A stretch of 64,000 bases of DNA, taken from Candidatus Poribacteria bacterium (GTDB taxonomy: Bacteria > Poribacteria > WGA-4E > PCPOR2b). Below, piece after piece: positions 1 through 64,000 of the stretch. Each line of letters begins with the position of its first letter. Positions within the stretch are counted from its first letter, which is position 1. The stretch lies in NCBI GenBank assembly GCA_965208675.1, contig OZ242351.1:3656387-3720386 (forward strand). Direction: 5' to 3'. The notes beneath the pieces were generated by a model, which saw only the letters and a list, made by a program, of their open reading frames with translations, had not been told where the DNA came from and did not search any database. A program made the translations under genes and the position numbers.

Positions 1-1223
1 GTGCTAAATTTGTAACCGCGCTGATAATCGAATTTATCCACTGCTTTCATCAAGCCGATATTTCCTTCTTGGATGAGGTCCAAAAATGCCAATCCAGGCG
101 TACGATTCCTATATTTCTTTGCAATGCTCACAACCAGCCGCAAGTTTGATTCGACAATCATCATCTTTGCCTCTTGCGCGAGCATTTCGCCCTTATGAAT
201 CCGCTGAATCACTTCGTTCAATTGCGCACGTGGAAGGCCAATTTCGCGCTCCAATTCTCCAATCATGCGCTGTGCCCTAACAATTTCTCCACTATGATGT
301 TTTAGCGGCTCCGTCGCCGCCTCCGAATCGGGGCTTTCTATTTGGTCACGCGCGCCGTTTCCAGCTAGCTGGCAGAGTTGGTCCGCGGGCATCTGGTACG
401 TCCGCTCAATTCGCACAATCTCTTTTTCCAAATCAGTAATTGTATTGCCGGCTTCTTTAATCTTGCCTGAAATCTTGCTGATTTCCTCCTGATTAATCTT
501 CACCTGTTTTAAAGTGTGAATTAATTCTGCGAAATACGATTTAGGCATTTCGCGGACGGTTTCTTCCTCATCAGGCGGCAATGTTTGGTTTTGGAGCCCA
601 TGCGCTCCGTTAGACCTTTCCAATTCGACATCTTTTAAAGTGGTTAAAAGCTGCTTCGCCGTGTTGAGGTATTTCTCTTCTTTATCGCCAGCCGAAGTGC
701 TGGAAACCGGCAACTCTATCACCTCGGACGGTTTCTTGCCCCCTGCCAATATTTGGTTAAGAAGTTCCCCCATCCCTGCAATTGCCAATGGGGTTTCAAA
801 TATTGCTTCCTGGACGATTCTGTGCGCTTCCTCAATTCGTTTTGATAAAATGACTTCCTGCTGCTTAGATAGTAGAGGGATACGTCCCATTTCCCTGAGG
901 TAAACACGGACCGGGTCATCAACCTTGTCAAGTTTTTCCGCATTCAGATTGAGCAACAACGCATCGTCGTAGTTTTCGTCATCGACATTGTCCTCACTAT
1001 CAGAGTAAACATCACTGCAATCAATATCTCTTAAATCCATTGTCATTAAATCTCCCTCATCAAGAACGGCCGTGTCATTGGAAGGATTAAGTTCTTCCAC
1101 ATCCAAACATAACAAATCATCGAAATCCTCTGGTGAGGTATCCGGTTGCTCACTATATTCCAAATAAGCTTGATCTCTGTCTGGTTCGGCCACGCCGTTG
1201 TTCAATTTAGTCGTCGAAACCAT
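1..1223 (-). CDS. rpoD: RNA polymerase sigma-70 factor RpoD (partial, 3' end runs past window start)
   Basis: Minus-strand frame is open from ATG at 1223..1221 (AGGAG 12 nt upstream) down to position 1. Translation runs MVSTTKLNN...acidic spacer...[48 protein letters not shown]. This matches sigma-70 regions 1.2 and 2. It is absent from the ORF track because there is no stop inside the window. Confidence 0.88.
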
Positions 1224-1295
1224 TATTAATAATTTCTCCTTTAGGTCTAGAGAGTGCCAATCTTTGAGATTGTCACCATCTAACAAAAAGAGGGA

Positions 1296-3080
1296 TTAAT
1301 GGACGAAATGTCGTCTTCGGTTTGATAGTTCAACAAGTTCCTTAAGCGTCTCAATGTTATCATCACCCTTCGTCAGGGCGGTGGAACGTCTTTCACGCTC
1401 TATATCGCGCAATAGAAATTCACTGAGTTTTTTCAAACACCCTTCAACCCGCACTTTAAGATTTGGCGTAATCTTCCTTTGCAGGAGGGCATTCGAGATA
1501 GTGCCTTTAATTCTCTCATTCTCACAAGTGTCAATCAGGCCTTGCACGTCAAGTGGGTCGTCAGACTTGCACCCGTCCCATAGCATTTGCGCAATAATTG
1601 CAAAATCGGGGTGTGTAAAATCTTGATAGCGAAATTTCTCTTTTACACCTCGAATAAGATTCGGACTCTGAATTAGGGATTCAATCAACTGCCATTCGAT
1701 TGACTCGCGCGGCTTGAGGCTTGCCTTTCCGGCATATTGGGAGGGGGGACGCACCTGGGAAGAACGGTTTGCTTTCACACCGAGACGCTGCAATTCCTTC
1801 GATAGCACTTCACGTTCAATATTGAGTTCTTGCGCGGCATATGTAATATATTCATTTAGTTCAACATTGCTTGTAATATGAGACAAGGTTAATGCAATCT
1901 CTTTAACTGTATGAGTTTTCACATCAATTCGGCGGATTGCATCTTGTTGAGAAGCGCGTTGAATCTGAAATTCGATGAGATTCATCGCAGAGTTGCAGAG
2001 TTGATTAAACGCGTCCAAACCTTGTGATTGAATAAATTGATCTGGATCTTCACCAGTCGGCAGAAGCGCAATGCGAACACGCAGCCCTTTCTTCAGAAGA
2101 ATGTGCAACCCTCGAAGCGTCGCTTGGAAACCCGCGGCATCGCCATCATAAACGATAACCGTCTCTTCAGCAAATCGATTCAATAAACTGGCGTGTGATT
2201 CGCTAAATGCCGTTCCTAATGAGGCAACAACATGTTTCACACCTACCTGATAGGGCATGATCGCATCAAAATAGCCCTCGACCAGAATGGCTTTCCCTGC
2301 CTTCTGAATTGCTTGCCGTGCATGGTATAGATTATAGAGCGTTTTGCTTTTATCATAAAGACCTGTTGTAGGCGAATTCAGATACTTGGGAAGCGTTTCT
2401 TCAGATAACGCGCGCCCGCCGAATCCAACAGGTATCCCGCGTTCATCAAGAATTGGAAATATGATTCGACCTCGAAAGCGGTCTATGGACCCGTGTTCAT
2501 CCTTCTTGATGAGCCCGGCATCAATTAACTGTTGCACCGAAAAATCGGCTTTTGCCGCAGTTTTGAAAAGATCTTGGCGTCCACGGGTGGCATACCCGAG
2601 TTGGAAATGGCGGATGGTTTCATCTTTTACACCGCGCTTTTTGAGATATGCCAACGCGTGGCCGCCGATTTGAGGCGTCAAGAGTTGTCGATGAAAATGC
2701 GCCATGGCAAAACGGTTGACATCCTGAAGTTCAAGACGTTTACGACTTTTCTCACGCGATTTCCCGTCCTGACTCGGCAATGAAATTCCAACACGTTGCG
2801 CTAACCACGCTACGGCTTCTATGAAAGGCATACCTTCATGTTTCTGAAGGAAGCTAATCACATTGCCGCCGCTATTGCAACCGAAACAGTAGAAGATTTG
2901 CTTCTCGGGAGATACGCTGAAGGAGGGCTTTTGCTCTTCGTGGAAGGGACAGAGCGCACTGAATTCCTTACCGGCGGCACGCAACGGAATTCCACACTCA
3001 GATATCACCTCCGCAATATCGTTTTGTGCTCGAATTTCGTTCAGTAGTTCCGGTGGAATGTAATTCGACGATTGATTCAT
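1296..3080 (-). CDS. dnaG: DNA primase DnaG
   Basis: 594 aa. N-terminal zinc ribbon CPFHEEQKPSFSVSPEKQIFYCFGCNSGGNVISF. TOPRIM region IVYDGDAAG and EGYFD. Sits directly upstream of rpoD on the same strand, the classical dnaG-rpoD arrangement. Confidence 0.9.
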   Translation of the reverse strand: MNQSSNYIPPELLNEIRAQNDIAEVISECGIPLRAAGKEFSALCPFHEEQKPSFSVSPEKQIFYCFGCNSGGNVISFLQKHEGMPFIEAVAWLAQRVGISLPSQDGKSREKSRKRLELQDVNRFAMAHFHRQLLTPQIGGHALAYLKKRGVKDETIRHFQLGYATRGRQDLFKTAAKADFSVQQLIDAGLIKKDEHGSIDRFRGRIIFPILDERGIPVGFGGRALSEETLPKYLNSPTTGLYDKSKTLYNLYHARQAIQKAGKAILVEGYFDAIMPYQVGVKHVVASLGTAFSESHASLLNRFAEETVIVYDGDAAGFQATLRGLHILLKKGLRVRIALLPTGEDPDQFIQSQGLDAFNQLCNSAMNLIEFQIQRASQQDAIRRIDVKTHTVKEIALTLSHITSNVELNEYITYAAQELNIEREVLSKELQRLGVKANRSSQVRPPSQYAGKASLKPRESIEWQLIESLIQSPNLIRGVKEKFRYQDFTHPDFAIIAQMLWDGCKSDDPLDVQGLIDTCENERIKGTISNALLQRKITPNLKVRVEGCLKKLSEFLLRDIERERRSTALTKGDDNIETLKELVELSNRRRHFVH

Positions 3081-3110
3081 CTCAACCCACCAATTTTCTT
3101 AGCCCTTAGT

Positions 3111-5558
3111 TTAATCCTGTAGGCTAATGGTTGTCACGCCCGCGCCGCCTTGGTTAAGTGGTGCTTCCCGAAAATCTACAACTAAAGGATGCTCACATAA
3201 AAATTTCTGTATTGCACCGCGTAGCGCACCGGTGCCTTTGCCGTGGATAATTCGAACAGTTGATAAACCGGCGAGAAAAGCGTCGTCCAAGTATTTATCG
3301 GTTTCATCTAACGCATCGTTGACTGTTTTCCCTCGCAGATTTAGTTCGGTTTCGACAACGCCCGCCTTTTGGTCTTGTACATCCAACACGGAAGCAGACA
3401 GATTCGGTGTGTCGCCCCCAACCGACGGACATAATTCAACTTCATCATATGAAACCTGCATCGCCATATTCCGAACCCAGATTTTTAACGGCGCCTTGCT
3501 GCTTTTTTTGATTGATAGGACTTCCCCAAACTGATTTAGTTCTTTGAGCCGAACCTTATCTCCCACCTGTATCGTTGGAAGTGATAGGAGGTCTGTCTGC
3601 GCTTCTCCCTTTGGTAGATGGCGCTCCTCGAGTTCATTTTCAGCATTCTCAATGTGTGTGAAAGCCGAACGTACACTTCTTTTTGATGCACCATCGTTTC
3701 GCACGTCCGCGATTGTTTGTTCAATTAGTTTACGCGCATTCTTGAGAATCTCGGCGGCCTCTTTTTCTGCCGCTCGCTTAAGTTCATCGCGCTCAACTTC
3801 AAATTGGCTAATTAGCGCTTCATGTTTTTTATATTTGGTTTCAGCCGCTCGGACTCTCCCCTGCACAATTTCACGCTCAGCTTCAAGTTCACGTTGTGAT
3901 TCTTGCATGCTAACGATGAAGTCTTCAACGGCGACTAGCCGACCGCCCATGTGCGCTTTTGCCTCGTCAGTTATCGAGTCGGCCATTCCCAACCGCTGCG
4001 CGATTTTTATCGCATTACTACTTCCCGGCACGCCAATTAGAAGCCGATAGGTAGGGCTTAAAGATAGCCAATCAAACTCCATAGAGGCGTTCTCCATCCC
4101 CTCCTGAGTATGGGCAAACGATTTCAAGATGCCGTAATGGGTTGTTACCATAGTACGAGCGCCATTTTTGCCAAGCCGGTCAAGAATCGCCATACCCAAT
4201 GCTGCTCCCTCAGTAGGGTCTGTGCCTGCACCAAGTTCGTCCAGCAGCACCAACGACTTCCCATCATGCCGTGCATTGCCATTGTGGATGTTGCCTCGTT
4301 CAATATGCTTCAAAATCTCAATAATCTTGGTGATGTGCGATGAAAACGTGCTCAAATTCTGTTCGATACTCTGTTCGTCGCCAATATCGGCGAATATATC
4401 ATCAAATACCGCAATTTCACTACCGCTTCGTGCTGGAATGTGCAATCCCGATTGAGCCATGAGCGTCAGCAGACCGATTGTTTTGAGAACGACAGTTTTT
4501 CCGCCTGTGTTGGGCCCTGTAATGACGACCGTGTGAAATGAGTCGCCGATGTGTAAATCAGTCGGAACTATGTGCTCCGGTTTACCCGATTTCCCTTTCC
4601 CCCCATGTGCTCTTAAACTCGCTTCTAGTAAGGGATGCCTCGCTGATTTCAATTTCACAAAACCGCGTGTGTTGAGGCGGGGTTCAACCGCGTTCAGCTT
4701 AAGACTTAATTCTGTCTTTGCACCCAAGAAATCCAGTTCGCCCAGTGTGTCCATTGCGGCTTCCAGATTGGTTGAACACTCGCGAACTTGTTCACTCAAT
4801 GCAAACAACACCCTGCAAACCTCTTCACGTTCTTCATCTGCTAGTATATGCAAGGTGTTATTGAGTTCAACAATACTGAAAGGTTCTATGAATACGGTTG
4901 CCCCACTTGTGGATTGCCCTTGGACAATTCCAGGGAAATGGCTTCTAGCGTCTTGTTTAATTGGAATGACGTAGCGATCGTTTCGGAGGGTGATGATGTT
5001 TTCTTGGAGCGATTTCTGATGGTGGGAAGAACGTAGGATTGTTTCTAATTTCGATTGAATCTTTTCCCGGGTGTTCACCAACTGCAGTCGGATATGCCTA
5101 AAGGTCCGACTCGCTTGATCTAGAATTTCACCTTCCGAACCGATACAGCCGGCAATTGATTTGGATAACTCGATAAATTGCGGAAGATTATTGACGAGTG
5201 AGCAAAGGTTTGGAAAGTCGTCCGCGTCTATTTTCGCTAACCATCGTCTGACGTTCTGAGCAACGTTCGCAAAACGACTGACATCAAGGAGTTCATCGGC
5301 TTCTAGTATTGCGCCCGGCTTCACTGCCTTTCGAAGAACCGGAGAAATATCCGTTAAACCCCTTAGTGGAAAACCGGTCGATGATTCATAAAAAGCCTTC
5401 GCCTCACTACCAAGTTTTTGTTGTTCTCGAATCTCATCTATCTTCCGGCTCGGCCTTAGCTTCTCTACTCTTGATACGCCCAACTGAGAAAGAGCATATT
5501 TCTTGAGCAGTGATTTCAACTTATCATATTCAAGAACTTTTTCTGTATGGGCGACCAT
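3111..5558 (-). CDS. mutS2: Endonuclease MutS2 (MutS domain plus C-terminal Smr)
   Basis: 815 aa. Walker A GPNTGGKTV. MutS ATPase block LVLLDELGAGTDPTEGAAL. C-terminal Smr domain LNLRGKTVNDALDETDKYLDDAFLAGLSTVRIIHGKGTGALR. Confidence 0.85.
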   Translation of the reverse strand: MVAHTEKVLEYDKLKSLLKKYALSQLGVSRVEKLRPSRKIDEIREQQKLGSEAKAFYESSTGFPLRGLTDISPVLRKAVKPGAILEADELLDVSRFANVAQNVRRWLAKIDADDFPNLCSLVNNLPQFIELSKSIAGCIGSEGEILDQASRTFRHIRLQLVNTREKIQSKLETILRSSHHQKSLQENIITLRNDRYVIPIKQDARSHFPGIVQGQSTSGATVFIEPFSIVELNNTLHILADEEREEVCRVLFALSEQVRECSTNLEAAMDTLGELDFLGAKTELSLKLNAVEPRLNTRGFVKLKSARHPLLEASLRAHGGKGKSGKPEHIVPTDLHIGDSFHTVVITGPNTGGKTVVLKTIGLLTLMAQSGLHIPARSGSEIAVFDDIFADIGDEQSIEQNLSTFSSHITKIIEILKHIERGNIHNGNARHDGKSLVLLDELGAGTDPTEGAALGMAILDRLGKNGARTMVTTHYGILKSFAHTQEGMENASMEFDWLSLSPTYRLLIGVPGSSNAIKIAQRLGMADSITDEAKAHMGGRLVAVEDFIVSMQESQRELEAEREIVQGRVRAAETKYKKHEALISQFEVERDELKRAAEKEAAEILKNARKLIEQTIADVRNDGASKRSVRSAFTHIENAENELEERHLPKGEAQTDLLSLPTIQVGDKVRLKELNQFGEVLSIKKSSKAPLKIWVRNMAMQVSYDEVELCPSVGGDTPNLSASVLDVQDQKAGVVETELNLRGKTVNDALDETDKYLDDAFLAGLSTVRIIHGKGTGALRGAIQKFLCEHPLVVDFREAPLNQGGAGVTTISLQD

Positions 5559-5584
5559 AGCTTTTCCAACATTACTCGGAGTTA

Positions 5585-6718
5585 CTAGTCCGAGTCAGCA
5601 AATTTTACAGTGTGTTGGAGTCTATCGTGATGGAAGCGAGCAGTTTCATAGAGGTTGCGGCTCGGCGCAAAGTCGAGATTTACTGCTTGATCGTAATAGT
5701 ACAAAGCCGTGCTCTGTTGACCCTCCGACTCATAACGGCGCGCATCTCGAAAGTTTTTTAGAAAATCATCTGCTTTCTTTTCAAAGTTATAAATTCCTGA
5801 ACGTAACGCCTTAGTTAATCCGCGGTCAATTTCTCTATTGACTTTGTAGAGATGTACCGCGTCAACGTATGCAATGAAGGCTTTATAATAAGCTCCTTCA
5901 CTTTCTAGCTTTTCGGCCTCCGACACATTGGGGGCGTCTGGAAGCGAAGCGAGCAACGATTTAACGCTCGGAGTTAGGTTGCGTCCGAAAATGAAATCGC
6001 GGCTTTTCTCTTGGATGGCTTTGTCTAGGTTTTCAGCAAATAGATCTATAATATTTTTATAAATTGCTACTGCGTCGTCAAGGCGGTCGAGTTTCTCATA
6101 GCATCGTGCTTGGCTCAACTGGGCATCTACAAGTGCATGCTCGCGAACTGGTACCGGGAGGTCTGGCAGATTTTCATAGGCTTCAATTGCTTTTTCATAT
6201 TGGCCTTGCTGCTCATAACAGTTTCCTATTGCCTTTTGAGCATACAAAGAAAAAATCTGATTATCCGATTCACGGCTTTCCTTGACGGATTCAAATTGTT
6301 CTATTGCCGCCGCATAATCACCCTGGTAATAGAGGGTCCTCGCATAGTTGTATCGCGCTCTATCAGCAAACGGGGTGCCAGAAAAATTCTGGAAAATCGT
6401 TTGAAACGCCTCGCCCCCTGTCTGGAATTGCTCACCGCTAGTTTCGAACTTCTCGTGATCCAACCAACCGTCTTCCGCTTCTAAATATTTTTCAATGGCT
6501 TCCGCAAAAGCTAGAGATGCTTCCGCACGCGTCTCTTGTTGTTCTTGTGAATAGAAGGAAATTCCTGCTACAAGAACAAGCACAACCGCTGCTGTAATGA
6601 TTATCAATCTTAAGTGCTTCTTGAGAAAATCGTAAAATTTGAGGACAGACTCGACAAATTGATCTCGTTTTATCTCTTCCTTTGTCAGACGGTTACCTTG
6701 AGCCATTAGCTTCCTCAA
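5585..6718 (-). CDS. TPR-repeat protein with N-terminal transmembrane anchor
   Basis: 377 aa. Hydrophobic segment LRLIIITAAVVLVLVAGISFY is followed by several 34-aa TPR-like units (AxxxY...G.Y..A patterns). Stop codon TAG followed by TAA. Confidence 0.6.
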   Translation of the reverse strand: MRKLMAQGNRLTKEEIKRDQFVESVLKFYDFLKKHLRLIIITAAVVLVLVAGISFYSQEQQETRAEASLAFAEAIEKYLEAEDGWLDHEKFETSGEQFQTGGEAFQTIFQNFSGTPFADRARYNYARTLYYQGDYAAAIEQFESVKESRESDNQIFSLYAQKAIGNCYEQQGQYEKAIEAYENLPDLPVPVREHALVDAQLSQARCYEKLDRLDDAVAIYKNIIDLFAENLDKAIQEKSRDFIFGRNLTPSVKSLLASLPDAPNVSEAEKLESEGAYYKAFIAYVDAVHLYKVNREIDRGLTKALRSGIYNFEKKADDFLKNFRDARRYESEGQQSTALYYYDQAVNLDFAPSRNLYETARFHHDRLQHTVKFADSD

Positions 6719-6779
6719 TTAATCTTCTGCGGCGATTTTAGAAACTTAAAATTCTTTCGCTAGAATACACGGTTGTTGA

Positions 6780-6851
6780 AGCGGGTGACGGGAATTGAAC
6801 CCGCGGCCCTCAGCTTGGGAAGCTGACGCTCTACCGCTGAGCTACACCCGC
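6780..6851 (-). tRNA. tRNA-Gly (anticodon CCC)
   Basis: Reverse complement is GCGGGTG-TA-GCTC-AGCGGTA-GAGC-G-TCAGC-TTCCCAA-GCTGA-GGGCC-GCGGG-TTCAATT-CCCGT-CACCCGC-T. Acceptor stem is a perfect 7 bp, D stem 4 bp, anticodon stem 5 bp, and the T stem has one G-U pair. Anticodon loop TT-CCC-AA. No encoded CCA. Confidence 0.85.
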
Positions 6852-6866
6852 ACGGAAATTGATAAA

Positions 6867-6895
6867 TTATACTGATTGACATACGCCATTGTCAA
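6867..6895 (-). promoter_or_regulatory. Consensus sigma-70 promoter upstream of tRNA-Gly (TTGACA-N17-TATAAT)
   Basis: On the minus strand, TTGACA lies at 6895..6890, then a 17-nt spacer, then TATAAT at 6872..6867. The predicted start is about 8 nt before the mature tRNA 5' end at 6851. Confidence 0.6.
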
Positions 6896-7214
6896 GAGGA
6901 TTTTCTTGAACATTTGGGTTAGTTAAAGGCGAAAATTCCAGCACGTTTAATGTGAAGTATCCACAAAATTGAAGGAGCGATCTCCGAAACGCGACTACAA
7001 TCTTGCCGCGATGCGCGCCAGTTTTCGCCTAGAGTTTACAAAAACTATGTTATACTTTAAGGGGATTTACCATAAGGAAGGAATGTTTGGCCGCACTCCC
7101 GAATTTTCCACCGTCTGGCATATTTGGGCGGCGGCTGAAAAACTCGGATAAGGAACAACACGCGCAGTATTTAAGTCTTGCCGCGAGTAGACAACTGCAG
7201 CAGGAAGATTTCAA

Positions 7215-8639
7215 ATGAGCATACGGTCACGGGGCGCAGTTTTGCTAATCTCCTGTTACGAACTTGGACACGAACCTCACGGTATCAGTCTGCCGCTTGG
7301 ATTTTTGGAAAATGCCGGATTTGCACCCGATTCAATGGACATAGCGGTCGAGGCGTTCGACACAGAAAAAATTGAACGGGCTAGATTCATAGGAATCTCG
7401 GTACCGATGCACACCGCTTTGCGGCTGGGTGTCCATGTCGTGCGGCGCATTCGCGAAATCAATCCGCAAGCAATTATCTGCCTCTACGGCTTGTACGCTG
7501 TGCTAAACGCAGAGTACCTCCTAGAACACGGCGTGGACTTCTGTATAGGGGGCGAGTTTGAAGCACCTCTCACGGAGCTCGTCGAAGCATTCGATTCGCA
7601 GCCACAAGACTCCCCACGCCGCCCAACGCGCAACGTTCCGATAGAGGGTGTTATTCAGCGCGGCGCGAAACCGCGGCCTTTCCTTCGACGGTTGCCTTTC
7701 GCTGTCCCAAGCAGGAACACACTGCCGCCTCTTGAAAAGTACGCCCACTTGGAGCACAACGGCGAGCACCGCGTAACCGGTTACGTCGAGGCAAGCCGGG
7801 GGTGCGTACATCTCTGCACGCATTGTCCGATTCCGCCGGTGTACGGTGGACGGTTTTTTGTAATTCCGCGGGAAATTTTACTTGAAGACATACGAAGACA
7901 GGTGAACGCCGGTGCAACGCATATCACGTTTGGGGATCCCGACTTCCTAAACGGACCAACGCACTCGTTGCGTATCATCCGTGCGATGCATGAGGAATTC
8001 CCACACCTCACTTTCGACTTCACTGCTAAAATCGAGCATATCCTAGAACACCGAAAGGTTTTCCCCGAACTCGCAGCGTCAGGCTGCTTGTTTATGATTT
8101 CCGCGGTTGAGTCGCTAAGTGATACTGTCCTAGAGGTATTGAGTAAGGGCCACAAGCACGAGGACATCGTTGAGGCGTTAAAGATTGTACAAAACGCTGG
8201 CATCGCACTTCGTCCTACCTGGGTCATGTTCACACCGTGGACTACCATAGACGATTACACCAACGTGTTGGAATTTCTCGATACACACAACCTTATTGAC
8301 CACGTAGACCCGGTACAATACGCGATTCGACTGCTGATTCCGCCCGGATCCATTCTGCTTGAGTGCCCTGCCGTGAAGCCTTATCTTGGATCGCTAAACC
8401 AAGCATCTTTTAGCTATGAATGGCGTCACCCCGATCCCCGTATGGATGAACTCCATAAAACCGTCAGTACGTTGGTAGAACGGGATTCCCAAGCAGGCGA
8501 GGACGAAATGAGTATTTTTTACAGGGTGTGGGCGCTTGCGGCAAAAATGCGGGGTGAGTCACTTCCCGAGTCTGTACACCGTAGTCGCCGCGCTAATCGA
8601 ATCCAAGTGCCGCGAATAACCGAGCCATGGTTCTGCTGA
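7215..8639 (+). CDS. B12-binding-domain radical SAM protein (class B rSAM)
   Basis: 474 aa. N-terminal Rossmann-like B12-binding-type region (AVLLISCYELGHE...). CxxxCxxC cluster in GYVEASRGCVHLCTHCPIPPVYG. No C-terminal Cys-rich SPASM domain. AGGAAG RBS sits before the ATG. Confidence 0.72.
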   Translation: MSIRSRGAVLLISCYELGHEPHGISLPLGFLENAGFAPDSMDIAVEAFDTEKIERARFIGISVPMHTALRLGVHVVRRIREINPQAIICLYGLYAVLNAEYLLEHGVDFCIGGEFEAPLTELVEAFDSQPQDSPRRPTRNVPIEGVIQRGAKPRPFLRRLPFAVPSRNTLPPLEKYAHLEHNGEHRVTGYVEASRGCVHLCTHCPIPPVYGGRFFVIPREILLEDIRRQVNAGATHITFGDPDFLNGPTHSLRIIRAMHEEFPHLTFDFTAKIEHILEHRKVFPELAASGCLFMISAVESLSDTVLEVLSKGHKHEDIVEALKIVQNAGIALRPTWVMFTPWTTIDDYTNVLEFLDTHNLIDHVDPVQYAIRLLIPPGSILLECPAVKPYLGSLNQASFSYEWRHPDPRMDELHKTVSTLVERDSQAGEDEMSIFYRVWALAAKMRGESLPESVHRSRRANRIQVPRITEPWFC

Positions 8640-9162
8640 GCAGAGCCGACCGAGGGTCAGTTGGACCCGCTTCAAGCACAAATGGCCGGTGTGTAAATCG
8701 GCGGGAGGGATGTTATAGACCCATGCGAATTTTCAACTCGCTGTGGTTGGAGGAAATGTACTTGGAAGGACTTGCGCCGTGAAGCATCAAAAAAATTGTA
8801 GGAAAGATCTCCGAGTCGCGACATTTTTGCTCAAGTAAAACCCGGTCCTACACGAGACCTCAAATTAAAAGCGCTGCTACCAATTGTGTTTGTTCTATAT
8901 TTACAATTCTTGGTTGAATTAACTATACCAAATTAATTCTCGGGGGCACCACGCCGTAGTTGGAAATGTCCAGCAGTAACATCAAGGGCCTATACGTCGA
9001 CGTATTCAGAACCATATCAGGTATCGTCACAATCAGCTTAATCGCATAGGGGAAACGCCTATTTCCGTAGCAAGTGCCATCCCGCACTTAACCCTGAAGA
9101 CCGGATTTAGCTAAGGGTATTTCACACGGTTTTAGGAAAGTGCAGATGTGCTATTCCCCTTA

Positions 9163-9963
9163 TTATCGGCTTTTAACCTTGACTTGAGAGGCGTGAGTTG
9201 CGGTGAGATATTTCGCCAAGACAGAACGTACCTTTGCCTCCGTGAATGCCAAGCCTGGCGCAACAAGCATACATCGTCTAGCAGACCACCGAGAAGACCA
9301 CATCCTAACAAAATCCGAATAGGGCAAATGCCTTATCCTCTGACGTTTTAGATCGTTCGTGCCTGAATGGGCTCTCGAAATATTCGTCAGTTGGATTTGC
9401 TCATCGCCGTCGTTGTAGCCAAGCAATGCCCAGAATTCCACTGGACCGTCATACCGTAACAATACCACAGGCGCCCAGCCTGCTGCAATAAACGCCTTCA
9501 ATACATCAAGATTGCAATTCGACACTAGGCTAATATGGTCGTCCTGTCTCTTTATTCTTGCGTAGAAATCTTCAATGCCGTGATTGAGAGGTTGGTTTTT
9601 GAAAATAGTTTTCGGCAACGGCAGCCGTGCTGACTCTACCTCTGCTACCCACGGTAATGACGGGCTTGACGATGCCGGTACATTTCTCGGTGCGAAACTG
9701 CCATCTATGGAAGTTGATGCGCTCGGGATATATCTTTTCCCGGGCGCGGGACCGCAACCATTTAGTAAGATACACAACACTAGAAACATTGCAAGATTAG
9801 AAGTTGCAGTTCTCATAATTCTCTCTACCTTATTTTGCACTGCAATTATATCCCCAAGCGGGTAAACAACGCAGCAGCCAATAAGTAAACCTCCCATTTG
9901 AACGATGCATTGACCGTTTGCATGCCGACACGGCCAAAACATACGATTTGTTACTAATAGCAA
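9163..9963 (-). CDS. Putative secreted protein or lipoprotein with papain-like (C39-like/BtrH-like) cysteine peptidase domain
   Basis: 266-aa ORF. An internal Met gives a signal-like MRTATSNLAMFLVLCILLNGCGPAPG segment (possible lipobox), which suggests the true start is downstream of the ORF-track start. C-terminal half (CNLDVLKAFIAAGWAPVVLLRYDGPVEFWALLGYNDGD) resembles C39_2-type peptidase cores. The assignment is tentative. Confidence 0.35.
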   Translation of the reverse strand: MLLVTNRMFWPCRHANGQCIVQMGGLLIGCCVVYPLGDIIAVQNKVERIMRTATSNLAMFLVLCILLNGCGPAPGKRYIPSASTSIDGSFAPRNVPASSSPSLPWVAEVESARLPLPKTIFKNQPLNHGIEDFYARIKRQDDHISLVSNCNLDVLKAFIAAGWAPVVLLRYDGPVEFWALLGYNDGDEQIQLTNISRAHSGTNDLKRQRIRHLPYSDFVRMWSSRWSARRCMLVAPGLAFTEAKVRSVLAKYLTATHASQVKVKSR

Positions 9964-10050
9964 ATTCCTTAAACGGCCCCTGAGTAAAATAAGATGAACT
10001 GATAGTTGATTGAGTGGATTAAAACGCGACGGTTAAAATACAAAACCGTC

Positions 10051-13000
10051 TTATCCGCTAAACTTCGCCGAGACGACTTTCGACACCCCCGCCTGCTCCA
10101 TCGTCACGCCATACATCGTATCGGCAATCTCCATCGTTCGTTTGTTGTGGGTAATAATGATAAGCTGTGTCTGTTCAGCGTATTTCCGAATGAGGTTGGT
10201 GAAGCGGAGTACGTTCGCTTCATCTAGCGCGGCATCAACTTCATCAAGAACACAGAAGGGGCTCGGTTTGATTTTGAAGATTGCAAACAGCAGAGCGATA
10301 GCAACCAATGACCGTTCACCGCCGGACAGTTGTGTTATACTCTGAGGGCGTTTCCCCGGCGGACAGGCGATAATTTCAATCCCGGCTTCTAACACATCGG
10401 ACTCGTCCGTTAACCGCAATTCCGTCTCCCCGCCGTTGAAGAGTTCCTCAAAAACAGCCTGGAAGTTAGATCGAATCTGCTCAAAGGTATTGAGGAAGGC
10501 GTCCCGTGAGGTCTTGTTTATCTTTTGAATCGCCTGATAGGTTGATTCCAGCGACTTCTGCAAATCTTCACGCTGCTCCGCGAAAAAAACCTCGCGTTTC
10601 TTGTGTTCGTGATACTCTTCAATCGCCACTAGGTTTACGGAACCCATGCTCTCAATCTGAACCTTCAGCGTCTCAATCCCGTCCATCAACTCAAGATTGC
10701 TAGACGGATGCTCTTCAACTTCAATCTGATCTATGGACACCTGATATTTGTCCTGAATGCGCGCGGAGATTGCCTTCAGTTGCATCTCCAATTGTGTAGT
10801 CGTTACCTCCAAGTGATGCCGCATGCGGTTATGTTTATCAAATTCACGCCTCGCTCTGCGCATCAGTTTCTGTGCTTCAGCAATCTGTTCGATTAAACCA
10901 TCACGCTCCGCTTCCAGTTGACTCACACACTCTTCGGCTTCAAATTTCCGACCCTCCGCCTGCACAAATTGGCGCTGAGCTTCGTCAATCTGTTCCGAGA
11001 GATTCTGTTGCGTCTGGTTGTCCGAGTCAATAATTTCCTGATGTTCTCCAATGCTCTCGCTGATTTGCACCTGATTTTTCTGCAGTGTTGCGAGCTCACT
11101 GCCCAAACCCTGTAATCTCTCACGCTTGCCAGCCAGATTAATTTCAAGTTCCTGACACGATTCTGAAACTTCATCTCGCTTCTTACACTCGACTTCAATC
11201 TGCTCAGATAGGCGTTCAATCCGCCGCTGTAGTGTATGTTGTGTTTTTTGGTCTTCCGCAAGTTGGCTTTGAAGCGCCTTCCGGTCTGTCTTGACCTTCT
11301 CCGTTTCCTGATGGAGACTTGCGCCTTCCGTTTCAGCATCGGTCAGTTGCGAGTTGAGATGCGTTAATTTGTCATGAAACTGTTCCAAATCCTTTGTCAC
11401 GCTTGCACGTTCGATTTCGTTGTCTTGCTGTTTCGAGATTAGCGTTTGGCGAGTCTGCTGTAGCTGCGCTAACAGTTTGACATGTTCTTTGCGTTTGACG
11501 TCTTTCTTGCTCACAACGCCCGTCAGTTGATCGATTCGCTCCTGTAAATCTCCCAACTCTCTCGGCCGGCTAAGCAGGCCGCTGGTTTGAGTTTTGCTGG
11601 AACCACCTGTGACTGCACCGGAGGTATTGATCAATTCCCCTTCCAACGTGACCAAACGCGCGTTTGGACGGAAACTCCGCGTCAATTCTATTGCCCTGTC
11701 GATATTTTCAATGACGACTGTATTTCCCAACAGTTGTTGAACCGCAACTGTATATTTTGGATCGTATTCCAGCAGTTCGGAGGCTAAACCGATTACACCG
11801 GTTTGATTGAGCAGGTTGTTGTCCCGGAAGGAACGGGAACGGAGAATATCCAGAGGCAAGAAAGTCACCCGACCAGCCTGTGTCTCCTTGAGAAATGTAA
11901 TCCCCGCCTGGGCATCCTCCGCCGTTTCTGTAACGACGTTTTGGAGGGCGTTGCCCAACGCCACTTCCATGGCTAACTCGTAGTCTGGCTCGGTGCGAAT
12001 CAGTTCCGCGATAACTCCGCAAACCCCGCCGAATCGTTCGGGATGTATTTCTCTAGCTTTTAAAATAGCTCGTACGCCTGTATAATAACCCTCGTGGGCA
12101 GCTTTTAATTCCTGCAATGATTTGAGACGCGATACGCTCATGCCAAGCGAATCTTGAAGGCCGCGCATCTCAGATTCCAGCTTCCGAAGTTCATCTTGAT
12201 GATGTTGCAGTTTTTCTTCAGTGTTTTGTTTTTCAGTGTCAACCCGAAATTGGTCCGCAGTTAACTGTTGCTCGCGTTTCTGTGCCTTTGTTTGTGCTTC
12301 CTTCGCGGTTTCCAGTTCGGTTTGCAACACCCTTGAGTTCTCAACAACCCGGTTCAAATTGTCCGATGAATACGCAAGTTTGCCTTCGAGTGAAGTGAGC
12401 TGCGCTTCCGCCTGCGAAACTTGGGTGTTCGTTTCATCCAACTGTCCTCTAGTTGTATTCACTGTCTGCTCAGCGTCATTTACTCGCGTAGTGAGTTCTG
12501 TTAGAACGCGGCGCCGCGCGGTTAGGCGGCTTTCCTCCAGCTTGAGCGCGACATCCAGTTGTGTCCGTTCTCGGTTGCGTTCATCCTTTTGGGATTCGAG
12601 TTCAGCGTGCTGTTTCTCCAACGATTCAATCGCTTGAACCGCACGTTGACGCTGCTGCTGGATATTTAACTGTCGTTCCTTGTAAAGCGCAATCTGTCGC
12701 TCCGTCTTCTCAATTTCACCCATGAATTGACGTACGACCTCTTGCGCATCCCGGATAGATGCGTCTAATTCAGACCGTTTCTCTGTTGCCTCTTCAATCT
12801 GTCCTTCGGTCGTTTCAATTGTCGCATTTGCGCCCGCCGTCAGACTCAAAATTTCATCCAAGCTTAGTTGTGTTTCGGTCAGCTCCTTGACAAAGCGTCC
12901 GTGCTCCCGGCGATTCAGTTCCAGTTCCAACGTTTTTAACTGATCGTGCAATCGTTGATAACTCTCAGCTTCTTGCGCTTGCCGTTTGAGCGACTCGGTT

Positions 13001-13653
13001 TCGCGCTGCAATTCGTGAATGATATCGTTGATCCGCACTAGGTTTTGCTCCGTGGCTTCCAATTTCTTTATCGCGGCTTTTTTGCGGCGCTTATATTTGG
13101 TGATACCCGCAACTTCATCAAACAGAAAGCGGCGTTCCTCCGGACGATTGTTGAGGATGAGGTCAATCTTGGCCTGTTCCATTATGGAGTATGCATCAAC
13201 ACCGATACCGGTGTCCATAAAGAGTTCCGTGATATTTCGCAGCAGGCAGGGGCTCTGATTGATGAAATAATCGCTCTCACCACTTCGTGTCAATTGGCGG
13301 CGAACCTCAATCTCCGGAGATTCGAGCGCGAGTTTTCCATCGACGTTGGTGAAACGCAAAGAAACATGCGTCTTTGGCGCCGGTTTGAAATTAGCACCGC
13401 CGTTGAAAATGATGTCCTGCATAGTGGCGCAGCGAAGCGCACGCGCACTCTGTTCGCCAAGCACCCACCGGATGGCGTCGGAAACGTTGCTTTTGCCGCA
13501 GCCGTTCGGTCCCACAACCACAGTGACGCCCGGCTCGAGCAGTAATACCGTCTCTTCGGCAAAACTCTTAAAGCTACTGATTTTAATCTGATTGAGATAC
13601 AACGGGTTTCCTCCTTCGATTGACAGACTGTTCGGCAAGCCTACTTCATTCAA
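10051..13653 (-). CDS. smc: Chromosome segregation protein SMC
   Basis: 1200 aa. N-terminal Walker A FKSFAEETVLLLEPGVTVVVGPNGCGKSNVSDAIRWVLGEQS. Long coiled coils. Hinge. C-terminal signature LSGGERSLVAIALLFAIF plus Walker B FCVLDEVDAALD. Confidence 0.92.
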   Translation of the reverse strand: MNEVGLPNSLSIEGGNPLYLNQIKISSFKSFAEETVLLLEPGVTVVVGPNGCGKSNVSDAIRWVLGEQSARALRCATMQDIIFNGGANFKPAPKTHVSLRFTNVDGKLALESPEIEVRRQLTRSGESDYFINQSPCLLRNITELFMDTGIGVDAYSIMEQAKIDLILNNRPEERRFLFDEVAGITKYKRRKKAAIKKLEATEQNLVRINDIIHELQRETESLKRQAQEAESYQRLHDQLKTLELELNRREHGRFVKELTETQLSLDEILSLTAGANATIETTEGQIEEATEKRSELDASIRDAQEVVRQFMGEIEKTERQIALYKERQLNIQQQRQRAVQAIESLEKQHAELESQKDERNRERTQLDVALKLEESRLTARRRVLTELTTRVNDAEQTVNTTRGQLDETNTQVSQAEAQLTSLEGKLAYSSDNLNRVVENSRVLQTELETAKEAQTKAQKREQQLTADQFRVDTEKQNTEEKLQHHQDELRKLESEMRGLQDSLGMSVSRLKSLQELKAAHEGYYTGVRAILKAREIHPERFGGVCGVIAELIRTEPDYELAMEVALGNALQNVVTETAEDAQAGITFLKETQAGRVTFLPLDILRSRSFRDNNLLNQTGVIGLASELLEYDPKYTVAVQQLLGNTVVIENIDRAIELTRSFRPNARLVTLEGELINTSGAVTGGSSKTQTSGLLSRPRELGDLQERIDQLTGVVSKKDVKRKEHVKLLAQLQQTRQTLISKQQDNEIERASVTKDLEQFHDKLTHLNSQLTDAETEGASLHQETEKVKTDRKALQSQLAEDQKTQHTLQRRIERLSEQIEVECKKRDEVSESCQELEINLAGKRERLQGLGSELATLQKNQVQISESIGEHQEIIDSDNQTQQNLSEQIDEAQRQFVQAEGRKFEAEECVSQLEAERDGLIEQIAEAQKLMRRARREFDKHNRMRHHLEVTTTQLEMQLKAISARIQDKYQVSIDQIEVEEHPSSNLELMDGIETLKVQIESMGSVNLVAIEEYHEHKKREVFFAEQREDLQKSLESTYQAIQKINKTSRDAFLNTFEQIRSNFQAVFEELFNGGETELRLTDESDVLEAGIEIIACPPGKRPQSITQLSGGERSLVAIALLFAIFKIKPSPFCVLDEVDAALDEANVLRFTNLIRKYAEQTQLIIITHNKRTMEIADTMYGVTMEQAGVSKVVSAKFSG

Positions 13654-14008
13654 CGTGAATACGTAATGGTGCGTTTCAAGTCCTCATAAGAAAAATCCGT
13701 CGCTTTAATTTGTAACTCCTCATCGGTTTTAATCCAATTCAAGATACGGAATGATAGCGCATTGTCGTCGTCTCTAGATAGATGAACGTGCGCCGAAGCT
13801 TCCACAGGAACCCTCTCTCATAAAATCGGCGCCAGTTTCGGTGCATCATGTTGGTCATGGTTGGACCCTGTCACACCACCAATTATAGAATTTATTGCGT
13901 GTGTGAAGGGGCGAGCAACGCTGCTGTATGACGCAGGCCAACTAACTGAAGCAGATGAAAAACACACGGCAATTACGCGGCTGTGTTCGCCAAGCGCAAA
14001 ACTTGATA

Positions 14009-14037
14009 TTGACAAAGACTGACAGTTGTGCTATAAT
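14009..14037 (+). promoter_or_regulatory. Consensus sigma-70 promoter (TTGACA-N17-TATAAT) reading toward the 14157 CDS
   Basis: TTGACA at 14009-14014, an exact 17-nt spacer, TATAAT at 14032-14037. Lies about 120 nt upstream of the ATG. Confidence 0.6.
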
Positions 14038-14156
14038 CGCTTAGGTTGTGACTTGCACCCATGATGAGCATTTATTCTTGACGATACATTACCAGATGCA
14101 CAGATTCCAATATCCAAGCATATTTTTCAATCTCAAATTTAGATTACGAATTCGGA

Positions 14157-14768
14157 ATGGAGAACAATCGGATGAACATAGAGCAACGCTTCGATGAAAT
14201 CATTGAGAATCGGAATTTGCTCAACCACCCCTTTTATTTAGCTTGGAGCGCAGGCCAGTTGCCCCAAGACGCATTGCGAACATACGCCCGTGAGTACGGC
14301 GCCTTCATCGCGCTTGTACCTGATGGTTGGCAAACTTTGAACGAACAGGAAATTGCGCAAGAAGAAAAAGAACATCTCGAAATGTGGAAAGACTTTGCAC
14401 AAGGATTGGGAACACACGTTGGCGAAGCCCATGTTGCGCAGGTGAAAAATCTGGTTGGCGTCGCACGGTCGCTATGGGAAAACCCGGAAACTGCACTGGG
14501 AGCGCTTTATGCCTTTGAAGCCCAGCAGCCCGCCACATCAAAGTCTAAACTCGAAGGGTTGAGAGCGTTTTACCAACTGCCGGGTGAAGTAGAACCTTAC
14601 TTTGAAATCCACTCTCATAATGAGCACGAATCGGAAAAACTGCTGCATCGAATGCAACAACTTGCTCCAGGCGAACAAGATTCTGCTTTTCAAGCTTGTG
14701 AGAAAATGTGCGACGCGCTTTGGTCGGCACTCAGCGGTATTTATGATGCGGAATGCGCGGTTAACTAA
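14157..14768 (+). CDS. TenA/PqqC-like (haem-oxygenase-like fold) family protein
   Basis: 203 aa. N-terminal IENRNLLNHPFYLAWSAGQLPQDALRTYAREYGAFI is typical of the TenA/PqqC/iron-containing redox enzyme superfamily. Assigned by motif only. Confidence 0.45.
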   Translation: MENNRMNIEQRFDEIIENRNLLNHPFYLAWSAGQLPQDALRTYAREYGAFIALVPDGWQTLNEQEIAQEEKEHLEMWKDFAQGLGTHVGEAHVAQVKNLVGVARSLWENPETALGALYAFEAQQPATSKSKLEGLRAFYQLPGEVEPYFEIHSHNEHESEKLLHRMQQLAPGEQDSAFQACEKMCDALWSALSGIYDAECAVN

Positions 14769-14985
14769 CGCTCAATATTAAAGCCGTATACCGGGCGCTC
14801 CTAATGGCTGAGGGCATGAGGAACGGCATTAATCTCTCATTAATTTCCGTCTGCGATGCCCCTCGCCTCCCATTCCACAAACCTCACCTACCCGTGTACG
14901 ATTGAGAGTAATTCTGTATAAGCAGATGACAGTTTAATCGTCGATACGCTCTATTGTTTGTACAGAATTACAAAATACGGCAACT

Positions 14986-15386
14986 TCAGTAGCTGTTAGA
15001 TTCATCTGATTTGGGGTCCGACCCAAATCGCAATACGTGATTATCAAGGTCTTCCACTTTCATTTCGTACGCCCAGGGGTAGTTTGTTGGGACCTCTCGA
15101 TTCGTAGCACCGCTCGCTTGGTGTTCTTCATATAACTTCTCGACATCCTCGACACTTATCCAAGTCCAGGTTCCAGCTTGTCCCTGATCGCCGTGGCATA
15201 GCATTATATGACAGTGGCCGCGTGATACAGACCCAAAGCCTGGCGGATCTCCCCAATCCCAATCCTCTTAAAACCGAGCACTTTTACATAATAGTCGATA
15301 CTGGCTGGAAAATTCTTGACATTGAAGATGGGTATGATGCACGCAAACTTGGTTTTTGTCCTTTTCATTGCATCCGCACTCGGCAT
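14986..15386 (-). pseudogene. VOC/glyoxalase-family gene interrupted by a frameshift
   Basis: Two abutting minus-strand ORFs, 15386..15204 and 15204..14986, overlap by 1 nt. Together they make a roughly 130-aa VOC protein: the N-half reads ...FNVKNFPASIDYYVKVLGFKRI and the C-half reads ...SVEDVEKLYEEHQASGA...PWAYEMKVEDLDNHVLRFG. Confidence 0.5.
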
Positions 15387-15705
15387 TTCAAGAATTACGT
15401 TCCGTCAGAATTGTGTCCGCAAGTGTTGACCATTATGGCACAATTGGCAGTATTGTGTCAAACAGTATTCCCCACCCACTGGCATACGTAACAAACGCTT
15501 TCGTCTTCTATCTCGCCTCGATTTCCCACTCAACAAATTTCCCGCTGAATTTTTCTTCCAGTCTGTGAACTTTTCATTTCCTTGCGGTGTCATTTAGAAT
15601 GGAAGCTTACCGGATGACCTATCGCCCCGCCTTTCGCCGGTAATTTTGATAAGCAATATCAAAGTGTCCTGAACCTAAGTCGGTACTTTCTTAAGCTGAT
15701 GAGCA

Positions 15706-16320
15706 TTGATATTACAATCCGATGAATTTCTCATTGATAAGATTCTTGAACGCGATGCGGAGGCGTTTGAAGTGCTTTGGGCACGATATAGCGCGTCCGT
15801 CCGCCGACACATCATACGCACCGTACAGGACGAAAGTGCAGCCGAGGATTTGGTTCAGGAAGCATTCTTGCGTCTATGGACATCCGCTGAGCAGTGGGAT
15901 GGGCGAGGCAACTTCAAGGGGTGGTTCTTCCGTATCGCCACAAACCTCGCCCTCAATCACCTGCGCGCCCTGCGTCGGCAGAAGCAACAGCCCCTCGAAA
16001 TACCGCTGGACGATTTTGATGATACGGACGACTACTCGTCCGACCCGGATTGGATGATTGACACATCGTTACGCAGTCCCGATGTGATGCTAGAACAAGC
16101 CGAGCAGTCTAATCTGCTCTGGCGGCTGGTTGAAGAACTGCCCGAAGATAAACGAGAAGTGCTTCACCTTGTATATCGGAAAGAGATGAATCTTCGTGAC
16201 GTTGCCGCTGAGATTGGCATCCCGGAAGGCACGGTGAAGTCGCGTTTACACTATTCCATAAAGCGTCTCGCTCAAGCATGGAAGGAGATTACAGGCGAAT
16301 ACGAGGAAGATAGTCAGTGA
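15706..16320 (+). CDS. ECF-type RNA polymerase sigma factor (sigma-70 family, regions 2 and 4)
   Basis: 204 aa. Region 2 reads DAEAFEVLWARYSASVRRHI...AEDLVQEAFLRLW. Region 4 reads REVLHLVYRKEMNLRDVAAEIGIPEGTVKSRLHYSIKRL. TTG start at 15706 and TGA stop at 16318-16320. Confidence 0.85.
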   Translation: MILQSDEFLIDKILERDAEAFEVLWARYSASVRRHIIRTVQDESAAEDLVQEAFLRLWTSAEQWDGRGNFKGWFFRIATNLALNHLRALRRQKQQPLEIPLDDFDDTDDYSSDPDWMIDTSLRSPDVMLEQAEQSNLLWRLVEELPEDKREVLHLVYRKEMNLRDVAAEIGIPEGTVKSRLHYSIKRLAQAWKEITGEYEEDSQ

Positions 16321-16380
16321 ACAAGCGAGGCTATTACTCGCCACGCATTACGCATTCCGTATTACACATCACGATTCACG

Positions 16381-16408
16381 CTACACACTACACACTACAC
16401 ACTACACG
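16381..16408 (+). repeat. Heptanucleotide tandem repeat (CTACACA)x3 plus CTACACG in the sigma/mini-RNAP intergenic spacer
   Basis: Read directly from sequence: ctacaca ctacaca ctacaca ctacacg. Confidence 0.8.
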
Positions 16409-16420
16409 AAATTCCCAATG

Positions 16421-16430
16421 GGAGGAGGAG
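16421..16430 (+). promoter_or_regulatory. Strong Shine-Dalgarno (GGAGGAGGAG) 6 nt before ATG 16437
   Basis: ggaggaggag accgca ATG. This supports 16437, not the GTG at 16317 used by the ORF track, as the real start of the downstream CDS. Confidence 0.6.
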
Positions 16431-16436
16431 ACCGCA

Positions 16437-19400
16437 ATGTCACACAACATCACCGCATTATGGCACAAAAAATCTTTTGACCAACTGATGAACAATCGGC
16501 TGCCAGACCTACTCGCCGAGCGATTGCCGATAGCTGGCTACCATTTTGAACCTACCAGCACCTACACCGGTTGTATCAAAATCTCCCTCACGTCAACTGA
16601 TGGCGACGTTGAAGTCGAATACACCGATATCCCGCAACCGGACAAGGAAGGGATGTTCAAAATTGACGGAGAAAACTATGTTGTCGTTCCAACGGCTTCG
16701 ACTGATAACCTGAAAAAAGCGAAAATCAGATGTATTGGAGAGCAACTATATAGTTATATCAAAATGCGCTTGAAAGGTGCCACCTTAGACCTGTCATGGG
16801 AAACAGCCCCTGTACGATCATGGCTCCCGCTTGATAAATGGATACAGGAATTCTTTCGTGACACATTTTACTCGCAGAAACTTCAGGAGACCAACTGGCT
16901 CGACAAGTATAGGCATCTTCGACGGTTATACGTTCTGAACCGCGAGCAGGTATTCACGCCCTCCCACTTCGGGCGGGCATGCCCTTTCGAGACGCCAGAG
17001 GGGCCAAACATAGGTCGAATCCTTACGATTGCTAGGGGCGCCGAGATTCGCGGCGGAAAACTGGTCGTCGTTGATGAAAACCCCGAAGCAAACCTCGGCT
17101 TAGCATCGGCAATGATCCCATTTCTTGAACACAACGATCCTGCCCAGACAATGATGGGGGCTAACATGTTGTGTCAGTGGATGGCGCCTTCGTCTCCGGA
17201 GACAGCTCCACTACGCCAAGCCAAAGAGATACCGAGGTTGGCTGCTGCTCCGGAGCCCGCACTTGTCCAAACTGGTTTAGAACCGGATGTGCCCGACTTT
17301 TGGTGCGGTCGCAACCTATTGACCGCTTTCATTTCTTGGGGCGGCGATACCTTCGAAGACGGCATCGTGATAAGCCGGTCGTGCGCAGCGCGTCTAAAAT
17401 TTCCTTATGCAGTTGAACCCGGCGATAAGATTGGCAACCGTCATGGAACGAAAGGCGTCGTTTCGCGCATCCTGCCTGACGATGAGATGCCGCACCTTGC
17501 CGACGGTACACCGGTGGAACTTGTATTCAGTTTCGGTGGCTTGCACGCGCTAATGAACCTCGGTCAATTACGAGAGGCGGTGATGGGGCGTATTGCACGA
17601 CTGGAAAATAAGCCAGCTATCGTGCCGCCATTCCGCGCTCCCTGTGCGGATGAATTGCGCGAACGCCTTAAGAACGCAGGACTTCCGGAAGATGGAATGG
17701 AACGCCTTACATTTGGGAGGAACGGTAATAAGGTGGGGCGGCATAGCACAGTCGGTTGGGTGTATTGGGGACGTCTGGCTCATATTGCGTTAGATAAAAT
17801 AAAAGCCTCCGACTCAACCGATATTGAAGACCATAGGTACTTCCAAACACTTGGTGAACTTGAATACGATAGACTACGCAACGCCTCAGTACTTGAAACA
17901 TTGAGGGAACATTTTAACACCCGCGCCATGAATCGGACTGATGCGCATACGTTAGCGGAGCGCGTCGCAATAGGCGAAGTTGAGCAGGCGGGTCCGCCGA
18001 CGCCGATGTTCGCTAACCTCACGAATCGACTCTCGGCAGCAGGAATTTGGGCCGAACTCTACGGCGGCAAGTTGATTTTTAAATTTGGGCGACCGAATGG
18101 AAATACGCTCAAGCTTGCTCAGCCCGTCCCTTATCCGTGGTGCCGCGATCGAATCCTTGATGAAGTCGGGGTCCGTGAAGGCATGCCTGAATATCAGTCG
18201 CTTGCCGATGTCAACGCCAGGGCTGACCGTATGCTTGCGAGTAATGCACCGGAAAGTTTAACCCGCCAAACCATCGTGCAGCTCCAAACCCGCGTCGCGG
18301 ATTATGTCAATGCGCTCCTAAGCCCAACCGTCATGAACTTTAAGTCACGGAGCCTCTTCAGCGGACGCGCTGTCATAGCACCGGGTGCAGAGTTACACGC
18401 TGATCAGGTCGGTATTCCGGAGGAGATGGCGTGGGCACTCTTTGGACATCATGTTACAAATCGGCTCGGTGATGCCGAAGAAGTACGGCGGCGTAGTCAA
18501 GGTGCAACACAAATCCTGGATGAATTGATGGCGGGTTCGTGGGTAATTGTGCTTCGTCCACCGGCGCATACACTCACTAACCTCGTTGCGTTCCATCCGG
18601 TGCGGCACCCCGACCGTGTCATCCGCGTGCATCCATTCGTGTGCGAGTTTATGAACGCCAATTTTGACGGCGATCAAGCAGCAGTCTTTCTCCCAATCAC
18701 TGAAACCGGACAACGCGAAGCCGGTGAACGGCTTTCCATCGCCGGGCATCTGAAACACGACCCAAGTTTATCCAAATTGCTGGCACCGACGCATGACGCG
18801 ATGTGGGGATTGGCACATTTAAGCCTCACCCCGGAAGGGCGCGGCGAAATCGCAGAGATTGTCGGAACCAACATCCCCGCCCCAGACGGTCTGGTTAGAC
18901 AAGATTCGCTGGCAAAGTCACTAGAAGCCATCCTCAAATGCGATGGAATAGACCGCACGATTGAAATAGCCGAGCGTCTAATGCGGCGCGGGCTCGCAAT
19001 TACTAAGGAATCGGGTGCCTCCATGAGCCCATTTATCAGTAGACCCGCTGGCAGCCCATCCGTTCCGGTAGATCCCGATGATGCACCCGCTTGGAACGCT
19101 CACGCAGAGGAACTTATCGAGTGGCTTGCCGCGTGTAACGACTTCGCGGACAACAACTTGGGACCGCACATCCTTGCGGCAAAAAGCCAAGACGCACGCA
19201 GTAGACTTTATCGAATCGCTTGCTGTGTCGGGGCAAGAGGTACGGTTTTGGACCTTCGAGGAAGAGATATCATCGTTCGCAACGGGTATAGCGACGGTTT
19301 AACACCCGGTGAACTTTACCCGCTTTCCGTCACTTCGCGGGAGGAGATTGTGCGGCTCAATTTGGAACGGCAACGGATAGAATTGGAATTGCGCAACGAC

Positions 19401-19556
19401 AGTGAGCCAGCAGGATTCACCGTCCTGGTGCGTGCAATGCGTGCCAAACACCCAGGTGTCGTTTTCGCCCGAGCCGCTGCAACCGGTGAGGTCGATCCGC
19501 TTACTGATGTGGACAGCCGTCTTTTCGTCGGGCTACCTGTATCAACTGAGGAGTGA
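16437..19556 (+). CDS. Single-chain fused beta/beta' (RpoB-core plus RpoC-core) minimal RNA polymerase-like protein
   Basis: 1039 aa. It carries the RpoB blocks in order: [108 protein letters not shown] and [17 protein letters not shown]. These are followed by the RpoC blocks: [56 protein letters not shown] and [22 protein letters not shown]. The flap, lineage insertions and trigger-loop region are missing. The ORF-track version (16317) is extended upstream through a repeat-containing spacer. Confidence 0.8.
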   Translation: [1039 protein letters not shown]

Positions 19557-19593
19557 TTCATTATCTCGAACACACACATTATCCCTGATACAG

Positions 19594-20400
19594 TCATTCA
19601 TCAAAGACTTCGCTGCCGATTGAGCCGCCGGCATTCATCGCCAAGTTGCCGCCGTCCATCGGAATTATCGCACCGGTAATCCATGAGGACGCATCCGATG
19701 CGAGAAACACGGTTAGACCGCGGATGTCGTCAGGACTCCCGAATCGACCCATTGGAATGCCGCTGAGGAACCGATCCCTAATTCGCGGATCAGCGTCGAT
19801 GCGTTTCTGCAAATCTGGGTTTAATACTTGTGCGGGTAAAATCGCATTGACTCGCACACCGCGCCCCGACCATTCGGTGCTCAGCTCACGTGTCATCTGA
19901 ACAACCGCACCCATCGCCATGCTGTATGCGATGTGCCCGCGGCCCATACCCGTGATGCTTGCCAAAGAACCGAGACTTACGATGCTCCCACTTCCAGCAG
20001 TAAGCATCCGCCGCCCGGCTTCCTGACAACAACAGAATCTGCCATAGACAAGGTTGCGCCAAGTCTGTTCAACGTCTTCTAATGAGATAACCTCCGGTTT
20101 TGATCGGGTCGCTTCGCCCGCGACATTACCTAGAAAATCGATCCGACCAAATTCCTCGTCCACTCGTGCAAACATGGCGCGGATTTGATCCGGACGCGAT
20201 ACGTCACAATCAACAGCGATGGCACGGCGTCCCATCGCCTTGATTTCTCTAGCAGTTTTCCCCGCACCAGCCAAGTCAATATCTGCAAGCATCAAGTCCG
20301 CCCCCGCTTCTGCCAAAGCTAACGACATCGCACGACCCATGCCACTAGCCGCTCCCGATACAACTGCAACTCGTCCGGCAAGATTGAACATCTCCGTCAC
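19594..20400 (-). CDS. SDR-family oxidoreductase (short-chain dehydrogenase/reductase)
   Basis: 268 aa. N-terminal VAVVSGAASGMGRAMSLALAEAGADLML (TGxxxGxG-type NAD(P) site). NVAG and YxxxK-type core. Confidence 0.85.
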   Translation of the reverse strand: MTEMFNLAGRVAVVSGAASGMGRAMSLALAEAGADLMLADIDLAGAGKTAREIKAMGRRAIAVDCDVSRPDQIRAMFARVDEEFGRIDFLGNVAGEATRSKPEVISLEDVEQTWRNLVYGRFCCCQEAGRRMLTAGSGSIVSLGSLASITGMGRGHIAYSMAMGAVVQMTRELSTEWSGRGVRVNAILPAQVLNPDLQKRIDADPRIRDRFLSGIPMGRFGSPDDIRGLTVFLASDASSWITGAIIPMDGGNLAMNAGGSIGSEVFDE

Positions 20401-20541
20401 AATCCCCTCTCTGTCTTCATTTTAAATCCAATTACGCTCTCATAGTTGGTGACCGGGATTGAAGCCCTTCTATTTCGTGATGCCTTGGCGCGGGTTCAAC
20501 TCTTTAATCGCTAACACATTTTACACACCGCGCCAAGTGTG

Positions 20542-20859
20542 TCAAGATGAGAAATTCAGGATTAACAAAAAAGACCTCAAGCATGCGTCATTGAGATTGG
20601 CAGCTGTTTTTACGTGTTGACTCTTTCTTTTCCAATCAACGATTCGAGTTTTTTCTGCAACTGGAAAGTCCTTTCGAACTTCTATGTCCGCTGCTTCTAT
20701 CGTCTCTCGTAGGGCTCGATTTGCCTGAACGGCGCCGGCTCCATTGCCTTGTACCTGCTTCTCAAAAAAGATTGTAAACGACGCCGCTTCGACAAATTCA
20801 TACCGCCGGCCGCACACGGTTCTCTGTTCAAATTTATCCCCGGCAAGTGCGAATTTCAC
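20542..20859 (-). CDS. Hypothetical protein
   Basis: 105-aa ORF in an otherwise gene-free gap. No recognisable motif. Confidence 0.3.
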   Translation of the reverse strand: MKFALAGDKFEQRTVCGRRYEFVEAASFTIFFEKQVQGNGAGAVQANRALRETIEAADIEVRKDFPVAEKTRIVDWKRKSQHVKTAANLNDACLRSFLLILNFSS

Positions 20860-20933
20860 CGAATTAAACTATTCTCTTTCACTTTCGGTCTATAAGTAAC
20901 GAAAATTCAACTCAAACGCCTGGAGGACTTACT

Positions 20934-21329
20934 ATGCACAGCCAGTTTGACTGGCCCCTTAGACCAGCCGATCTGAATACATCAACGACGCAGGCGCTTC
21001 CACTTATGTCAATGGCAGAAAACCTTTTGAAAGAAGCAACGCTTAAGGCGTCCGGGCGGTCCGCGCTGACATTAGCCCGCGGCGATGAGCTTACGGTGGT
21101 ATTGACCGTACTCAAAGCTGGACATAAACTCGCCGAGCATCCTGCGCCAGCCGCAGCCGCTGTCACTTGCCTCGGCGGAAACATCTCGTTTAATACTGAC
21201 GCTGAAAGAATTACGCTAGAGCAAGGCGAGGCGGTTGTTTTTACCGCCGATGTCCTTCACTCTGTTTACGCCAACGAGGACAGTGTGTTTTTAATCGTTA
21301 TTGGCGGCGCAGAGGCTAAACACAACTAG
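20934..21329 (+). CDS. Cupin-domain protein
   Basis: 131 aa. C-terminal beta-barrel motifs GGNISFNTDAERITLEQGEAVVFTADVLHSVYANEDSVFLIVIGG (G(X)5HXH-like/cupin motif 2). Confidence 0.55.
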   Translation: MHSQFDWPLRPADLNTSTTQALPLMSMAENLLKEATLKASGRSALTLARGDELTVVLTVLKAGHKLAEHPAPAAAAVTCLGGNISFNTDAERITLEQGEAVVFTADVLHSVYANEDSVFLIVIGGAEAKHN

Positions 21330-21513
21330 GGCGGCAAATAGCGGATTTTCTTCGATAACCATAGACCGTTATGATGCGCTTAACCATTTCTCAAATTACT
21401 CGCCTTTTCCTGATTGTCATCGCAATTTGCCCGCAGAAATTTGCCGCGGCAAAAGCGGTCCATTCAGTTTGGTTGGCCTGAATGCGTAGGGACGCTGCGT
21501 CTCCGGCTGCTGG

Positions 21514-22674
21514 TCAGATTTTGGCGCTGTGGGCACGTAGATACCGCGCCACCTCAACACGGTCTTCGTGTTCTGCCCATGCAAGCGGGGATAGGTGATG
21601 AGCACCGTCTTTATGATTTAGGTTTGCACCTCGCTCTGCGAGAAGCATGGCTACCGCGAGATGGCCCTTGAACGCCGAAAAGTGGAGCGGCATCCACACT
21701 GCACCTAATCCGGGCGGCATCGCATCTACTCCCGCGCCTCGGTCAATCAGCAAGGCGGCAACCTCCGCACGACCATTCAAACTGGCAATACACAATGCTT
21801 CATCAAGAATCTCTTGCGGTTCGTCCGACCGAGACTTCTCTTCAAACCAGCCGATGTCGCCGAGGTTCGGTCGATCAGATGCCGCCTCCGGCTTCAGGGT
21901 TCCATCTTCAGCAAAGTAAGACTTAACCAAGTCAATGCCGCCGCCGCCCGCCGCCATCCAAAAGCTACACGGCGATATACCACGCTCAATCCAAAAATCG
22001 ACAGTATCCCGATTCCCGTGCAACATGGCCGATTTTATCTGCCAAATGGCAGGAGATTCGTCCGAGCGTAACGCGCCGGTTTCGATGAGGAGTTGGACAG
22101 CTTCTAGATTGTTTGCCCAAAACACTTTTTCCATTCGAGCCCCCGCCCCAATAAGGGCGCGCATTATGGGAAGTCGAGTGTCGGTGGAGATGCCTTCGAT
22201 CGAGGCGGCGTATTCTAGAAGTGTGATATAGTCCTCAGATACCTCTGGCACCTTTATCATCGCGTTGACAATGGAGGGGTCATGTGTTAACAGTTCTCTC
22301 AGTGTGTCTGAATCGCCTTTCCGGACGGCTTCAAACGCTGCACTCAAGGTTTCGTCGGTGCGCTCCGTAGGGTCGGCTCCGAGCATGATTGCACGTTCCA
22401 CGAGTTTCGCCCAACTCCTAAAACCCCTTTCACGCGCAATCACGAGTTGCGCCTCTTTTAATGACAGGTCAAACGCGCGGATTTGTTCATCTTTTGCGCC
22501 CGGGAAAAGCGGATGGTATTCCCGAAGGCGATGAACAGCCCAACGCAAACCAGATTGATGCGCCTTCAATAGAGTTCGCGCTAGTCTGTGGTAGTAGGCG
22601 CCGCCATTCCCCCATCCCCACAGCATATGGTCGCGCGGGTCTCGCGTGGAGTGCTCGATCAAGTTCACAGTCAT
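21514..22674 (-). CDS. Ankyrin-repeat protein
   Basis: 386 aa. Several 33-aa ANK-like units in the C-terminal two thirds (...LHFSAFKGHLAVAMLLAERGANLNHKDGAHHLSPLAWAEHEDRVEVARYL...). Confidence 0.7.
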   Translation of the reverse strand: MTVNLIEHSTRDPRDHMLWGWGNGGAYYHRLARTLLKAHQSGLRWAVHRLREYHPLFPGAKDEQIRAFDLSLKEAQLVIARERGFRSWAKLVERAIMLGADPTERTDETLSAAFEAVRKGDSDTLRELLTHDPSIVNAMIKVPEVSEDYITLLEYAASIEGISTDTRLPIMRALIGAGARMEKVFWANNLEAVQLLIETGALRSDESPAIWQIKSAMLHGNRDTVDFWIERGISPCSFWMAAGGGGIDLVKSYFAEDGTLKPEAASDRPNLGDIGWFEEKSRSDEPQEILDEALCIASLNGRAEVAALLIDRGAGVDAMPPGLGAVWMPLHFSAFKGHLAVAMLLAERGANLNHKDGAHHLSPLAWAEHEDRVEVARYLRAHSAKI

Positions 22675-22760
22675 TGATTAAAATTGTCCTCGTAAATCTT
22701 ATGGGCTAGTAAACTATTGGCTTATTTCAATCTTCATTTCTTAGACGTTCCTACCCCATT

Positions 22761-23987
22761 TTATAAGATCTTCGGTAGGTTGCAATTTTTGGTTGGAGTA
22801 ACTATTATTGCCGCTGTAATGACAGTTCCGACAACGCCGATTGGCCAGAACCCACCGACTAAATCGACCGCCCAACCGAGCAACGGCGCAAGAACAACTG
22901 TCGCCGCCGATTTGGACTGCGATTCAATCGAAAGCACTGTTGCGGTCATATCCGGCGTGGAATGGGCGTTGAATCGGCTAATCAAAACCGGGCGCCAGAA
23001 ATTCTCAAGGACGGCTAACGCCACGAATAGGCAAATAATCGCGGGATACAAGCCGAACCACAGCGACGGAATCAACATGGCGAACACTGCGCCGTTAATC
23101 CACCACAAAAAACGCGCCGCACTGTCATCGCTGCCCCGCCAATCGGCAATTTTGTGCGAATTGCGTGACGCGAGTGAAGACAGAAAGTAGAGTGCAAAAT
23201 AAACGCCCGCTACCAGTATCGCTGTGCGCTTATCTGCATCAAATGCCAAAAGCAACGGTATTGCTATCGCTGTCTGCTTGAGAATGGGTTGGAGATAGTC
23301 CTTGCATGCCTTGTACATCCCTTCAAACCCCATTGATTCGAGGTTAAGTCGACGGAGCGGGGCGGATTGGAGGAGCTGTTTCAGGGCTTTGCCGAGAACG
23401 ATGAAAACCGCTTTGAGTGAAACCTGACTTTTCCGATCGCCGTCCAGTTGCACCGGATAACCCAAAAAGTTGATGATATTCAAGGCGTAGGGAATGACTG
23501 AGAACCAAAAGATGTCCGTAAAGTTGCCTCGGTAAAAGACCAACGCGCCGGCAATCAGCACTGAGATTGCAGATCCCATTTGTGACCACGAGCGCGTGTA
23601 ACCGTAAACTTTCGTTTTCTCGTCCGACCGCCCTTCAATCCGCAGCCAATCAAAAATCATCGCCTTATGCGTTCCGCTGCGAAACGCCTCGCCTAGACCG
23701 AAGAAGAACATGCCTCCGAATAACGGTGCGACCGAGTTGCTCAACGCAAACGTCACAAAGGACGTGATGTATGCAGAGAACGCGAAAATCATTGCGCGGC
23801 GGCGGCCGTAGAGGTCCGCTGCTGCGCCAGACGGCACTTCAAACACATTGGTTACGACCTCACGGAACCCGATCAAGATGCCAATCTGAAAAAATGAAAG
23901 CCCCTTCTCGCGAAATGCGAGAATCAGGAACGGGTCATAGTAGCGTTGATTCTTGAGCGCACCGTAGAGTGAAAAACGAAACAGCAT
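22761..23987 (-). CDS. MFS transporter
   Basis: 408 aa. About 12 predicted TM helices. MFS-type loop motifs such as GRRRAMIFAFS and GPLLGG-like. Confidence 0.75.
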   Translation of the reverse strand: MLFRFSLYGALKNQRYYDPFLILAFREKGLSFFQIGILIGFREVVTNVFEVPSGAAADLYGRRRAMIFAFSAYITSFVTFALSNSVAPLFGGMFFFGLGEAFRSGTHKAMIFDWLRIEGRSDEKTKVYGYTRSWSQMGSAISVLIAGALVFYRGNFTDIFWFSVIPYALNIINFLGYPVQLDGDRKSQVSLKAVFIVLGKALKQLLQSAPLRRLNLESMGFEGMYKACKDYLQPILKQTAIAIPLLLAFDADKRTAILVAGVYFALYFLSSLASRNSHKIADWRGSDDSAARFLWWINGAVFAMLIPSLWFGLYPAIICLFVALAVLENFWRPVLISRFNAHSTPDMTATVLSIESQSKSAATVVLAPLLGWAVDLVGGFWPIGVVGTVITAAIIVTPTKNCNLPKIL

Positions 23988-24053
23988 CAGTACCCGCCCC
24001 CCTCCTTGCCTGAAGCGTCAAATCCTCTGTCCAACCCGCGTCCCTGTGTATAT

Positions 24054-24081
24054 ATTATAACGTGAGTTTGACCGCAATCAA
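24054..24081 (-). promoter_or_regulatory. Candidate sigma-70 promoter for the MFS gene (TTGATT-N16-TATAAT)
   Basis: Minus strand has TATAAT at 24059..24054 and TTGATT at 24081..24076. About 60-nt leader to ATG 23987. Confidence 0.3.
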
Positions 24082-24516
24082 ACACAAGTTTCTATTGCCT
24101 GAATCGCGAATTACAGCCATCTACACGCATTCAAAAATTCTCCTTATAAAGTTTATAGTTACCCACAGGTCCAAAAAAGTGAGGGTGATAATAAGCGGCG
24201 CGCGATGGTTCAAATGCCTCTTCCACAGTGGGTAATCATTTTCGGTTCGCTCAAATTTCATTCCCCCGTACATTCAGCACACGCTTGGAACAATTGCCGA
24301 ATCGCGACATGACAAATAAATGTATACTAGTGATACGTTAAAATTTCAAGGGTTCTTTGGCTCCCATTTCCCCAAGGTCTCCCGATTGAAATATTCTCAT
24401 CCTTGTCAGCCTCGTCGCTATCCCTCGGCGCGGGCGGCGCATTTAACCCATTGTCATTCCGGTCTCTTACCCATGTGAATTCGACGCCAACCTTGAACGC
24501 TCTAGACCTCCACGAA

Positions 24517-24534
24517 ACCGTGAAATTTCACAGT
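24517..24534. promoter_or_regulatory. Near-perfect 18-bp palindrome ACCGTGAAA/TTTCACAGT (inverted ACTGTGAAA half-sites)
   Basis: Read from sequence. Shares the ACTGTGAAA unit with the tandem copy at 24637-24654 and the single copy at 24985-24993. Confidence 0.5.
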
Positions 24535-24636
24535 AAGGATGGCCGGTCAATGGGAAAATGACTGATAGAAATGCAGTTCCAGACTGGATTTAACGCCTCC
24601 AAAATCATGTTTCAATGTCCGGGTCCGTGTCAATTT

Positions 24637-24654
24637 ACTGTGAAAACTGTGAAA
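24637..24654 (+). repeat. Directly abutting tandem ACTGTGAAA ACTGTGAAA
   Basis: Read from sequence. Belongs to the motif array in the 24.0-25.1 kb non-coding region. Confidence 0.6.
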
Positions 24655-25028
24655 TGTAAATTTGCCGTTCAATAAGTTTTTCCATGACAAACCGCGTTTG
24701 CGCAACCATGTTCTCCTATGCGTCTCGGTGTATGTGAATGACGCGCAGATTCGTTTGTCACGAGAATCATTGAGCAAAGAAGGACGGAACAAATTATCTA
24801 GGGCGAAGGCGAAATCTCGCATCAGAACGGGATTCCGTTCAAAGGAAGGGTTGTACAGTTCTGAGTTGGGCGTTCAATGACATGAAATTGTCAATGTGTG
24901 GCGTAAATATATCAGTCATGGTATGATGCCCCGCCCCTTTTTTGCCGAAAAAAAATCCACAACCTAATCGGTTTGTTGTGAATCACTGTGAAACCTTTTG
25001 AAATGGTGATAATCGGATTTACCGCTTT

Positions 25029-25056
25029 TACTCATTACTCATTACGCTATACTCAT
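25029..25056 (+). repeat. Heptamer tandem repeat TACTCAT x2, degenerate TACGCTA, TACTCAT
   Basis: Read from sequence. Lies 60 nt 3' of the AAA ATPase gene. Confidence 0.6.
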
Positions 25057-25115
25057 AACCCTTTTCGCGTCACTCCTGCGAGCATTTTTAGGTTTTTCAA
25101 AAACGTGTTTGCGGC

Positions 25116-26792
25116 TCAATTGAGTAATCCGCCAACCCCCGTCTGTTCTAACTTATGAATCCCCGCTATCCATTCCTGCCGCATTTGTGGGGAATAATCT
25201 TGAGGAAGCAATGACCTTATGGTGCAATTTGCTAGGGCTTGCAGTGTTTGATATTGCCTGACTGGTCCGATATTCGGGAGAATGCGATCGTCCGCGATTT
25301 CAAGAATCTGATCGAACGATAGCGAACCGTCTTTGGCGGCTGCGCTAAGGTCAGAACGGAGTGAAGCGAAACTTGCCGCGGAATAGCCTTCTGTAGCTTG
25401 GAGCAACTTATCCATGAACGAATCACTAATTGTTTCGTTGATAATGTCCCGCACTGTCCACCTGATAAACGCTTCCCGATCCCTTCCTTCAGGATCAAGC
25501 ACCGGTATAATCATGTCGCCGACTCTTCCCTCTCGCCGCAAGTCCGGTGATAGATTGTAAATTCTAGCGGTCATCAGCAACCACGTAATGTTGCCCTTGA
25601 GTTGGGGGTCTGACATCATCGCCTGTATCCTTCCAGTCAGTCGCCGCTCGGTGGCATGCGATTCTCGTCCGATTTCACCGAATTGCGTGTCCGCCTCATC
25701 CACGAAAATCATGACTTTAACCAGAGCCGCCAATAAACGCCGGAGACGCTCAAAGATGACATCCGTTTGCCCAAACCACATACTCCTGATGTTTTTTAAA
25801 ACTAAAACAGGAATATCCAAGTCGCCAGCAAGTCCCTCGAAAATAAACGTCTTCCCGCTTCCAATCGGACCGCACACCGCCGTGCCCGAGATTGCATCCG
25901 CTCCAGTTGACGTGATGCGAGGTAACAGTTTGGTCTGAATGAAGGAGACCAACCGCTCATTTCCGACCACTGCTTTCAAGCCGTGCGCTGGTTTTTTGAA
26001 TTCGACGACATCTTCACCCAACTGGCCCTCAATAAAGTTGGAAACTTTCTCTATGACATCGCCCGGCTGAAGTTTATTTCCTGAGTAGAGCCCCATTATC
26101 AGAAGTTGCCGCAGCGCATGGGTGGAAATCCCCGCTGTCAGTGTAGCAAGTTGCTCCTGTGTTCCCCAGAGTCTCAACCGCTTCTCTTTAGGTTTCTGAA
26201 TCCGATTAAACCAAAAAATGAAATGTCGTCGTTCTTCGACGCCGGGCGACGGGATTTCAACGGTCGCGATTTGAGGTAACTGGGTGATTCTGGAGTTCAA
26301 CAAGCTTTTGGATTCCGCGATAAATATGACCGTGTCCTCCCCACTCATGAAATCAGGGTCAAGAATCCAATCTTGGACAATGCTGACTCGATGCCTATCC
26401 GCTTGGGACAGACTCTGAATTTCACCTACTGGAAGCAACATGTCAGCCGCTTCAATTATTATCACTAGCCTTTCGCTAAGCAAAATATTGCCACGTGATT
26501 CCACTGATCTCGACAACAAACATAATTGCCGGAGAAATTCGAGGGCGACCGTTGGGTGCCCAATAGAATCATTCAGATTTGCGTCAAATTGCTCCTGCGC
26601 GGATTTTACGGGTTTATCTGGGATAAGATAGTCAAAGGTGTTTCTGGACAGAGGGTTTTGATCTGAATCTTGCCGCCACAATCCGAAGGATTTTTTAAGT
26701 TTTTCCCTGTCGCTGACTCTCAAAAACCTGATGGGACCATTGAGTTCATAAACCATAAGGATAAACCCTGGCACATCCCAGGTCTTCGTCAA
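25116..26792 (-). CDS. Classical-clade AAA ATPase with a ~330-aa N-terminal domain of unknown function
   Basis: Walker A VCGPIGSGKTF. Walker B MIFVDEAD. Second region of homology LLMTARIYNLSPDLRREGRVGDMI. AAA lid TEGYSAASFASLRSDLSAAAKDG (cf. FtsH/Vps4-type TPGFSGADL...). The ORF-track start is TTG, and the frame stays open a further 70 codons upstream to 27002, so the N-terminus is probably longer (see findings). Confidence 0.7.
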   Translation of the reverse strand: MTKTWDVPGFILMVYELNGPIRFLRVSDREKLKKSFGLWRQDSDQNPLSRNTFDYLIPDKPVKSAQEQFDANLNDSIGHPTVALEFLRQLCLLSRSVESRGNILLSERLVIIIEAADMLLPVGEIQSLSQADRHRVSIVQDWILDPDFMSGEDTVIFIAESKSLLNSRITQLPQIATVEIPSPGVEERRHFIFWFNRIQKPKEKRLRLWGTQEQLATLTAGISTHALRQLLIMGLYSGNKLQPGDVIEKVSNFIEGQLGEDVVEFKKPAHGLKAVVGNERLVSFIQTKLLPRITSTGADAISGTAVCGPIGSGKTFIFEGLAGDLDIPVLVLKNIRSMWFGQTDVIFERLRRLLAALVKVMIFVDEADTQFGEIGRESHATERRLTGRIQAMMSDPQLKGNITWLLMTARIYNLSPDLRREGRVGDMIIPVLDPEGRDREAFIRWTVRDIINETISDSFMDKLLQATEGYSAASFASLRSDLSAAAKDGSLSFDQILEIADDRILPNIGPVRQYQTLQALANCTIRSLLPQDYSPQMRQEWIAGIHKLEQTGVGGLLN

Positions 26793-27009
26793 AAGTGAAA
26801 CTAGCGGAACATAATCCCCCTCGTTTTTGGCTTTAGCGCAATAGAAAAGATCGTGATTGTTTCCTGCAAGTATAAGAGTTCTCGACGTTCCTGCGTTGAT
26901 TATCGTTCCCGTTTGAGATAGAAACTCATATTTCGGCTTTTTGACGGCTATTTGTCGACACCTCCATCTCTCTTTACTATATGGCGTCTGCCAAAAGAAA
27001 CTCTAAAAT

Positions 27010-27822
27010 CTAAAACGTAAAGTTTAGCCCATTGACGATTTCCAAATCATGCTTCTTGACATTAGCGGGCGGTTCATTGTCGTAGCGGAAACCCAACCAT
27101 GTCGTAAATCCAAGTTTCTTGGTCAATCGAAATCCGATGCTTCCCTCAAATAGAATCCGGTAATCGGAGAAGCTTGCCGGCTGGAACTGATAGTAGCCCG
27201 TTGCAGCGGAGGTTAGCCGTTCATCAATCCGCCAGGTCCATGTAACGTAATTGGTCGAACGGATAATGTTTGATTCGATTTTTGCTTCGCTTGTGTCATC
27301 ATTGATGACCTCGTCTTCCCACATTAGACCGATGCCGATATACGGGTTAAACGCCCTATAGCTTTCCGATTTGGTTACTTCCCTCAACGGCGAAATTCGC
27401 AATCCGCCGCCAACTAAATTACGGTCCTGCAACCGGATGAAATCGTTGAATTGCTTTTGAGCGAAGGTCTCAACCGCTGCATCTTGACTGACAGTTCGAA
27501 TACCGCGCAAGTGAATCAGACCCTTATCAATAAACGATTTGTTGTCCTTGCTTCCTTGATGGAGGTTTGCCAAAATGAATAGATGGTAATTTTCAGCTAG
27601 ATAATCCGAACGGAATCGGGTTTTCAGTGTCAGCAAATCCGTATTGCCAGCATGAGCCGTGAGATTAAAGGCGATTTTGTTATACCAGCCGTGCCCCAAT
27701 TCCATCTGCTGTAAGGTTTCGGCGTCGAAGATATTGACTTGGGCTGATGTGGACCTGCAAAGCGACAATGAACATGCAAAGTATAGCGCACATTCAATTA
27801 AAATGACTGCATGTAACCTCAT
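27010..27822 (-). CDS. Putative outer-membrane beta-barrel protein (DUF481-like)
   Basis: 270 aa. N-terminal signal peptide ...CSLSLCRSTSAQV. Alternating amphipathic beta-strand pattern. C-terminal aromatic residue (...NGLNFTF) typical of OMP barrels. Confidence 0.5.
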   Translation of the reverse strand: MRLHAVILIECALYFACSLSLCRSTSAQVNIFDAETLQQMELGHGWYNKIAFNLTAHAGNTDLLTLKTRFRSDYLAENYHLFILANLHQGSKDNKSFIDKGLIHLRGIRTVSQDAAVETFAQKQFNDFIRLQDRNLVGGGLRISPLREVTKSESYRAFNPYIGIGLMWEDEVINDDTSEAKIESNIIRSTNYVTWTWRIDERLTSAATGYYQFQPASFSDYRILFEGSIGFRLTKKLGFTTWLGFRYDNEPPANVKKHDLEIVNGLNFTF

Positions 27823-27893
27823 GCTTTCCTATTCCTCAATGCGTCCTTGTAACTAGATAGATGTCGAAAACGCAATATATACGGATTGTGTCA

Positions 27894-28721
27894 TTAGACA
27901 GGAAGTTTCGATTCCGTATCAGCCGAGGATTTTCGATCTTCTGCTTGATCGGTTTGTTGCGCCCCAAAAATTAACTCGTCAAACTCGTTGGTCGCCGTCG
28001 ATTCTCTGGCCGCTGCAAGATATGTTTCCTCCTCGGTGCGAGAGTCGGTGCCGGCTAATTCTTGAGCAACGTGCGCTCTGCTTTTCGCCTTTTGCCGAAC
28101 ATCCCGCATCCGTGCAAGTTCCGCTGATGTGCCGTCGGTACTGATGCCGGATAGCATATCGGCAATTTGTTCTTGCTCTCTCGCCGTAATTAAATCGGCG
28201 ACAGCTTCCGCCTGTTCCTGCTTGATTTTATCCAAATCTCGATGTAATGCACTGATTTGCGTCATATGCCCGCTAATGTCCTCTTGAGCGCTTTCGATGT
28301 CGGCCTCTAGCTCTTGGATTCGCGCATTTTTTTCTTCCAGCGTTGAATTAAAATCGTTGTAAGCATCAACACAACGCGTGTAGTCAGGATTTTGTTTGAT
28401 TGAGTCCTGTGCCTGCCCCTGCTTCTGTAGATCCTCGGCTATACGCTTTGCCTTCGCTAAAGCCCCGGTTTTGAGTCGTTCGAGTCTATCTACATCGTCG
28501 GTAAGGTTTTGAACAGTTCCCTCTTTACGCTTAACTAGCGACATCAGTTGACCAATTGCCGACTTGTAACGCTGGACATTCGCTTTTTTATCCGCGATAA
28601 TTTTTTCATACGCCCCTCTGATAGCTTCAGGGTTTTCCATCACCCTATCGGAAAGCTCGTGGGCTCTGCCTGTAAGCGCATACCACATAGATTTGAAAAG
28701 TCTTCCGATTCCACTCGCCAT
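27894..28721 (-). CDS. pspA: PspA/IM30 (Vipp1) family protein
   Basis: 275 aa, all predicted coiled-coil. N-terminus LFKSMWYALTGRAHELSDRVMENPEAIRGAYEKIIAD parallels PspA/Vipp1 FSR...VNANINALLEKAEDPQKL. Heptad-rich and acidic C-terminus. Confidence 0.6.
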   Translation of the reverse strand: MASGIGRLFKSMWYALTGRAHELSDRVMENPEAIRGAYEKIIADKKANVQRYKSAIGQLMSLVKRKEGTVQNLTDDVDRLERLKTGALAKAKRIAEDLQKQGQAQDSIKQNPDYTRCVDAYNDFNSTLEEKNARIQELEADIESAQEDISGHMTQISALHRDLDKIKQEQAEAVADLITAREQEQIADMLSGISTDGTSAELARMRDVRQKAKSRAHVAQELAGTDSRTEEETYLAAARESTATNEFDELIFGAQQTDQAEDRKSSADTESKLPV

Positions 28722-29513
28722 TTTGCATTCTCCTTCTATCCATGATTAAAGGTTTAACTTTTAATAGCAATTCAAGTTACCAGCCAAGACGCGAAACTTC
28801 AATTGGTTCGTTTATGGTCACCCCGATACTCCATAGGATACCTGTTATTGCAAGACATTGTACAATATTTGGTTAAGTTTTACAATTGGAATTCCATGTT
28901 GACCAGGACCATCTCACAGAAAAAAAGGGTTGCAATCGAGTGTCTGGCGGTCTCTCCCTTTGGGATGTAGGGACTGAAAGTACGGGTCAATATTCTTTGA
29001 TTGCGGTGCCAACATAGATAGGTAATGTGATATAATTCGCGTCATACTGGCCCATGGGAGTCGAAGATGATTATTGAAAAGCGTTTATCGGCAGCGGATG
29101 CGCGGAATCATGGCGACGCGATTCCGGTGTGTGCGGGGCCTTACCACACGAATGGATGAAAAGCGCGTGGGACGTTCGGGTAGAAACACTGAAACTAGGG
29201 GATTCGCTTGCGGGCCGGTAAACAGGTTTTGATATCAAGCGAATCAAAACTGAGAAGGTCATCGTTTGGGTGGGAATTGGATGTCTAGCAACTGCGGGCG
29301 GCGCTTGGATCCCCTTCTAAACCAAGAGTAACCGTCACCAGATATATTATTTAGATGGAGTAGCGGCCAATTAGACGACGTGATTTCCTCAAACTCATTC
29401 CAATAGGCATTTCCGGTTACTGGTTATCCGGATGTTCAGAGTCGGAAAATCTGCTGAGCGATGCCATTGACGACGATAAAATTACCCTTGGCCCTCTTCG
29501 TGCTGAAACTCTT

Positions 29514-30545
29514 GTGTCCGGCCTGGATACACCGTGGGACATCGCCTGGGGACCGGACGACTTCATCTGGATGACCGAACGTAGGGGAAGAATTTATCGT
29601 GTTGATCCCGCCAACGGTCAGGTTGCACAAGTTGCCCAAGTCAGTGTGGTTGAGGTCGGCGAAAGCGGATTAATGGGTATCGCATTCCACCCCGACTTTG
29701 ATACGCAACCCTTCGTCTACTTCGCCCATTCCTTTGGCGCACGGAATGCGATTCGGAATCGGCTAGTAAGGATGCGTTTCGATGGCATTTCGCTTGGCAA
29801 CCCAGAAACTCTGATGGACAATATCCCCGGCGCCGCCTTTCACAACGGTTCACGCCTTGCCGTGGGACGAGATCGTTTGCTCTACATGACAACAGGTGAT
29901 GCCGGAAATCCGGCTTTATCTCAAAACCTCAACTCTGTTGCTGGGAAGGTGCTTCGCCTTACGTTGGACGGTCAACCGGCGCCGGGCAACCCGTTTGGCA
30001 CAACCATATATTCTTACGGGCACCGTAATGCTCAAGGATTGGTCTTTCACCCTGAGACAGACGACCTTTATCTGACGGAACACGGTCCATTTGACAATGA
30101 CGAGGTTAACCGCGTGGAGATTGGTCGAAACTATGGGTGGCCAGATGTTAGCGGATTTTGCGACGATGATGTTCGCGGGGAAGGCGACTTCTGCGATAGA
30201 AACAACGTCGCCGAGCCCGTCGCGGCTTGGACGCCCACAATCGCTCCTGGAGGGGCGGATTTCTACAATGCCGATCTCATATCCGGTTGGAAAGGTAGTC
30301 TTCTCTTCACCACGCTCAAGGGTTCGGCGCTAATCAGGCTAACGCTTTCCACAGACGGAGATAGGGTGGTTGGCGAGGAATTCCTTTTTCAGCACGAGTT
30401 TGGACGGCTGCGTGATGTACTGGCAGCACCCAACGGTCCGATATACCTTGCAACGAGCAACCGCGACGGCCGGGGCAGACCTGCTGCAGATGATGACCGA
30501 ATCCTGCGAATTGAACCGGAGTTGATTGTAAACGAAAATGAGTAG
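29514..30545 (+). CDS. PQQ-dependent soluble sugar (glucose/sorbosone) dehydrogenase, YliI-like six-bladed propeller
   Basis: 343 aa from GTG 29514. Motifs LDTPWDIAWGPDDFIWMTERRGRIYRV and HNGSRLAVGRDRLLYMTTGD. A Tat/lipoprotein signal (RRRDFLKLIPIGISGYWLSGC) lies in frame just upstream (29364-29435) but is not reachable from a canonical start (see findings). Confidence 0.75.
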   Translation: MSGLDTPWDIAWGPDDFIWMTERRGRIYRVDPANGQVAQVAQVSVVEVGESGLMGIAFHPDFDTQPFVYFAHSFGARNAIRNRLVRMRFDGISLGNPETLMDNIPGAAFHNGSRLAVGRDRLLYMTTGDAGNPALSQNLNSVAGKVLRLTLDGQPAPGNPFGTTIYSYGHRNAQGLVFHPETDDLYLTEHGPFDNDEVNRVEIGRNYGWPDVSGFCDDDVRGEGDFCDRNNVAEPVAAWTPTIAPGGADFYNADLISGWKGSLLFTTLKGSALIRLTLSTDGDRVVGEEFLFQHEFGRLRDVLAAPNGPIYLATSNRDGRGRPAADDDRILRIEPELIVNENE

Positions 30546-30772
30546 CGATAAGCGTTTGCCAATTCGCCCGGTCTGGATTTGGTAGTCTAGACGCGCTGCG
30601 TCGAATTAAATCGTTCGGATGTATCGAAATCTAGCAGCATCATCCCGAAATTAACAGCCGGATTGCGGGATGACGCTCCTAGTGCGCACTGAACGATTTT
30701 CAATCGGCAGATTGGCAACTCCGATCAGCTACAGTTCGATTGGCATTTGCAGTTTCATCAGAAATCGGAAGA

Positions 30773-33445
30773 TTATTTGAGGATAACCATACGTCTTGCA
30801 GAGGAGGAGTCTGTTGTGTCGAGCTTATAGAAGTATGGATTACTACTGACTCGCTCGCCGCGGTCATTCCGTCCATCCCAATAGGCAGCTTTCTCCCGAG
30901 TCAGATAAGAACCAGCGGCTTGATTCCCCAGTTGAAGTGTACGTATACTGCGTCCGGATGCGTCATAAATGGTAATGGACACATCGGACGCCTCCGCTAG
31001 CTTATACGGAATCCATGTTTCAGGGTTGAACGGATTTGGGTAATTCTGAAGCACTTGAGTGGTCATCGGCACCAAGTTGGCAAGCGTCGAATGCAATGTT
31101 GAGTAAGCCCGCCGCATATCCTCCAGCGTAATCAGTTTATCTATCTTTCCAAATGGTTCGCCTGAAGTGACGTCAGTCACAATCAAACGCAGTGTATCTC
31201 CAACGTGGACTAATGGGTTCCGGTTCATATCGGCGAAACCTAACGTCAATCGGGCCCCTGATTCCACGTTCGCGGTTGTAAGCAGGTTGTTCGTTCTGAG
31301 GTTTTTCACGGAAACATGGTAAGGTCCAGGGTAACCTTCTCCCTCTATCACGCCGTCAACAACAAACGCCCATAGATTTTGCGGTATTGGCGTTGCCGAT
31401 GGGGCTGCGATGCCTTCCGCATCCGGTGAATCGCTCCAGCCTGCTCCCGTGAACTTGACATCGCCGCCATTAGGCGTATTGACGATATAACCGCGTCCGC
31501 CCTCAATCTGAAATCCGTCGCCCGGAGTATCACGAGTCCATGAGACGAATCTGCCTTCGTCAGAGATACTGATTACCATTGTCGCGTTGATAAATTCCAT
31601 GAAACTTTGAGCGGTAAACGGTTCCAATGGACGCAAAGGCGGTGAAATAATGTTCAAGCCGTTGTTTAGGGGCACCGTAAACGAGAGTTTGCCGGTAGCT
31701 TCCTCCGGCAAAACGACATCTTCAACAGACCCATCCAGCGTACTGACCATGGTCGCTAGATTGTTTGTAGCTCGGTGAAAAAACGGCGGCCAAAAACGTC
31801 TAACGGCTTGAACCTTTTCAATCTCTTGCGTCACGGGTGCCGATTCACCCATTGTCAGGAGAATAAATGCGACCCGAAAATCTTTCTGAGAAGAATCTGC
31901 ATGTGGGATTCGCACACCGTTTGCTGCGACAATACCTTCAATGGTAACTTCCTCTTTCTCGCCGCGGAATGAAACGTCTGCCATGGGGTTCAAAAATCGC
32001 AAATTACCCCATAAAGACGGATCGTCGAACGGAGGTGGAATATCTATATCATGGGCGTTAACGACTAGGAACGTCGGATGAACCTCCTCCGGCCTTAACA
32101 AGCCCATCAAATATAAATCGAGTGGACCGAATATATCCTTCGGGTCTAAAGTAGTGAAAGTCCCATCGCCATTATCGCGAATATCGTTGCCGCCCATGAC
32201 CGAACCACCGGTATGCAGGAAGAAATTCCAATGCGTGCCGCCGCGTCCTAACAACTGGGTTGGATTTAAATCAACTGCCCATCCGTGCCCGAACTCGTGC
32301 AACACGACACTCAAGGTTGAAGTTGCGGAACCGCTCACGTTCTCCAATGGATTGTCAGACCATACCTTTAAATTCTTCATCACGAGAAAAGTTCTCAACC
32401 TGCCCTGACTCCCGTAATCATCGGTATGATCGAAAATCGGAAAAATGCCCTTGCCGGAATAAACGCTGCCAATTCCCAACACATCATTTTTGACGGGGAC
32501 GGCAAAGGCGAGGACGCGAAAGATGTCTAAATCCGATTCAAAATTGGTGAAGAGAACCAAGCTATCAAAATCGTCGCCGTGGCTCTTATAAAACTCTCGT
32601 GCAACATTTTGGATGTTGACTGTCGCTTTGTCCACGAAAACTTCGGCGATGGCGCCTGCCGATCCTTGAAACGGCAAATCGTCGGAATAGTCGACCAAAG
32701 CTGTCTGTGAGGCGTCGTTAAGCCCCCCGGGGGACAATCCCACAATTCCTGTTCGGACTCTAGACGATTCGAATCGGATGTCGATGACGCCCGTATCGAA
32801 CAGAACTACCTGCATTGTAACTTGTGAGTCAATAGCTTCAAACGTCGGAACATTGAACCAAGTGATTGTAATTTGGCCCGGAGAATCTTTAACTTCGACC
32901 GCGGTCGCTTCCTCACTAAAGGGCACTGACGATCCAGGGTTCAAATCTGCATACAGCGCACCAATGCGAGGCGGCCCCCCCAAGAAATTTTGCAAATCCC
33001 TAGCACGTGGATTGGTGTCGCCTGTACCGAATGTGAAGTTTCCATCGGAGTTAACGAAGACATCGGTATACCCCTGTCCGAAAAATGTGAACGGGAATCC
33101 GATGGCAATCTTTCTGCTGTCGTCATCGGTCAAATCCAACACCTGGCCGAAAACGGCTTCAAATTCAACCTCATCGGGTCTGGACACATCGTATCCTTCC
33201 ACAGCATTGGGGGTAAATCGTAAGCTGCTATTCGCTAAATCGAAAAAGTTTGTGGGTTGGACGAGGTGTTCGTTGCCCTGAATGACTACCACGTGCCCTA
33301 CATCAGTGGATGTTGAAGGGAAGCTAACTTCTCGCGCAGCGTTTATTTTCAGTTGTTGATACGGCGAATCGCCCGGTCTTGCTTGGGCATCTACACAGAA
33401 GAGAATTAAAAGTATTGTGCTCAACGGCACTATTCTTAACTTCAT
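30773..33445 (-). CDS. Secreted zinc metalloprotease (HExxH) with T9SS-type C-terminal sorting domain
   Basis: 890 aa. Signal peptide MKLRIVPLSTILLILFCVDAQA. Zinc site VVLHEFGHGW. C-terminal about 80 aa reads NYPNPFNPETWIPYKL...SITIYDASGRSIRTLQ...YFYKL, i.e. the type-A por-secretion CTD pattern. Confidence 0.7.
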   Translation of the reverse strand: MKLRIVPLSTILLILFCVDAQARPGDSPYQQLKINAAREVSFPSTSTDVGHVVVIQGNEHLVQPTNFFDLANSSLRFTPNAVEGYDVSRPDEVEFEAVFGQVLDLTDDDSRKIAIGFPFTFFGQGYTDVFVNSDGNFTFGTGDTNPRARDLQNFLGGPPRIGALYADLNPGSSVPFSEEATAVEVKDSPGQITITWFNVPTFEAIDSQVTMQVVLFDTGVIDIRFESSRVRTGIVGLSPGGLNDASQTALVDYSDDLPFQGSAGAIAEVFVDKATVNIQNVAREFYKSHGDDFDSLVLFTNFESDLDIFRVLAFAVPVKNDVLGIGSVYSGKGIFPIFDHTDDYGSQGRLRTFLVMKNLKVWSDNPLENVSGSATSTLSVVLHEFGHGWAVDLNPTQLLGRGGTHWNFFLHTGGSVMGGNDIRDNGDGTFTTLDPKDIFGPLDLYLMGLLRPEEVHPTFLVVNAHDIDIPPPFDDPSLWGNLRFLNPMADVSFRGEKEEVTIEGIVAANGVRIPHADSSQKDFRVAFILLTMGESAPVTQEIEKVQAVRRFWPPFFHRATNNLATMVSTLDGSVEDVVLPEEATGKLSFTVPLNNGLNIISPPLRPLEPFTAQSFMEFINATMVISISDEGRFVSWTRDTPGDGFQIEGGRGYIVNTPNGGDVKFTGAGWSDSPDAEGIAAPSATPIPQNLWAFVVDGVIEGEGYPGPYHVSVKNLRTNNLLTTANVESGARLTLGFADMNRNPLVHVGDTLRLIVTDVTSGEPFGKIDKLITLEDMRRAYSTLHSTLANLVPMTTQVLQNYPNPFNPETWIPYKLAEASDVSITIYDASGRSIRTLQLGNQAAGSYLTREKAAYWDGRNDRGERVSSNPYFYKLDTTDSSSARRMVILK

Positions 33446-33790
33446 GAAAGTATTCTTCCTTATTTTTTTGCGGTTAATACGAGATTTGTTTCACAGCAAT
33501 TAGTCTTAGAACCTGTTTGAAAAGTCTAAATTCGTTTTCAAGAAAAACCATTATGTGCCAAACGCCTTGAAAATCCCATGATTTTGACCTTCATATAACC
33601 AACAAATGGGTTTGCCACCTACTTTTCAAACTGGCTCTTAGAATCCATTGCCAAATTCAGCAGAATCTTCACGTATTTAGAATATCGATAAACCTTCCGT
33701 AAACCGAAATTTTCAATTCAACACTCTACCGCAATACGCACATGGCGCGGTGGCACAAGGCCTTATGCAAGTTGGTAGAGCTCGCAAGCC

Positions 33791-33819
33791 ATTATATTCC
33801 GCGATGCTAACGTTGTCAA
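33791..33819 (-). promoter_or_regulatory. Consensus sigma-70 promoter (TTGACA-N17-TATAAT) about 340 nt upstream of the metalloprotease ATG
   Basis: Minus strand has TTGACA at 33819..33814, a 17-nt spacer and TATAAT at 33796..33791. Confidence 0.55.
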
Positions 33820-34091
33820 GTCGTTTTTCCACGGTGCAATTCAACCTTCACGCATCATTCGGTGGGTAAGAGAAATTCATCTGCAGGAAAAGAGGGTCTT
33901 CACTGATGGACAGCATTGCAACTGTAGATGGCGCCATTTACGTGAACGCTCTACAATCTCTGTTGATGCTGTGCTTGAGCGTTTGGCAAAGTGCGCAGGC
34001 AGGTAGGTAGGTACAACCTCGGTATCTGTAGATTGTGTTAGAGAGTAGAAGGAATCAATGGCGGGTAATCTTGAGCCGATTTAAGCAGAAC

Positions 34092-34949
34092 TCATTTTAG
34101 CACTTGGCACTGAGGACAGTAATATGTAGATCTCTGCTTTTGTATGATACGCTCAATGGCAGATTGGCAGGCTGGGCAGGGCTTACCTTCCTTCCCATAT
34201 ACATAGTGTAAACCTTGGGACTGTCCCGTATCAACAGCGGTTTGATAATTGGCTACGGTAGCCCCCTGTTGTTCAAAGGCACGTTTTAAAATTGTACTGA
34301 TTGACTGTCCTAAGCATTTCTTCTCTGAGCTAGAGAGCTTATTCGCATGTGTGTTTGGGTCTAGTTTCGCTAAAAACAGAATTTCTGATTTATATACATT
34401 ACCTATTTCTGCAACCAGCCGTGAAGAAATTAGAATTTCTCCTAACGGCTTTGCCTGATTTATGGGCAAACTCAAAAGCTGTTCAAACTGCTCTTGGGGG
34501 AAGTGCTCTTGTAAACCATTGATGCCAAGGGTTTTTACGCTAGGTACTTGTTCCAATAGTTCTTGTTCAGAGCTAAATACTTGAAACCGCCCAAAATTTC
34601 GCATATCATCAAATATAGCTCTCATGCCGCCATCGAAATCCAAAACCACTTTCGCATAGTTTGAGGGCATCTCACTTGACAGGTCTTTTGCCGGTTTCTC
34701 AATGGTCCACGCGCCGGTCATTCCAAGGTGGGTTAGCGCGAGAAAACGCTCGAACCACCAGATTAGGAATTTTCCGCGGCGTTCGAGGCGTTCAAGGGTT
34801 TTTCCTTGAAGTAAACCCAATTTGTCTAGTTGTATTTGGTAGCGTTGGTATTTTAAGGCTAGTGGAGTAAAAGTTACTTTTTGAAGTCGTTTTTTCTCAA
34901 GAGCCAGCAAATCGCGTCGGTTCCGCTCAACCTCAGGGCCTTCAGGCAT
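34092..34949 (-). CDS. Fpg/Nei-family DNA glycosylase/AP lyase
   Basis: 285 aa. N-terminal catalytic MPEGPEVE. H2TH region. C-terminal zinc finger CPACQSAIERIIQKQRSTYYCPQCQ. Confidence 0.8.
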   Translation of the reverse strand: MPEGPEVERNRRDLLALEKKRLQKVTFTPLALKYQRYQIQLDKLGLLQGKTLERLERRGKFLIWWFERFLALTHLGMTGAWTIEKPAKDLSSEMPSNYAKVVLDFDGGMRAIFDDMRNFGRFQVFSSEQELLEQVPSVKTLGINGLQEHFPQEQFEQLLSLPINQAKPLGEILISSRLVAEIGNVYKSEILFLAKLDPNTHANKLSSSEKKCLGQSISTILKRAFEQQGATVANYQTAVDTGQSQGLHYVYGKEGKPCPACQSAIERIIQKQRSTYYCPQCQVLK

Positions 34950-35422
34950 GATTTTTATTAATTATCGGCTTTAATTGGCACTGGCACAGAAACATCTGAC
35001 GGCTAGCACCGCCTCGTAGCTGCGTTTTTCATGCACGTTCGTGGTAACTGGCCAAATAGGAATTGATGTTGTCCACAGCGGCAGGTTTAATGCCGATACT
35101 GTCTGTAGCGTTTCTGTTCAAGGCGGGTTATATGCTGCACCGTTCGCGGAGATTACATTCTGTAAATGAACGTCCTGTTGGCAGCAAGACAGTGAGCGGA
35201 GTAACTGCAAAGAAAACCTGATGTTCGAGAAGAATTTTAGTTTCGCGGCAGAATCTCCACCTTAACAGAAGCCAATTAAGACGCTCTGACTTTACAGGTT
35301 ATTCCCGAAGCTGAAGCGCGATTCGACCCAATCCAAAAATTTAGGCGTTCGTAAGACCGCAGTAAACCAGACTAAGTCAACCCATTAAAGGCTGTTCAAT
35401 CGATACTCAGCCGAAACTGACG

Positions 35423-35767
<345 letters not shown>

Positions 35768-35844
35768 TTACTCCTTCGTCCAAAGCGATTTAGGTAAGTT
35801 TAGCAAGCCCCGATTCGTTTTCCAATCGGGGCTTGGGATTCTGA

Positions 35845-37263
35845 TTAAATATCGTGGTAAAGATGGAATTCGTATGGATGTGGACGTAAATTAATCGCAT
35901 CGACTTCGTTTTCATGCTTATACGCGATCCACGAATCAATCACGTCCTGAGTAAACACATCACCCTTGAGGAGATACTCGTGATCGTCTTCTAAGGCGTC
36001 AAGTGCTTCCGCCAACGAACTTGGGGTTGAATCAATTGCAGCCATATCCTCCGGTTCAAGATCGTACAAATCTTTATCAACAGGATTTCCCGGATGAATC
36101 TTATTCTGGATACCATCAAGACCAGCCATCAGCAAGGCACTGAAAGCGAGATAAGGGTTGCAAGATGGATCAGGTGTACGGAATTCAACGCGTTTTGCCT
36201 TTGGGCTCTTGTGATAAATCGGAATTCGGACACATGCGCTTCGATTCCGCTGAGAATAGGCGATATTGACGGGTGCTTCAAATCCAGGCACCAGCCTTTT
36301 GTAAGAGTTTGTCGTTGGTGCAATCAGCGCACAGAGTGATTGTGCGTGTTTGAGCAGCCCACCGATATAATATAACGCCGTTTCACTCAAAAGCGCATAA
36401 CCTTGCGCGTCAAAGAAAATGTTTTGATTGTCCCTCCATAAACTCTGGTGAATATGCATGCCTGAACCATTGTCTTCAAAGAGCGGCTTCGGCATAAAGG
36501 TTGCCGTTAGATTGTGTTCGCGAGCAGTGTTCTTGATGATGTATTTATACAGTGCCAGCTTATCACCCATCCGTGCCAAGGTATCGTACCGCATGTCGAT
36601 TTCACCCTGTCCACCTGTACCTACTTCGTGGTGATGAACTTCCACGTCAATTCCGCATTCAATCATCTTGAGGATAATTTCAGAACGAACATCCTGCAGC
36701 GAATCCGATGGAGGTACCGGGAAATACCCTTCTTTATAACGGGGCTTGTAACCAAGATTAGGCCCTTCATCGCGCCCTGAATTCCAGCTTCCCTCAACTG
36801 AATCGACAAAGTAATATCCTGAGTGATGATCTTGACCATAACGGATGTCATTTAAGAGATAAAACTCCGCTTCGGGCCCCCAGAAACTAGTGTCGGCGAT
36901 ACCTGTAGATTGTAAATAAGCCTCCGCCTTCTGCGCCACATGCCGTACATCGCGTGAATAGCTTTCCAGCGTCACCGGATCTTTAATGTTACAGACAAGA
37001 CTTAACGTATCAATTTTACAAGCTGGGTCAATTATTGCAGTATCGGGATCTGGAAAGAGCAGCATGTCGCTTTCGTGAATCTGTTGAAAACCGCGAATGC
37101 TTGAACCGTCAAAGCCGACGCCCTCTTCAAACAAATCTTCGGTTAATTCTGAGATTGGCATCGAAAAGTGCTGCCACATACCCGGCAAATCCATGAATTT
37201 GAAATCAACAATCTTAAGGTCATTTTCTCTTGCAAAAGCAATCACTTCACTCGTTGTCATCAA
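35845..37263 (-). CDS. glnA: Glutamine synthetase type I
   Basis: 472 aa. MMTTSEVIAFARENDLKIVDFKFMDLPGMWQHF. Mn/ATP motifs ...GSGMHIHQSLW and NSYKRLVPGFEAPV. Confidence 0.9.
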   Translation of the reverse strand: MMTTSEVIAFARENDLKIVDFKFMDLPGMWQHFSMPISELTEDLFEEGVGFDGSSIRGFQQIHESDMLLFPDPDTAIIDPACKIDTLSLVCNIKDPVTLESYSRDVRHVAQKAEAYLQSTGIADTSFWGPEAEFYLLNDIRYGQDHHSGYYFVDSVEGSWNSGRDEGPNLGYKPRYKEGYFPVPPSDSLQDVRSEIILKMIECGIDVEVHHHEVGTGGQGEIDMRYDTLARMGDKLALYKYIIKNTAREHNLTATFMPKPLFEDNGSGMHIHQSLWRDNQNIFFDAQGYALLSETALYYIGGLLKHAQSLCALIAPTTNSYKRLVPGFEAPVNIAYSQRNRSACVRIPIYHKSPKAKRVEFRTPDPSCNPYLAFSALLMAGLDGIQNKIHPGNPVDKDLYDLEPEDMAAIDSTPSSLAEALDALEDDHEYLLKGDVFTQDVIDSWIAYKHENEVDAINLRPHPYEFHLYHDI

Positions 37264-37743
37264 AAATCCTCCAAAAATGATTCAGAAATAGTAACAAAAA
37301 CCAGTTCTTGATTGAGACTGTCCGACGTTGATGAAGCCGAATCAATCGGAGCAAATCAAAATGGGGTTCTCAGACGAACATCTTTTATGACGCTGCGTTG
37401 AGCGGCAATGCCTACCAATTTAGAGATTTTGCAAACTTGCACTTCACTAAATTCAGGAAACGTTTACGCAATTATTCTAACAGAAACTGCGGCAAATACG
37501 CAAAGTATGAGCAAGTGTTATGCCAACTTTCAGACCGTGCCGAGTTACATGACGAAATCTACAATCGAACAACTAATGTGTTTGACTCAATACTTCACGA
37601 ATCGCTGAAACCGTGTACACCAAAGCATATCCATGCGATGCCACAATGCACTCAGGCAATATATTTAAACAATTAATGATGCTGAATAATTGAGCACTGC
37701 TGCTAAAGGTTTCAGCATTTTGAGCCGTTGCTGTAGTCGGCTG

Positions 37744-38319
37744 CTAACTAGTCAAATCTTCACCAAAACGGCTTGCTACCGGTTCAATCTGTCCTGCATA
37801 TTTGTTCCCCGGTTTCTGGCGATATGGCACTTTTGCAGGGGAAGATAACATTTCAAACGTAAACGCGCAAATCCTCATGCCAGGATAGAGTTTGACAGGC
37901 ATGCGTCCAAGATTACCAAGTTCTAAGGTTGCTGTGCCGACCCAACCCGGATCAAAAAGTCCTGCGGTGCTGTGAACAATAATGCCGATTCGACCAATGC
38001 TGCTTCTCCCTTCCAGCCGCGCCATCACGTCGTCCGCCAGTTCAAGGGTTTCGAGCGTCGCAGCAAGGACAAATTCATCCGGCTGTACGGTAAATGCGTC
38101 TCCGTCAGGCACCTCAACTTTGTGCATCAATCCATTAATGTCAATCCCAGATTGGAAATCAATATATGGATATTTGCTATGTTCAAATACACGAAATGTA
38201 TTTCCCAACCTAAAATCAACAGAACACGAACCCAAGTGTTTCGTGAGGTCCGGAGCAGGCGTAATTTTGATTTTCCCTTTCTCCAAATATCTTAAGATAT
38301 CCTGATCCGATAGAACCAT
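37744..38319 (-). CDS. dcd: dCTP deaminase
   Basis: 191 aa. MVLSDQDILRYLEKGKIKITP...GFRLGNTFRV...SSIGRIGIIVH. dUTPase-fold Dcd signature. Confidence 0.85.
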   Translation of the reverse strand: MVLSDQDILRYLEKGKIKITPAPDLTKHLGSCSVDFRLGNTFRVFEHSKYPYIDFQSGIDINGLMHKVEVPDGDAFTVQPDEFVLAATLETLELADDVMARLEGRSSIGRIGIIVHSTAGLFDPGWVGTATLELGNLGRMPVKLYPGMRICAFTFEMLSSPAKVPYRQKPGNKYAGQIEPVASRFGEDLTS

Positions 38320-38887
38320 TAGCGTTCCTCTGTATCAGCCGGTGTATCAACTGCGTGTCGGTTATCCAAAAAAACTCGGTGGTCTCATTTAGAAATTTTA
38401 CGCGCTTTATCTCCTGTCTAAATGAACATTGAGCATTAAACCGGATTTACGGCACGATAAGACTCAATTGCAACGCGGATTTCGAAGATTGTAAGCATGC
38501 TTTCACTCGGAAAGCTGATTTGGATGAGAAACATATTCCCATCATTTTCATCATTATATCAAATTTTAAAGCAAGTGTCACGTTTTTTTAATCGAAAGAG
38601 AAAACTCCAACCGTAATCATCTATAGGTATGAAGTCGAGGTGAATATGTATTGAATAAAGATGAAAGGATGGAATAGAAAGAAAGGAGTTCTTTCACCCC
38701 TGCCGAAGGCCGCGCTCGATTGGCGTTTAGGATAGTATGAAACTGTGCTTCACCAATTATTCACCACGTTTCCAAGGATCTGCTACCATTTCACTGTACT
38801 TTATATCGAAGCTGTGATAAACTTTTTTCATATTTCAGATCATTTAGATTAGTCGCGACAATCTCTGAATTATTCAGGAGGCAAATT

Positions 38888-39781
38888 ATGGCACATTCAG
38901 ATTACAAGATTGGCGTTGTTGGTACGGGTCGGATGGGGGGTAACATAGCACGCCATTTGCACGATGAAGGGTTTTCAATTGTTGCGGTGTTCGATGTTAT
39001 AGAAGCAGCAGCTAGGGTGCTCGCCGAGGAGATAGGTGCGGAGGCGGCTGATCGCCCGGCGCGAGTGACAGAACTCGCTGATTATATTATTACGGTTGTA
39101 ACCGATGATGATGCTATGCGGCAAATATTCTCGGAGTCAGATGAAGATAGCTTGCTCAATAGTGCAAAAGGCAAGCTATTTCTCAATTGCGCAACAATTT
39201 CACCGCAAGTTCATGTCGATGTTGAGAAACTCGCCGAAAAACGTGGTGCCCAGAGTTTGGAAGGCTGCATGGCAAGCAGTATCACGCAAGCACGTGAAGG
39301 AACGCTCTACCTGATGTGCGGCGGCAAAAGAGACGCCTTTGACAGAGCGAAACCGATTCTCGATTCGATGAGTGTAGCGCTCCGCTATGTCGGCGATGCT
39401 GGCCGAGCTGCGCAGGTAAAAGCCTTAGTCAATATGGTGATGAACATTAACACTGCCGCGCTTGCTGAAGGACTCGGACTTGGCGCCGCGCTCGGTCTCG
39501 ACTTGACTATGCTCCAAGAAGTCTTTGCTCAGACCGGTGCCAATTCGCGCGTACTGGAGACAGATGGCGAAGATATGGAAAATCGAGATCACGAATGCTA
39601 TTTCTCAGCGGCGCATGCCGCAAAGGATTCAGGGATTGCCCTTGAGCTTGCCAAAGCTGCTGGCTTAAATCTACCGCTCGCCGAAGCTACCAAGAAACAA
39701 TATGATAGGATGATTGAAATCGGTAAAGGAGAGTTAGATAAATCGGGCGTCGCCGAACTCACATTTCCCGGAAGGGGATAG
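38888..39781 (+). CDS. NAD(P)-dependent oxidoreductase, 3-hydroxyisobutyrate dehydrogenase family
   Basis: 297 aa. KIGVVGTGRMGGNIARHL Rossmann motif. 6PGD-like C-terminal domain. AGGAGG RBS. Confidence 0.8.
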   Translation: MAHSDYKIGVVGTGRMGGNIARHLHDEGFSIVAVFDVIEAAARVLAEEIGAEAADRPARVTELADYIITVVTDDDAMRQIFSESDEDSLLNSAKGKLFLNCATISPQVHVDVEKLAEKRGAQSLEGCMASSITQAREGTLYLMCGGKRDAFDRAKPILDSMSVALRYVGDAGRAAQVKALVNMVMNINTAALAEGLGLGAALGLDLTMLQEVFAQTGANSRVLETDGEDMENRDHECYFSAAHAAKDSGIALELAKAAGLNLPLAEATKKQYDRMIEIGKGELDKSGVAELTFPGRG

Positions 39782-40603
39782 GTAGAAAAAATATCATCAA
39801 TTCGATGGCAGGGCGGCACACACCATTTTGCTCTCATATTTACTTCCATTTGATGACCGAATGAAGCCGCAAATTTTAGGTTCATCTAAATCTCCGACCA
39901 TACTGAATTCTCGCAGTAGCAAGAGACCGTCCAATTGATTCTCGCAGAGACCGCCGAATTTAAGTATTTTTGACCTGATCAATTCGGTTATTTGAAACGT
40001 TCATCTCGACACACGATTTCCTTCATTTCAGTTACACGCCAAGCTGTTCTCAATTCGGGCTGAGAACTGTCCAAGAAATGATTTGCCCTTAAATTTTTGG
40101 ACTACATCTTATCGGCATTAAGACCGTACCTTTAATTTTGACTTGCTAGTTGTTGAGATTACCGTATTGTCGGTTTAGTGTCAAAGCGCAATCATACCTG
40201 CTCCATTTCCCGACGGATTTTTGCATTACACTTGGATTTGGAACGGAGTTTGAAACCGTTCCGAGACAGACCTTGCACATCGCCAAAAAGGTAATGATGA
40301 ACACTCTACCTCTCCTTTCCGCCCATTCTCACTGTTGCTTAACCGAGAGACGGGGTAACTCAATGCTTTTTTTGAAATAGATGGGGCCTGCCCCAATTTG
40401 CCGCCGAGATGCTTCCGCTCAGCGACGTGTACGTTGGATGCACTGTGGGGATATTTTTTCCAAGGGAAAAGAGAGTTATGGCGATATCACATTCATCGAT
40501 GTGACGGCGGCTTCTTTCATGTTTCTTAGGATGTTTCTAGTATTGATTGATATAGGGATTTGTGTTAAAATGGCGGTCTGCAAAGAAGTGAAGCGTATAT
40601 ATC

Positions 40604-41983
40604 TTGAGAAGGAATAACATGGCACCGAGGAAGAAACTGTTAAAATTGGGAGGCGGCTCGGCCTGTCCGGGAGAAAGGATTGAGCCAGCGGTAGAACTAG
40701 TCGAAAAGGGCGGGATTGACTACATTGTGTTTGATTCCCTTTCTGAAAGTGAGATGCTAGCTTTTGAAAGACACAAATTGAGCCACCCTGATGAGGGATT
40801 CGATATTTATACGGAGAGACGGCTCAGGGCAATCTGGCCCATTTGCGCCCGCAAAGGAATAAAAATTATAGGCAACATGGGAGCCGCAAATCCCAAAGCG
40901 GCGCAGGATTTAGCGATTAGGGTGGCACGAGAATTAGGGCTTGGCGGTGTGAAGGTTGCTGTGGTATTAGGTGATGATGTTCTTTCGCTCGTCAAAGAAC
41001 TCGATCTGAAGGTTAACGAGACTGAAAAGAGGGTCAGTGAATTCGGCGACAGACTCATTGCGGCGCATGCCTACATACCCGCGGACCCTGTCGTGGAGGC
41101 TCTTGAAGCCGGGGCAGATCTCGTTATGACGGGAAGGGTCGGCGATGCTTCATTGTATCTAGCGCCGATGATTTTTGAATTTGGCTGGCGTGAGGATGAG
41201 TGGGATTCATTCGCCAAGGGCATTATACTAGGGCACCTGTTTGAGTGCGCTGGACAGTTGACCGGCGGATATTTTGCAGATCCGCCATACAAGGTTGTTC
41301 CCAATCTTTATCGCTTGGGTTTCCCCATCGCGGAGGTCGCCCCAAATGGCGATGCCATTATAACGAAGGTTCCGGGGAGTGGCGGACTGGTGAGTCCGGC
41401 TACTTGCGCGGAGCAGATGTTATACGAGGTCGGTGATCCGGCCAGATACATTGAGGCGGATGTAATCTCGGATTTCAGTGATATGGGTTTTGAACAGATT
41501 GGTCCCGATAGAGTTGCAATCACCGGTGTTATCAAGGGAACCCCCAAACCCGAATTGCTGAAGGTCAACTTAGGCGTCAAAGACGGGTATAGAGCGGAAG
41601 GTACAATTTTCTACGCGGGCCCCGGTGCCTATGAAAGGGCTAAACTAGCTGCGGATATCATCAAAAAGCGGTTGGAGTTGATTTCGCATCTGAAGGCGGA
41701 TGCGTTACGGTTCGACCTGTTGGGAATCAATTCACTGTATGGCTCCTCCAATGAAAAACCAGAAAGTGTTCCGTGGGAAGTGGGGCTTCGCGTTGCAGGT
41801 AGAACTCGAGAAAGCGCTGAAGCTTGGAAGATAATGCATGAGCTAGAGACAATCGACAACAACGGTCCAGCTGCGATTGGCCGCGGCTTAAGGAAAGAGG
41901 ACGTTACTGAGATTCTTGGTTACTATTCAACGTTCATACCGCGGGTTAAGGTTAAGACTAAAGTCTTGATTGAGGAGGCATAG
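40604..41983 (+). CDS. AtuA-like (DUF1446) acyclic-terpene-utilisation family protein
   Basis: 459 aa. LKLGGGSACPGERIEPAVELVEKGGIDYIVFD N-terminal block is characteristic of DUF1446. Followed by its usual partner DUF4387. Confidence 0.6.
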   Translation: MRRNNMAPRKKLLKLGGGSACPGERIEPAVELVEKGGIDYIVFDSLSESEMLAFERHKLSHPDEGFDIYTERRLRAIWPICARKGIKIIGNMGAANPKAAQDLAIRVARELGLGGVKVAVVLGDDVLSLVKELDLKVNETEKRVSEFGDRLIAAHAYIPADPVVEALEAGADLVMTGRVGDASLYLAPMIFEFGWREDEWDSFAKGIILGHLFECAGQLTGGYFADPPYKVVPNLYRLGFPIAEVAPNGDAIITKVPGSGGLVSPATCAEQMLYEVGDPARYIEADVISDFSDMGFEQIGPDRVAITGVIKGTPKPELLKVNLGVKDGYRAEGTIFYAGPGAYERAKLAADIIKKRLELISHLKADALRFDLLGINSLYGSSNEKPESVPWEVGLRVAGRTRESAEAWKIMHELETIDNNGPAAIGRGLRKEDVTEILGYYSTFIPRVKVKTKVLIEEA

Positions 41984-41986
41984 CTC

Positions 41987-42307
41987 ATGGGGAAGGTCCA
42001 GCTGAGAGAAATCTGTCACGCAAGGTCCGGGGATAAGGGGAATACCGCGAACATCGGTCTGATTGTATATGATAAACAACACTATGAATTGATTAAAAGA
42101 GAAGTAACCACAGAACGGGTCAAGGTGTTTTTCCAAGGAACCGTGAAGGGCGAAGTGGAGAGATACGAACTGCCTCGGATGGGCGCACTCAACTTTGTGC
42201 TGCACCAGGCGTTGGATGGTGGATCCACCCGAACTCTCTCGTTCGATGTTTGTGGAAAAGCGCTGAGTTCCGTGCTTTTAAGTCTTATAATTGAAACTTC
42301 GGATTAA
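41987..42307 (+). CDS. DUF4387-family small protein (AtuA partner)
   Basis: 106 aa. LREICHARSGDKGNTANIGLIVYD. Gene order is conserved with DUF1446. Confidence 0.55.
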   Translation: MGKVQLREICHARSGDKGNTANIGLIVYDKQHYELIKREVTTERVKVFFQGTVKGEVERYELPRMGALNFVLHQALDGGSTRTLSFDVCGKALSSVLLSLIIETSD

Positions 42308-42340
42308 CCCGCATTAAATGGAATCACCAAGCTTTATGCT

Positions 42341-43432
42341 ATGGGAGGTACAGCAATGAAATTGGGTATGTTCATGATGCCCTTACATCCACCGGAAAAA
42401 GACCGAACTGAATGTTTTGAGGAAGATATCGAACTGGTAGTTCATGCCGACGAGCTCGGATTCACCGATGTCTGGGTTGGTCAGCACCACTCGGCTGCTT
42501 GGGAACCCATACCTGCCAACGACATGTTCATTGCCCACATGCTACCGCTCACTAAGAACATCCGTTTTGGTCCGGGCGTGGTAATTGTACCCCACCATCA
42601 TCCAGTCAATGTAGCAGTTCGTATTGCATACCTAGATCACTTAGCGCGCGGTCGTTTGAATTGCGGCTTTGGTCAAAGTGGCGTGCCGACCGATTGGGAA
42701 TTGTTCGATTTGCCGGATCCAAGGACGCAGGGTCTGATGACGCTTGAGGGAATTGATATGGTCCTCAAATTATGGCAAGCGGAGGCGCCGTTCGATTTCA
42801 AGGGGGAATTCTGGCGCATCCGAATCGAAAACCCAAATCCTGAAGTTGCCCTAGGGTCAATGCTTAAACCGTATCAGAAGCCCCACCCGCCAATCGCGAT
42901 GAGCGTAGTTAAGGGAACGTCGATGGGAGCCCGAACGGCGGGTGAGCGCGGTTATATCCCGGTGAGCACAAATGTCGTACCGGCGGCTACGGTTGCCCAG
43001 CATTGGCAAACCTACTGCGCTGGCGCTGAAGGCGCCGGCCAACCGGCCCCTGACCGATCCATTTGGGGTGTATCACGCAGCATTTTCGTGGGGGAATCCA
43101 AAAAGGAAGCTTGGGACTTCGCGGTGAACAGCACATTCGGCCGTTCATGGGACTACATGATTAAGATTGTCAGGGCGGCGAACCTGTTGGACATTATGAA
43201 AATGCATCCAGACATGCCCGATGATGAGGTCACACCGGAATACGTCCTAAAGAACATTTGTATTATCGGTGATGTAGCGGAATGCGTTCGGCAGTTGGAA
43301 GATTTATGGGATGTGACCGGCGGTTTTGGTACACTGCTGATGATTGCCCACGACTGGGACGACAAAGCGAGATGGATGCAATCCATGAAGTTGCTGGCGG
43401 ATGAGGTCGTACCCGCATTACCATCGGTCTAA
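42341..43432 (+). CDS. LLM-class flavin-dependent oxidoreductase (luciferase-like monooxygenase)
   Basis: 363 aa. MKLGMFMMPLH...ELGFTDVWVGQHH TIM-barrel LLM signature. Confidence 0.8.
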   Translation: MGGTAMKLGMFMMPLHPPEKDRTECFEEDIELVVHADELGFTDVWVGQHHSAAWEPIPANDMFIAHMLPLTKNIRFGPGVVIVPHHHPVNVAVRIAYLDHLARGRLNCGFGQSGVPTDWELFDLPDPRTQGLMTLEGIDMVLKLWQAEAPFDFKGEFWRIRIENPNPEVALGSMLKPYQKPHPPIAMSVVKGTSMGARTAGERGYIPVSTNVVPAATVAQHWQTYCAGAEGAGQPAPDRSIWGVSRSIFVGESKKEAWDFAVNSTFGRSWDYMIKIVRAANLLDIMKMHPDMPDDEVTPEYVLKNICIIGDVAECVRQLEDLWDVTGGFGTLLMIAHDWDDKARWMQSMKLLADEVVPALPSV

Positions 43433-43565
43433 ATCCATTTTATTGCTGTTTGCGTCGTTTGAGAAGCCTCACCGCGAATCTCCGAATGGCACTTCAGAAG
43501 CATTGAAGACGACATGTAAACTTTAAGGTTTCAATCCTAAATTACCATAAATCCTGGCGAAGGAG

Positions 43566-44072
43566 GTGTTTGGCATGGCGTTTGACTCGAAGTTGCAGCG
43601 GCAAATCATGGGCTGCTTTGCAACGGGCGTCACGGTGGTGACAACGAGATGCGGCGACCACATCACCGGTATGACAGCAAACGCCATCATGTCTTTGTCG
43701 TTGGAACCGCCGCGCATCGTCGTTTCCGTTGACAAGTTGAGTCACATGCATGAATCGCTTTTGCAGGGCAAATGCTTCGCGATCAATGTGCTGCGGGCAG
43801 ATCAGGAGGCTACTTCTCGCCAGTTTGCAATGCCAGGACCGAAAGACTTTTCCGGATTGCCGCTAACGGTGGCGGAGACCGGGGCACCAGTTTTGGTTGA
43901 AGCACTCGCGTTTGTGGATTGCCGGCTCGTCGAGATTCTATCGGGCGGCGATCACGATATGTTCCTCGGTGAACCCGTTGTCGGTGAGGCGCGTGATGGC
44001 GAGCCGCTTATATTTTACGGCGGAGGTTACACGCAGCTAGCGCTATCAAGCGGGCAAGAGGGGAATCCATGA
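43566..44072 (+). CDS. Flavin reductase family protein (NAD(P)H-FMN reductase, HpaC-like)
   Basis: 168 aa. FATGVTVVTTRCGDHITGMTANAIMSLSLEPPRIVVSV. Confidence 0.8.
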   Translation: MFGMAFDSKLQRQIMGCFATGVTVVTTRCGDHITGMTANAIMSLSLEPPRIVVSVDKLSHMHESLLQGKCFAINVLRADQEATSRQFAMPGPKDFSGLPLTVAETGAPVLVEALAFVDCRLVEILSGGDHDMFLGEPVVGEARDGEPLIFYGGGYTQLALSSGQEGNP

Positions 44073-44479
44073 ATCCCAAGCTTTGGAATATCGGCTTGAA
44101 AATTGACGAGCTAGATTCGGAAATCGGTTTTATGAAAGCGATTGGCGCCAAACTCCGGTATCGTGAAACTCGGACCAAGCCAAAGGGAGGGAAATACAAT
44201 ACCGCACTGCTTGAGTTCGGTGGAACCCGTGCTTTTCTTGTCGATGAACCGGTTTTCGAACACAAACTCAAACATCAACTCACCCCCGGGTTGACCCATA
44301 TTGTGTTTGAGGTTGATAACCTTGCAGAAGCCTACCAACGGATAACCAGTCTCGGTGCAAGAGTACTTATCGAGCCAAAACAGGTCAGTGGCGGGTATGG
44401 GTCACGCCGCATCGCCTTTTTCCAATCCCCCAATGGCCTAGTCTTCGAGATGATTCAAATCCTAGAAGCTAAGGTGTGA
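44069..44479 (+). CDS. VOC (glyoxalase/bleomycin-resistance/dioxygenase) family protein
   Basis: 136 aa. THIVFEVDNLAEAYQRITSLGARVLIEPKQ...GLVFEMIQ. Start overlaps the stop of the flavin reductase by 4 nt. Confidence 0.7.
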   Translation: MNPKLWNIGLKIDELDSEIGFMKAIGAKLRYRETRTKPKGGKYNTALLEFGGTRAFLVDEPVFEHKLKHQLTPGLTHIVFEVDNLAEAYQRITSLGARVLIEPKQVSGGYGSRRIAFFQSPNGLVFEMIQILEAKV

Positions 44480-44492
44480 AACTACCGCAGGT

Positions 44493-46262
44493 TTATTGTT
44501 CCCTTAAACCCATACCTTCCGTAGCGGTTAGGAATCGATTTCCCCGGACATTTTCAAATCGCTCTACAAACCCACTGGGCCAGCGAATCTCTACCAAATC
44601 TGCCATATCGGACTGGCCAAGCCCAAAGTGTAATCGCATATCGCTATGCGAAGGGTAACTGCCCCCGCTTTTAACTTCTCTGATTTGTGAATTACCGCCC
44701 ACCACGACCTTTATCCGGGTCCCAATTCCATCGCGGTTACTTTGCACACCAACTGTTGTAAATGAAAGCCAGTGGTTCAGATGAGCGCTGTCATTTCGCA
44801 GGAGATTAGGCGGCTGATGACAATTAGTGACTAAAACATCAATATCTCCATCATTATCATAGTCGCCAAAAGCTGCGCCGCGACTCACCTTCTTCAAAAG
44901 CAACCCTTCGCCGGATTGATTGGATACATCCTCAAATGTAATATTGCCCGTGTTCCTGAAAAGTTGGTTTTGCTGGGCATAGGTGAGGTTAGGATTGATT
45001 AGATGAATGTTATCGTTCAAGTCTCCCGTGGCGATAAAGAGATCTACCAATCCGTCGTTATCAAAGTCTGCGAAATCTGCTCCCCAAGATAGCCGCATGA
45101 GTGTTTGGGCACCGATTCCAGAACGATATGTGATATCTGCAAACAGCCCATTCCGATCGCTGCGGTAGACGGCGTTAGGTTCACCGCTGAAATTCGTAAC
45201 GACGAGATCGAACCACCCGTCGTTGTCGATATCGCCAAATACCGGCGCCATGCTGCTATATGCGCTACCGGTTTCATCGACCGCAACCCCGCTAAATAAG
45301 GCGACTTCAGTGAACACGCCATTGCCCTGATTCCTATAAAGCCAGTCGGCTTCTAAGTCGTTTGCCACAAACAAATCGAGGTCATGGTCGTTATCGTAGT
45401 CGCACCAGACAATTCCCATTCCTTTACCGTTTGGGTTAAACACACCGGCTTGGCGGGTTACGTCCGTGAATGTACCGTCGCCATTGTTTTGGTAAAGTAC
45501 ACTCGGCGTCCCCTCAAAGTTTTTAGGCGAACAATATGTTCGCACGTTAAACTCACCGCACTGGGGATTGTCCTCCAGTTCAAACGCAACATAATTCGCG
45601 ACATACAGGTCCAGGTCACTATCATTATCATAATCGGCAAAAGCAGCAGAAGCTCCCCACAGGGTGTCACCCACTCCTGCCTGAACTGTTACATCAGTGA
45701 AGGTGCCATCACGGTTGTTGTGATAGAGTACGTTTGGGCCAAAATTAGCGACATAAAGATCTGGAAAGCCGTCATTGTCGAAATCTCCCACGGCGCAACT
45801 GAAACCATAACTGCCATCGCCCACTCCTGCCTGAACTGTTACATCTGAGAAGGTGCCATCGCCATTATTGCGATAAAGTGCGTTTGTTGGCGGCACAACG
45901 GAGTGCATGCCTGGTAGGTCTGCCCCGTTCACGAAATAGATGTCTATATCTCCATCCCGATCATAATCGAACCATGCCGCACCAGCTCCAATGGGCTCGA
46001 GATAATACTTCGCGCCGCTGCGTCCATCTTCATGCTTAAATTGAACGCCGGCTTCAGATGTGACCTCGCTAAATTTTAGTTCGGCCCGCGTTGGCAGAAC
46101 GGAACACCGAAAGAGCAGAACGCAAATCAAAAAATGTACCGCGGTTTGTAGTATGTACCGCGTAGCAGTTAAAGCAGCGCACGGATGATTTTGTTTCTTC
46201 TCCCTCTGTTCCTTGTGTACACAATTCACAACTGTAACGAATCCTTCCCTTCGTTTCGACAT
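44493..46262 (-). CDS. CRTAC1-family protein (FG-GAP/VCBS repeats plus ASPIC/UnbV C-terminal domain)
   Basis: 589 aa. Signal/TM at N-terminus. Repeated ...DYDNDGDxDLYVAN...GDGTFTDVT... calcium-binding propeller units. C-terminal VEIRWPSGFVERFENVRGNRFLTATEG, the UnbV/ASPIC motif. Confidence 0.75.
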   Translation of the reverse strand: MSKRREGFVTVVNCVHKEQREKKQNHPCAALTATRYILQTAVHFLICVLLFRCSVLPTRAELKFSEVTSEAGVQFKHEDGRSGAKYYLEPIGAGAAWFDYDRDGDIDIYFVNGADLPGMHSVVPPTNALYRNNGDGTFSDVTVQAGVGDGSYGFSCAVGDFDNDGFPDLYVANFGPNVLYHNNRDGTFTDVTVQAGVGDTLWGASAAFADYDNDSDLDLYVANYVAFELEDNPQCGEFNVRTYCSPKNFEGTPSVLYQNNGDGTFTDVTRQAGVFNPNGKGMGIVWCDYDNDHDLDLFVANDLEADWLYRNQGNGVFTEVALFSGVAVDETGSAYSSMAPVFGDIDNDGWFDLVVTNFSGEPNAVYRSDRNGLFADITYRSGIGAQTLMRLSWGADFADFDNDGLVDLFIATGDLNDNIHLINPNLTYAQQNQLFRNTGNITFEDVSNQSGEGLLLKKVSRGAAFGDYDNDGDIDVLVTNCHQPPNLLRNDSAHLNHWLSFTTVGVQSNRDGIGTRIKVVVGGNSQIREVKSGGSYPSHSDMRLHFGLGQSDMADLVEIRWPSGFVERFENVRGNRFLTATEGMGLREQ

Positions 46263-46778
46263 CTGCCAATTTCGATTTCGTTCTCATGCATCCTTCCATA
46301 CTTCCTATCTGTTTTTCGGTGATTGGAGGGGTAAAACCTGCTTCGGCTTTGAGGCGAGATTATAACAATCGTATTCTTAGTTGTCAAGGTATGGTGAGGA
46401 GCAAATAATTTGCCCCTAGGGACGGGTACAGAGTGATGAAACTCCCTTAAAATGGACTTTCTTTTCAGAATGGCATCAGGTATACTTTTATAATAACGTC
46501 TTTTCTCCGTTCCTCTGCAGACTGCATGACTGAGCCACCAAAGCCCTGTGGAGCCCAGATGATGGTATCTTGCGTTTCCTAACAGCCAAGTAAAACAGAT
46601 TAGCGTCCTGTCTCGAGAACGTCAAGCAATTCCAAGTCGTAGTGCTTCGCGTGAGATTGAACGAATCGTTAATTCACCTGCCATCAGTATCAAGCGCCTG
46701 AATTCTGTTTCTGTTGTGGCAGAGTCATCTTATAACTGCTTCAACCCGTCGGCGCAGGGGTGAAAGGATTTGTGAATC

Positions 46779-48149
46779 TTGAAGGTCTGGCGAATGAAGA
46801 GAACACAATTGCGAGCTGTCGTGCTAACGTGGACGGTGGTAGGACTTTTCGTTGGTTCGACGATCTCAGAAGCGAGTGTAGCATACATTATTCAGGAAGG
46901 AAATACGATGGCCAAGACCAGGATTAAAGTCGCACGATCGCCTAATCTCCTAGATAACCGTATTGGCGGGGATTACGGCAGCGATCCCAATGTAACCGAA
47001 CACATCTTTGATTTAGGACTCAAATGGGTTCGACTGGGATTCTGGAACAGCGGACTTAACTGGCAACGGGTTCGCAGGGCGCCGGGAAGCTATGCAATCG
47101 ACACAGCGCCGGATAATTTTGTGACCGATCTCGCTGAAGGCGGTATAACGGTTGTAATGACGATGAGTGTAGGCGATGGTCGGTCGCGCGGGGACGATAT
47201 GTGGCGAATAACACCGTCAGCACTGGACGACTACCGAGAATACGTGCGAACGCTCGTTCAACACTTCAAAGACCGCGTCCAGTATTTCGAGATTTGGAAC
47301 GAACCAGATACCGGTACTAATTGGGGCCGCATTCCTCCAATTGACTATGCGAGACTTGTTAGGCATGTTGCTCCGGTGATACGCAAAGAGGCGCCAGAAG
47401 CCAAGATTGTCATCGGCGCAATCGGCGGCTGGTGGCAGCCGAAATTCCCTGGATATGGGGACGCAAGCCGCTACACGCTTCACCGAGAATACTTGGAAGA
47501 AGTGCTCTGCTCCGGCATTGCTCCGCTCGTTGATGTAATCTCTTGGCATCCGTTTTACGGACATCGACCGGACGATCCTTACTACCAGAATTACACTAAG
47601 ATGGTTGGGGAAATACGGCGTCTGGCGGCCGTTCAGGGATTTAAAGGGGAATACCTTGTAGAAGAAGCGTTATGGCGTGTCGAGAGCGCCGATGAACCAC
47701 AGGGGCCAGTGTCCGCCATAGTTTCCGCCAAATACATCGCACGTACCATAGTAATGCACCGGGGCCTTGACATGACGGTAACCGTAAGCGGCATGTTTCC
47801 GGGCAAATGCCCCGACGTGACGCGGCGCCTGTGCACAATCCTTGCGGGTGCTGAAGCGGATGATTTCCCGGTTGTGTTGCATACCGAGTCGTCTGAGGTT
47901 GTCTATTACGGATTTCAACTGCCAAATGGCGATCGACTGATAGCCCTGTGGTCAAATGGAGTAGCGGTGGACGACGACTCCGGCATAGTTGCCGATATTA
48001 CGTGCCAGGTGGCTGTTAGCGGCGCAATCGGGTTGGACGTGCTGCACGGATACCAACAAGACTTGGATATTGAAAGCGGGGTAAAAAACACTCGAATTCG
48101 CGGTTTGTATGTACCCGATTATCCGATGCTCATCCGGCTGCAAAGATAA
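46779..48149 (+). CDS. Glycoside hydrolase, clan GH-A TIM barrel (GH5/GH39-like)
   Basis: 456 aa. Signal-like N-terminus. Acid/base strand-4 motif YFEIWNEPD. Family-level call only. Confidence 0.5.
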   Translation: MKVWRMKRTQLRAVVLTWTVVGLFVGSTISEASVAYIIQEGNTMAKTRIKVARSPNLLDNRIGGDYGSDPNVTEHIFDLGLKWVRLGFWNSGLNWQRVRRAPGSYAIDTAPDNFVTDLAEGGITVVMTMSVGDGRSRGDDMWRITPSALDDYREYVRTLVQHFKDRVQYFEIWNEPDTGTNWGRIPPIDYARLVRHVAPVIRKEAPEAKIVIGAIGGWWQPKFPGYGDASRYTLHREYLEEVLCSGIAPLVDVISWHPFYGHRPDDPYYQNYTKMVGEIRRLAAVQGFKGEYLVEEALWRVESADEPQGPVSAIVSAKYIARTIVMHRGLDMTVTVSGMFPGKCPDVTRRLCTILAGAEADDFPVVLHTESSEVVYYGFQLPNGDRLIALWSNGVAVDDDSGIVADITCQVAVSGAIGLDVLHGYQQDLDIESGVKNTRIRGLYVPDYPMLIRLQR

Positions 48150-48634
48150 CAGGGTTTCCGTCGCACGTTTAGACATTTTTAGGACGATAGTTTTATTCAA
48201 CAGTAGGTGAAGTTCTTTACCTTTCCTTCTGACATTGTAATTCCTCATCCGATGCCGTATCAGTCTGCGATCGAATCGTGGTTACATCCCTGTATTGTCG
48301 AAAAATGGATCCACCATTGTTTTACTCATTTCCCATTGGCGGAGCTGAACAGTCTTCAGCTAGCCACGGAAATCTATTGACAACTCGTAAGGATTTGTGT
48401 TACTGTTACCCACGTTGCTACCTACCGAAAGTTCCTGACATTCTTGGGCGTTTCTTTTGTCCTAGCTGTGTACCGATTTGATGGCATTAACCGAACTGGG
48501 TCGGACATGCAGAATAGTCTACTTTTAGGAAGTTGCAACCTGATATATAAAGGGAAATGTCGGTTTTACAAACAGCGAAAGCGGCTTCGATTCGGAGTCT
48601 CGCCTAACTTCGACAAAGATGGGAGTCTTATTGG

Positions 48635-49813
48635 ATGGACACGTCCGATTTCAAAAACGATTCACAACAAATTCCCAACCGCCTTCTATTGGGGCCCGGA
48701 CCTAGCAACACGCCGCCGCGCGTCCTTTCAGCTATGAGCCAACCCATGCTCGGATATTTGGATCCTGTGTTTTTAAGTTTGATGGATGAGACCATGGAGT
48801 TGCTCCGCGGCGTGTTTGGCACAGAAAATCAGTTGACGTTCCCAGTGTCAGCAACAGGGAGTGCTGGCATGGAAGCTACCTTGTGCAATCTGATTGAACC
48901 GGGTGATGAAATCATCGTTTGCGTCAACGGTTTTTTTGGCGCACGAATTGCAGATATTGTGAAACGATGCAGGGGAAAACTGCACGTTGTTGAAGGGGAT
49001 TGGGGAAGCATTATTGACCCTGAAGATGTTGAAAACAAGCTAAATGCAGTGAACGCTAAGATTGTGTGCATTGTTCATGCAGAAACGTCCACGGGTGTCT
49101 TACAACCGTTGGGCGATATTTCCGCCATGGCAAAACACAATGATGCTCTCTTACTCGTAGACTGCGTGACTTCATTGGGCGGAGTTCCTGTCAATCTGGA
49201 TGCGTCAGGTATTGATGTAGCTTATAGCTGTACACAAAAATGCCTGGGCGGGCCGCCAGGACTTTCACCGGTAAGCTTTAGCGATCGAGCGGTCGAGATC
49301 ATACACAAACGGAAAACAGAGATACAGAGTTTTTACCTTGATATGCGGCTGATTTCTAACTACTGGGGCAAAGAGCGGATTTACCACCATACCGCACCTA
49401 TTTCCATGAACTACGCCATCAATGAAGCACTGAAACTAGTTGAAGAAGAGGGGCTAACTCAGCGATACCACCGCCATCAATTGCATTCGCAGGCACTAGC
49501 GGCTGGATTGGAATCAATCGGTATTGAGCGGATTGCGCAAGAGGGGTACCGTGCCCCAATGCTGACTTCGGTATCTATCCCCGAAGGTGTAGATGATGCC
49601 GACATCCGTCGCCGGTTGCTGCAAGAATACAATATTGAGATTGGCGGTGGACTCGGCGTTTTCAAAGGAAAAGCGTGGCGAATCGGGCTCATGGGTGAGT
49701 CTTGCCGCAAAGAGAGTGTCATTCGTCTACTCGCCGCACTTGGACACCTATTACCGGGCGTTTCACAGTTGGCAGGTGTTGAAGCGGCCGAAGAAGTTTA
49801 CGCCTCCGAATAA
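48635..49813 (+). CDS. Class V aminotransferase (alanine-glyoxylate/serine-pyruvate aminotransferase type)
   Basis: 392 aa. LLLGPGPSNTPPRVLSAMSQPMLGYLDPVF...TSTG...CTQKCLGG (PLP lysine region). Confidence 0.85.
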   Translation: MDTSDFKNDSQQIPNRLLLGPGPSNTPPRVLSAMSQPMLGYLDPVFLSLMDETMELLRGVFGTENQLTFPVSATGSAGMEATLCNLIEPGDEIIVCVNGFFGARIADIVKRCRGKLHVVEGDWGSIIDPEDVENKLNAVNAKIVCIVHAETSTGVLQPLGDISAMAKHNDALLLVDCVTSLGGVPVNLDASGIDVAYSCTQKCLGGPPGLSPVSFSDRAVEIIHKRKTEIQSFYLDMRLISNYWGKERIYHHTAPISMNYAINEALKLVEEEGLTQRYHRHQLHSQALAAGLESIGIERIAQEGYRAPMLTSVSIPEGVDDADIRRRLLQEYNIEIGGGLGVFKGKAWRIGLMGESCRKESVIRLLAALGHLLPGVSQLAGVEAAEEVYASE

Positions 49814-50054
49814 TTCCGCAAAAATTTCCCTTATGGATTCTTGTGCTACTTACTACTTTCCATTAGGCGCAGCGATCTGCTATCCGCGCCAAGCGTTTAC
49901 ACAAAACGGATAATGTAAGGTGAGCGCGGAAGATTATACAGATTCCAAACGCTCATAAACGACATCCATTGGAGGCGTAACACTCCGTACAATCACTTTG
50001 TCAGACTTAATATGAATCCGTTTGTGACGAAAATTGCGTTTGCCGGCGATATAA

Positions 50055-50654
50055 ATGAACCGGGTACCGATACAACCATTTGAGCGATTTCTTCAACAAC
50101 AGGGTTATCAACGTATTGCGGGGGTCGACGAAGCTGGGCGAGGTGCTTTAGCGGGGCCAGTCGTTGCTTCCGCCGTTGTCCTTCCGTTCAACTGTTCCAT
50201 CCCAGGGCTGACGGATTCAAAACAGTTGACACCCAAGCAACGCGACGATTTGTTTATTGAAATTGAGAAATCAGCGGTGGCTGTCAGTGTCGGCTGCGTA
50301 GGAAATGAAGAAATCGATCGAGTGAATATTCTCCAAGCAACACTGATAGCAATGAGTAAAGCCATCGAACGTATTTCCCCTTTACCCGATTTTGTTCTCG
50401 TTGATGGCACACAACTTCCTCCCATCTCCGTTCGCGCTCACGCCATTCCAAAGGGAGATTGTCTCTACCAATCAATTGCCGCGGCATCTATCATCGCAAA
50501 AGTTAAACGAGACCGCTTCATGATTGAGTTAGGCGAGGTTTATCCACACTACGGATTTCAACGGCACAAAGGATACGGCACAAGGCAGCATCGGCAGGCA
50601 ATTTCTAAAGTTGGGGTGTGTCCAATACATCGGCGTAGTTTTAAACTTCAGTAA
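50055..50654 (+). CDS. rnhB: Ribonuclease HII
   Basis: 199 aa. GVDEAGRGALAGPVVASAVVL...DSKQLTPKQRD...GYGT. Confidence 0.85.
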   Translation: MNRVPIQPFERFLQQQGYQRIAGVDEAGRGALAGPVVASAVVLPFNCSIPGLTDSKQLTPKQRDDLFIEIEKSAVAVSVGCVGNEEIDRVNILQATLIAMSKAIERISPLPDFVLVDGTQLPPISVRAHAIPKGDCLYQSIAAASIIAKVKRDRFMIELGEVYPHYGFQRHKGYGTRQHRQAISKVGVCPIHRRSFKLQ

Positions 50655-50655
50655 C

Positions 50656-51036
50656 ATGAGCAACTCGAACATAAAGATTGGCAAGATTGGCGAAGCGTTT
50701 GCCGTCGATTATCTTAAGGCACAGGACTATTGGATACTTGAGCGGAATTACCGCCTGCGTTTCGGTGAAATTGACCTCATCGCTCGCCAAGGGAGGCGAA
50801 CCGTATTCATTGAAGTCAAGACACGACGAAGTCTCAAGTTTGGCGCACCGCAGACCGCCGTGACGCCAACCAAGCAAAAGCAGATTTCGAAGGTCGCATT
50901 GAGTTACTTGCAAGAACGCAATCTTTTGGATGCCGCTTGCCGATTCGATGTGATTGCAGTATACCTCTCGTTAAAATGCGAGCTTATCGATCTCCAACAC
51001 ATTGAAAATGCATTTGAGTTTCGTGCAAATGCTTGA
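50656..51036 (+). CDS. yraN: YraN-family (UPF0102) endonuclease
   Basis: ATG at 50656 lies 2 nt after the rnhB TAA. GEAFAVDYLKAQDYWILERNYRLRFGEIDLIARQGRRTVFIEVKTRRS. The ORF-track start at 50611 overlaps rnhB and is probably too far upstream. Confidence 0.75.
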   Translation: MSNSNIKIGKIGEAFAVDYLKAQDYWILERNYRLRFGEIDLIARQGRRTVFIEVKTRRSLKFGAPQTAVTPTKQKQISKVALSYLQERNLLDAACRFDVIAVYLSLKCELIDLQHIENAFEFRANA

Positions 51037-51080
51037 TGCTTTGTCATCAACAGCGTGGGTAAAACATAGAAAGGCAGTGG

Positions 51081-51767
51081 TTGATGCAAGCTATTATTTT
51101 ATGCGGAGGACTTTCAACACGGCTTGGTAACATAACAAAAAGGGTACCGAAAATCCTACTGGACATACGCGGGCGGACGGTGCTTGAATGGCAAATTGAA
51201 CTATTGAAGCAAGCGGGCGTGGGTGAAGTCATCCTTGCATCAGGGCACTTGCATGATACACTGGTTAAAGCAGTGGGAGCGAGGTGCAATGGTGTGTCTA
51301 TGCAATACGCCAAAGAGGAAACAAGGTTGGACACGGGCGGCGCAATTAAACATGCAATGCAGTATATTTGCACGTCGCCCTTTTTTGTATTGAATGGCGA
51401 TGTGTTGTTGGAAGATTTTGCTCTATCTGCGATGTTGAACTGCTTTCAACGAGAGACAGTGGGCGTATTACTTGGTGTGTTGGTCGAGGACGTCAGTACT
51501 TACGGCGAGATTGATTCGGACGATCGGAATAGGATTACAGGATTCCGTGAAAAGCAACGGATTCAGCGGTCTGGTTTTATCAACGCAGGCGTGTATCTAT
51601 TCAACCAGTCAATGGCAAAATACTTCCCCAATCAAGACGTGTTTTCTATTGAGAAAGATGTCTTTCCTTACGTGCAAAATCTTTATGTGCATAAAGCGGC
51701 AATCAATTGGATTGATGTCGGCGATCCAAAACGCCTTGCGTACGCCCGCGAGTGCTTTGGTACGTAA
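51081..51767 (+). CDS. Sugar-phosphate nucleotidyltransferase (NTP-transferase domain)
   Basis: 228 aa. MQAIILCGGLSTRLGNITKRVPKILLDIRGRTVLEWQIELLKQAGV. Confidence 0.8.
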   Translation: MMQAIILCGGLSTRLGNITKRVPKILLDIRGRTVLEWQIELLKQAGVGEVILASGHLHDTLVKAVGARCNGVSMQYAKEETRLDTGGAIKHAMQYICTSPFFVLNGDVLLEDFALSAMLNCFQRETVGVLLGVLVEDVSTYGEIDSDDRNRITGFREKQRIQRSGFINAGVYLFNQSMAKYFPNQDVFSIEKDVFPYVQNLYVHKAAINWIDVGDPKRLAYARECFGT

Positions 51768-51915
51768 GCCGTCGCGTTGAATTTAGGTTGACTATTTTTT
51801 GCCCGAAAACACCTACAAAAATGTATTTCAACGGAAAAACCGATTGGTGCAGTTTTTTCGTAAATTCTGATTTAACACGAATTAATTTTGATTTTCAAAC
51901 TTACTGGAGGAATTT

Positions 51916-53703
51916 ATGAATCTCAGACTTTTCGTAGCATTTTCAATGCTTGTATTGTTTGCGTTTTCCCTTAAAGCAGAAGAGACGACAACCTCTATAG
52001 AGCTAGAAGAGATTATCACCGTTGGTACGCGAGTTCCGGAGCGGAGTAGGCTCGATTCACCAGTACCGGTTGATGTCATTAACGAAGACGCAATCCGGAA
52101 GACCGGACATACCGAAGTGGGCCGCGTACTACAGACATTGGCACCGTCATTCAACTTTTCGAGTTCATCAATTAGCGACGGTACTGATGCGCTGCGGCCG
52201 GCGACACTTAGAGGATTGGGCCCCGATCAGGTACTAGTGCTAGTGAACGGAAAACGGCGTCACGGAAGTGCATTAATTCACGTAAACACTTCTGTCGGCC
52301 GTGGTACGGCGGGCGTGGACATGAATGCGATTCCCACTAGTGCCATCAAACGAATCGAGATATTGCGCGATGGTGCGTCGGCGCAGTACGGTTCAGATGC
52401 ACTTGCTGGAGTCATCAACATAGTGCTAAAAAATGACTACGAGGGAGGATTAGGTTACTCTTACGGCTCTACTTACGCCGGCGACGGTGAAACGTTCTCA
52501 CTGAACGCCCATAAAGGGTTTAAATTCGGAAGTGATGGTACTATTCACGGCGCAATTGAATACCGAGACAGACAACCAACTAACCGTGCTGGCTTGTCGG
52601 GGGTGATTCAGTATCCCGGCAGCGAAGTTAAAGAGGGTAGTCCCGTCCAGCTAGTCAATGACGCTGGTAACAAAGAGCATGGCTTTGACCGTCAAAATTT
52701 CCGTATCGGTGATGCGGAATCTCGGCAAGGCGCCTTAGTTTTGAACTTGGACAAGCCGATTGACAGCATTTGGCAAGGCGCCGCCTTCTACAGTTTCCTT
52801 GATTATTCAAATCGACAGAACACCAGCGCAGGATTCTACCGAAGAGCCAATCAACTTGACCGTAACCCGGAAGGATCGGACTATCCCGATGGATTCCTTC
52901 CGTTAATCAACACAAGCGTACTTGATTACTCTATTGGGGTCGGAATCAAGCAGAAGTTCAACAGCGGTCTACTGATGGATGCGAGCGTTGTCACGGGCGG
53001 CAATAGCTTCGCGTTCAACATCAGCAATTCACACAACGCCTCGCTTGTCGCTGCGGACGGTTCTAGCCCATCATCGGCGGACGCAGGCGACCTGCGGTTA
53101 TTCCTCAACACAGTTGACCTCGATTTTTCACTTCCGACCGACTGGGGAAACGTTGCCGTCGGCGGCGGATTTCGGAACGACATCTACCAAATCACGGCAG
53201 GTGAGGAAGTTTCTTACAAGGATTATGACGGTCCCGGCGGCGCCTCAGGCGGAATCCAAGTTTTCCCTGGCTTCCAGCCCTCAAATGAGGTGAATGAACT
53301 GCGTACGGCATTCGCATTCTACACGGATGTAGAGCTAAATCCCATCGAATCGGTGTTCATCAATCCTGCGGGACGGGTTGAGAACTATAGTGACTTTGGC
53401 TCTACCGTCAACGGCAAGCTGGCGTTGCGTTATGAACCGATTGAAGAGTTAGCACTGCGTGGTTCAGCAAGTACGGGATTTCGCGCACCCTCTATGCAGC
53501 AACTGTATTTCAACAACGTAAGCACACAATTCAACACCGTTGACGGCCAGTCTGTCGCCCAAGAAATTGGCACATTCCGAAACGACAGCGATATCGCAAA
53601 AGCTGTCGGAATTCCTGAGTTGACGGAAGAGACCGCGGTGAATGTCAGCAGCGGATTCATCCTTCGTCCACTGCCGCGATTGACGCTTACGGCAGATGTT
53701 TAG
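51916..53703 (+). CDS. TonB-dependent receptor, N-terminal portion (plug and most of barrel), ending at an internal TAG
   Basis: Signal peptide MNLRLFVAFSMLVLFAFSLKA. TonB box-like ELEEIITVGTRV. Plug motifs. Continues in the same frame after the TAG at 53701-53703 (see next feature and findings). Confidence 0.7.
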   Translation: MNLRLFVAFSMLVLFAFSLKAEETTTSIELEEIITVGTRVPERSRLDSPVPVDVINEDAIRKTGHTEVGRVLQTLAPSFNFSSSSISDGTDALRPATLRGLGPDQVLVLVNGKRRHGSALIHVNTSVGRGTAGVDMNAIPTSAIKRIEILRDGASAQYGSDALAGVINIVLKNDYEGGLGYSYGSTYAGDGETFSLNAHKGFKFGSDGTIHGAIEYRDRQPTNRAGLSGVIQYPGSEVKEGSPVQLVNDAGNKEHGFDRQNFRIGDAESRQGALVLNLDKPIDSIWQGAAFYSFLDYSNRQNTSAGFYRRANQLDRNPEGSDYPDGFLPLINTSVLDYSIGVGIKQKFNSGLLMDASVVTGGNSFAFNISNSHNASLVAADGSSPSSADAGDLRLFLNTVDLDFSLPTDWGNVAVGGGFRNDIYQITAGEEVSYKDYDGPGGASGGIQVFPGFQPSNEVNELRTAFAFYTDVELNPIESVFINPAGRVENYSDFGSTVNGKLALRYEPIEELALRGSASTGFRAPSMQQLYFNNVSTQFNTVDGQSVAQEIGTFRNDSDIAKAVGIPELTEETAVNVSSGFILRPLPRLTLTADV

Positions 53704-53742
53704 CGGGCAACCATTAGCGACCGCATCATCATTAGTGGTCGC

Positions 53743-54393
53743 TTGGCGAGCGGCAATGAAGGGATTCCGTCAGAAATTAGAAAGAGTCTCGCCGATTCGG
53801 GCGTTGCAGGCGCGCAATTCTTTATGAACGCAGCCGATACTCAAACACAAGGCGTAGATGTTGTGGCGTCCTATACATACCCGGTATTCGAGCAAGGGCG
53901 ACTCTTACTGAGCTTCGCCGCAAACTATACGGAAACGGAGATTACCGGCGTAAATCTTCCCGCGAATCTCCCTGAATCTCTCTTCACTGAGCAAGACCGC
54001 TCCATCATTGAGACGTGGCAACCGAAAGACAGGGTTTCTATGTCAACCCGATATACGAACGGTTCTCTAGAGGTGGACTACGCAGTCCATCGGTATGGTG
54101 AATACACCGTGATTGATGGCGGTAAGAGCCAAACTTTTACACCGAAGTATCTTACCGACATTCAAGTTAGTTACGGGTTGGGCGAGTACGGCCGAATCAA
54201 AATTGGAGCGAATAACCTGTTCAGCGTCACCCCGGATGAAAACCATATTGGTCAATCGAGAGGCGGGAAAATCGTGGATCCGTGGGGTAACGTAATTGTT
54301 GATTCGCCGGGTGTATTTACCTATTCGCGGCGTTCTGCACCGTTTGGTTTCAACGGCGGGTTGTATTATGTCGGCTGGGAGAATACGTTTTAA
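53743..54393 (+). CDS. TonB-dependent receptor C-terminal portion (same frame as 51916-53703)
   Basis: Same reading frame as the upstream ORF (offset 1827 nt, which is 609 codons), with no further stop between. Ends ...GGLYYVGWENTF with the terminal aromatic residue of TBDR barrels. Confidence 0.65.
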   Translation: MASGNEGIPSEIRKSLADSGVAGAQFFMNAADTQTQGVDVVASYTYPVFEQGRLLLSFAANYTETEITGVNLPANLPESLFTEQDRSIIETWQPKDRVSMSTRYTNGSLEVDYAVHRYGEYTVIDGGKSQTFTPKYLTDIQVSYGLGEYGRIKIGANNLFSVTPDENHIGQSRGGKIVDPWGNVIVDSPGVFTYSRRSAPFGFNGGLYYVGWENTF

Positions 54394-54698
54394 GCGCAAT
54401 CTGTCGTTCGACCCGAATCGTGCAATTCGGTCGAGGCGGGGTAGATCCTGCAGTAACCAACTAGTCTGAAAGAACACGCATTAAGTGTCTGTTTGACGCG
54501 TCTTAATCCACCCTTGAAAAGCTATTTTGTGGCAAAAGTTTTGAAGATTGAATTTTTTTGAGTATCGATTGACCAAAATAATAAACAGCTTTTCCTCCTC
54601 GGTATTGGGACGCAACACTTGAAGTTTTACGTTGCACGCGAACTTGAGGTGCTTCTGCCGACGCATAAGATTTTGGGTGAAACGGATTTGGAGAAAAT

Positions 54699-55517
54699 AT
54701 GCTGGGAGCTATCATTGGCGACATCGCTGGTTCCATGTACGAGAGCAAACGTTACAGGATTAAAAGGAAGAATTTTCCTTTCTTCGGGAATTATTGTCGT
54801 TTCACAGACGACACGGTTTGCACGGTCGCAGTGGCTGATATTCTGCTGCATAACCTCCCACCAGCGCAGACAATGCAGAAGTGGTGCCGACGTTTTCCGA
54901 ACCGTGGCTACGGCGGTAGTTTTAGAGACTGGATATATACAGATCAACCCGAACCCTATAACAGTTACGGAAATGGCGCAGCGATGCGTGTCTCTCCAGC
55001 GGCGTTTACGAACCGTGCAAATTTGAGTGCTGCGCTTTCTGCCTCCGACAAGGTAACGGAGATTACGCACAATCACCCGGAAGGTATGAAAGGCGCACGG
55101 GCAACGACACACGCTATTTGGCTCGCGTATCATGGCGAAGCCCAGGAGCACATCCGCAAAGTTATCGCCACCGAATACGGTTACGAGCTTGCCCAGACGG
55201 TAGACGATATCCGTTCCAATTACCCGCCTGAATATCCCTCGGTATTTACTCCCGGGTTCCCTGGTCCCGTGACCTGCATGGGGTCGGTTCCACAAGCAAT
55301 AACATGTGCGCTGGAGTCAGAGAGCTTTGAAGACGCTGTGCGTAATGCCATCTCCCTCGGCGGTGATTCTGACACGCTTGCTGCCATTGCTGGTTCGATT
55401 GCCGAAGCATTGCACGGAATTCCTGATGAACAAAAACTACTGGTAGAAGAACGATACCTTTTCAACGCCCCAGACATCCTTGAAGTGACACAAGAGATGT
55501 ATCGAACTTCTGATTAG
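54699..55517 (+). CDS. ADP-ribosylglycohydrolase family protein
   Basis: 272 aa. MLGAIIGDIAGSMYE N-terminal motif. ...GGDSDTLAAIAGSIAEALHG C-terminal Mg-site motif. Confidence 0.8.
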   Translation: MLGAIIGDIAGSMYESKRYRIKRKNFPFFGNYCRFTDDTVCTVAVADILLHNLPPAQTMQKWCRRFPNRGYGGSFRDWIYTDQPEPYNSYGNGAAMRVSPAAFTNRANLSAALSASDKVTEITHNHPEGMKGARATTHAIWLAYHGEAQEHIRKVIATEYGYELAQTVDDIRSNYPPEYPSVFTPGFPGPVTCMGSVPQAITCALESESFEDAVRNAISLGGDSDTLAAIAGSIAEALHGIPDEQKLLVEERYLFNAPDILEVTQEMYRTSD

Positions 55518-55630
55518 CGAATCTTCCAAGATTCGTCCGTGTATTGCTCTTTAATGAAATTCATCTGCTCGGGTTATCGATCGCTAGTTCACTTCGGTGA
55601 GCGTAATTTATCGCAATGTATTGAATCGGG

Positions 55631-56371
55631 TTGCTCAGAGCAAGGAGGCACAATAGGCAAAAGGCCATGGATCTCCAAGAAGCCAAAATACAATTAGACG
55701 ATGAAGGCTTTTGCGTGTTGGAACACCAGATAGATGCGCACGAAGCCGATTACCTAAACAGGCGAGTGTGCAACCTGATGGAGTCTACTCTAGGTCAAGG
55801 TACGTATCTTAGCTTGGAGGGTTCATTGGACCTCATTCCGGAACTTGCGCCGCTTTGCATCCATCCCTCAATTCTTGAATTGGCGGAAGCGGCGCTAGGG
55901 GAAAATTTTATCCTTGCAAATAATGTCGCTATGAAGTTGTGCAAACCCGGGGCGGGATTGGGAGGATTACACGTGGATTGGCCGTTACCTAGTATACCGA
56001 AACCTTGGCCTATTTCGCCCACAGGATTGGCGGTGTTCTGGATGCTCACGGACTTTACAGCGAAGAACGGTGCGACTGCGGTAATTCCGTTTAGCCATCA
56101 TACGCGGCGCGATCCTACATCCAACCGTACATATCAACATGAAGTACCTGTCGTCGGGAAAAAGGGGTCGGTGTTAGTTTTTGTCAACGGAATTTGGCAT
56201 CGCAGCGGCGCAAACACTACGCAGAATGAAAATCGAATGGCAGCCAGCGTCTTTTACGTACCTTCTTTTATCTACCGGCCCAGAGATGGCTGGCCGATTA
56301 TGAAGCGCGATATCTACGATAAATTCCCGCGGCGATTGCAAGAACTATTGGCGAGATCGGTTGAAGAATAA
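55631..56371 (+). CDS. Phytanoyl-CoA dioxygenase (PhyH) family Fe(II)/2OG oxygenase, copy 1
   Basis: GLHVDWP...FWMLTDFTAKNGATAVIPFSHH...WHRSGANTT. True start is probably the Met at 55667 (MDLQEAKIQLDDEGFCVLEH). Confidence 0.75.
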   Translation: MLRARRHNRQKAMDLQEAKIQLDDEGFCVLEHQIDAHEADYLNRRVCNLMESTLGQGTYLSLEGSLDLIPELAPLCIHPSILELAEAALGENFILANNVAMKLCKPGAGLGGLHVDWPLPSIPKPWPISPTGLAVFWMLTDFTAKNGATAVIPFSHHTRRDPTSNRTYQHEVPVVGKKGSVLVFVNGIWHRSGANTTQNENRMAASVFYVPSFIYRPRDGWPIMKRDIYDKFPRRLQELLARSVEE

Positions 56372-57128
56372 ACGGCGTTTGGAAGATTTTGAATTTCGCG
56401 GAGAGCAGAAGAGGATGGAGCTGAAAGAAGCCAAGAGGCAGTTGGACGAGCAAGGTTATTGCATATTGGAAGATTTGCTAGATCCCGATGAAGCCGGTCA
56501 TCTTGATGCACAGGCGCGCGCCTTCATGGAGCATCAGAACGAGCATATCTGGGGTACGAATGGATATCTCAGTCTGGAAGGAGCGTTGAATCCCATTCCG
56601 GAGTTGGCTCCGCTGTGCACACACCCCACGATTCTTGAATTGGTGGAGATGGTACTCGGCGATAATTTTATCCTTGCGAACAACGTAGCGATGAAGTGGT
56701 GTAAACCCGGTGCAAAAGCTGGGGGACTCCATTCTGCTTGGGCGGCAAGGGAGAGATCTCATACGTTTGTGGATTATTCGATAGATCTCCAAGTCTTCTG
56801 GATGCTTACGGATTTTACGGCAGAAAATGGAGCTACAATGGTTGTGCCTTTTAGCCACCATTCGCGCCGTTCCCCGTCACAAGAACGCTATCCTCAGGAA
56901 ATTCCCGTCGTTGGGAAAAAAGGCTCGGTGTTCGCATTCTACGACACACTCTGGCATCGCAGCGGCGCCAACACTAGTTATGACCAGCATCGCATGGCTG
57001 CCAACATCCTTTATCTCCCTTGGTATATATATATCCATACGGGACAATGGCCGCCGGTGAAACGTGAGCTCTACAATCAATTTTCGCCCCGCTTGCAGGA
57101 GCTGCTTGCACGGTCGGTTGAACCATGA
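56361..57128 (+). CDS. PhyH-family Fe(II)/2OG oxygenase, copy 2 (tandem paralogue)
   Basis: GLHSAWA...FWMLTDFTAENGATMVVPFSHH...WHRSGANTS. Shares blocks with copy 1 (aligned by eye). Probable start is the Met at 56415 (MELKEAKRQLDEQGYCILED). Confidence 0.75.
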   Translation: MKNKRRLEDFEFRGEQKRMELKEAKRQLDEQGYCILEDLLDPDEAGHLDAQARAFMEHQNEHIWGTNGYLSLEGALNPIPELAPLCTHPTILELVEMVLGDNFILANNVAMKWCKPGAKAGGLHSAWAARERSHTFVDYSIDLQVFWMLTDFTAENGATMVVPFSHHSRRSPSQERYPQEIPVVGKKGSVFAFYDTLWHRSGANTSYDQHRMAANILYLPWYIYIHTGQWPPVKRELYNQFSPRLQELLARSVEP

Positions 57129-57350
57129 TGGCGGAGGTTTAGTCATCAGTTCTCCGATGATTTGATGCTGCGTTACACCTTTTCCGTCGTCCCTCACACT
57201 CACCAAAACCGTGCAGCCTATTTCTGCCCCCGTTTCTTTGATGATTGAATGAAATCACATTCAATTGACGTAATAGTAAACTTTGCAATTTGCAGTGCGT
57301 TATGCTACCGGTTTGGCTAACGAGACGAGCAAAAAGTACCTTAAAAGCAG

Positions 57351-59198
57351 GTGCCTTGGCGGTTGGAGGACATTGTGAACACTGACGAGACTGGCGGGTT
57401 ACCGTCGTGGGATTTTTCGGACCTTTATTCAGGCATAGAAGCCTCGGAGCTAGAAGAAGACTTGACGTCGATGACCGCTCAAGCGGCGGCGTTTGAACAA
57501 GAATACAAAGGGCGAATTGCCCGATCTGATGTAACCGCTGATTTACTCCAATCGGCGTTGGCAGCCTATGAAAAACTACTGCAGGCACAGTACAAGCCAA
57601 GTGCATTTGCTAACCTGGTGTTTTCGACAGATACTGCAGATAGCCGCCGCGGTGCACTACTACAGCGAACACGGGAGATTGGTTCAGCTGCGGCAAAGCA
57701 TTTGATTTTCTTCGATCTCGAAATTGGAAACATCCCGCAGGACACTTTCGAGGACATCATCAGTCAACCGCAGCTCGAACCATACCGTCATTATCTCCAA
57801 CACCAACGTGAACTTGCAAAACACAACTTAAGCGAGGCGGAGGAAGGGATTTTAGAGGAAACCGCCAATACACGCGGCCGAGCATTCGAACGGTTATTCA
57901 CCGAGATAACATCACGTCAAACTTTCTGCCTTGGTGAAGAAAAACTGACCCAAAGCGAGCTGCTTGCACGCTTCCACGACCCCGACCGTGAAACGCGTAA
58001 GGCTGCCTCGACCGCCTTAACACATGAGCTCAAAGAGGGCGCCCACATACTGACATTTATATTTAATACGCTGCTTCACGAAAAGCAGATAATCGACCGT
58101 TTGCGCGGTTTTTCGACTGCAGAAGCAGCACGTCACCTCGACAATGAGGTAGACGAGGCGGTAGTCAATATGGTTGTGGACGTGTGCGCGGACAATTATG
58201 GAACCGTCGCCGACTATTATCACCTCAAGCGAGAGTTGCTGGGTCTGGATGAGTTGGCCCACTACGATCGATATGCCCCTATAACCAGTAAGCGCACTAA
58301 GTTCTCATTCGAGGAAGCCAAAGACATCGTGCTCGACGCTTTTGGACGTTTCTCGCCGAAACTCACCGCGATTACCGAACCGTTTTTCAGCAGACGTTGG
58401 ATTGATGCCACTCTGCGAACAGGTAAACAGGGCGGCGCATATTGTGCCGCTATCACTCCAGATTTACATCCATATATTCTCATGAATTACACCGGTGAAC
58501 CACGTGACGTGATGACGTTAGCGCACGAATTGGGGCACGGTGTTCACGATGTCCTTGCCAGCGAACAGAGCTTGCTTAACTACTACCCTGTCCTACCGCT
58601 GGCAGAGACAGCGAGTACCTTCGGTGAAATGCTGGTGTTCGACGCGCTTCAAGCTAAACTGTCTTCGCCGCATGAGCGGCTGGCTCTATTGTGCGGGAAG
58701 GTTGAAGACACTTTTGCGACCGTGTTTCGTCAAATTGCTATGTACCGCTTCGAGCGAGAAGCTCATCGCCTGCGGCGTGAACAGGGTGAGCAGCCTACCG
58801 AAGCCTACTGTGAACTCTGGCAGCGGACGATGCAGGAAATGTTCGGCGACTCACTGACGTTGGGCGAAGAACACCGGTGGTGGTGGCTTTACATCCCGCA
58901 CATTAACCAAAGTCCGTTTTACGTCTATGCCTATGCTTTCGGCGAGTTGCTGGTGCTGTCACTCTATGCGAAGTATCAACACGAGGGCGAAGCATTTGTG
59001 CCTGCCTACTTTGAATTGTTGCGAGCTGGTGGTTCTGCGCCGCCTGCAAAATTAATCGCTGACATGGGTATTGACATCACATCTTCTGGCTTTTGGCAGG
59101 GGGGATGCAATTTGGTTCTCGAAAAAGTCGAACAAGCGAAGGAACTGGCAAAGACTATTGGCGAGAAAAATAGCAGGTATTGGGGCGAGAAACAGTGA
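57351..59198 (+). CDS. M3-family oligoendopeptidase (PepF-like)
   Basis: 615 aa. Zinc site TLAHELGHGVHDVLA followed by downstream glutamate in ...AETASTFGEML. Confidence 0.8.
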   Translation: MPWRLEDIVNTDETGGLPSWDFSDLYSGIEASELEEDLTSMTAQAAAFEQEYKGRIARSDVTADLLQSALAAYEKLLQAQYKPSAFANLVFSTDTADSRRGALLQRTREIGSAAAKHLIFFDLEIGNIPQDTFEDIISQPQLEPYRHYLQHQRELAKHNLSEAEEGILEETANTRGRAFERLFTEITSRQTFCLGEEKLTQSELLARFHDPDRETRKAASTALTHELKEGAHILTFIFNTLLHEKQIIDRLRGFSTAEAARHLDNEVDEAVVNMVVDVCADNYGTVADYYHLKRELLGLDELAHYDRYAPITSKRTKFSFEEAKDIVLDAFGRFSPKLTAITEPFFSRRWIDATLRTGKQGGAYCAAITPDLHPYILMNYTGEPRDVMTLAHELGHGVHDVLASEQSLLNYYPVLPLAETASTFGEMLVFDALQAKLSSPHERLALLCGKVEDTFATVFRQIAMYRFEREAHRLRREQGEQPTEAYCELWQRTMQEMFGDSLTLGEEHRWWWLYIPHINQSPFYVYAYAFGELLVLSLYAKYQHEGEAFVPAYFELLRAGGSAPPAKLIADMGIDITSSGFWQGGCNLVLEKVEQAKELAKTIGEKNSRYWGEKQ

Positions 59199-60667
59199 TT
59201 CGCCTCTTTCAAAGTGACGATTGTAGGAAGATGGAATTAAACAATCAACGGAATCGGTTTATCAACTACCTCAAATCAATCCCAATCCAATGTCTCGGCG
59301 CAGCAATCTTCTTCTGGATTTACCACAAGCTCCTAGTCTATCTGATGATGGATGGGCTCAATCTTGGCGCGGTAAAATTCGACAACCATGTTGCACCGCT
59401 CTATGCGGAACCACAAGCCAACCTGAGTTTGTGGATATTTCCGGCGTTGATTATCCTCGCAGGGTTCCTTCTAATTTGCCGAAAAATACTACTCCGTCAA
59501 GCTACGCCGCGCACTCGGTTTTTTGCAATTTCAATCTTGAGTTTTCTAGTCATCGGCATCAGCGTTGCGATGATTGACGGCTATCAAGAGGTGGATGGAC
59601 AGCACATACCCGCCTTCCTCGAACCATACACACGGACAAGCTTGGAATACTATGGCGATGTACCGAAGGTCGACGCGGTAGGTTTCCAATCATTTCTGCG
59701 AGACTACGCGAAACCGGAACTGTTCCAAACTTTATCGCTACATTCCCAAACTCATCCACCGGGCGGCATTCTGTTTCTATGGATGGCCAGTAAATGCTTC
59801 GGTTACAATCTACTGACCGCCGCCCTTGCGACCATCTGCTTTACGAGTATATCCGTAATTCCAATCTATTGGCTCGCGAAGGACTTATACGGTGAAGCGG
59901 TTGGACGGTACGCAACGGTACTATTCTTGATTATGCCCAGCTTTGTTATGTTCACGACAACATCCATGGATGGTCCGTTCAGTGTATTTCCAATCGTTAG
60001 CGTCTACCTGTTTTACAAAGCCACGTCATCCAGATCAACGCTATACGCTGTCTTAACAGGAATTTCACTCGGATTTGGGATGTTTATGACCTTTTCAACT
60101 GTTTTCATCGGCATGTTTTTTGGTGTTGTGACACTGCTTACATTAATGATGGATCGCAAACGGTTCAAGGGTGTGTTGACATCATTGTTCATTGCCGGTG
60201 CGGTATTCGCCGCATTCTATCTTCTGATGTTCGCAGTCTCGGGGTTCAACCTATTTGACGTGTTAATGGCTGCGATTGAAAAGGACGAGAATTTAATGGG
60301 GACAGGGTACGAATCAATTTCGCGGTACTTTCACGTAAGCGTTGCGAACCTGTTTGCCTTTTTAATCGGCATCGGAATACCCATAACGATAGTATGGTCG
60401 AATCAGATTCCACGGATGTTTCGGCGAAGAGACATCTATGCGATTGGCTATTTTATCTCATTGCTCGTGATTGCTTTTTCAACGCTGTACACAATGGAGG
60501 TGGAACGCATCTGGATATACATGGCACCGTTTGTCGTGATTCCAGTTGCAAAGTATCTTCGAGATCTCTGCGACGATCAACAGCGCACATCTCCATTCTA
60601 TTGGGTAGCGGGGTTGTTGTGCCTTCAATTGATTCTGTTTGAAGCTACAATGTATACGTATTGGTAG
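59180..60667 (+). CDS. Polytopic integral membrane protein, possibly a GT-C-type glycosyltransferase
   Basis: 495 aa, about 12 hydrophobic helices. The loop FQTLSLHSQTHPPGGILFLWM is reminiscent of ArnT/PMT-like GT-C enzymes. Weak call. Confidence 0.45.
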   Translation: MGRETVIRLFQSDDCRKMELNNQRNRFINYLKSIPIQCLGAAIFFWIYHKLLVYLMMDGLNLGAVKFDNHVAPLYAEPQANLSLWIFPALIILAGFLLICRKILLRQATPRTRFFAISILSFLVIGISVAMIDGYQEVDGQHIPAFLEPYTRTSLEYYGDVPKVDAVGFQSFLRDYAKPELFQTLSLHSQTHPPGGILFLWMASKCFGYNLLTAALATICFTSISVIPIYWLAKDLYGEAVGRYATVLFLIMPSFVMFTTTSMDGPFSVFPIVSVYLFYKATSSRSTLYAVLTGISLGFGMFMTFSTVFIGMFFGVVTLLTLMMDRKRFKGVLTSLFIAGAVFAAFYLLMFAVSGFNLFDVLMAAIEKDENLMGTGYESISRYFHVSVANLFAFLIGIGIPITIVWSNQIPRMFRRRDIYAIGYFISLLVIAFSTLYTMEVERIWIYMAPFVVIPVAKYLRDLCDDQQRTSPFYWVAGLLCLQLILFEATMYTYW

Positions 60668-60730
60668 GACGAATTTGGGGGCTCTCCGATGTAATCGACA
60701 ATATTTGCGACCACCTTATTGACTAATACA

Positions 60731-62485
60731 TTAAACACCAGCAATACGAACTGCTTTATTCCTTCTCCGCCTCTTCTTTGACTTTTTCGAAGTCGGAGCG
60801 ATCCTCGGCTTTTCATGTTCCTGTTTGGCACCCTTTGGCAGCTGTTTCCCGTGCGCATCCGTCTTTTCCTGCGTTGTTATCCCCTTCTCCAATCGAACAT
60901 GGGCTTCATATTCAGCGTAAGTCCCTATGAATTGCTTAGCAGTGCCGTTCTTAAAAACTACCAGTTTGGTGGCGAGTTTGTTCAGAAAGTAGCGATCGTG
61001 GGAGATTATCAAGATAGTTGCGGGATACGCCGCCAAGGCTTCCTCAAGCACTTCACGAGATGGGATGTCGAGATGGTTAGTCGGCTCATCAAGAAGAAGC
61101 ACATTCGCATTTTCCATGAGCAACTTAGCTAGCATAACGCGGCTCTGTTCGCCGCCGCTGAGATCGCCAACCCGCTTGAACACTGAATCACCGGAAAACA
61201 GGAATTTTCCAAGGTAATTGCGAATCTCTCCTTGGGTGTACGTTGGGCGCAACTCCCAAATCTCGTCGATTACGGTGTTTGCTGGATTCAGTCCTCCCAG
61301 TTCCTGATCGTAATATCCGAACTGAAGATTGTGCCCTGTCTTTAGATTTCCCGTGGTGGGCTTTTCGTGATTCAGAATCATTCGGAATAGCGTTGTCTTT
61401 CCAACACCATTCGGCCCAATGATTCCGATGACATCACCGCGGTGTGCATCAAGGTTCAAGTTTTCAAAGATTGACACTTGTCCATATCGTTTCCCCAAAT
61501 TTTGACATTGCAAAATGTCATTTCCGCCGCGCTCAGCCAGCGTGAAATTGAGGTTCATTTTTGGTGTTTTGGTATGGGGCTTTTCGATTCGCTCTAACCG
61601 ATTCAACAGTTTCTGCCGCCCTTTCGCTTCGCGTGTGCGCTGCCCAGCGATGTTACGTTGAATAAACTCTTCCTCGTGAGCGATGTGCCGTTGTTGTTTT
61701 TTATACTCGCGTTCTTGAGTCAAAGTCTCGAGGTTTTTGGTTTTGAGATACTTGGTGTAATTTCCGCGGTACCACTTAATCTTGTGATTATGGAGCTCCA
61801 CAATTTTCCCAACGACGCGATCCAAAAAATAGCGGTCGTGTGAGATGACGATTGCCGCTCCTTGGTATTCAGTATTCAGGAAATATTCCAACCACTCAAT
61901 CGCCTTGATGTCAAGATGGTTGGTTGGTTCATCAAGAAGGAGTAGATCGGGCGCTTCAAGCAGCAATTTAGCTAGTGCGGCTCGGCTTTTCTGGCCGCCG
62001 CTCAAAATACCGCATCTCAAGTGAAAATCGGCTTCACAAAACCCTAGCCCGCCCAGCGTTTTGTTAATTCGGTGCTCATAGCTGTAACCGCCGATGAGTT
62101 CATGCTGTTCCTGCAGCCGGGCATATTCCTTTAATATCACCGGGTTATTCCTGTCGTCCTCCAGCCGTTCGCTTAACAAGAGTAGCTGATCTTCCAGATC
62201 TCGCTGTGTCTGAAATACCTTGAGCATCTCCTGGCGTAACGTACAATCGGGATGTAAATCGGTCTCTTGGCTGAGGTACCCAATCCGTGTCTTTTTCCCG
62301 CGAATGACCCTGCCTCGAAAATCTGGGATTAAACCCGCTATAATTGAAATTAACGTGGTTTTACCGCTGCCGTTCGGACCAATGAGTCCGATTCGATCCC
62401 GATGTTCAATTGATAGAGATATATCATCAAGGATGAGGTAAGGGTCATACGACTTTGTGACGTGTTCCAATCTGACTAAAGACAT
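60731..62485 (-). CDS. ABC-F family ATPase (tandem ABC domains, no TMD; Uup/EttA-like)
   Basis: 584 aa. Two Walker A (GPNGSGKTT and GPNGVGKTT), two LSGG signatures and an inter-domain linker. Lys/Arg-rich C-terminal tail KKSKKRRRRNK. Confidence 0.85.
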   Translation of the reverse strand: MSLVRLEHVTKSYDPYLILDDISLSIEHRDRIGLIGPNGSGKTTLISIIAGLIPDFRGRVIRGKKTRIGYLSQETDLHPDCTLRQEMLKVFQTQRDLEDQLLLLSERLEDDRNNPVILKEYARLQEQHELIGGYSYEHRINKTLGGLGFCEADFHLRCGILSGGQKSRAALAKLLLEAPDLLLLDEPTNHLDIKAIEWLEYFLNTEYQGAAIVISHDRYFLDRVVGKIVELHNHKIKWYRGNYTKYLKTKNLETLTQEREYKKQQRHIAHEEEFIQRNIAGQRTREAKGRQKLLNRLERIEKPHTKTPKMNLNFTLAERGGNDILQCQNLGKRYGQVSIFENLNLDAHRGDVIGIIGPNGVGKTTLFRMILNHEKPTTGNLKTGHNLQFGYYDQELGGLNPANTVIDEIWELRPTYTQGEIRNYLGKFLFSGDSVFKRVGDLSGGEQSRVMLAKLLMENANVLLLDEPTNHLDIPSREVLEEALAAYPATILIISHDRYFLNKLATKLVVFKNGTAKQFIGTYAEYEAHVRLEKGITTQEKTDAHGKQLPKGAKQEHEKPRIAPTSKKSKKRRRRNKAVRIAGV

Positions 62486-62616
62486 GATAAGCGTTTCTCT
62501 TGAAATTAGTTTTCCGCGCTTGTTGTTGCAGTCGCAACATTAGGCAGAGCGAAGATTGACTTTCTCCGAAAAACTGTGATACCATTCCGAAGTCTTGTCT
62601 CTAAAGGATGTAGAAA

Positions 62617-63570
62617 ATGTCCATCCGAAATTATCTCTATCTGACAAGTGTCCCCAATCAAGAGGCAGAGCTGGTAAACGCTGAATCCACGATATTAACG
62701 GGTCACGCCCCAAATGCTTGTGGGATAACAATCTCAGAAAGATGTGTTGATGTCACACGCGGCGCCTATGTGAAGTCTTGCATGGAAATTCTGTTCGAGG
62801 GAGGAGATATCACAGAAGTTTGCGGACAGATAGAAACCTCAGGATTATATGCTGAAGATTTTCGTGTGTCGGTTGTCAAACGACCGCGCCGTCTGGCAGC
62901 GGACACAATGAAAATCGCTCATATCGTTGGCGGAGTCATCGGAGGTACCGTGTGTTTGGCACGACCGCGAGTTGTGTTTTTGGTCGTAATCACGAATGAA
63001 AAAGTCTGGATGGGACGGCTTCTGTCTGAATCGGACAGCTCGTGGTTTGTCCACCGGAAACGTCCCTACATGACATCAAGCGCGCTTCCAACAAGACTCG
63101 CAAGAGCAATCGTCAACCTGATTGCCGACCCTAGCGACCGGCTTGTTGATCCGTGCTGCGGCACAGGTACAATTGTGTTAGAAGCCGCGCGCATGGGAAT
63201 GCGGGTCGTTGGGTATGACATCAATCCCAAGATGGTCAAGGCGACGCAGGGGAATTTGGCGCATCACAATTTAGATGCCAGTGTTTTGCTCGGCGATGCG
63301 CGTCAAATTAGCGAACCGTTTGACGCCCTAGCGACGAACCTTCCTTACGGAATTATGCTGGATCGCACCCCGATACAAGACCGGGAGATTTTGCAGAATC
63401 TCAGTAACGTAGCACCTAAAGCTGCGTTTGTTGCAATCCAAGACCTAAGCGAACCGCTTGAAGATTTGGGGTATCGCATTCAGCAGATCGTGCACGCCCC
63501 CAAACAAAACATGGTACGGCGAATCTATATTACGGACACCGGACATACGGGTGGAAGCAGTGGAGAGTGA
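62617..63570 (+). CDS. Class I SAM-dependent methyltransferase, N6-adenine/N2-guanine (RlmL/Trm11-like, NLPYG motif IV)
   Basis: 317 aa. N-terminal THUMP-like region. Motif I LVDPCCGTGTIVLEAA. Motif IV ATNLPYG. Confidence 0.7.
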   Translation: MSIRNYLYLTSVPNQEAELVNAESTILTGHAPNACGITISERCVDVTRGAYVKSCMEILFEGGDITEVCGQIETSGLYAEDFRVSVVKRPRRLAADTMKIAHIVGGVIGGTVCLARPRVVFLVVITNEKVWMGRLLSESDSSWFVHRKRPYMTSSALPTRLARAIVNLIADPSDRLVDPCCGTGTIVLEAARMGMRVVGYDINPKMVKATQGNLAHHNLDASVLLGDARQISEPFDALATNLPYGIMLDRTPIQDREILQNLSNVAPKAAFVAIQDLSEPLEDLGYRIQQIVHAPKQNMVRRIYITDTGHTGGSSGE

Positions 63571-63697
63571 TGCGTGGAAAGTTAAGACTATCGCACTCAC
63601 TGTCCGTAGGATTTATCTATTCGCTCAGTTGACCACTCAACCCAACCTACATTAACTAGATAGCGTGTCACCGAGTAGTGGCGGCAAGACTGCGAAT

Positions 63698-64000
63698 TTA
63701 ATCGCCGGCAACCCGATACATTTCCTGTATCACTTCGCAGATGTCTGGAGCATCTGTAAGGAATTGATTCACTGCAAGTTCTATAAACTCATCGGGAATA
63801 CCGTGCAGCGCCTCGGCGACGGGGCCCGCAATTGCAGCGAGCGTGTCGGCATCGCCGCCCAGGGAAACGGCATTTCGTACCGCATCTTCAAAACTCTCGG
63901 ACTCCAGCGCACATGTGATTGCCTGTGGCACCGTACCCTGACAAGTCTCGTCAAAAGAATAGCCGGGACGGATTTCGTCCACGGTTCGTCTCAGGTCGTA
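63698..64000 (-). CDS. ADP-ribosylglycohydrolase family protein, second paralogue (partial; N-terminus beyond window end)
   Basis: C-terminal 94 aa ...TVPQAITCALESESFEDAVRNAVSLGGDADTLAAIAGPVAEALHGIPDE is near-identical to the C-terminus of the 54699-55517 product. Nucleotide identity is about 80% when aligned by eye. Confidence 0.7.
   Translation of the reverse strand, partial: YDLRRTVDEIRPGYSFDETCQGTVPQAITCALESESFEDAVRNAVSLGGDADTLAAIAGPVAEALHGIPDEFIELAVNQFLTDAPDICEVIQEMYRVAGD

Follow-up and report, generated by a model that had tools for sequence, protein, structure and literature searches.

A single-chain, miniaturised beta-beta' RNA polymerase homologue encoded next to an ECF sigma factor in Poribacteria

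The closest architectural analogue of the protein described here is Orf6 (K2ORF6p) from the pGKL2 yeast cytoplasmic killer plasmids, or virus-like elements. Orf6 comprises about 980 amino acids, with reduced beta-like regions followed by reduced beta'-like ones in a single chain; both barrels and a bridge helix are present, and the trigger loop, lid and rudder are absent (PMC2919709, PMC6211774). According to Sykora et al. 2018, this fusion is unknown in any other RNA polymerase (PMC6211774). YonO of the SPbeta prophage has no trigger-loop homology, yet it is an efficient, processive DNA-dependent enzyme, as efficient as the multisubunit RNA polymerase (PMC5467207). No description of a sigma-paired mini polymerase family was found in the accessible literature.

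The locus, its sigma factor and its family

The window is the whole 64,000-nucleotide stretch analysed. The locus comprises the following features:

15566..15591, + strand: putative ECF-type promoter TGAAC-N15-GGTGTC, 5' of the sigma gene
15592..15705, + strand: 5' leader of about 115 nt, restricted to the clade of the window
15706..16320, + strand: ECF sigma gene, 204 aa, TTG start (Pfam Sigma70_r2, Sigma70_r4, Sigma70_ECF)
16321..16436, + strand: sigma-to-polymerase spacer, 116 nt from sigma stop to polymerase start
16343-16373 and 16377-16407, + strand: two heptanucleotide microsatellites in the spacer
16419-16429, + strand: strong ribosome-binding site GGGAGGAGGAG in the spacer
16437..19556, + strand: single-chain mini beta-beta' gene, 1039 aa plus stop

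A preliminary description of this DNA reported an ECF sigma gene followed by a 1039-aa polymerase-like ORF, and both ORFs are as described. The polymerase ORF is indeed the next gene, but it is not immediately 3' of the sigma gene, since the 116-nt spacer separates them; elsewhere in the family this gap is -4 to 153 nt. NCBIfam assigns the window sigma to the generic ECF superfamily only, with no named ECF group. Its region 2.2 retains the canonical DLxQExFLR motif, and the acidic linker between regions 2 and 4 bears a conserved motif with the family consensus P-x-W-(M/L)-(I/V)-D. The TTG start is weak and lacks an obvious ribosome-binding site. An rpoD gene with Pfam sigma-70 regions 1.2 and 2 lies at 1-1223 as claimed earlier, but it is encoded on the minus strand and truncated at the window edge; dnaG is its neighbour.

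The operon's own promoter is the single exact match to TGAAC-N15-GGTGTC in the 64-kb window. The exact motif is present once 5' of sigma in eight further family loci, but only a single time across 125 unrelated loci. It was also found in loci L140 and L141, and variants of it occur at L086 and L090. No further copy was found in the window or the examined flanks of family loci, which leaves the operon itself as the sole candidate target. The distance from promoter to sigma ATG is about 25-45 nt in other clades. The predicted RNA fold of the long leader shows no gain over shuffled sequence (z = -0.05).

At least 185 full-length homologues from Poribacteria, Hydrogenedentes and Chloroflexota form a discrete family. 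More than 120 full-length homologues fall at 50-94% identity, and 50% clustering leaves about 75 full-length representatives, beyond which there is a sharp fall to canonical beta-beta'. The 1000-1060-aa architecture recurs on contigs that include some of 4.7-9.7 Mb. The cognate ECF sigma gene lies directly 5' on the same strand in all 16 assessable loci, and the reverse test, from the sigma side, gives a polymerase partner in 3/3. Sixteen sigma matches are on contigs of exactly the same size as contigs with a polymerase match, and pairwise sigma identity correlates with pairwise polymerase identity (r = 0.88). Together with the conserved promoter, this bears out the earlier view that the polymerase is paired with its own ECF sigma, and the neighbourhood search proposed there did return sigma plus mini-RNAP pairs in relatives. 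Across clades, no conserved neighbour gene other than the pair was found, and IS elements or transposases border the pair in several loci. No family members were found in phage, plasmid and viral-contig collections, and no gene with an anti-sigma domain was found nearby at the examined loci.

Domain map of the mini beta-beta' protein

A GTG at 16317 begins the open frame of the polymerase, but the true start is the ATG at 16437, because all homologues begin MS.N..A.WHK. The family profile was aligned to Salmonella RpoB and RpoC. The map of the protein is as follows:

16437..16856, + strand: N-terminal domain, aa 1-140, with a beta protrusion remnant (pLDDT about 90)
16857..17051, + strand: beta fork/Rif-pocket region, aa 141-205, beta 484-580
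17115..17177, + strand: beta E block, aa 227-247
17184..17261, + strand: insert (aa 250-275, about 25 aa) shared by most Poribacteria-type sequences plus one other
17352..17363, + strand: FEDG, aa 306-309, equivalents of beta E813/D814
17412..18056, + strand: beta double-psi barrel and beta C-terminus, aa 326-540, beta 1055-1342
18057..18176, + strand: beta' N-terminus remnant, a short beta-sheet, aa 541-580, resembling HIELASPTAHIWF
18186..18317, + strand: beta' clamp helices, a coiled coil, aa 584-627, beta' 267-309
18345..18836, + strand: beta' double-psi barrel, aa 637-800
18654..18674, + strand: Mg-binding motif NANFDGD, aa 740-746
18837..19400, + strand: funnel/region F plus bridge helix, aa 801-988, beta' 589-796
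19305-19400, + strand: bridge helix, aa 957-988
19422..19553, + strand: C-terminal segment, aa 996-1039, resembling beta' region H (1325-1354)

The profile is strictly colinear with beta and then beta'. The matched beta segments are 119-147, 484-580, 655-708, 786-824 and 1055-1342 (the last beta residue), and those of beta' are 267-309 (clamp helices), about 345-513 and 589-796 (bridge helix), with a weak match at either end, 77-131 and 1325-1354. The same order holds for the sequence matches in Pfam, NCBIfam and PDB; in Pfam these are Rpb2 domain 3 (aa 148-204), then Rpb2 domain 6 (E 2e-37, best stretch aa 326-458), then Rpb1 domain 2 (E 1.5e-15, aa 691-763). The RpoB-then-RpoC blocks read from the sequence in the preliminary description are thus all present and colinear. 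The absences noted there also stand: the flap is missing (beta about 825-1054), which leaves about 18 residues from FEDG to PGDK, as are the trigger loop, SI3 and jaw (beta' about 800-1320), where about 520 E. coli residues are shrunk to about 10-20. The segment then termed bridge-helix-like is, however, the pre-bridge segment; the bridge helix proper is aa 957-988.

The predicted structure is a single compact, confident fold (pLDDT 91.3, pTM 0.89), and only aa 258-263, inside the insert, fall below pLDDT 50. The protrusion remnant matches beta 119-147 with E 4e-4 as a sub-profile. The beta barrel holds GDK331..RHGTK339, the equivalents of K1065 and K1073, and the beta' barrel holds R707-P-P709, the equivalents of R425/P427. 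The beta' N-terminal remnant aligns colinearly, if weakly, with beta' 77-131 (E 0.037), with model strands at 537-578, and the Zn finger is missing from it. The clamp helices match at E 8.6e-7 and are modelled as a helix hairpin (584-601/606-627, pLDDT >90). The C-terminal segment has a weak colinear match to beta' 1325-1354 (E 0.021) and is highly conserved within the family. The fork, the beta E, F and H blocks, the funnel and the bridge helix are conserved family-wide.

The protein could also be an alternative catalytic module that uses host parts. It would join host alpha2 and omega, swap with host beta/beta', or serve as a rifamycin-insensitive back-up polymerase when antibiotics or phage factors block the main enzyme. 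The protein retains beta regions H and I as well as the C-terminal block of beta', all of which lie close to the alpha and omega contacts in cellular RNA polymerase. Among the family members listed, none has Ser at the S531 equivalent (Tyr165 in the window copy), and the D516 equivalent is frequently Q or S. However, an alpha or omega gene is in no case linked to the pair, the polymerase has no match in a defence-system library, and rifamycin insensitivity is read from resistance positions alone. This explanation is very improbable.

Active site, selection and probable function

All eight universal two-barrel residues are intact in 136 of 185 members, while 49 deviate. All 13 scored catalytic or NTP-binding residues are intact in 106 of the 185, which suggests selection for catalysis, because this number is otherwise hard to explain. 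The position of beta' D460 has D in 172 members, N in 11 and G in two. Two full-length members lack the entire Asp triad, and triad-defective members have a mean of 1.7 further active-site changes, versus 0.54 in the rest. D460 ligates both Mg ions, and R678 and R1106 are the arginines that contact the NTP gamma-phosphate (PMC13198411). The window copy has Asn742 in place of D460, the first Asp of the Mg motif, as does its whole Poribacteria clade. The preliminary description quoted the motif correctly as NANFDGD but passed over its difference from NADFDGD. The window copy also has Gln237 for betaR678 (R678Q), Cys246 for the Arg of GANMxRQ, and Leu372 (17550-17552) for betaR1106 (R1106L). With D460N, and with the R678 and R1106 equivalents and another conserved Arg gone, the window protein has probably become a catalytically dead or severely impaired derivative. 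Asn is capable of weak Mg ligation, so residual activity is possible.

The window gene is still under purifying selection. Six pairs within the D-to-N clade have dN/dS of 0.20-0.27 (dS up to 0.57); constraint is strongest in the two barrels (0.11-0.23), and the clamp helices evolve fastest (0.29-0.60). These values stand against the idea that an accessory or selfish module, dispensable and spread horizontally, is decaying here, its window copy without current function and its intact frame merely historical, because neutral drift would not produce them. The locus is also syntenic, with a conserved promoter, in four clade members, and the window copy is no outlier, with seven mismatches at 147 family-conserved positions (median 3, maximum 27). 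Decay is nevertheless suggested by the patchy occurrence across phyla, the unconserved neighbours, the adjoining mobile elements, the four active-site losses and the weak sigma start of the window copy. Frameshifted or truncated copies occur in its subclade, with at least three independent disruptions in an 84%-identity cluster, and the partner sigma of L086 is frameshifted. Such a decaying module is quite doubtful.

A misassembled rpoB/rpoC fragment chimera, or a decayed remnant of canonical rpoBC, has the unusual architecture in its favour and nothing else. More than 185 full-length proteins from four independent sources (NCBI, ENA, JGI and Logan) share the architecture, the deletion boundaries are precise and common to the family, and the confident fold and purifying selection also count against an artefact, which can practically be dismissed. 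A chimera and an isolated pseudogene were accordingly rejected. The pseudogene objection raised earlier holds to the extent that frameshifted relatives exist, but in one subclade only.

Because most members keep the catalytic residues, the family probably consists of minimal DNA-dependent RNA polymerases directed by sigma. It derives from bacterial beta and beta', which were stripped to near the catalytic core and then fused head to tail. Sigma region 2 would dock on the kept beta' clamp helices, its main docking site in cellular RNA polymerase. The holoenzyme would read TGAAC/GGTGTC promoters, that of its own operon among them, and RNA synthesis would use a centre of two barrels and two metals and need no trigger loop, as in YonO. 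The Poribacteria lineage of the window is a derived state, in which the protein is plausibly retained for a non-catalytic role with the same fold. As a candidate role, it may bind sigma, promoter DNA or both, and act as a core mimic or a brake on sigma. Taken whole, this reading, with a self-contained two-gene operon (ECF-type promoter, ECF sigma, single-chain mini RNA polymerase), a family of polymerases and an impaired window lineage, is judged somewhat more probable than not.

Some observations speak against it. The flap tip helix positions sigma region 4 in cellular RNA polymerase, and with the flap deleted, reading of the -35 element by the mini polymerase lacks an explanation. The canonical -35/-10 spacing could mean that the host core enzyme uses the sigma. 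The equivalents of R275, E295 and A302, known sigma-70 contacts on the clamp helices, are not conserved in the profile alignment. Roughly one member in four departs from the universal catalytic residues, which would be compatible with a non-catalytic role throughout the family or with frequent decay.

Several features suit a core-mimic anti-sigma across the family, which would not transcribe but sequester sigma with its clamp helices in competition with the host core, the actual reader of the TGAAC-N15-GGTGTC promoters. The clamp helices are kept although the flap is deleted, the promoter spacing is that typical of a host core holoenzyme, full-length triad-less members exist beside the 49 deviating ones, and selection persists in the D-to-N clade. 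The layout of autoregulated promoter, sigma and partner, with no anti-sigma gene nearby, also matches. A decoy, however, needs a sigma-binding surface alone, yet the barrels, fork, NTP-binding residues and bridge helix are the most conserved and most constrained parts, while the clamp helices evolve fastest. The 106 members with all 13 residues argue against it too, and a 115 kDa protein is an expensive anti-sigma. This alternative is unlikely, if still worth weighing. Of the two hypotheses first offered, the family as a whole resembles the minimal transcription machine, while the eroded active site of the window lineage is what the crippled core mimic would predict. The original observation is confirmed, and its interpretation is supported.

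Comparison with known systems

The canonical RpoB/RpoC core has ancestry, catalytic blocks, clamp helices and bridge helix in common with the window family. The window protein is short of it by about 1,700 residues, which comprise the lobes, flap, Zn finger, lid, rudder, trigger loop and jaw. Full-length beta-beta' fusions occur naturally in Helicobacter and Wolbachia, and the corresponding NCBIfam families PRK14844 and PRK09603 match the window protein. Its scores are far below the NCBIfam family cut-offs, with 166 versus 801 bits for rpoB and 76 versus 963 for rpoC.

ECF sigma/anti-sigma operons likewise have an autoregulated ECF-type promoter with an AAC-containing -35, the sigma first and a co-transcribed partner second. 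Their partner is an anti-sigma, whereas here it is an RNA polymerase homologue without an anti-sigma domain. The main text of the large ECF reclassification paper does not mention an RNA polymerase-like partner.

The non-canonical multisubunit RNA polymerases of the jumbo phages phiKZ and AR9 are phage-encoded and consist of four or five polypeptides that are not fused. Specificity comes from a subunit other than a standard ECF sigma.

YonO, QDE-1, crAss gp66 and P23-45 gp96 are also single chains; they weigh about 100 kDa, carry two double-psi barrels and lack a trigger loop. Unlike the window family, they are phage or RNAi enzymes without a sigma partner. YonO has just a few catalytic residues in common with multisubunit enzymes, while the window family has long blocks of 30-45% identity. 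The preliminary description was right to see a YonO/QDE-1 kind of architecture with more beta/beta' identity, but left out the closer Orf6.

Orf6, as described in the literature, and the window family are the same architectural solution. Orf6 is eukaryotic and plasmid-borne, with a proposed viral or eukaryotic ancestry, depends on ORF7p, a small beta'-like second subunit, and works from a UCS promoter without a sigma. In contrast, the window family is bacterial and chromosomal and lacks a gene for a second subunit, and an ECF sigma always accompanies it. It is clearly derived from bacterial beta and beta', as its best NCBIfam and PDB matches are bacterial.

The sigma-polymerase gene pair and its putative promoter

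The window gene pair and its control region comprise the following features.

15566-15591: promoter motif TGAAC-N15-GGTGTC, the sole exact match in the 64-kb window
15598-15650: mini-ORF of 14 codons (MEAYRMTYRPAFRR) with an overlapping inverted repeat
15706-16320 (+): ECF sigma factor gene
16343-16373: heptanucleotide microsatellite (ACGCATT) x 4.4 in the sigma-polymerase spacer
16377-16407: heptanucleotide microsatellite (CACACTA) x 4.4 in the same spacer, adjacent to the first
16437-19556 (+): mini polymerase gene

The upstream gene codes for a 204-aa protein with Pfam matches to Sigma70_r2, r4, r4_2, and Sigma70_ECF. With regions 2 and 4 only, a length of about 200 aa, and 117 bits against the ECF superfamily model TIGR02937 (cut-off 42.9), it is an ECF sigma factor. 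Within NCBIfam it matches this generic superfamily and no named ECF group. In the family sigma factors, region 2.2 has the canonical motif DLxQExFLR, the linker is acidic and includes a conserved P-x-W-(M/L)-(I/V)-D motif, and region 4 has a near-invariant LGIPEGTVKSRL.

The mini polymerase gene lies on the same strand after a spacer of 116 nt. Its frame is open already from GTG at 16317. The true start is the ATG at 16437 because every homologue begins with MS.N..A.WHK, and this shared N-terminus backs the ORF of 1039 aa given in the preliminary description. The spacer contains a strong ribosome-binding site for the polymerase just downstream of the two microsatellites. Shifts in microsatellite copy number could change the coupling or expression of the two genes.

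An orthologous ECF sigma gene is found directly upstream, on the same strand, at every polymerase-side locus with upstream sequence (loci L081-L086, L088-L091, L140, and L141 were examined), with gaps from a 4-bp overlap to about 150 nt. In the reverse test, three of three sigma homologues, on large contigs outside the polymerase list, had a mini polymerase gene next downstream. Together, all 16 assessable loci contain the pair, with a frameshifted sigma in one of them (L086). Sixteen sigma matches lie on contigs of exactly the same size as contigs with a polymerase match. Sigma identity tiers parallel the polymerase tiers, and the pairwise identities of the two proteins are correlated (r = 0.88, 66 pairs). 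Neighbouring genes are unrelated beyond close relatives. The sigma factor is a dedicated partner of the mini polymerase.

At L086, a Chloroflexi-type locus, the sigma gene (7388-8001) is split over two frames, one with region 2 and one with region 4, by mutation or sequencing error, and the polymerase is intact. IS elements or transposase genes, together with PIN toxin-antitoxin genes at L082, flank the pair at L082 (4987-6287 and 11423-15641), L083 (15370-17474), L084 (1272-1994), and L138 (2389-3541). Such flanks in several unrelated genomes hint at horizontal movement of the two-gene module.

The motif TGAAC-N15-GGTGTC, which has an ECF-type layout with an AAC-containing -35 element, is common to the loci upstream of sigma, including both L140 and L141. 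Exact matches number one each in eight other family loci, always before sigma, and one in total among 125 unrelated loci. Since the motif is conserved before sigma and rare elsewhere, the operon is very likely autoregulated by its own sigma factor. The flanks of the family loci contain no second copy, which leaves the operon itself as the only known target. Two one-mismatch sites (TGAAC-N15-GGTGCC, at 45682 and 45832) were rejected as regulon members, being antisense of coding repeats. The gene concerned, at 44493-46262 (-), codes for a 589-aa FG-GAP/VCBS-type repeat protein, and the antisense of its repeats mimics the promoter by chance.

A weak TTG start of sigma follows the promoter at a distance of about 115 nt in the window clade. 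A structured regulatory leader was rejected, as the clade-specific 5' leader has no significant RNA structure and folds no better than shuffled sequence; Rfam has no match in the operon. The mini-ORF lies right after the promoter, overlaps the inverted repeat TTACCGG...CCGGTAA, and occupies the place of the sigma start codon in other clades. It may be what is left of an ancestral start region, or it may act as an upstream ORF.

Elsewhere in the window, the rpoD of the preliminary description is real.

3-1223 (-): primary sigma gene with regions 1.2 and 2, cut by the window edge
1296-3080 (-): DnaG primase gene directly upstream of rpoD in the same orientation, the classic dnaG-rpoD arrangement
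6780-6851 (-): tRNA gene, the sole Rfam match in the window at the gathering threshold

Distribution and architecture of the family

More than 120 full-length homologues of 1000-1060 aa, with 50-94% identity, were found by word-indexed search of NCBI, ENA, JGI, and Logan assemblies. Few carry names, nearly all "hypothetical protein", and one JGI entry lists the same three Pfam domains as the window polymerase. The named sources are Candidatus Poribacteria, Hydrogenedentes, Chloroflexota, and Ktedonobacteraceae. The window clade is Poribacteria, and MDE0184486.1 ("hypothetical protein") belongs to its 89%-identity cluster. An exhaustive representative search gave about 75 full-length clusters at 50% identity, all above 800 bits, below which the score falls sharply to canonical full-length beta-beta' fusions (at most 416 bits). 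The family is real and discrete, and the window gene is neither a chimera nor a lone pseudogene. An artefact is excluded as the source of the mini polymerase.

Locus contexts come from exact-protein look-ups and one metagenome scan. A family-alignment scan of genome contigs with generic patterns (e.g., MPHLxDGTP) yielded canonical rpoBC loci only (L001-L080). Deposited phage and plasmid collections, IMG/VR contigs, and predicted viral structures (BFVD) gave canonical or giant-virus subunits and no family member; a phage or plasmid origin is therefore unsupported. PHROGs gave generic beta and beta' families only. With the known and candidate defence models of PADLOC, the polymerase had no match and the sigma one marginal, irrelevant match.

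The window polymerase matches Rpb2 domain 3, Rpb2 domain 6, and Rpb1 domain 2 (Pfam) in this order. Among solved structures, its best sequence matches are to bacterial beta and beta', and archaeal subunits match less well. It is no canonical RpoB or RpoC: it scores 166 bits against the rpoB model TIGR02013 (cut-off 801) and 76 bits against the rpoC model TIGR02386 (cut-off 963), far below both NCBIfam cut-offs, and the lobes, flap, beta' N-terminus, Zn finger, and trigger loop are missing. When the family profile was aligned to Salmonella RpoB and RpoC, whose numbering is common with E. coli, the retained segments were strictly colinear, RpoB then RpoC, as the motif blocks read directly from the window had indicated.

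Table. Segments of beta and beta' retained in the family-profile alignment
beta 119-147: protrusion remnant
beta 484-580: fork and Rif region
beta 655-708: region E
beta 786-824: region F with E813 and D814
beta 1055-1342: barrel with K1065 and K1073, up to the last beta residue
beta' 77-131: weak match
beta' 267-309: clamp helices
beta' about 345-513: barrel with the Mg motif
beta' 589-796: funnel and bridge helix
beta' 1325-1354: weak match

Funnel and switch 2 have been put forward as signs of a DNA-dependent member of the two-barrel superfamily. The funnel and region F align to beta' 589-796, and a pre-barrel R.LFSGRAVI aligns with part of switch 2, the remainder of which falls in a gap. 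The family lacks the beta lobes, the flap (beta about 825-1054), the Zn finger and the lid region of beta', the rudder, and some 520 residues carrying the trigger loop, SI3, and jaw. AlphaFold with a 113-sequence alignment predicts a single confident compact fold (pLDDT 91.3, pTM 0.89), which supersedes a run with 25 sequences (pLDDT 71). In the model, aa 957-988 form a bridge helix of 32 residues and aa 584-627 a coiled-coil hairpin. The window polymerase has the architecture of the two-barrel superfamily, in which a beta-type and a beta'-type double-psi barrel together make up a single active centre.

Most Poribacteria-type sequences, and one other (the homologue P0077), have an insert of about 25 aa (17184-17261, aa 250-275) that separates the beta E and F blocks and holds the sole low-confidence stretch of the model. 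In the Rif-pocket equivalent (16872-16931, aa 146-165), family members have R, L, Y, V, or I at the S531 position, with Tyr in the window and no Ser among the residues listed. The D516 position is often Q or S, and H526 and R529 are kept. From these residues, the family enzymes may be naturally rifamycin-insensitive.

Catalytic residues and selection

Catalytic positions were scored in an alignment of 185 full-length members. The eight universal two-barrel residues are the three Asp of DxDxD, beta D814, K1065, and K1073, and beta' R425 and P427 (Ruprich-Robert & Thuriaux 2010). All eight are present in the family consensus and in 136 of the 185 members. All 13 scored catalytic or NTP-binding residues are retained in 106 members, exactly one deviates in 48, and at least two deviate in 31. 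Two proteins, P0153 and P0190, have lost the whole Asp triad, yet are full-length. Sosunov et al. 2005 reportedly found that substituting a single triad residue lowers every catalytic activity of the E. coli enzyme by orders of magnitude. In the family, the mean number of further active-site changes is 1.7 where the triad is defective and 0.54 in the other members, which is the pattern expected of lost catalysis.

The homology of the window polymerase to the two-barrel superfamily is beyond doubt. It has seven of the eight universal residues and lacks the full catalytic signature, the first Asp being Asn742 in the Mg motif NANFDGD. This equivalent of beta' D460 is Asn in all nine window-clade members (at least 80% identity) and in two members of another clade. 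Three further sites are changed in the window copy.

Table. Further catalytic-site changes in the window polymerase
aa 237, beta R678 equivalent: Gln in the window, Arg in 165/185
aa 372, beta R1106 equivalent: Leu in the window, Arg in 179/185
aa 246, Arg of GANMxRQ: Cys in the window, Arg in 179/185

In the E. coli enzyme, D460 is a ligand of both Mg ions, and the NTP gamma-phosphate is held by R678 and R1106 (PMC13198411). With 4 of 13 sites changed, the window copy is exceeded in erosion by two of the 185 members and equalled by two others. Across 147 family-conserved positions it has seven mismatches (family median 3, maximum 27). Selection was estimated from six pairwise comparisons of four genes with the D-to-N change (window, L081, L140, and L141), with dS up to 0.57.

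Table. dN/dS among four D-to-N genes
Whole polymerase gene: 0.20-0.27
Beta core: 0.13-0.22
Beta' barrel: 0.11-0.23
Clamp helices: 0.29-0.60
Neighbouring SDR gene: 0.05-0.13

The 84%-identity cluster, that of the homologue P0004, contains disrupted copies within megabase contigs (P0273, P0275, P0276, P0279, P0282, and P0284). A shared frameshift after ...ELRADQ, near aa 657, gives pieces of 696 aa and 342 aa, the latter, C-terminal piece being found in three assemblies, and two other copies in the cluster have no N-termini. The polymerase gene is therefore dispensable in some relatives. Plain decay is an alternative into which these copies and the eroded active site would fit, and against which stand the low dN/dS values of the whole gene and both barrels. 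The window clade is still under selection, and the polymerase was nonetheless kept functional in some sense long after the D-to-N change.

Interpretation and comparison with known systems

The simplest reading of the family is that it would be a sigma-directed minimal RNA polymerase, because the whole catalytic centre and nucleic-acid-handling core are conserved, and because the sole element kept outside this core is the clamp coiled coil, on which sigma region 2 docks in cellular RNA polymerase. The chief problem for this reading is the loss of the flap, by which sigma region 4 is normally positioned. The enzyme might place region 4 in another way, or the host core might also use the family sigma; some host-core use would solve the bootstrapping of an operon with only a sigma-dependent promoter. 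Cooperation of the mini polymerase with host subunits is a less likely alternative. The missing trigger loop would be no obstacle to activity, since YonO has RNA polymerase activity without one (PMC5467207).

In the window copy the active site is eroded and the barrels remain constrained, a combination that points to a pseudo-polymerase, which would still serve to bind sigma, promoter DNA, or both. Of the two hypotheses in the preliminary description, the catalytically crippled core mimic that sequesters sigma would thus effectively apply to the window lineage, whereas the family overall is read as the polymerase recruited by its cognate sigma. A decoy function family-wide is a less likely alternative; the full set of 13 scored residues in 106 of the 185 members speaks for catalysis. 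A farther-reaching reading is tentative and put at somewhat less than an even chance: the family would be the first sigma-dependent single-polypeptide RNA polymerase of cellular (beta/beta') ancestry, a self-contained two-gene system of an ECF sigma and a 115-kDa core parallel to the host enzyme in several bacterial phyla, and window-like lineages would have turned the polymerase into a catalytically dead pseudo-polymerase, kept as a core-mimicking regulator of its own sigma.

If active, the family would contain the smallest known RNA polymerase with recognisable bacterial beta/beta' sequence and sigma use. It would show directly what the 400-kDa cellular enzyme can spare in transcription from specific promoters (lobes, flap, Zn finger, lid, rudder, trigger loop, and jaw, perhaps also alpha and omega), and sigma function without the flap would become directly testable. 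It would also be a natural intermediate for ideas on the assembly or reduction of multisubunit polymerases, and synthetic biology would gain a compact orthogonal transcription module that is sigma-programmable and may be insensitive to rifamycins. An RNA polymerase that repeatedly loses catalytic residues while purifying selection continues would be a rare example of such an enzyme becoming a pseudoenzyme, and would also test anti-sigma action by core mimicry.

A 2010 survey of non-canonical two-barrel enzymes covers killer-plasmid Orf6, insect-virus enzymes, phage enzymes, and YonO-like proteins, and a 2021 inventory (Aravind group) includes nothing like the window family. The main text of a large ECF reclassification has no mention of a partner resembling RNA polymerase. 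No description of the family was found in the literature searched (full text); a passing mention in Iyer & Aravind 2012 is possible.

In an ECF sigma/anti-sigma module the downstream partner has an anti-sigma domain (ASD, zinc-ASD, or equivalent) to bind sigma regions 2 and 4, whereas the window partner matches RNA polymerase domains only (Pfam, E up to 1). YonO/QDE-1-like enzymes are single chains with two barrels, resemble multisubunit enzymes at only a few catalytic residues, and have QDE-1/gp66-type proteins as closest fold, and the window polymerase is not of this kind. The Orf6 beta-beta' fusion of killer plasmids was stated to be known in no other RNA polymerase (Sykora et al. 2018, PMC6211774). 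By its description (PMC2919709), Orf6 shares with the window family a reduced beta-then-beta' fusion of about 1000 aa. Orf6 has a separate small subunit for the beta' C-terminal part, ORF7p, and a linear cytoplasmic plasmid, whereas the window family resides on bacterial chromosomes and has no conserved third gene beside the pair in 16 loci, which argues against Orf6-type membership. Compared with the other non-canonical two-barrel RNA polymerases, its new features are the obligatory pairing with a sigma factor and the bacterial chromosomal setting.

What the first reader, a model, noticed from the sequence alone, without database searches (positions are those of the whole stretch)
18654..18677. 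Catalytic beta' motif reads NANFDGDQ: the first of the three universally conserved Mg-binding aspartates is Asn
In all cellular multisubunit RNAPs the motif is NADFDGD, with three Asp chelating Mg-A. Here codon 18660-18662 is aat (Asn), one transition away from gat, while the second and third Asp are intact. This is either a sequencing error at a key codon or a genuinely altered active site. An altered site would favour the decoy/regulator hypothesis over an active polymerase. The beta-side catalytic residues (K..RHG.KG) are all present.
Basis: partly seen in the sequence, partly recalled or inferred. Interest (0 to 1): 0.7.

Follow-up and report, generated by a model that had tools for sequence, protein, structure and literature searches.

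The report
Asn-for-Asp catalytic site in mini-RNAP
A sponge-symbiont bacterium carries a sigma-factor-linked, single-chain miniature RNA polymerase whose key metal-binding aspartate is genuinely an asparagine; the change is inherited, arose three separate times, and is followed by loss of nucleotide-binding arginines, so the enzyme is probably turning into a non-catalytic protein.

Summary
Window 18654-18677 reads NANFDGDQ, and codon 18660-18662 (AAT) replaces the first Mg-binding Asp (E. coli beta' D460). It is not a sequencing error. Three other Candidatus Poribacteria chromosomes (84-89% identical, dS 0.2-0.48) and eight protein clusters carry the same Asn. It is not family-wide: 110 of 121 close homologues and 126 of 129 deep representatives keep DxDxD. 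D->N arose at least three times independently, each time in Poribacteria.

The host gene (16437-19556, 1039 aa) is a single-chain minimal beta-beta' fusion. It lacks the beta flap and beta' rudder, and apparently the trigger loop. In all 22 loci where the upstream DNA or gene calls could be read, an ECF sigma gene lies directly upstream. I found no published description.

Asn lineages stay under purifying selection (omega about 0.2, as in Asp lineages) and keep D462/D464, K1065 and K1073 equivalents. They repeatedly lose the arginines equivalent to beta R678, R687 and R1106. The window protein has lost all three.

The most likely reading is a catalytically crippled pseudo-polymerase retained for a sigma- or DNA-binding role. 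An attenuated but still active enzyme is not excluded. Only biochemistry can decide.

The parts
18654..18677 (+). NANFDGDQ motif, corresponding to beta' NADFDGD (E. coli 458-464) plus Q
18660..18662 (+). AAT codon for Asn742, replacing the first Mg-chelating Asp (beta' D460 equivalent)
   Evidence: The codon is AAT in W, L001, L002 and L011, and GAC or GAT in all D-type loci.
18666..18674 (+). Codons for D744, G745 and D746, the retained second and third Asp (beta' D462 and D464)
   Evidence: Invariant in every Asn-type sequence. A synonymous GAC/GAT difference at D744 occurs within the clade.
16437..19556 (+). Gene for the 1039-aa single-chain minimal beta-beta' fusion (beta part about residues 90-460, beta' part about 540-1039)
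   Evidence: Pfam domains Rpb2_3, Rpb2_6 and Rpb1_2. hhalign to rpoB and rpoC. AF2 model with pLDDT 91.
15706..16320 (+). ECF-type sigma factor gene (sigma2 plus sigma4), the conserved upstream partner
   Evidence: Pfam and NCBIfam matches. Directly upstream on the same strand in all 17 full-length loci, in L019-L022 and at the P0190 place.
17145..17147 (+). CAG codon for Gln237, at the beta R678 equivalent (NTP gamma-phosphate contact)
   Evidence: This position is basic in 110/110 D-type homologues.
17172..17174 (+). TGT codon for Cys246, at the beta R687 equivalent (GANMQRQ motif)
   Evidence: Arg in 110/110 D-type homologues and 93/96 deep representatives.
17550..17552 (+). CTA codon for Leu372, at the beta R1106 equivalent (NTP gamma-phosphate contact)
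   Evidence: Arg in 96/99 deep representatives.
17421..17456 (+). GDKIGNRHGTKG motif, corresponding to beta 1063-1074 (K1065, R1069, H1070, K1073); intact
17355..17360 (+). E307 and D308, corresponding to beta E813 and D814; intact
18189..18320 (+). Helical hairpin, residues 585-628, aligned to the beta' clamp helices (beta' 262-311), the canonical sigma2 docking site. The rudder that follows is deleted.
   Evidence: hhalign. AF2 helices H584-601 and H606-627.
19284..19391 (+). Bridge-helix equivalent, residues 950-985, aligned to beta' 770-797
   Evidence: hhalign. AF2 helix H957-988.
16420..16430 (+). Shine-Dalgarno sequence GGGAGGAGGAG, 6 nt upstream of ATG 16437

Best explanation
The Asn is a real, heritable, lineage-specific replacement of the first Mg-chelating aspartate. 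It lies in a sigma-coupled, single-chain miniature beta-beta' RNA-polymerase homologue of Candidatus Poribacteria.

In canonical RNAP this aspartate (D460) ligates both Mg-A and Mg-B, so its replacement cripples NTP-dependent catalysis (inferred). Once that happened, selection on the NTP-binding site relaxed. The window's lineage then lost, in several independent events, the arginines equivalent to beta R678 and R1106 (NTP gamma-phosphate contacts) and R687.

The protein is nevertheless kept intact under purifying selection, together with its unchanged ECF sigma partner. It still performs a non-catalytic job (inferred). That job is most plausibly binding its sigma through the retained clamp-helix hairpin, and/or sitting on nucleic acid through the retained Mg-A site and basic residues. 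It would then act as a sigma sink or a non-productive promoter-bound complex rather than as a polymerase.

Shown: the substitution, its inheritance and recurrence, the selective regime, and the associated arginine losses. Inferred: the loss of activity, sigma binding, and the regulatory role.
For: - **Inheritance.** The same AAT codon occurs in four genomes at dS 0.2-0.48. Asn is present in P0001-P0008.
- **Recurrence.** There are three independent origins. N1 is the window clade. N2 (P0027, P0032, L021; codon AAC) is nested among Asp-type sequences 88-90% identical to it. L006 (AAT) has a 90.5%-identical relative, L008, with GAT.
- **Role of the residue.** D460 ligates Mg-A and Mg-B, and R678 and R1106 hydrogen-bond the NTP gamma-phosphate (PMC13198411). 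A YonO mutant with all three Asp changed to Asn binds scaffolds but is inactive (PMC5467207).
- **Residue mapping.** Verified by hhalign against canonical rpoB and rpoC.
- **Arginine loss.** Eight of 11 Asn-type proteins, plus L006, lack at least one of the three Arg. Only 1 of 110 Asp-type proteins does (Fisher p = 1.6e-9, at least five independent events). The window protein lacks all three.
- **Charged residues generally.** N1 has lost charge at 11 of 59 family-conserved charged columns. Nine-sequence subsamples of the sister Asp clade lose a mean of 3.8 and a maximum of 9. At 215 conserved columns N1 shows 12-18 deviations, against 4-9 in the sister clade apart from a single outlier at 18.
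- **Selection.** Omega is 0.18-0.27 in N1, 0.14-0.21 in an Asp clade, and 0.16-0.22 for the sigma gene. Sigma conserved residues are intact.
- **Precedent.** P0156 and P0190 have no Asp triad yet are full length, with the sigma gene overlapping upstream.
Against: - D744, D746, K331, R335, H336, K339, E307 and D308 are invariant in every Asn-type sequence. The N1 four-genome tree is about 0.7 dS long, so neutral retention of the two Asp codons alone has a probability of about 0.02 (my estimate). In the truly dead members P0156 and P0190 these residues are gone. Some metal- or substrate-related function of the pocket is therefore still selected.
- All three independent events hit only the first Asp and always give Asn, a residue that can still ligate Mg through its carbonyl oxygen. 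This hints at position-specific tolerance rather than random inactivation.
- Overall divergence from outgroups is not accelerated.
- Polymorphism at conserved columns is not significantly enriched (odds ratio 1.1, p = 0.78).
- Neither activity nor sigma binding was tested.
- The effect of a single D460-type substitution is taken from my recollection of Sosunov et al. 2005, which I could not read here.
Confidence: 0.55

Rival explanations
1. The Asn variant is still a working polymerase with a remodelled metal site. Asn742 ligates the metal through its side-chain carbonyl, perhaps with a preference for Mn2+ or slower kinetics. The R->Q, R->C and R->L changes are electrostatic compensation for the lost negative charge, or reflect a changed substrate.
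For: - D744, D746, K331, K339, E307 and D308 are strictly retained in all 12 Asn-type sequences, with a synonymous change at D744.
- Only Asn, and only at the first Asp, appears in three independent events.
- Omega equals that of Asp-type clades.
- The sigma partner is conserved.
- All N1 members except P0001 have lost at least one positive charge near the site, which fits charge compensation.
Against: - D460 bridges both catalytic metals (PMC13198411).
- Asp-to-Asn changes at catalytic carboxylates generally cost orders of magnitude in polymerases (my own knowledge; the YonO 3D>3N mutant is dead).
- The window protein also lacks both gamma-phosphate-binding arginines, which is hard to reconcile with efficient NTP use.
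- N2 and P0001 carry Asn without any Arg loss, so compensation is not required.
Confidence: 0.33
2. The Asn is a sequencing, assembly or consensus error at one base (G->A at 18660).
For: It is a single transition away from GAT, and the window is probably a metagenome-derived assembly.
Against: The same codon occurs in three other independently assembled chromosomes that differ at 18-35% of synonymous sites. It also occurs in eight protein clusters from ENA, NCBI and Logan.
Confidence: 0.01
3. The gene is a decaying pseudogene that has lost function entirely, and the Asn is one of many neutral lesions.
For: Several near-invariant residues are lost in the window protein: D742N, R237Q, R246C, L372, Y566 and N675.
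Against: - The 1039-codon ORF is intact in all members.
- dN/dS is 0.18-0.27 across dS up to 0.48, the same as in Asp-type clades.
- About 92-94% of family-conserved columns are kept.
- The RBS and the partner sigma are preserved.
Confidence: 0.04

Closest known systems
Canonical bacterial RNAP beta (RpoB) and beta' (RpoC)
   Same: The sequence is homologous over the catalytic core: the fork/Rpb2_3 region, the beta double-psi barrel with ED and GDK..RHG.KG, the beta' clamp helices, switch 2, the beta' barrel with NADFDGD, and the bridge helix.
   Different: It is a single chain of 1039 aa, against about 2750 aa for the two canonical subunits. The beta flap (about 230 aa) and the beta' rudder are deleted, and the trigger loop and jaw are apparently absent. 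It scores far below the NCBIfam rpoB and rpoC cut-offs (166 versus 801; 76 versus 963). The first catalytic Asp is Asn.
Full-length rpoB-rpoC fusions of Helicobacter and Wolbachia (NCBIfam PRK09603, PRK14844)
   Same: Beta and beta' lie in one polypeptide, in the same order.
   Different: Those are complete subunits of about 2850-2900 aa joined end to end, and they serve as the cell's only RNAP. This protein scores 154 and 142 bits against cut-offs of 4632 and 5372. It is an accessory gene with a dedicated sigma.
Kluyveromyces lactis killer-plasmid pGKL2 Orf6 (Rpb2::Rpb1-like fusion, 982 aa)
   Same: It is a miniaturised fusion of the two large-subunit cores in the same order and of similar size, as described in PMC2919709.
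   Different: It is eukaryotic-plasmid encoded and derived from Rpb2 and Rpb1, with no sigma partner.
YonO of Bacillus prophage SPbeta (single-chain two-barrel RNAP)
   Same: It is a roughly 100-kDa single-chain relative of multisubunit RNAP without a trigger loop. Its Asp triad is essential: the 3D>3N mutant binds scaffolds but is inactive (PMC5467207).
   Different: YonO has almost no sequence similarity to beta or beta'. The present family is easily recognisable, with E-values of 1e-37 to Pfam Rpb2_6. A tblastn search of the phage collection gave only canonical or phage multisubunit RNAP hits. YonO is prophage-borne and has no known sigma partner.
ECF sigma / anti-sigma gene pairs
   Same: An ECF sigma gene is followed immediately, and often with overlapping stop and start codons, by its conserved partner gene.
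   Different: The partner has no anti-sigma domain. It is instead an RNAP-core homologue that retains the clamp-helix hairpin, the surface to which sigma2 normally docks.

Membership tests
Two-barrel (double-psi beta-barrel) RNAP catalytic core | Beta-type barrel with the basic motif K-x4-RHG-x-KG | tested here: met
   GDKIGNRHGTKG at residues 329-340. Pfam Rpb2_6 E = 2.3e-37. Aligned to beta 1063-1074.
Two-barrel (double-psi beta-barrel) RNAP catalytic core | Beta'-type barrel with an invariant DxDxD metal-binding signature | tested here: not met
   The barrel is present (Pfam Rpb1_2 E = 1.5e-15), but the signature reads N-F-D-G-D. The first Asp is Asn in the window and its clade.
Two-barrel (double-psi beta-barrel) RNAP catalytic core | Bridge helix following the beta' barrel | tested here: met
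   Residues 950-985 align to beta' 770-797. AF2 predicts a long helix at 957-988.
Two-barrel (double-psi beta-barrel) RNAP catalytic core | NTP-contacting basic residues (beta R678, R1106, K1073) | tested here: not met
   The K1073 equivalent (K339) is present. R678 is Q237 and R1106 is L372 in the window protein. Both are Arg or another basic residue in more than 97% of the family.
Canonical bacterial RpoB / RpoC (NCBIfam TIGR02013, TIGR02386) | Score above the curated equivalog cut-off, with full-length architecture including flap, rudder and trigger loop | tested here: not met
   166 bits versus a cut-off of 801; 76 bits versus 963. The flap and rudder are deleted. Only about 50 aa follow the bridge helix.
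rpoBC full-length fusion (PRK14844 / PRK09603) | Score above the cut-off and length of about 2800-2900 aa | tested here: not met
   154 and 142 bits versus cut-offs of 4632 and 5372. Length is 1039 aa.
YonO-like single-chain RNAP | Detectable homology to YonO, in a prophage context | tested here: inconclusive
   No YonO or SPbeta row appeared among the 12 listed hits of a tblastn search of 50,697 phage records; 43 records matched and all listed ones were rpoB/rpoC-type. PHROG hits were only to beta and beta'-type families. No phage genes lie around the gene. No direct profile comparison with YonO was run.
ECF sigma factor (the partner gene) | Sigma2 and sigma4 domains only, about 200 aa | tested here: met
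   Pfam Sigma70_r2 (2.5e-18), Sigma70_r4 and Sigma70_ECF. TIGR02937 scores 117 bits against a cut-off of 42.9.
Anti-sigma factor (as a role for the fused protein) | A recognisable anti-sigma domain (ASD/ZAS, RskA and similar) and demonstrated sigma binding | tested here: not met
   Pfam found no anti-sigma domain. Sigma binding cannot be tested with these tools; only the clamp-helix homology is shown.
Known anti-phage defence systems (PADLOC) | A match to any PADLOC model | tested here: not met
   No hits for the fused protein, and only a chance-level hit for the sigma.

The most novel reading that the evidence does not exclude
The sigma-coupled single-chain mini-RNAP family has a second, catalysis-independent function. 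The Poribacteria Asn lineages are natural intermediates in a repeated enzyme-to-pseudoenzyme transition. An RNA-polymerase core homologue is being converted into a sigma-binding decoy or non-transcribing promoter-bound regulator, in effect an anti-sigma factor built from RNAP itself. A series of natural states is available to study it: the full triad; NxDxD; NxDxD with the NTP-binding arginines lost; and no triad at all.
Probability: 0.35. Interest if true: 0.85.

Novelty: new variant of a known kind. Interest (0 to 1): 0.66.

Why it matters
The NADFDGD aspartate triad is treated as invariant in two-barrel RNA polymerases. Here a natural Asn at the first position is inherited across species, arose three times, and is linked to stepwise loss of the NTP-binding arginines while the protein stays under selection.

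This offers a natural experiment on what the first aspartate and the gamma-phosphate arginines contribute. It also shows how a polymerase core can be re-used for a non-catalytic role.

The host family is itself notable. It is a roughly 1000-aa beta-beta' fusion that lacks the flap and rudder and apparently the trigger loop, and it is always paired with its own ECF sigma. It occurs in Poribacteria, Armatimonadota, Chloroflexota and others. In my searches it is annotated only as hypothetical, and I found no paper on it.

If the Asp-type members are active, they would be the smallest sigma-dependent cellular-type RNAPs. That would be useful for studies of RNAP evolution and for orthogonal transcription systems.

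Tried and rejected
**Explanations rejected**
- Sequencing error: rejected by identical codons in independent, synonymously diverged genomes.
- Family-wide trait: rejected. 110 of 121 close homologues and 126 of 129 deep representatives carry Asp.
- Pseudogene: rejected by omega of about 0.2 and intact ORFs.
- Global rate acceleration in the Asn clade: not seen. Identity to outgroups is 54.3% versus 54.6%.
- General enrichment of polymorphism at conserved columns: not significant (odds ratio 1.1, p = 0.78). The signal is specific to conserved charged and active-centre residues.
- A second copy in the window: none.

**Corrections to my own recall**
- I first placed beta R1106 at the 'HAR' motif and read the C-terminus as a trigger-loop helix. 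hhalign corrected both. R1106 corresponds to residue 372. The C-terminus only weakly resembles beta' region H (E = 0.23).

**Searches that found nothing**
- Eight full-text literature searches found no description of the family.
- The text of the ECF reclassification paper does not mention it, and its supplements are not held.
- PADLOC gave no hit. The plasmid and phage collections returned only canonical RNAP genes. Foldseek against PDB and BFVD returned only generic RNAP subunits.

**Things that could not be done**
- afdb50 was unavailable.
- Sosunov et al. 2005 could not be read.
- A sigma plus fusion co-fold was not attempted.
Full report
**1. The observation**

Window 18654-18677 reads aac gcc aat ttt gac ggc gat caa, which translates to NANFDGDQ. 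It is in frame in ORF 16317..19556. The true start is ATG 16437. It has a strong Shine-Dalgarno sequence (GGGAGGAGGAG, 16420-16430), and most orthologues are 1039 aa. Profile alignment of the family against a canonical gammaproteobacterial rpoC puts the motif on beta' 458-464. Asn742 (codon 18660-18662) therefore sits where E. coli beta' D460 sits.

**2. What the gene is**

The product is a single chain that joins a minimal beta to a minimal beta'.
- Pfam finds Rpb2_3, Rpb2_6 and Rpb1_2.
- NCBIfam rpoB, rpoC and rpoBC models hit only the core segments, far below their cut-offs.
- The best PDB sequence matches are bacterial beta and beta'.
- An AlphaFold2 model built on 107 homologues is confident (pLDDT 91, pTM 0.89). 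Foldseek returns only RNAP large subunits.

hhalign against canonical rpoB and rpoC (locus L023) shows what is kept:
- the fork region;
- the beta barrel with E813/D814 (E307/D308) and K1065..R1069-H1070..K1073 (K331, R335, H336, K339);
- the beta' clamp-helix hairpin (residues 585-628, aligned to beta' 262-311);
- switch 2;
- the beta' barrel;
- the bridge helix (950-985, aligned to beta' 770-797).

It also shows what is missing. The whole beta flap (about 230 aa) and the beta' rudder are deleted. Only about 50 residues follow the bridge helix, and they resemble beta' region H only weakly (E = 0.23). The trigger loop therefore appears to be absent.

**3. Context and organism**

The neighbouring genes are 87-98% identical at the protein level to a Candidatus Poribacteria MAG chromosome (L001).

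An ECF-type sigma gene lies directly upstream on the same strand (15706-16320; sigma2 plus sigma4). This sigma gene is in the same position in all 17 full-length related loci from the genome collection, which come from Poribacteria, Armatimonadota, Chthonomonadales and an uncultured bacterium. It is also there in five further metagenomic places. In four of those five its stop overlaps, or lies within a few bases of, the fused gene's start. All other neighbours vary.

The unit is therefore a conserved two-gene cassette of a sigma plus a fused beta-beta'. The family spans roughly 100-150 clusters at 50% identity. Where sources give a name it is 'hypothetical protein'. It has no PADLOC match and no members in the plasmid or phage collections. 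Eight full-text searches found no paper describing it.

**4. Error, family trait or lineage trait?**

In an alignment of the query with 120 homologues, Asn occupies this position in the query and in P0001-P0008 (80-94% identical), and also in P0027 and P0032. The other 110 have Asp. Among deep representatives, 126 of 129 with the region have DxDxD.

At the DNA level the window, L001, L002 and L011 all have AAT. These genes differ at dS 0.21-0.48, so this is neither a sequencing error nor a strain-specific lesion.

The substitution arose at least three times:
- **N1:** the window clade.
- **N2:** P0027, P0032 and L021, with codon AAC. This group is nested among Asp-type sequences that are 88-90% identical to it.
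- **L006:** codon AAT, in a third Poribacteria clade. Its 90.5%-identical relative L008 has GAT.

All three events are in Poribacteria, all hit only the first Asp, and all give Asn.

**5. Selective regime**

Within N1 dN/dS is 0.18-0.27. In an Asp-type Poribacteria clade of similar depth it is 0.14-0.21. For the partner sigma in N1 it is 0.16-0.22, and for neighbouring housekeeping-type genes 0.08-0.14. The sigma's conserved residues are intact in N1. N1 is not globally accelerated (54.3% versus 54.6% identity to outgroups). The gene is maintained, not decaying.

**6. What changed with the Asn**

I defined conserved columns from outgroup sequences only. N1 deviates at 12-18 of 215 such columns. 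Its Asp-type sister clade deviates at 4-9, apart from a single outlier at 18.

The excess is concentrated in conserved charged residues. N1 has lost the charge at 11 of 59 such columns. Nine-sequence subsamples of the sister clade lose a mean of 3.8 and a maximum of 9.

Three of these columns are active-centre arginines, mapped by hhalign:
- residue 237 corresponds to beta R678;
- residue 246 corresponds to beta R687;
- residue 372 corresponds to beta R1106.

A 2026 cryo-EM study reports that D460 ligates both Mg-A and Mg-B, and that R678 and R1106 hydrogen-bond the NTP gamma-phosphate (PMC13198411).

The window protein has Gln237 (CAG), Cys246 (TGT) and Leu372 (CTA), so all three are lost. 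Eight of 11 Asn-type proteins lack at least one of the three, and L006 has R372Q. Only 1 of 110 Asp-type proteins does (Fisher p = 1.6e-9, uncorrected for phylogeny). The codon patterns require at least five independent events.

By contrast, D744, D746, K331, R335, H336, K339, E307 and D308 are invariant in every Asn-type sequence. A synonymous GAC/GAT difference at D744 shows that mutation has reached that codon.

**7. Precedent inside the family**

Two deep members have lost the triad completely: P0156 reads EVGFSAQ and P0190 reads NAGFGGL. Both have also lost the K1073 equivalent. Yet both are full length, with an ECF sigma gene overlapping their start. P0156 was seen on contigs from nine samples. 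The cassette can therefore persist without catalysis.

**8. Interpretation**

The Asp-type majority conserves every catalytic residue, so those members are presumably real polymerases. They most likely use the dedicated sigma, docked on the retained clamp helices. This is an inference, and the absence of the flap means sigma4 cannot dock canonically.

In the Asn lineages the residue that bridges both metals is neutralised, and the NTP-gamma-phosphate contacts then decay. This is the signature of relaxed selection on NTP-dependent catalysis. Continued purifying selection on the rest of the protein, on the Mg-A ligands and on the sigma implies that a non-catalytic role has been retained.

I favour a crippled pseudo-polymerase that acts through sigma and/or nucleic-acid binding (confidence about 0.55).

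The main rival is an attenuated but working enzyme in which Asn still ligates the metal and the arginine losses are charge compensation (about 0.33). Three things keep it alive: the strict retention of D744 and D746, the exclusive first-Asp-to-Asn pattern, and Asn-type members that still have all three arginines (P0001 and N2). Only enzymology can separate the two.

**9. Comparison with known systems**

The protein works like, and is homologous to, the catalytic core of bacterial RNAP, but it fails membership of RpoB, RpoC and the full-length RpoBC fusions.
- In architecture it most resembles the Rpb2::Rpb1 mini-fusion Orf6 of yeast killer plasmid pGKL2 (PMC2919709).
- In concept it resembles YonO, a single-chain RNAP without a trigger loop whose 3D>3N mutant binds scaffolds but is dead (PMC5467207).
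- Its gene order mimics ECF sigma / anti-sigma pairs, but it has no anti-sigma domain.

**10. Verdict**

The finding is real and more interesting than a single odd codon. It is a recurrent, inherited Asn at a supposedly invariant catalytic position, with correlated erosion of the NTP site, in an apparently undescribed sigma-coupled mini-RNAP family. I rate it a new variant of a known kind, with interest of about 0.66.

Noticed in passing
window 15706-16320 (+) and loci L001-L022: An ECF sigma gene lies directly upstream of the fused beta-beta' gene in every locus examined, across several phyla. The sigma is 50-60% identical between phyla. Outside Poribacteria its stop codon usually overlaps, or lies within a few bases of, the fused gene's start.
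   Followed up: partly
window 16381-16407: A CTACACA tandem repeat (about 4 copies) lies in the 116-nt spacer between the sigma stop codon and the fused-gene start. It also creates a spurious in-frame 40-codon N-terminal extension from GTG 16317.
   Followed up: no
L005, L008, L009, L015, L016 (residue 331 of the window protein's numbering): A third Poribacteria clade keeps DFDGD but has Ala, Thr or Ser at the beta K1065 equivalent. The active centre of this family therefore seems unusually plastic in Poribacteria in general.
   Followed up: no
P0156 (L022 979-4176) and P0190: These full-length family members have no Asp triad left (EVGFSAQ and NAGFGGL) and have lost the K1073 equivalent. Both are still preceded by an overlapping ECF sigma gene.
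   Followed up: partly
P0140, P0142, P0166, P0186, P0269: Five deep representatives read NADHDGD or NGDHDGD, with His in place of the Phe or Tyr between the first two aspartates.
   Followed up: no
P0006-P0008 (N1 subclade): These read DANFDGD. The Asn two residues before the substituted position (beta' N458 equivalent) has become Asp. Asp at that position is also common in Asp-type members, so it is not clearly compensatory.
   Followed up: partly
window 15706-16320, sigma residues about 100-120: The sigma2-sigma4 linker of the partner sigma is strongly acidic (DDFDDTDDYSSDPDWMID), and a P-x-W-[LM]-[IL]-D motif is conserved across phyla. In ECF holoenzymes this linker enters the active-site cleft.
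   Followed up: no
window 21514-22674 (-) and 14986-15386 (-): An ankyrin-repeat protein is present, typical of sponge symbionts. Two adjacent short ORFs look like a frameshifted small gene in the window, L001 and L002.
   Followed up: no
window 16000-24000: G+C is somewhat higher (0.51-0.55) across the fused gene and its downstream neighbours than in the flanking sequence (0.45-0.49).
   Followed up: no

What the first reader, a model, noticed from the sequence alone, without database searches (positions are those of the whole stretch)
25116..28721. PspA/IM30 (bacterial ESCRT-III) gene co-oriented with an OM beta-barrel gene and a classical-clade AAA ATPase: a candidate ESCRT-III/Vps4-like remodelling module
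Three genes in one orientation are separated by 71-nt and 7-nt gaps: pspA-like (28721-27894), a signal-peptide beta-barrel OMP (27822-27010) and an AAA ATPase (from about 27002/26967 to 25116). PspA/Vipp1 are established ESCRT-III superfamily members. In archaea and eukaryotes ESCRT-III polymers are disassembled by the classical-clade AAA ATPase Vps4. Canonical bacterial psp systems instead pair PspA with the sigma-54 activator PspF, which belongs to a different AAA+ clade. The ATPase here has classical AAA hallmarks (GPIGSGKT, IFVDEAD, SRH-like region, FtsH/Vps4-type lid motif EGYSAASFASLRSDL) plus a roughly 330-aa N-terminal domain of unknown function that could be the substrate or PspA-recognition module. 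An envelope-spanning PspA, OMP and AAA unit is not a standard annotated operon.
Basis: inference. Interest (0 to 1): 0.65.

Follow-up and report, generated by a model that had tools for sequence, protein, structure and literature searches.

The report
PspA paired with tandem AAA ATPase
A sponge-symbiont (Poribacteria) genome carries a widely conserved but untested pairing of a membrane-repair protein (PspA, the bacterial relative of ESCRT-III) with a two-domain AAA motor that probably recycles it; the pairing was already predicted in 2024, and the outer-membrane gene lying between the two is a local insertion.

Summary
The three co-oriented genes are real: PspA-like (28721-27894), a DUF481 outer-membrane barrel (27822-27010) and a classical AAA ATPase (26951-25116).

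- **ATPase.** It is not Vps4-like. It has no MIT domain, and its "unknown" 330-aa N-terminal region is a degenerate AAA domain. The protein is a Cdc48/Rix7-like tandem AAA with a dead D1 and a live D2.
- **Linkage.** The PspA-AAA link is strongly conserved: 68 of 69 species-level loci with enough upstream DNA, across more than seven phyla.
- **Outer-membrane gene.** DUF481 occurs in only 5 of about 89 loci. It is an insertion into a reduced operon, not a core part.
- **Prior work.** Ravi et al. 2024 (mSystems) already described this "PspA + inactive-AAA/active-AAA" association and proposed Vps4-like remodelling. No experiments were found.

New here:
- Only the AAA-proximal PspA copy carries a conserved C-terminal tail (EFDxLIG, a variable linker, then terminal LP[E/V/L]). 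This is a candidate ATPase-recognition motif.
- The ATPase gene starts at a conserved non-canonical AUA/AUC/AUU codon in 57 of 60 poribacterial loci, plus the window.

Verdict: a new member of a known, predicted and uncharacterised kind; moderate interest.

The parts
27894..28721 (-). pspA-like gene (275 aa), PspA/IM30 family of the ESCRT-III superfamily. It is the tail-bearing copy that always accompanies the AAA gene.
   Evidence: Pfam PF04012 E 2.3e-7, match 8-243 of the protein to 2-205/220 of the model. The only PDB sequence hits are Vipp1/PspA. The AF2 model has a long helical hairpin (31-100 / 112-192) at pLDDT 86-96. The top 7 Foldseek PDB hits are Vipp1/PspA. 84-42% identical orthologues sit next to the AAA gene in 7+ phyla.
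28668..28721 (-). N-terminal amphipathic helix alpha-0 of PspA (MASGIGRLFKSMWYALTG), the presumed membrane-binding helix.
   Evidence: Helix 4-16 in the model. The pattern R7, K10, Y14, G18 is conserved across phyla. The membrane-binding role is inferred from published PspA/Vipp1 work.
27897..27986 (-). C-terminal tail of PspA: EFDELIFG (27986-27963), a variable acidic/polar linker, and the terminal LPV (27905-27897). Candidate ATPase-recognition element.
   Evidence: E246, F247, D248, L250 and the terminal L273, P274 are invariant in 15 orthologues from 7+ phyla, while the linker varies. The tail is present in the AAA-proximal PspA of every locus except the N-masked L064 copy, and absent from all upstream PspA paralogues. 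Its function is inferred.
28730..28735 (-). Shine-Dalgarno AAGGAG, 8 nt before the pspA ATG.
   Evidence: Read directly from the sequence.
28857..28885 (-). Sigma-70-like promoter candidate (TTGTAA-17-TACAAT), about 136 nt upstream of pspA.
   Evidence: Consensus scan only, 9 of 12 matches. Weak evidence. No sigma-54 -24/-12 element lies upstream of pspA.
27010..27822 (-). DUF481 (YdiY-like) outer-membrane beta-barrel gene (270 aa). A lineage-specific insertion, probably co-transcribed but not a core part of the module.
   Evidence: Pfam PF04338 at 44.3 bits against a cut-off of 21.1. Signal-peptide-like N-terminus and a C-terminal ...NGLNFTF (direct reading). Found in only 5 loci: the window, L006 and L007 between pspA and AAA, and L004 and L008 between the substrate-binding-protein and permease genes.
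25116..26951 (-). Tandem (type II) classical AAA ATPase gene, 611 aa, starting at a non-canonical ATA codon.
   Evidence: Homologues cover 100% of the 611 aa. AF2 model pLDDT 89.9, pTM 0.85. Foldseek aligns about 600-650 columns to Rix7, p97, Cdc48, Drg1 and Pex1/6 D1-D2.
26949..26965 (-). Translation start region of the AAA gene: GGAGG (26965-26961), an 8-nt spacer and ATA (26951-26949).
   Evidence: The ATA aligns with Met-1 of ATG-bearing orthologues (P0029, L039, L063, L064). ATA, ATC or ATT occurs at this codon in 57 of 60 poribacterial loci, plus the window, always after GGAGG or GGGGG. In 48 of 58 there is no canonical start between the upstream stop and this codon.
25977..26951 (-). 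D1: degenerate, presumably non-catalytic AAA domain (residues 1-325).
   Evidence: hhalign of the N-terminal against the C-terminal half gives probability 97.1%, E 5e-11. The P-loop is replaced by LILAGNNHDLF (26876-26844), with no GxxGxGKT. The Walker B 'DE' is replaced by 'EA' in IIIEAADML (26462-26436). There is no NCBIfam hit even at E<=10.
25119..25976 (-). D2: active-looking classical AAA domain (residues 326-611). It has Walker A GPIGSGKT (25871-25848), pore loop SMWFGQT (25784-25764), Walker B IFVDEAD (25709-25689), arginine fingers in DLRREGRVGD (25544-25515), the lid motif TEGYSAASFASL, and a family-specific C-terminal motif RQYQTLQALANCTIRSLLP (25259-25203).
   Evidence: Pfam AAA at 49.2 bits. 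Family alignment A1: G361, G366, K367 and A420 are invariant, and E419, R389, G394 and R476 are conserved in at least 90% of sequences. Best family models are CDC48 > PAN > FtsH > CdvC. The sensor-1 Asn is replaced by Ala (TAR instead of TNR), and by Ser or Ala across the family.

Best explanation
This is a reduced copy of a conserved bacterial two-part module. One part is a PspA/IM30 (ESCRT-III superfamily) protein with a special C-terminal tail. The other is a dedicated tandem AAA ATPase with a dead D1 ring and a live D2 ring.

Proposed mechanism:
1. PspA binds the cytoplasmic face of the inner membrane through its N-terminal amphipathic helix and polymerises.
2. The ATPase, presumably a hexamer, engages the exposed C-terminal tail of PspA (the EFDxLIG helix plus the terminal LP[E/V/L]).
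3. ATP hydrolysis in D2, acting through the WFG pore loops, pulls subunits out of the polymer. This gives energy-driven turnover or disassembly, functionally analogous to Vps4 acting on ESCRT-III.
4. D1 serves as a structural or substrate-docking ring.

The non-AUG (AUA) start probably keeps the ATPase sub-stoichiometric to PspA.

The DUF481 outer-membrane gene is a lineage-specific insertion. It sits where the ancestral operon carried substrate-binding-protein and ABC-transporter genes. It may be co-expressed but is not part of the machine.

Shown here: gene identities, domain architecture, conserved linkage, and the distribution of the tail and the start codon. Inferred: the physical PspA-ATPase interaction, the direction of action (disassembly), and the role of the tail.
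For: **Linkage**
- A PspA gene lies co-oriented upstream of the AAA gene in 68 of 69 species-level loci with at least 4.5 kb of upstream DNA.
- These loci come from Poribacteria, Nitrospiraceae, Hydrogenedentota, Acidobacteria, Deltaproteobacteria/Desulfobacterales, Verrucomicrobia and CSSED10-310.
- The link persists in a 27%-identical relative, L088.
- The dyad survives when every other operon gene is lost: pspA and AAA are directly adjacent in many loci, with gaps of about 40-100 nt.

**ATPase**
- It is a high-confidence D1-D2 fold. D1 is degenerate.
- D2 keeps Walker A, Walker B, the aromatic pore loop and the arginine fingers across the family.

**PspA**
- The family assignment rests.
- The tail is found in the AAA-proximal PspA of every locus except the N-masked L064 copy, and in no upstream paralogue. 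Its ends are invariant and its linker is variable.

**Independent prior proposal**
- Ravi et al. 2024 proposed the same function for this association.
Against: - There is no direct evidence of interaction.
- The ATPase lacks any recognisable substrate-binding N-domain such as MIT or a Cdc48-type N-domain, so it is unknown how it would bind PspA.
- The sensor-1 Asn is replaced by Ala or Ser across the family. This could mean slow hydrolysis or an altered mechanism.
- Many relatives embed the pair in an operon with substrate-binding-protein/OmpA fusions, a VWA protein and an ABC transporter. The ATPase could serve that system instead.
- Sequence similarity of this PspA clade to canonical PspA is weak: it falls below Pfam's cut-off, and a family profile finds only coiled-coil noise in PDB sequences.
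- PspA rods reportedly have intrinsic ATPase activity (PMC11746142), so an external motor is not strictly required.
Confidence: 0.5

Rival explanations
1. PspA is an adaptor rather than the substrate. It senses damaged or curved inner membrane and recruits the tandem AAA unfoldase there. The unfoldase then extracts or unfolds other clients, such as mislocalised or damaged membrane proteins, or components of the associated substrate-binding-protein/OmpA/ABC system. This resembles Cdc48 or Msp1 working with adaptors.
For: The ATPase is closest to Cdc48/Rix7/Drg1-type segregases, which use adaptors. The long operons carry transporter, OmpA-fusion and VWA genes. The conserved tail would serve equally well as a docking motif.
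Against: The dyad is retained without any other operon gene in many genomes, including this window. No candidate client is conserved. In the only well-studied parallel (ESCRT-III/Vps4), the tail-bearing polymer subunit is itself the substrate.
Confidence: 0.22
2. The genes are only co-regulated. PspA and the ATPase are independent envelope-stress or proteostasis factors that share an operon without touching each other.
For: No interaction data exist. The ATPase has no known PspA-binding domain. One locus (L068) and a distant clade (L089) have the ATPase without a nearby PspA.
Against: Adjacency in 68 of 69 loci across deep phylogenetic distances, despite heavy rearrangement of everything around the pair. 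A tail motif is specific to the ATPase-linked PspA copy.
Confidence: 0.15
3. One reading: PspA, the DUF481 outer-membrane barrel and the ATPase form one envelope-spanning remodelling unit.
For: The three genes are co-oriented with 71-nt and 58-nt gaps and no convincing terminator between them. The same layout occurs in two close relatives, L006 and L007.
Against: DUF481 is present in only 5 loci of one poribacterial clade. In two of those it sits between unrelated transporter genes. About 75 other loci with the PspA-AAA pair lack it. A cytoplasmic AAA protein and an outer-membrane barrel have no conserved periplasmic connector here.
Confidence: 0.05
4. The ATPase is a true bacterial Vps4/CdvC orthologue (meiotic-clade AAA) acquired with, or ancestral to, ESCRT-III.
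For: Classical AAA hallmarks and adjacency to an ESCRT-III-superfamily gene.
Against: There is no MIT domain and no Pfam Vps4_C hit. The architecture is tandem AAA rather than a single cassette. The CdvC model scores lower than the CDC48, PAN and FtsH models. Vps4 is not among the 60 best PDB sequence hits, whereas VAT, Cdc48, p97, AFG2, NSF, FtsH and katanin are.
Confidence: 0.03

Closest known systems
PspA-associated 'inactive classical AAA + classical AAA' ATPase operons (Ravi, Anantharaman, Aravind, Gennaro et al., mSystems 2024, PMC11237479; exemplars AEY64320.1/AEY64321.1 of Clostridium sp. BNL1100 and the Handelsmanbacteria operon around OGG56892.1)
   Same: - The ATPase architecture is the same: a dead N-terminal AAA domain plus a live C-terminal AAA domain.
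- It sits next to PspA in the same way.
- Relatives of the window locus have the same long operon: PBP+OmpA fusion, permease, ABC ATPase, a TM coiled-coil protein and the AAA gene.
- The proposed function is the same: ATP-dependent remodelling comparable to Snf7/Vps4.
   Different: - The window holds a stripped-down version consisting of the PspA-AAA dyad only, with a DUF481 gene inserted.
- Some poribacterial relatives add 1-3 tail-less PspA paralogues and a 600-aa protein of unknown family.
- I did not see the C-terminal tail motif or the AUH start codon mentioned in the passages of the paper and its supplement that I read.
- Direct sequence comparison with the paper's exemplar accessions was not possible.
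ESCRT-III / Vps4 (CdvB/CdvC) of archaea and eukaryotes
   Same: - An ESCRT-III-superfamily polymer gene is linked to a classical-clade AAA gene.
- The polymer subunit has a conserved short C-terminal motif after a flexible linker, comparable in position to MIM motifs.
- Some relatives carry several polymer paralogues with only one tail-bearing copy.
- The pore-loop translocase motifs are retained.
   Different: - The ATPase has two AAA cassettes, with D1 degenerate.
- It has no MIT domain, no Vps4 beta-domain or C-terminal-helix signature, and is not closest to CdvC.
- The polymer belongs to the PspA branch, not the Snf7 branch.
- The tail motif (EFDxLIG...LPE) does not match the MIM consensus as I recall it; this was not tested.
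Cdc48/p97/VAT, Rix7/NVL, Drg1/AFG2 and Pex1/Pex6 (type II classical AAA unfoldases)
   Same: - These are the best sequence and structure matches over both domains.
- The D2 pore loop MWFG is like that of p97 D2, by my recollection of the p97 sequence.
- One ring is catalytically dead, as in Pex1/Pex6 D1 or NSF D2 (from established knowledge).
   Different: - There is no N-terminal double-psi-barrel or other adaptor-binding N-domain. The protein starts about 20 residues before D1 strand 1.
- Identity is only 12-17%.
- HMM scores are far below family cut-offs: 40 bits against 802 for CDC48.
- The protein has a family-specific C-terminal motif, R-x-x-Q-x-L-x-A-x-x-x-C-T...LLP.
Haloarchaeal 'Halo_adaptin' loci: a Vps4-like ATPase without MIT next to a PspA-like gene (Makarova et al., mBio 2024, PMC10936438)
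   Same: A PspA-like gene lies directly upstream of a Cdc48-related classical AAA protein that lacks an MIT domain.
   Different: The archaeal ATPase keeps a VAT-like N-domain and groups with Vps4 in their tree. Ours has a degenerate D1 instead. Homology between the two systems was not tested here.
Canonical proteobacterial Psp system (PspF-sigma54-PspABC)
   Same: PspA is paired with an AAA+ protein.
   Different: PspF is a sigma-54 enhancer-binding AAA+ protein of a different clade and carries a DNA-binding domain. Here there is no sigma-54 promoter upstream of pspA, none of the genes annotated next to pspA and the AAA gene is PspB or PspC, and the ATPase has no HTH.

Membership tests
PspA/IM30 (Pfam PF04012; ESCRT-III superfamily) | Match to the family HMM at or above the curated cut-off | tested here: inconclusive
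   31.1 bits, E 2.3e-7, full-length match, against a cut-off of 33.9. The orthologue in L069 scores 19.7 bits. Nearly all database homologues carry a precomputed PF04012 hit. A family profile finds no PspA among PDB sequences.
PspA/IM30 (Pfam PF04012; ESCRT-III superfamily) | Fold: N-terminal amphipathic helix, a long alpha1/alpha2-3 hairpin, then further helices | tested here: met
   AF2 model: H4-16, H31-100, H112-192, H198-260, with the hairpin at pLDDT 86-96. Foldseek PDB ranks 1-7 are all Vipp1/PspA, E 3e-4 to 7.5e-3, about 240-250 aligned columns.
PspA/IM30 (Pfam PF04012; ESCRT-III superfamily) | Forms membrane-binding homo-oligomeric rings or rods | not testable with these tools
   Needs biochemistry or cryo-EM.
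Vps4/CdvC (meiotic-clade AAA acting on ESCRT-III) | N-terminal MIT domain that binds ESCRT-III tails | tested here: not met
   No Pfam MIT hit at E<=0.1. Residues 1-325 are a degenerate AAA domain.
Vps4/CdvC (meiotic-clade AAA acting on ESCRT-III) | Single AAA cassette with the Vps4 beta-domain and C-terminal helix | tested here: not met
   Tandem D1-D2 fold. No Pfam Vps4_C hit.
Vps4/CdvC (meiotic-clade AAA acting on ESCRT-III) | AAA domain groups with Vps4/CdvC rather than with other classical clades | tested here: not met
   D2 scores: CDC48 40.1 bits, PAN2 30.2, FtsH 25.8, CdvC 24.7. The PDB sequence ranking runs VAT/Cdc48/p97/AFG2/NSF, then AFG3L2, katanin and FtsH, and Vps4 is not in the best 60. 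These are score rankings only. No tree was built.
Vps4/CdvC (meiotic-clade AAA acting on ESCRT-III) | Encoded next to an ESCRT-III-superfamily gene | tested here: met
   PspA lies upstream in 68 of 69 loci.
PspA-associated tandem AAA (Ravi et al. 2024) | [quoted passage not shown] | tested here: met
   In D1 the Walker A is lost and the Walker B DE has become EA.
PspA-associated tandem AAA (Ravi et al. 2024) | Gene dyad with PspA | tested here: met
PspA-associated tandem AAA (Ravi et al. 2024) | Optional longer operon with a PBP+OmpA protein, ABC permease, ABC ATPase and a membrane-anchored coiled-coil ('TM+Snf7') protein | tested here: met
   Met in relatives L004, L008, L009, L016, L069, L075, L077, L082, L083 and L088. 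These genes are absent from the window itself.
PspA-associated tandem AAA (Ravi et al. 2024) | Sequence homology to the published exemplars (AEY64320.1; the ATPase of the OGG56892.1 operon) | not tested
   The exemplar sequences could not be retrieved with these tools. L088 (27% identity) has the gene order the paper gives for the Handelsmanbacteria operon, plus a VWA gene after the AAA gene.
Cdc48/p97 family (TIGR01243) | N-terminal substrate/adaptor domain, two active AAA domains, and an HMM score above the cut-off | tested here: not met
   40 bits against a cut-off of 802.65. There is no N-domain and D1 is degenerate.
Canonical Psp regulon (PspF/sigma-54/PspBC) | Sigma-54 promoter upstream of pspA, a PspF enhancer-binding protein, and PspB/PspC partners | tested here: not met
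   No TGGCAC-N5-TTGC match (up to 1 mismatch) upstream of pspA. The flanking genes are a glucose/sorbosone dehydrogenase-like gene and DUF481. Only the 64-kb window was examined, and PspF, PspB and PspC were not searched for by homology.
DUF481 (PF04338, YdiY-like outer-membrane proteins) | HMM match above the cut-off, a signal peptide and a C-terminal aromatic beta-signal | tested here: met
   44.3 bits against 21.1, covering 5-210 of 210 model positions. N-terminal hydrophobic leader ...STSA/QV and C-terminal ...NFTF (direct reading).

The most novel reading that the evidence does not exclude
Bacteria do have a dedicated ATP-driven recycling motor for their ESCRT-III-like polymers. It is not Vps4 but a Cdc48-like tandem AAA protein with a dead D1. 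It recognises a MIM-like C-terminal tail (EFDxLIG...LP[E/V/L]) carried by a single 'handle' PspA subunit.

In Poribacteria the system is apparently phylum-wide. It has been elaborated into multi-paralogue PspA arrays with one tail-bearing subunit plus a 600-aa accessory protein. Expression of the motor is throttled by a conserved AUA/AUC start codon. This could underlie intracellular membrane or vesicle formation in these symbionts, and would be a case of convergent (or very ancient) polymer-plus-unfoldase logic across all three domains of life.
Probability: 0.35. Interest if true: 0.75.

Novelty: new member of a known kind. Interest (0 to 1): 0.48.

Why it matters
How bacterial ESCRT-III-like polymers (PspA/Vipp1) are disassembled or remodelled is an open question. 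A 2025 review states that a Vps4-like ATPase "appears absent in bacteria" (PMC7619361). Structural papers invoke chaperones, PspF or intrinsic nucleotide hydrolysis instead (PMC11746142).

This module is found in at least 478 species-level genomes. It offers a compact two-protein system in which to test ATP-driven PspA turnover directly.

The work here sharpens that test in four ways:
- It defines the true gene model, with an AUA start and a 611-aa product.
- It shows that the ATPase has a dead-D1/live-D2 architecture and no MIT domain.
- It removes the outer-membrane gene from the model.
- It nominates a specific, mutable C-terminal PspA motif as the recognition handle.

If the mechanism holds, the polymer-plus-unfoldase principle would extend to bacteria. 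That would bear on whether Vps4-type regulation arose once from a Cdc48-like ancestor or several times.

Tried and rejected
**Tool calls that failed or were unavailable**
- A locus scan with the 30-sequence alignment A1 failed because the alignment had no conserved stretch. It was repeated with the 13-sequence alignment A2.
It was redone with the Poribacteria-only alignment A4. This gave a confident hairpin but low-confidence termini, so the tail structure is not modelled.
- No complex prediction was possible.

**Searches that gave nothing useful**
- A PspA family profile against PDB sequences returned only coiled-coil noise. Family assignment therefore rests on Pfam, the single-sequence PDB hits and the fold search.
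- A sigma-54 promoter search found nothing near pspA, and the seven matches elsewhere in the window are within chance expectation.
- Rfam and tRNA scans found nothing in or near the locus.
- A cluster look-up of distant AAA relatives gave almost no names or organisms.

**Features considered and rejected**
- The terminator-like hairpins inside the locus all lie within coding sequence or overlap start codons. They were not taken as real terminators.
- The ATG at 26967 was rejected as the ATPase start. It is out of frame, and its 13-codon ORF is not conserved in L007 or L005.
- The 153-aa ORF annotated downstream of the AAA gene in L006 is broken by stops in the window and is low-complexity. It was not considered a gene.
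- TelA or a generic coiled-coil identity for gene 1 was rejected. No such Pfam hit outscores PspA.

**Not attempted**
- A reference phylogeny of D2. Reference Vps4, katanin, PAN and Cdc48 sequences could not be fetched, and I did not want to rely on sequences recalled from memory.

Full report
**1. What is in the sequence**

Three ORFs lie head to tail on the minus strand between 28721 and 25116.

*Gene 1 (28721-27894, 275 aa).*
- It matches Pfam PspA_IM30 over its full length (E 2.3e-7, 31.1 bits), just under the curated cut-off of 33.9.
- Its only PDB sequence hits at E<=1 are Vipp1/PspA.
- Almost all of its database homologues carry a precomputed PF04012 hit, and JGI names several of them "phage shock protein A".
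- An AlphaFold2 model shows an N-terminal short helix, a long helical hairpin (31-100 / 112-192, pLDDT 86-96) and further helices.
- The seven best Foldseek matches of that model in the PDB are all Vipp1/PspA.
- A profile built from 15 orthologues found only coiled-coil noise among PDB sequences. This is therefore a divergent PspA clade. TelA or other alternatives are not supported.

*Gene 2 (27822-27010, 270 aa).* It is a clear DUF481 (YdiY-like) outer-membrane barrel: 44.3 bits against a cut-off of 21.1. It has a leader peptide and a C-terminal ...NFTF.

*Gene 3 (ends at 25116).* It carries a classical AAA domain (PF00004, 49.2 bits).

**2. The ATPase gene model**

- Position 27002 simply follows an in-frame stop.
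- The ATG at 26967 is out of frame.
- No ATG, GTG or TTG occurs in frame before the TTG at 26792.

Homologues nevertheless cover the upstream 53 codons. An ATG-bearing orthologue begins MAIKNPHYTF, where the window reads (I)AVKKPKYEF.

The codon aligned with that Met is ATA at 26951-26949, 8 nt downstream of GGAGG. Across 60 poribacterial loci this codon is ATA in 43, ATC in 13, ATT in 1 and ATG in 3, always behind GGAGG or GGGGG. In 48 of 58 ATH cases, counting the window, no canonical start lies between the upstream stop and this codon.

The gene is therefore 26951-25116 (611 aa), the gap to DUF481 is 58 nt, and initiation is very probably at a non-AUG (AUH) codon. In many other Poribacteria an ATG at codon +15 is a possible alternative start. 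In the window's clade the first canonical start (+53) would delete the first strand of D1 and the invariant G30, N31 and D34.

**3. What the ATPase is**

The full-length model is confident (pLDDT 89.9, pTM 0.85). It aligns over about 600-650 columns with tandem-AAA (type II) unfoldases: N-terminally deleted Rix7, p97/VCP, Cdc48, Drg1/AFG2, the 55LCC complex and Pex1/Pex6.

*The N-terminal half is a degenerate AAA domain.*
- A profile of the N-terminal half (1-325) matches a profile of the C-terminal half at 97.1% probability, E 5e-11. The match aligns the Walker-B-to-lid region of both halves.
- The P-loop is replaced by LILAGNNHDLF, and the Walker B DE by EA.
- No NCBIfam model hits this half even at E<=10.

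So the "330-aa domain of unknown function" is a degenerate AAA domain (D1), not an MIT-like module.

*D2 keeps the catalytic motifs.*
- It has GPIGSGKT, the pore loop SMWFGQT, IFVDEAD and the two arginines of DLRREGR.
- These are invariant or nearly so across a family alignment reaching down to 24% identity.
- The canonical sensor-1 Asn is Ala here, and Ser or Ala throughout the family.

*D2 is not specifically Vps4-like.*

| NCBIfam model | D2 score (bits) |
|---|---|
| CDC48 | 40.1 |
| PAN2 | 30.2 |
| FtsH | 25.8 |
| CdvC | 24.7 |

PDB sequence hits are led by VAT, Cdc48, p97, AFG2 and NSF. Vps4 is absent from the best 60. There is no MIT or Vps4_C Pfam hit.

**4. Neighbourhood conservation**

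The window comes from Candidatus Poribacteria (names). A relative that is 94% identical at the nucleotide level (OZ242326.1, L007) has the same layout.

A scan of one genome per species found at least 478 relatives of the ATPase. Eighty loci were fetched: most from Poribacteria, and 16 carrying titles of Verrucomicrobia/Limisphaerales, CSSED10-310, Sumerlaeota, Nitrospiraceae, Hydrogenedentota, Deltaproteobacteria/Desulfobacterales, Acidobacteria or Pirellulales, plus one contig binned as Bathyarchaeia.

A PspA gene lies upstream and co-oriented in 68 of the 69 loci with at least 4.5 kb of upstream DNA. Three layouts recur:

| Layout | Gene order | Where found |
|---|---|---|
| (a) | PspA directly followed by AAA | Many Poribacteria, Nitrospiraceae, Hydrogenedentota |
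| (b) | One to three extra PspA paralogues, the main PspA, a 600-aa protein with no Pfam hit, then AAA | Poribacteria only |
| (c) | PBP+OmpA fusion, VWA, PBP+OmpA fusion, TM coiled-coil protein, PspA, substrate-binding protein, ABC permease, ABC ATPase, AAA | Several phyla, and the poribacterial clade nearest the window (L004, L008, L009, L016) |

A 27%-identical relative (L088) has PspA, OmpA protein, permease, ABC ATPase, TM coiled-coil protein, AAA and VWA.

DUF481 occurs in only five loci. In L004 and L008 it is inserted between the substrate-binding-protein and permease genes. In the window, L006 and L007 the transporter genes are gone, leaving PspA-DUF481-AAA. None of the missing genes is elsewhere in the 64-kb window.

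The window's trio is therefore a reduced derivative of layout (c). The outer-membrane gene is a passenger, not a conserved partner.

**5. Prior knowledge**

- Ravi et al. [quoted passage not shown]
- They add that the pair may sit in longer operons with an ABC ATPase, a permease and a PBPB+OmpA protein, and they suggest ATP-dependent remodelling comparable to Snf7/Vps4.
[quoted passage not shown] That is the system found here.
- I found no experimental study of it.
- A 2025 review still says a Vps4-like ATPase "appears absent in bacteria".
- Makarova et al. 2024 describe a loosely parallel haloarchaeal case: an MIT-less, Cdc48-like "Vps4-like" ATPase next to a PspA-like gene. They derive Vps4 from a Cdc48-like ancestor.

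**6. New observations that bear on mechanism**

*(i) A tail specific to the ATPase-linked PspA.* In every locus except the N-masked L064 copy, the PspA copy closest to the ATPase (about 275-280 aa) ends with a bipartite tail. It consists of EF[D/E]xL[I/V](G/F), roughly 20 variable acidic or polar residues, and a terminal LP[E/V/L/I]. All 40-odd upstream paralogues (123-260 aa) lack both elements. Across 15 orthologues from at least 7 phyla, E246, F247, D248, L250, L273 and P274 are invariant while the linker is not. A looser version (FELEMGLA...KLPD) is visible in the 27%-identity clade. A short conserved motif at the end of a flexible tail, carried by one designated subunit, is what one would expect of an unfoldase handle. 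It parallels the position of MIM motifs in ESCRT-III.

*(ii) The AUH start codon of the ATPase.* Contrasted with the AAGGAG-N8-ATG start of pspA, it suggests that the motor is made in much smaller amounts than the polymer, or is under IF3-type control. This is an inference.

*(iii) No sigma-54 promoter precedes pspA*. A weak sigma-70-like site lies about 136 nt upstream.

**7. Most likely mechanism and rivals**

*Best reading (confidence about 0.5).*
1. PspA polymerises on the inner membrane.
2. The tandem AAA hexamer docks on the tail.
3. ATP hydrolysis in D2 pulls subunits through the WFG pore loops and drives polymer turnover. D1 acts as a structural ring.

*Rivals.*
- PspA is an adaptor that brings a Cdc48-like segregase to damaged membrane to extract other clients (0.22).
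- Co-regulation only, with no physical contact (0.15).
- True Vps4 orthology (0.03).

*Caveats.* There is no interaction evidence and no recognisable substrate-binding domain. The sensor-1 residue is atypical, and many relatives have a transporter context.

**8. Verdict**

The thing is a new, reduced member of a kind that has been predicted from genomes but never tested.

Interest is moderate. It is not a discovery of kind. It is a well-defined handle on the open question of how bacterial ESCRT-III-like polymers are recycled, and it now comes with a corrected gene model and a specific candidate recognition motif.

Noticed in passing
window 26949-26965 (minus strand); same position in L007-L067: The AAA gene starts at a conserved non-canonical codon (ATA 43, ATC 13, ATT 1, ATG 3 among 60 poribacterial loci; the window itself has ATA), 7-10 nt after GGAGG or GGGGG. 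Automatic gene calls therefore truncate it (543-561 aa) or extend it (630 aa). This suggests IF3-sensitive, low-level translation.
   Followed up: yes
window 26929-26967 (minus strand): An out-of-frame 13-codon ORF (MEVSTNSRQKAEI*) starts at the ATG embedded just before the Shine-Dalgarno sequence and overlaps the ATA start. It is present in the window and L006, shortened in L004, and absent in L007 (ACG) and L005. It is probably not functional.
   Followed up: partly
L001 3611-7997; also L005, L010, L012, L030, L031, L035, L044, L046, L050-L056, L066: Many Poribacteria carry one to three extra, shorter, tail-less PspA paralogues upstream of the tail-bearing PspA. They also carry a 557-631-aa protein with no Pfam hit between PspA and the AAA gene. 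This resembles a multi-subunit ESCRT-III set with one 'handle' subunit and a possible adaptor. All of these genes are absent from the window.
   Followed up: partly
window 25563-25580 (LLMTAR) and family alignment A1: The sensor-1 Asn of classical AAA proteins (ATN-R) is replaced by Ala here, and by Ser or Ala throughout the family, while Walker A, Walker B and the arginine fingers are kept. The consequence for ATP hydrolysis is unknown.
   Followed up: partly
window 25203-25259 (minus strand): A family-specific C-terminal motif follows the lid domain: R-x-Y-Q-x-L-Q-A-x-x-N-C-T-x-x-S-L-L-P. R565, Q568, A572, C576 and P583 are invariant or nearly so down to 24% identity. Its role is unknown; it may be an inter-subunit or D1-D2 contact.
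   Followed up: no
window 23988-25115: A 1.1-kb stretch with no convincing gene lies between the AAA stop and the next gene (an MFS transporter, 23987-22761). The 153-aa ORF annotated here in relative L006 is interrupted by stops in the window and looks spurious. There is no Rfam hit.
   Followed up: partly
window 21514-22674 (minus strand): A 386-aa ankyrin-repeat protein (Pfam Ank hits on the syntenic orthologue in L006). This is a eukaryote-like protein class that, to my knowledge, is typical of sponge symbionts.
   Followed up: no
window 30773-33445 (minus strand): An 890-aa secreted protein ends in ...NYPNPFNPETWIPYKL...RMVILK, which looks like a T9SS-type C-terminal sorting domain. This is by eye only and was not tested.
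   Followed up: no
L084 (DATKVG010000055.1, binned as Candidatus Bathyarchaeia archaeon): This contig carries the bacterial-type operon, with a PspA 79% identical to a Nitrospiraceae copy and an AAA protein 52% identical to the window's. It is probably a misbinned bacterial contig rather than an archaeal occurrence.
   Followed up: no
L068 (Verrucomicrobia) and L089 (a clade 25% identical to the window's AAA): These are the only loci with ample flanks in which the ATPase has no PspA within 8-10 kb. L089 sits in a gatCAB context. The linkage may break down in the most distant branch of the family.
   Followed up: no
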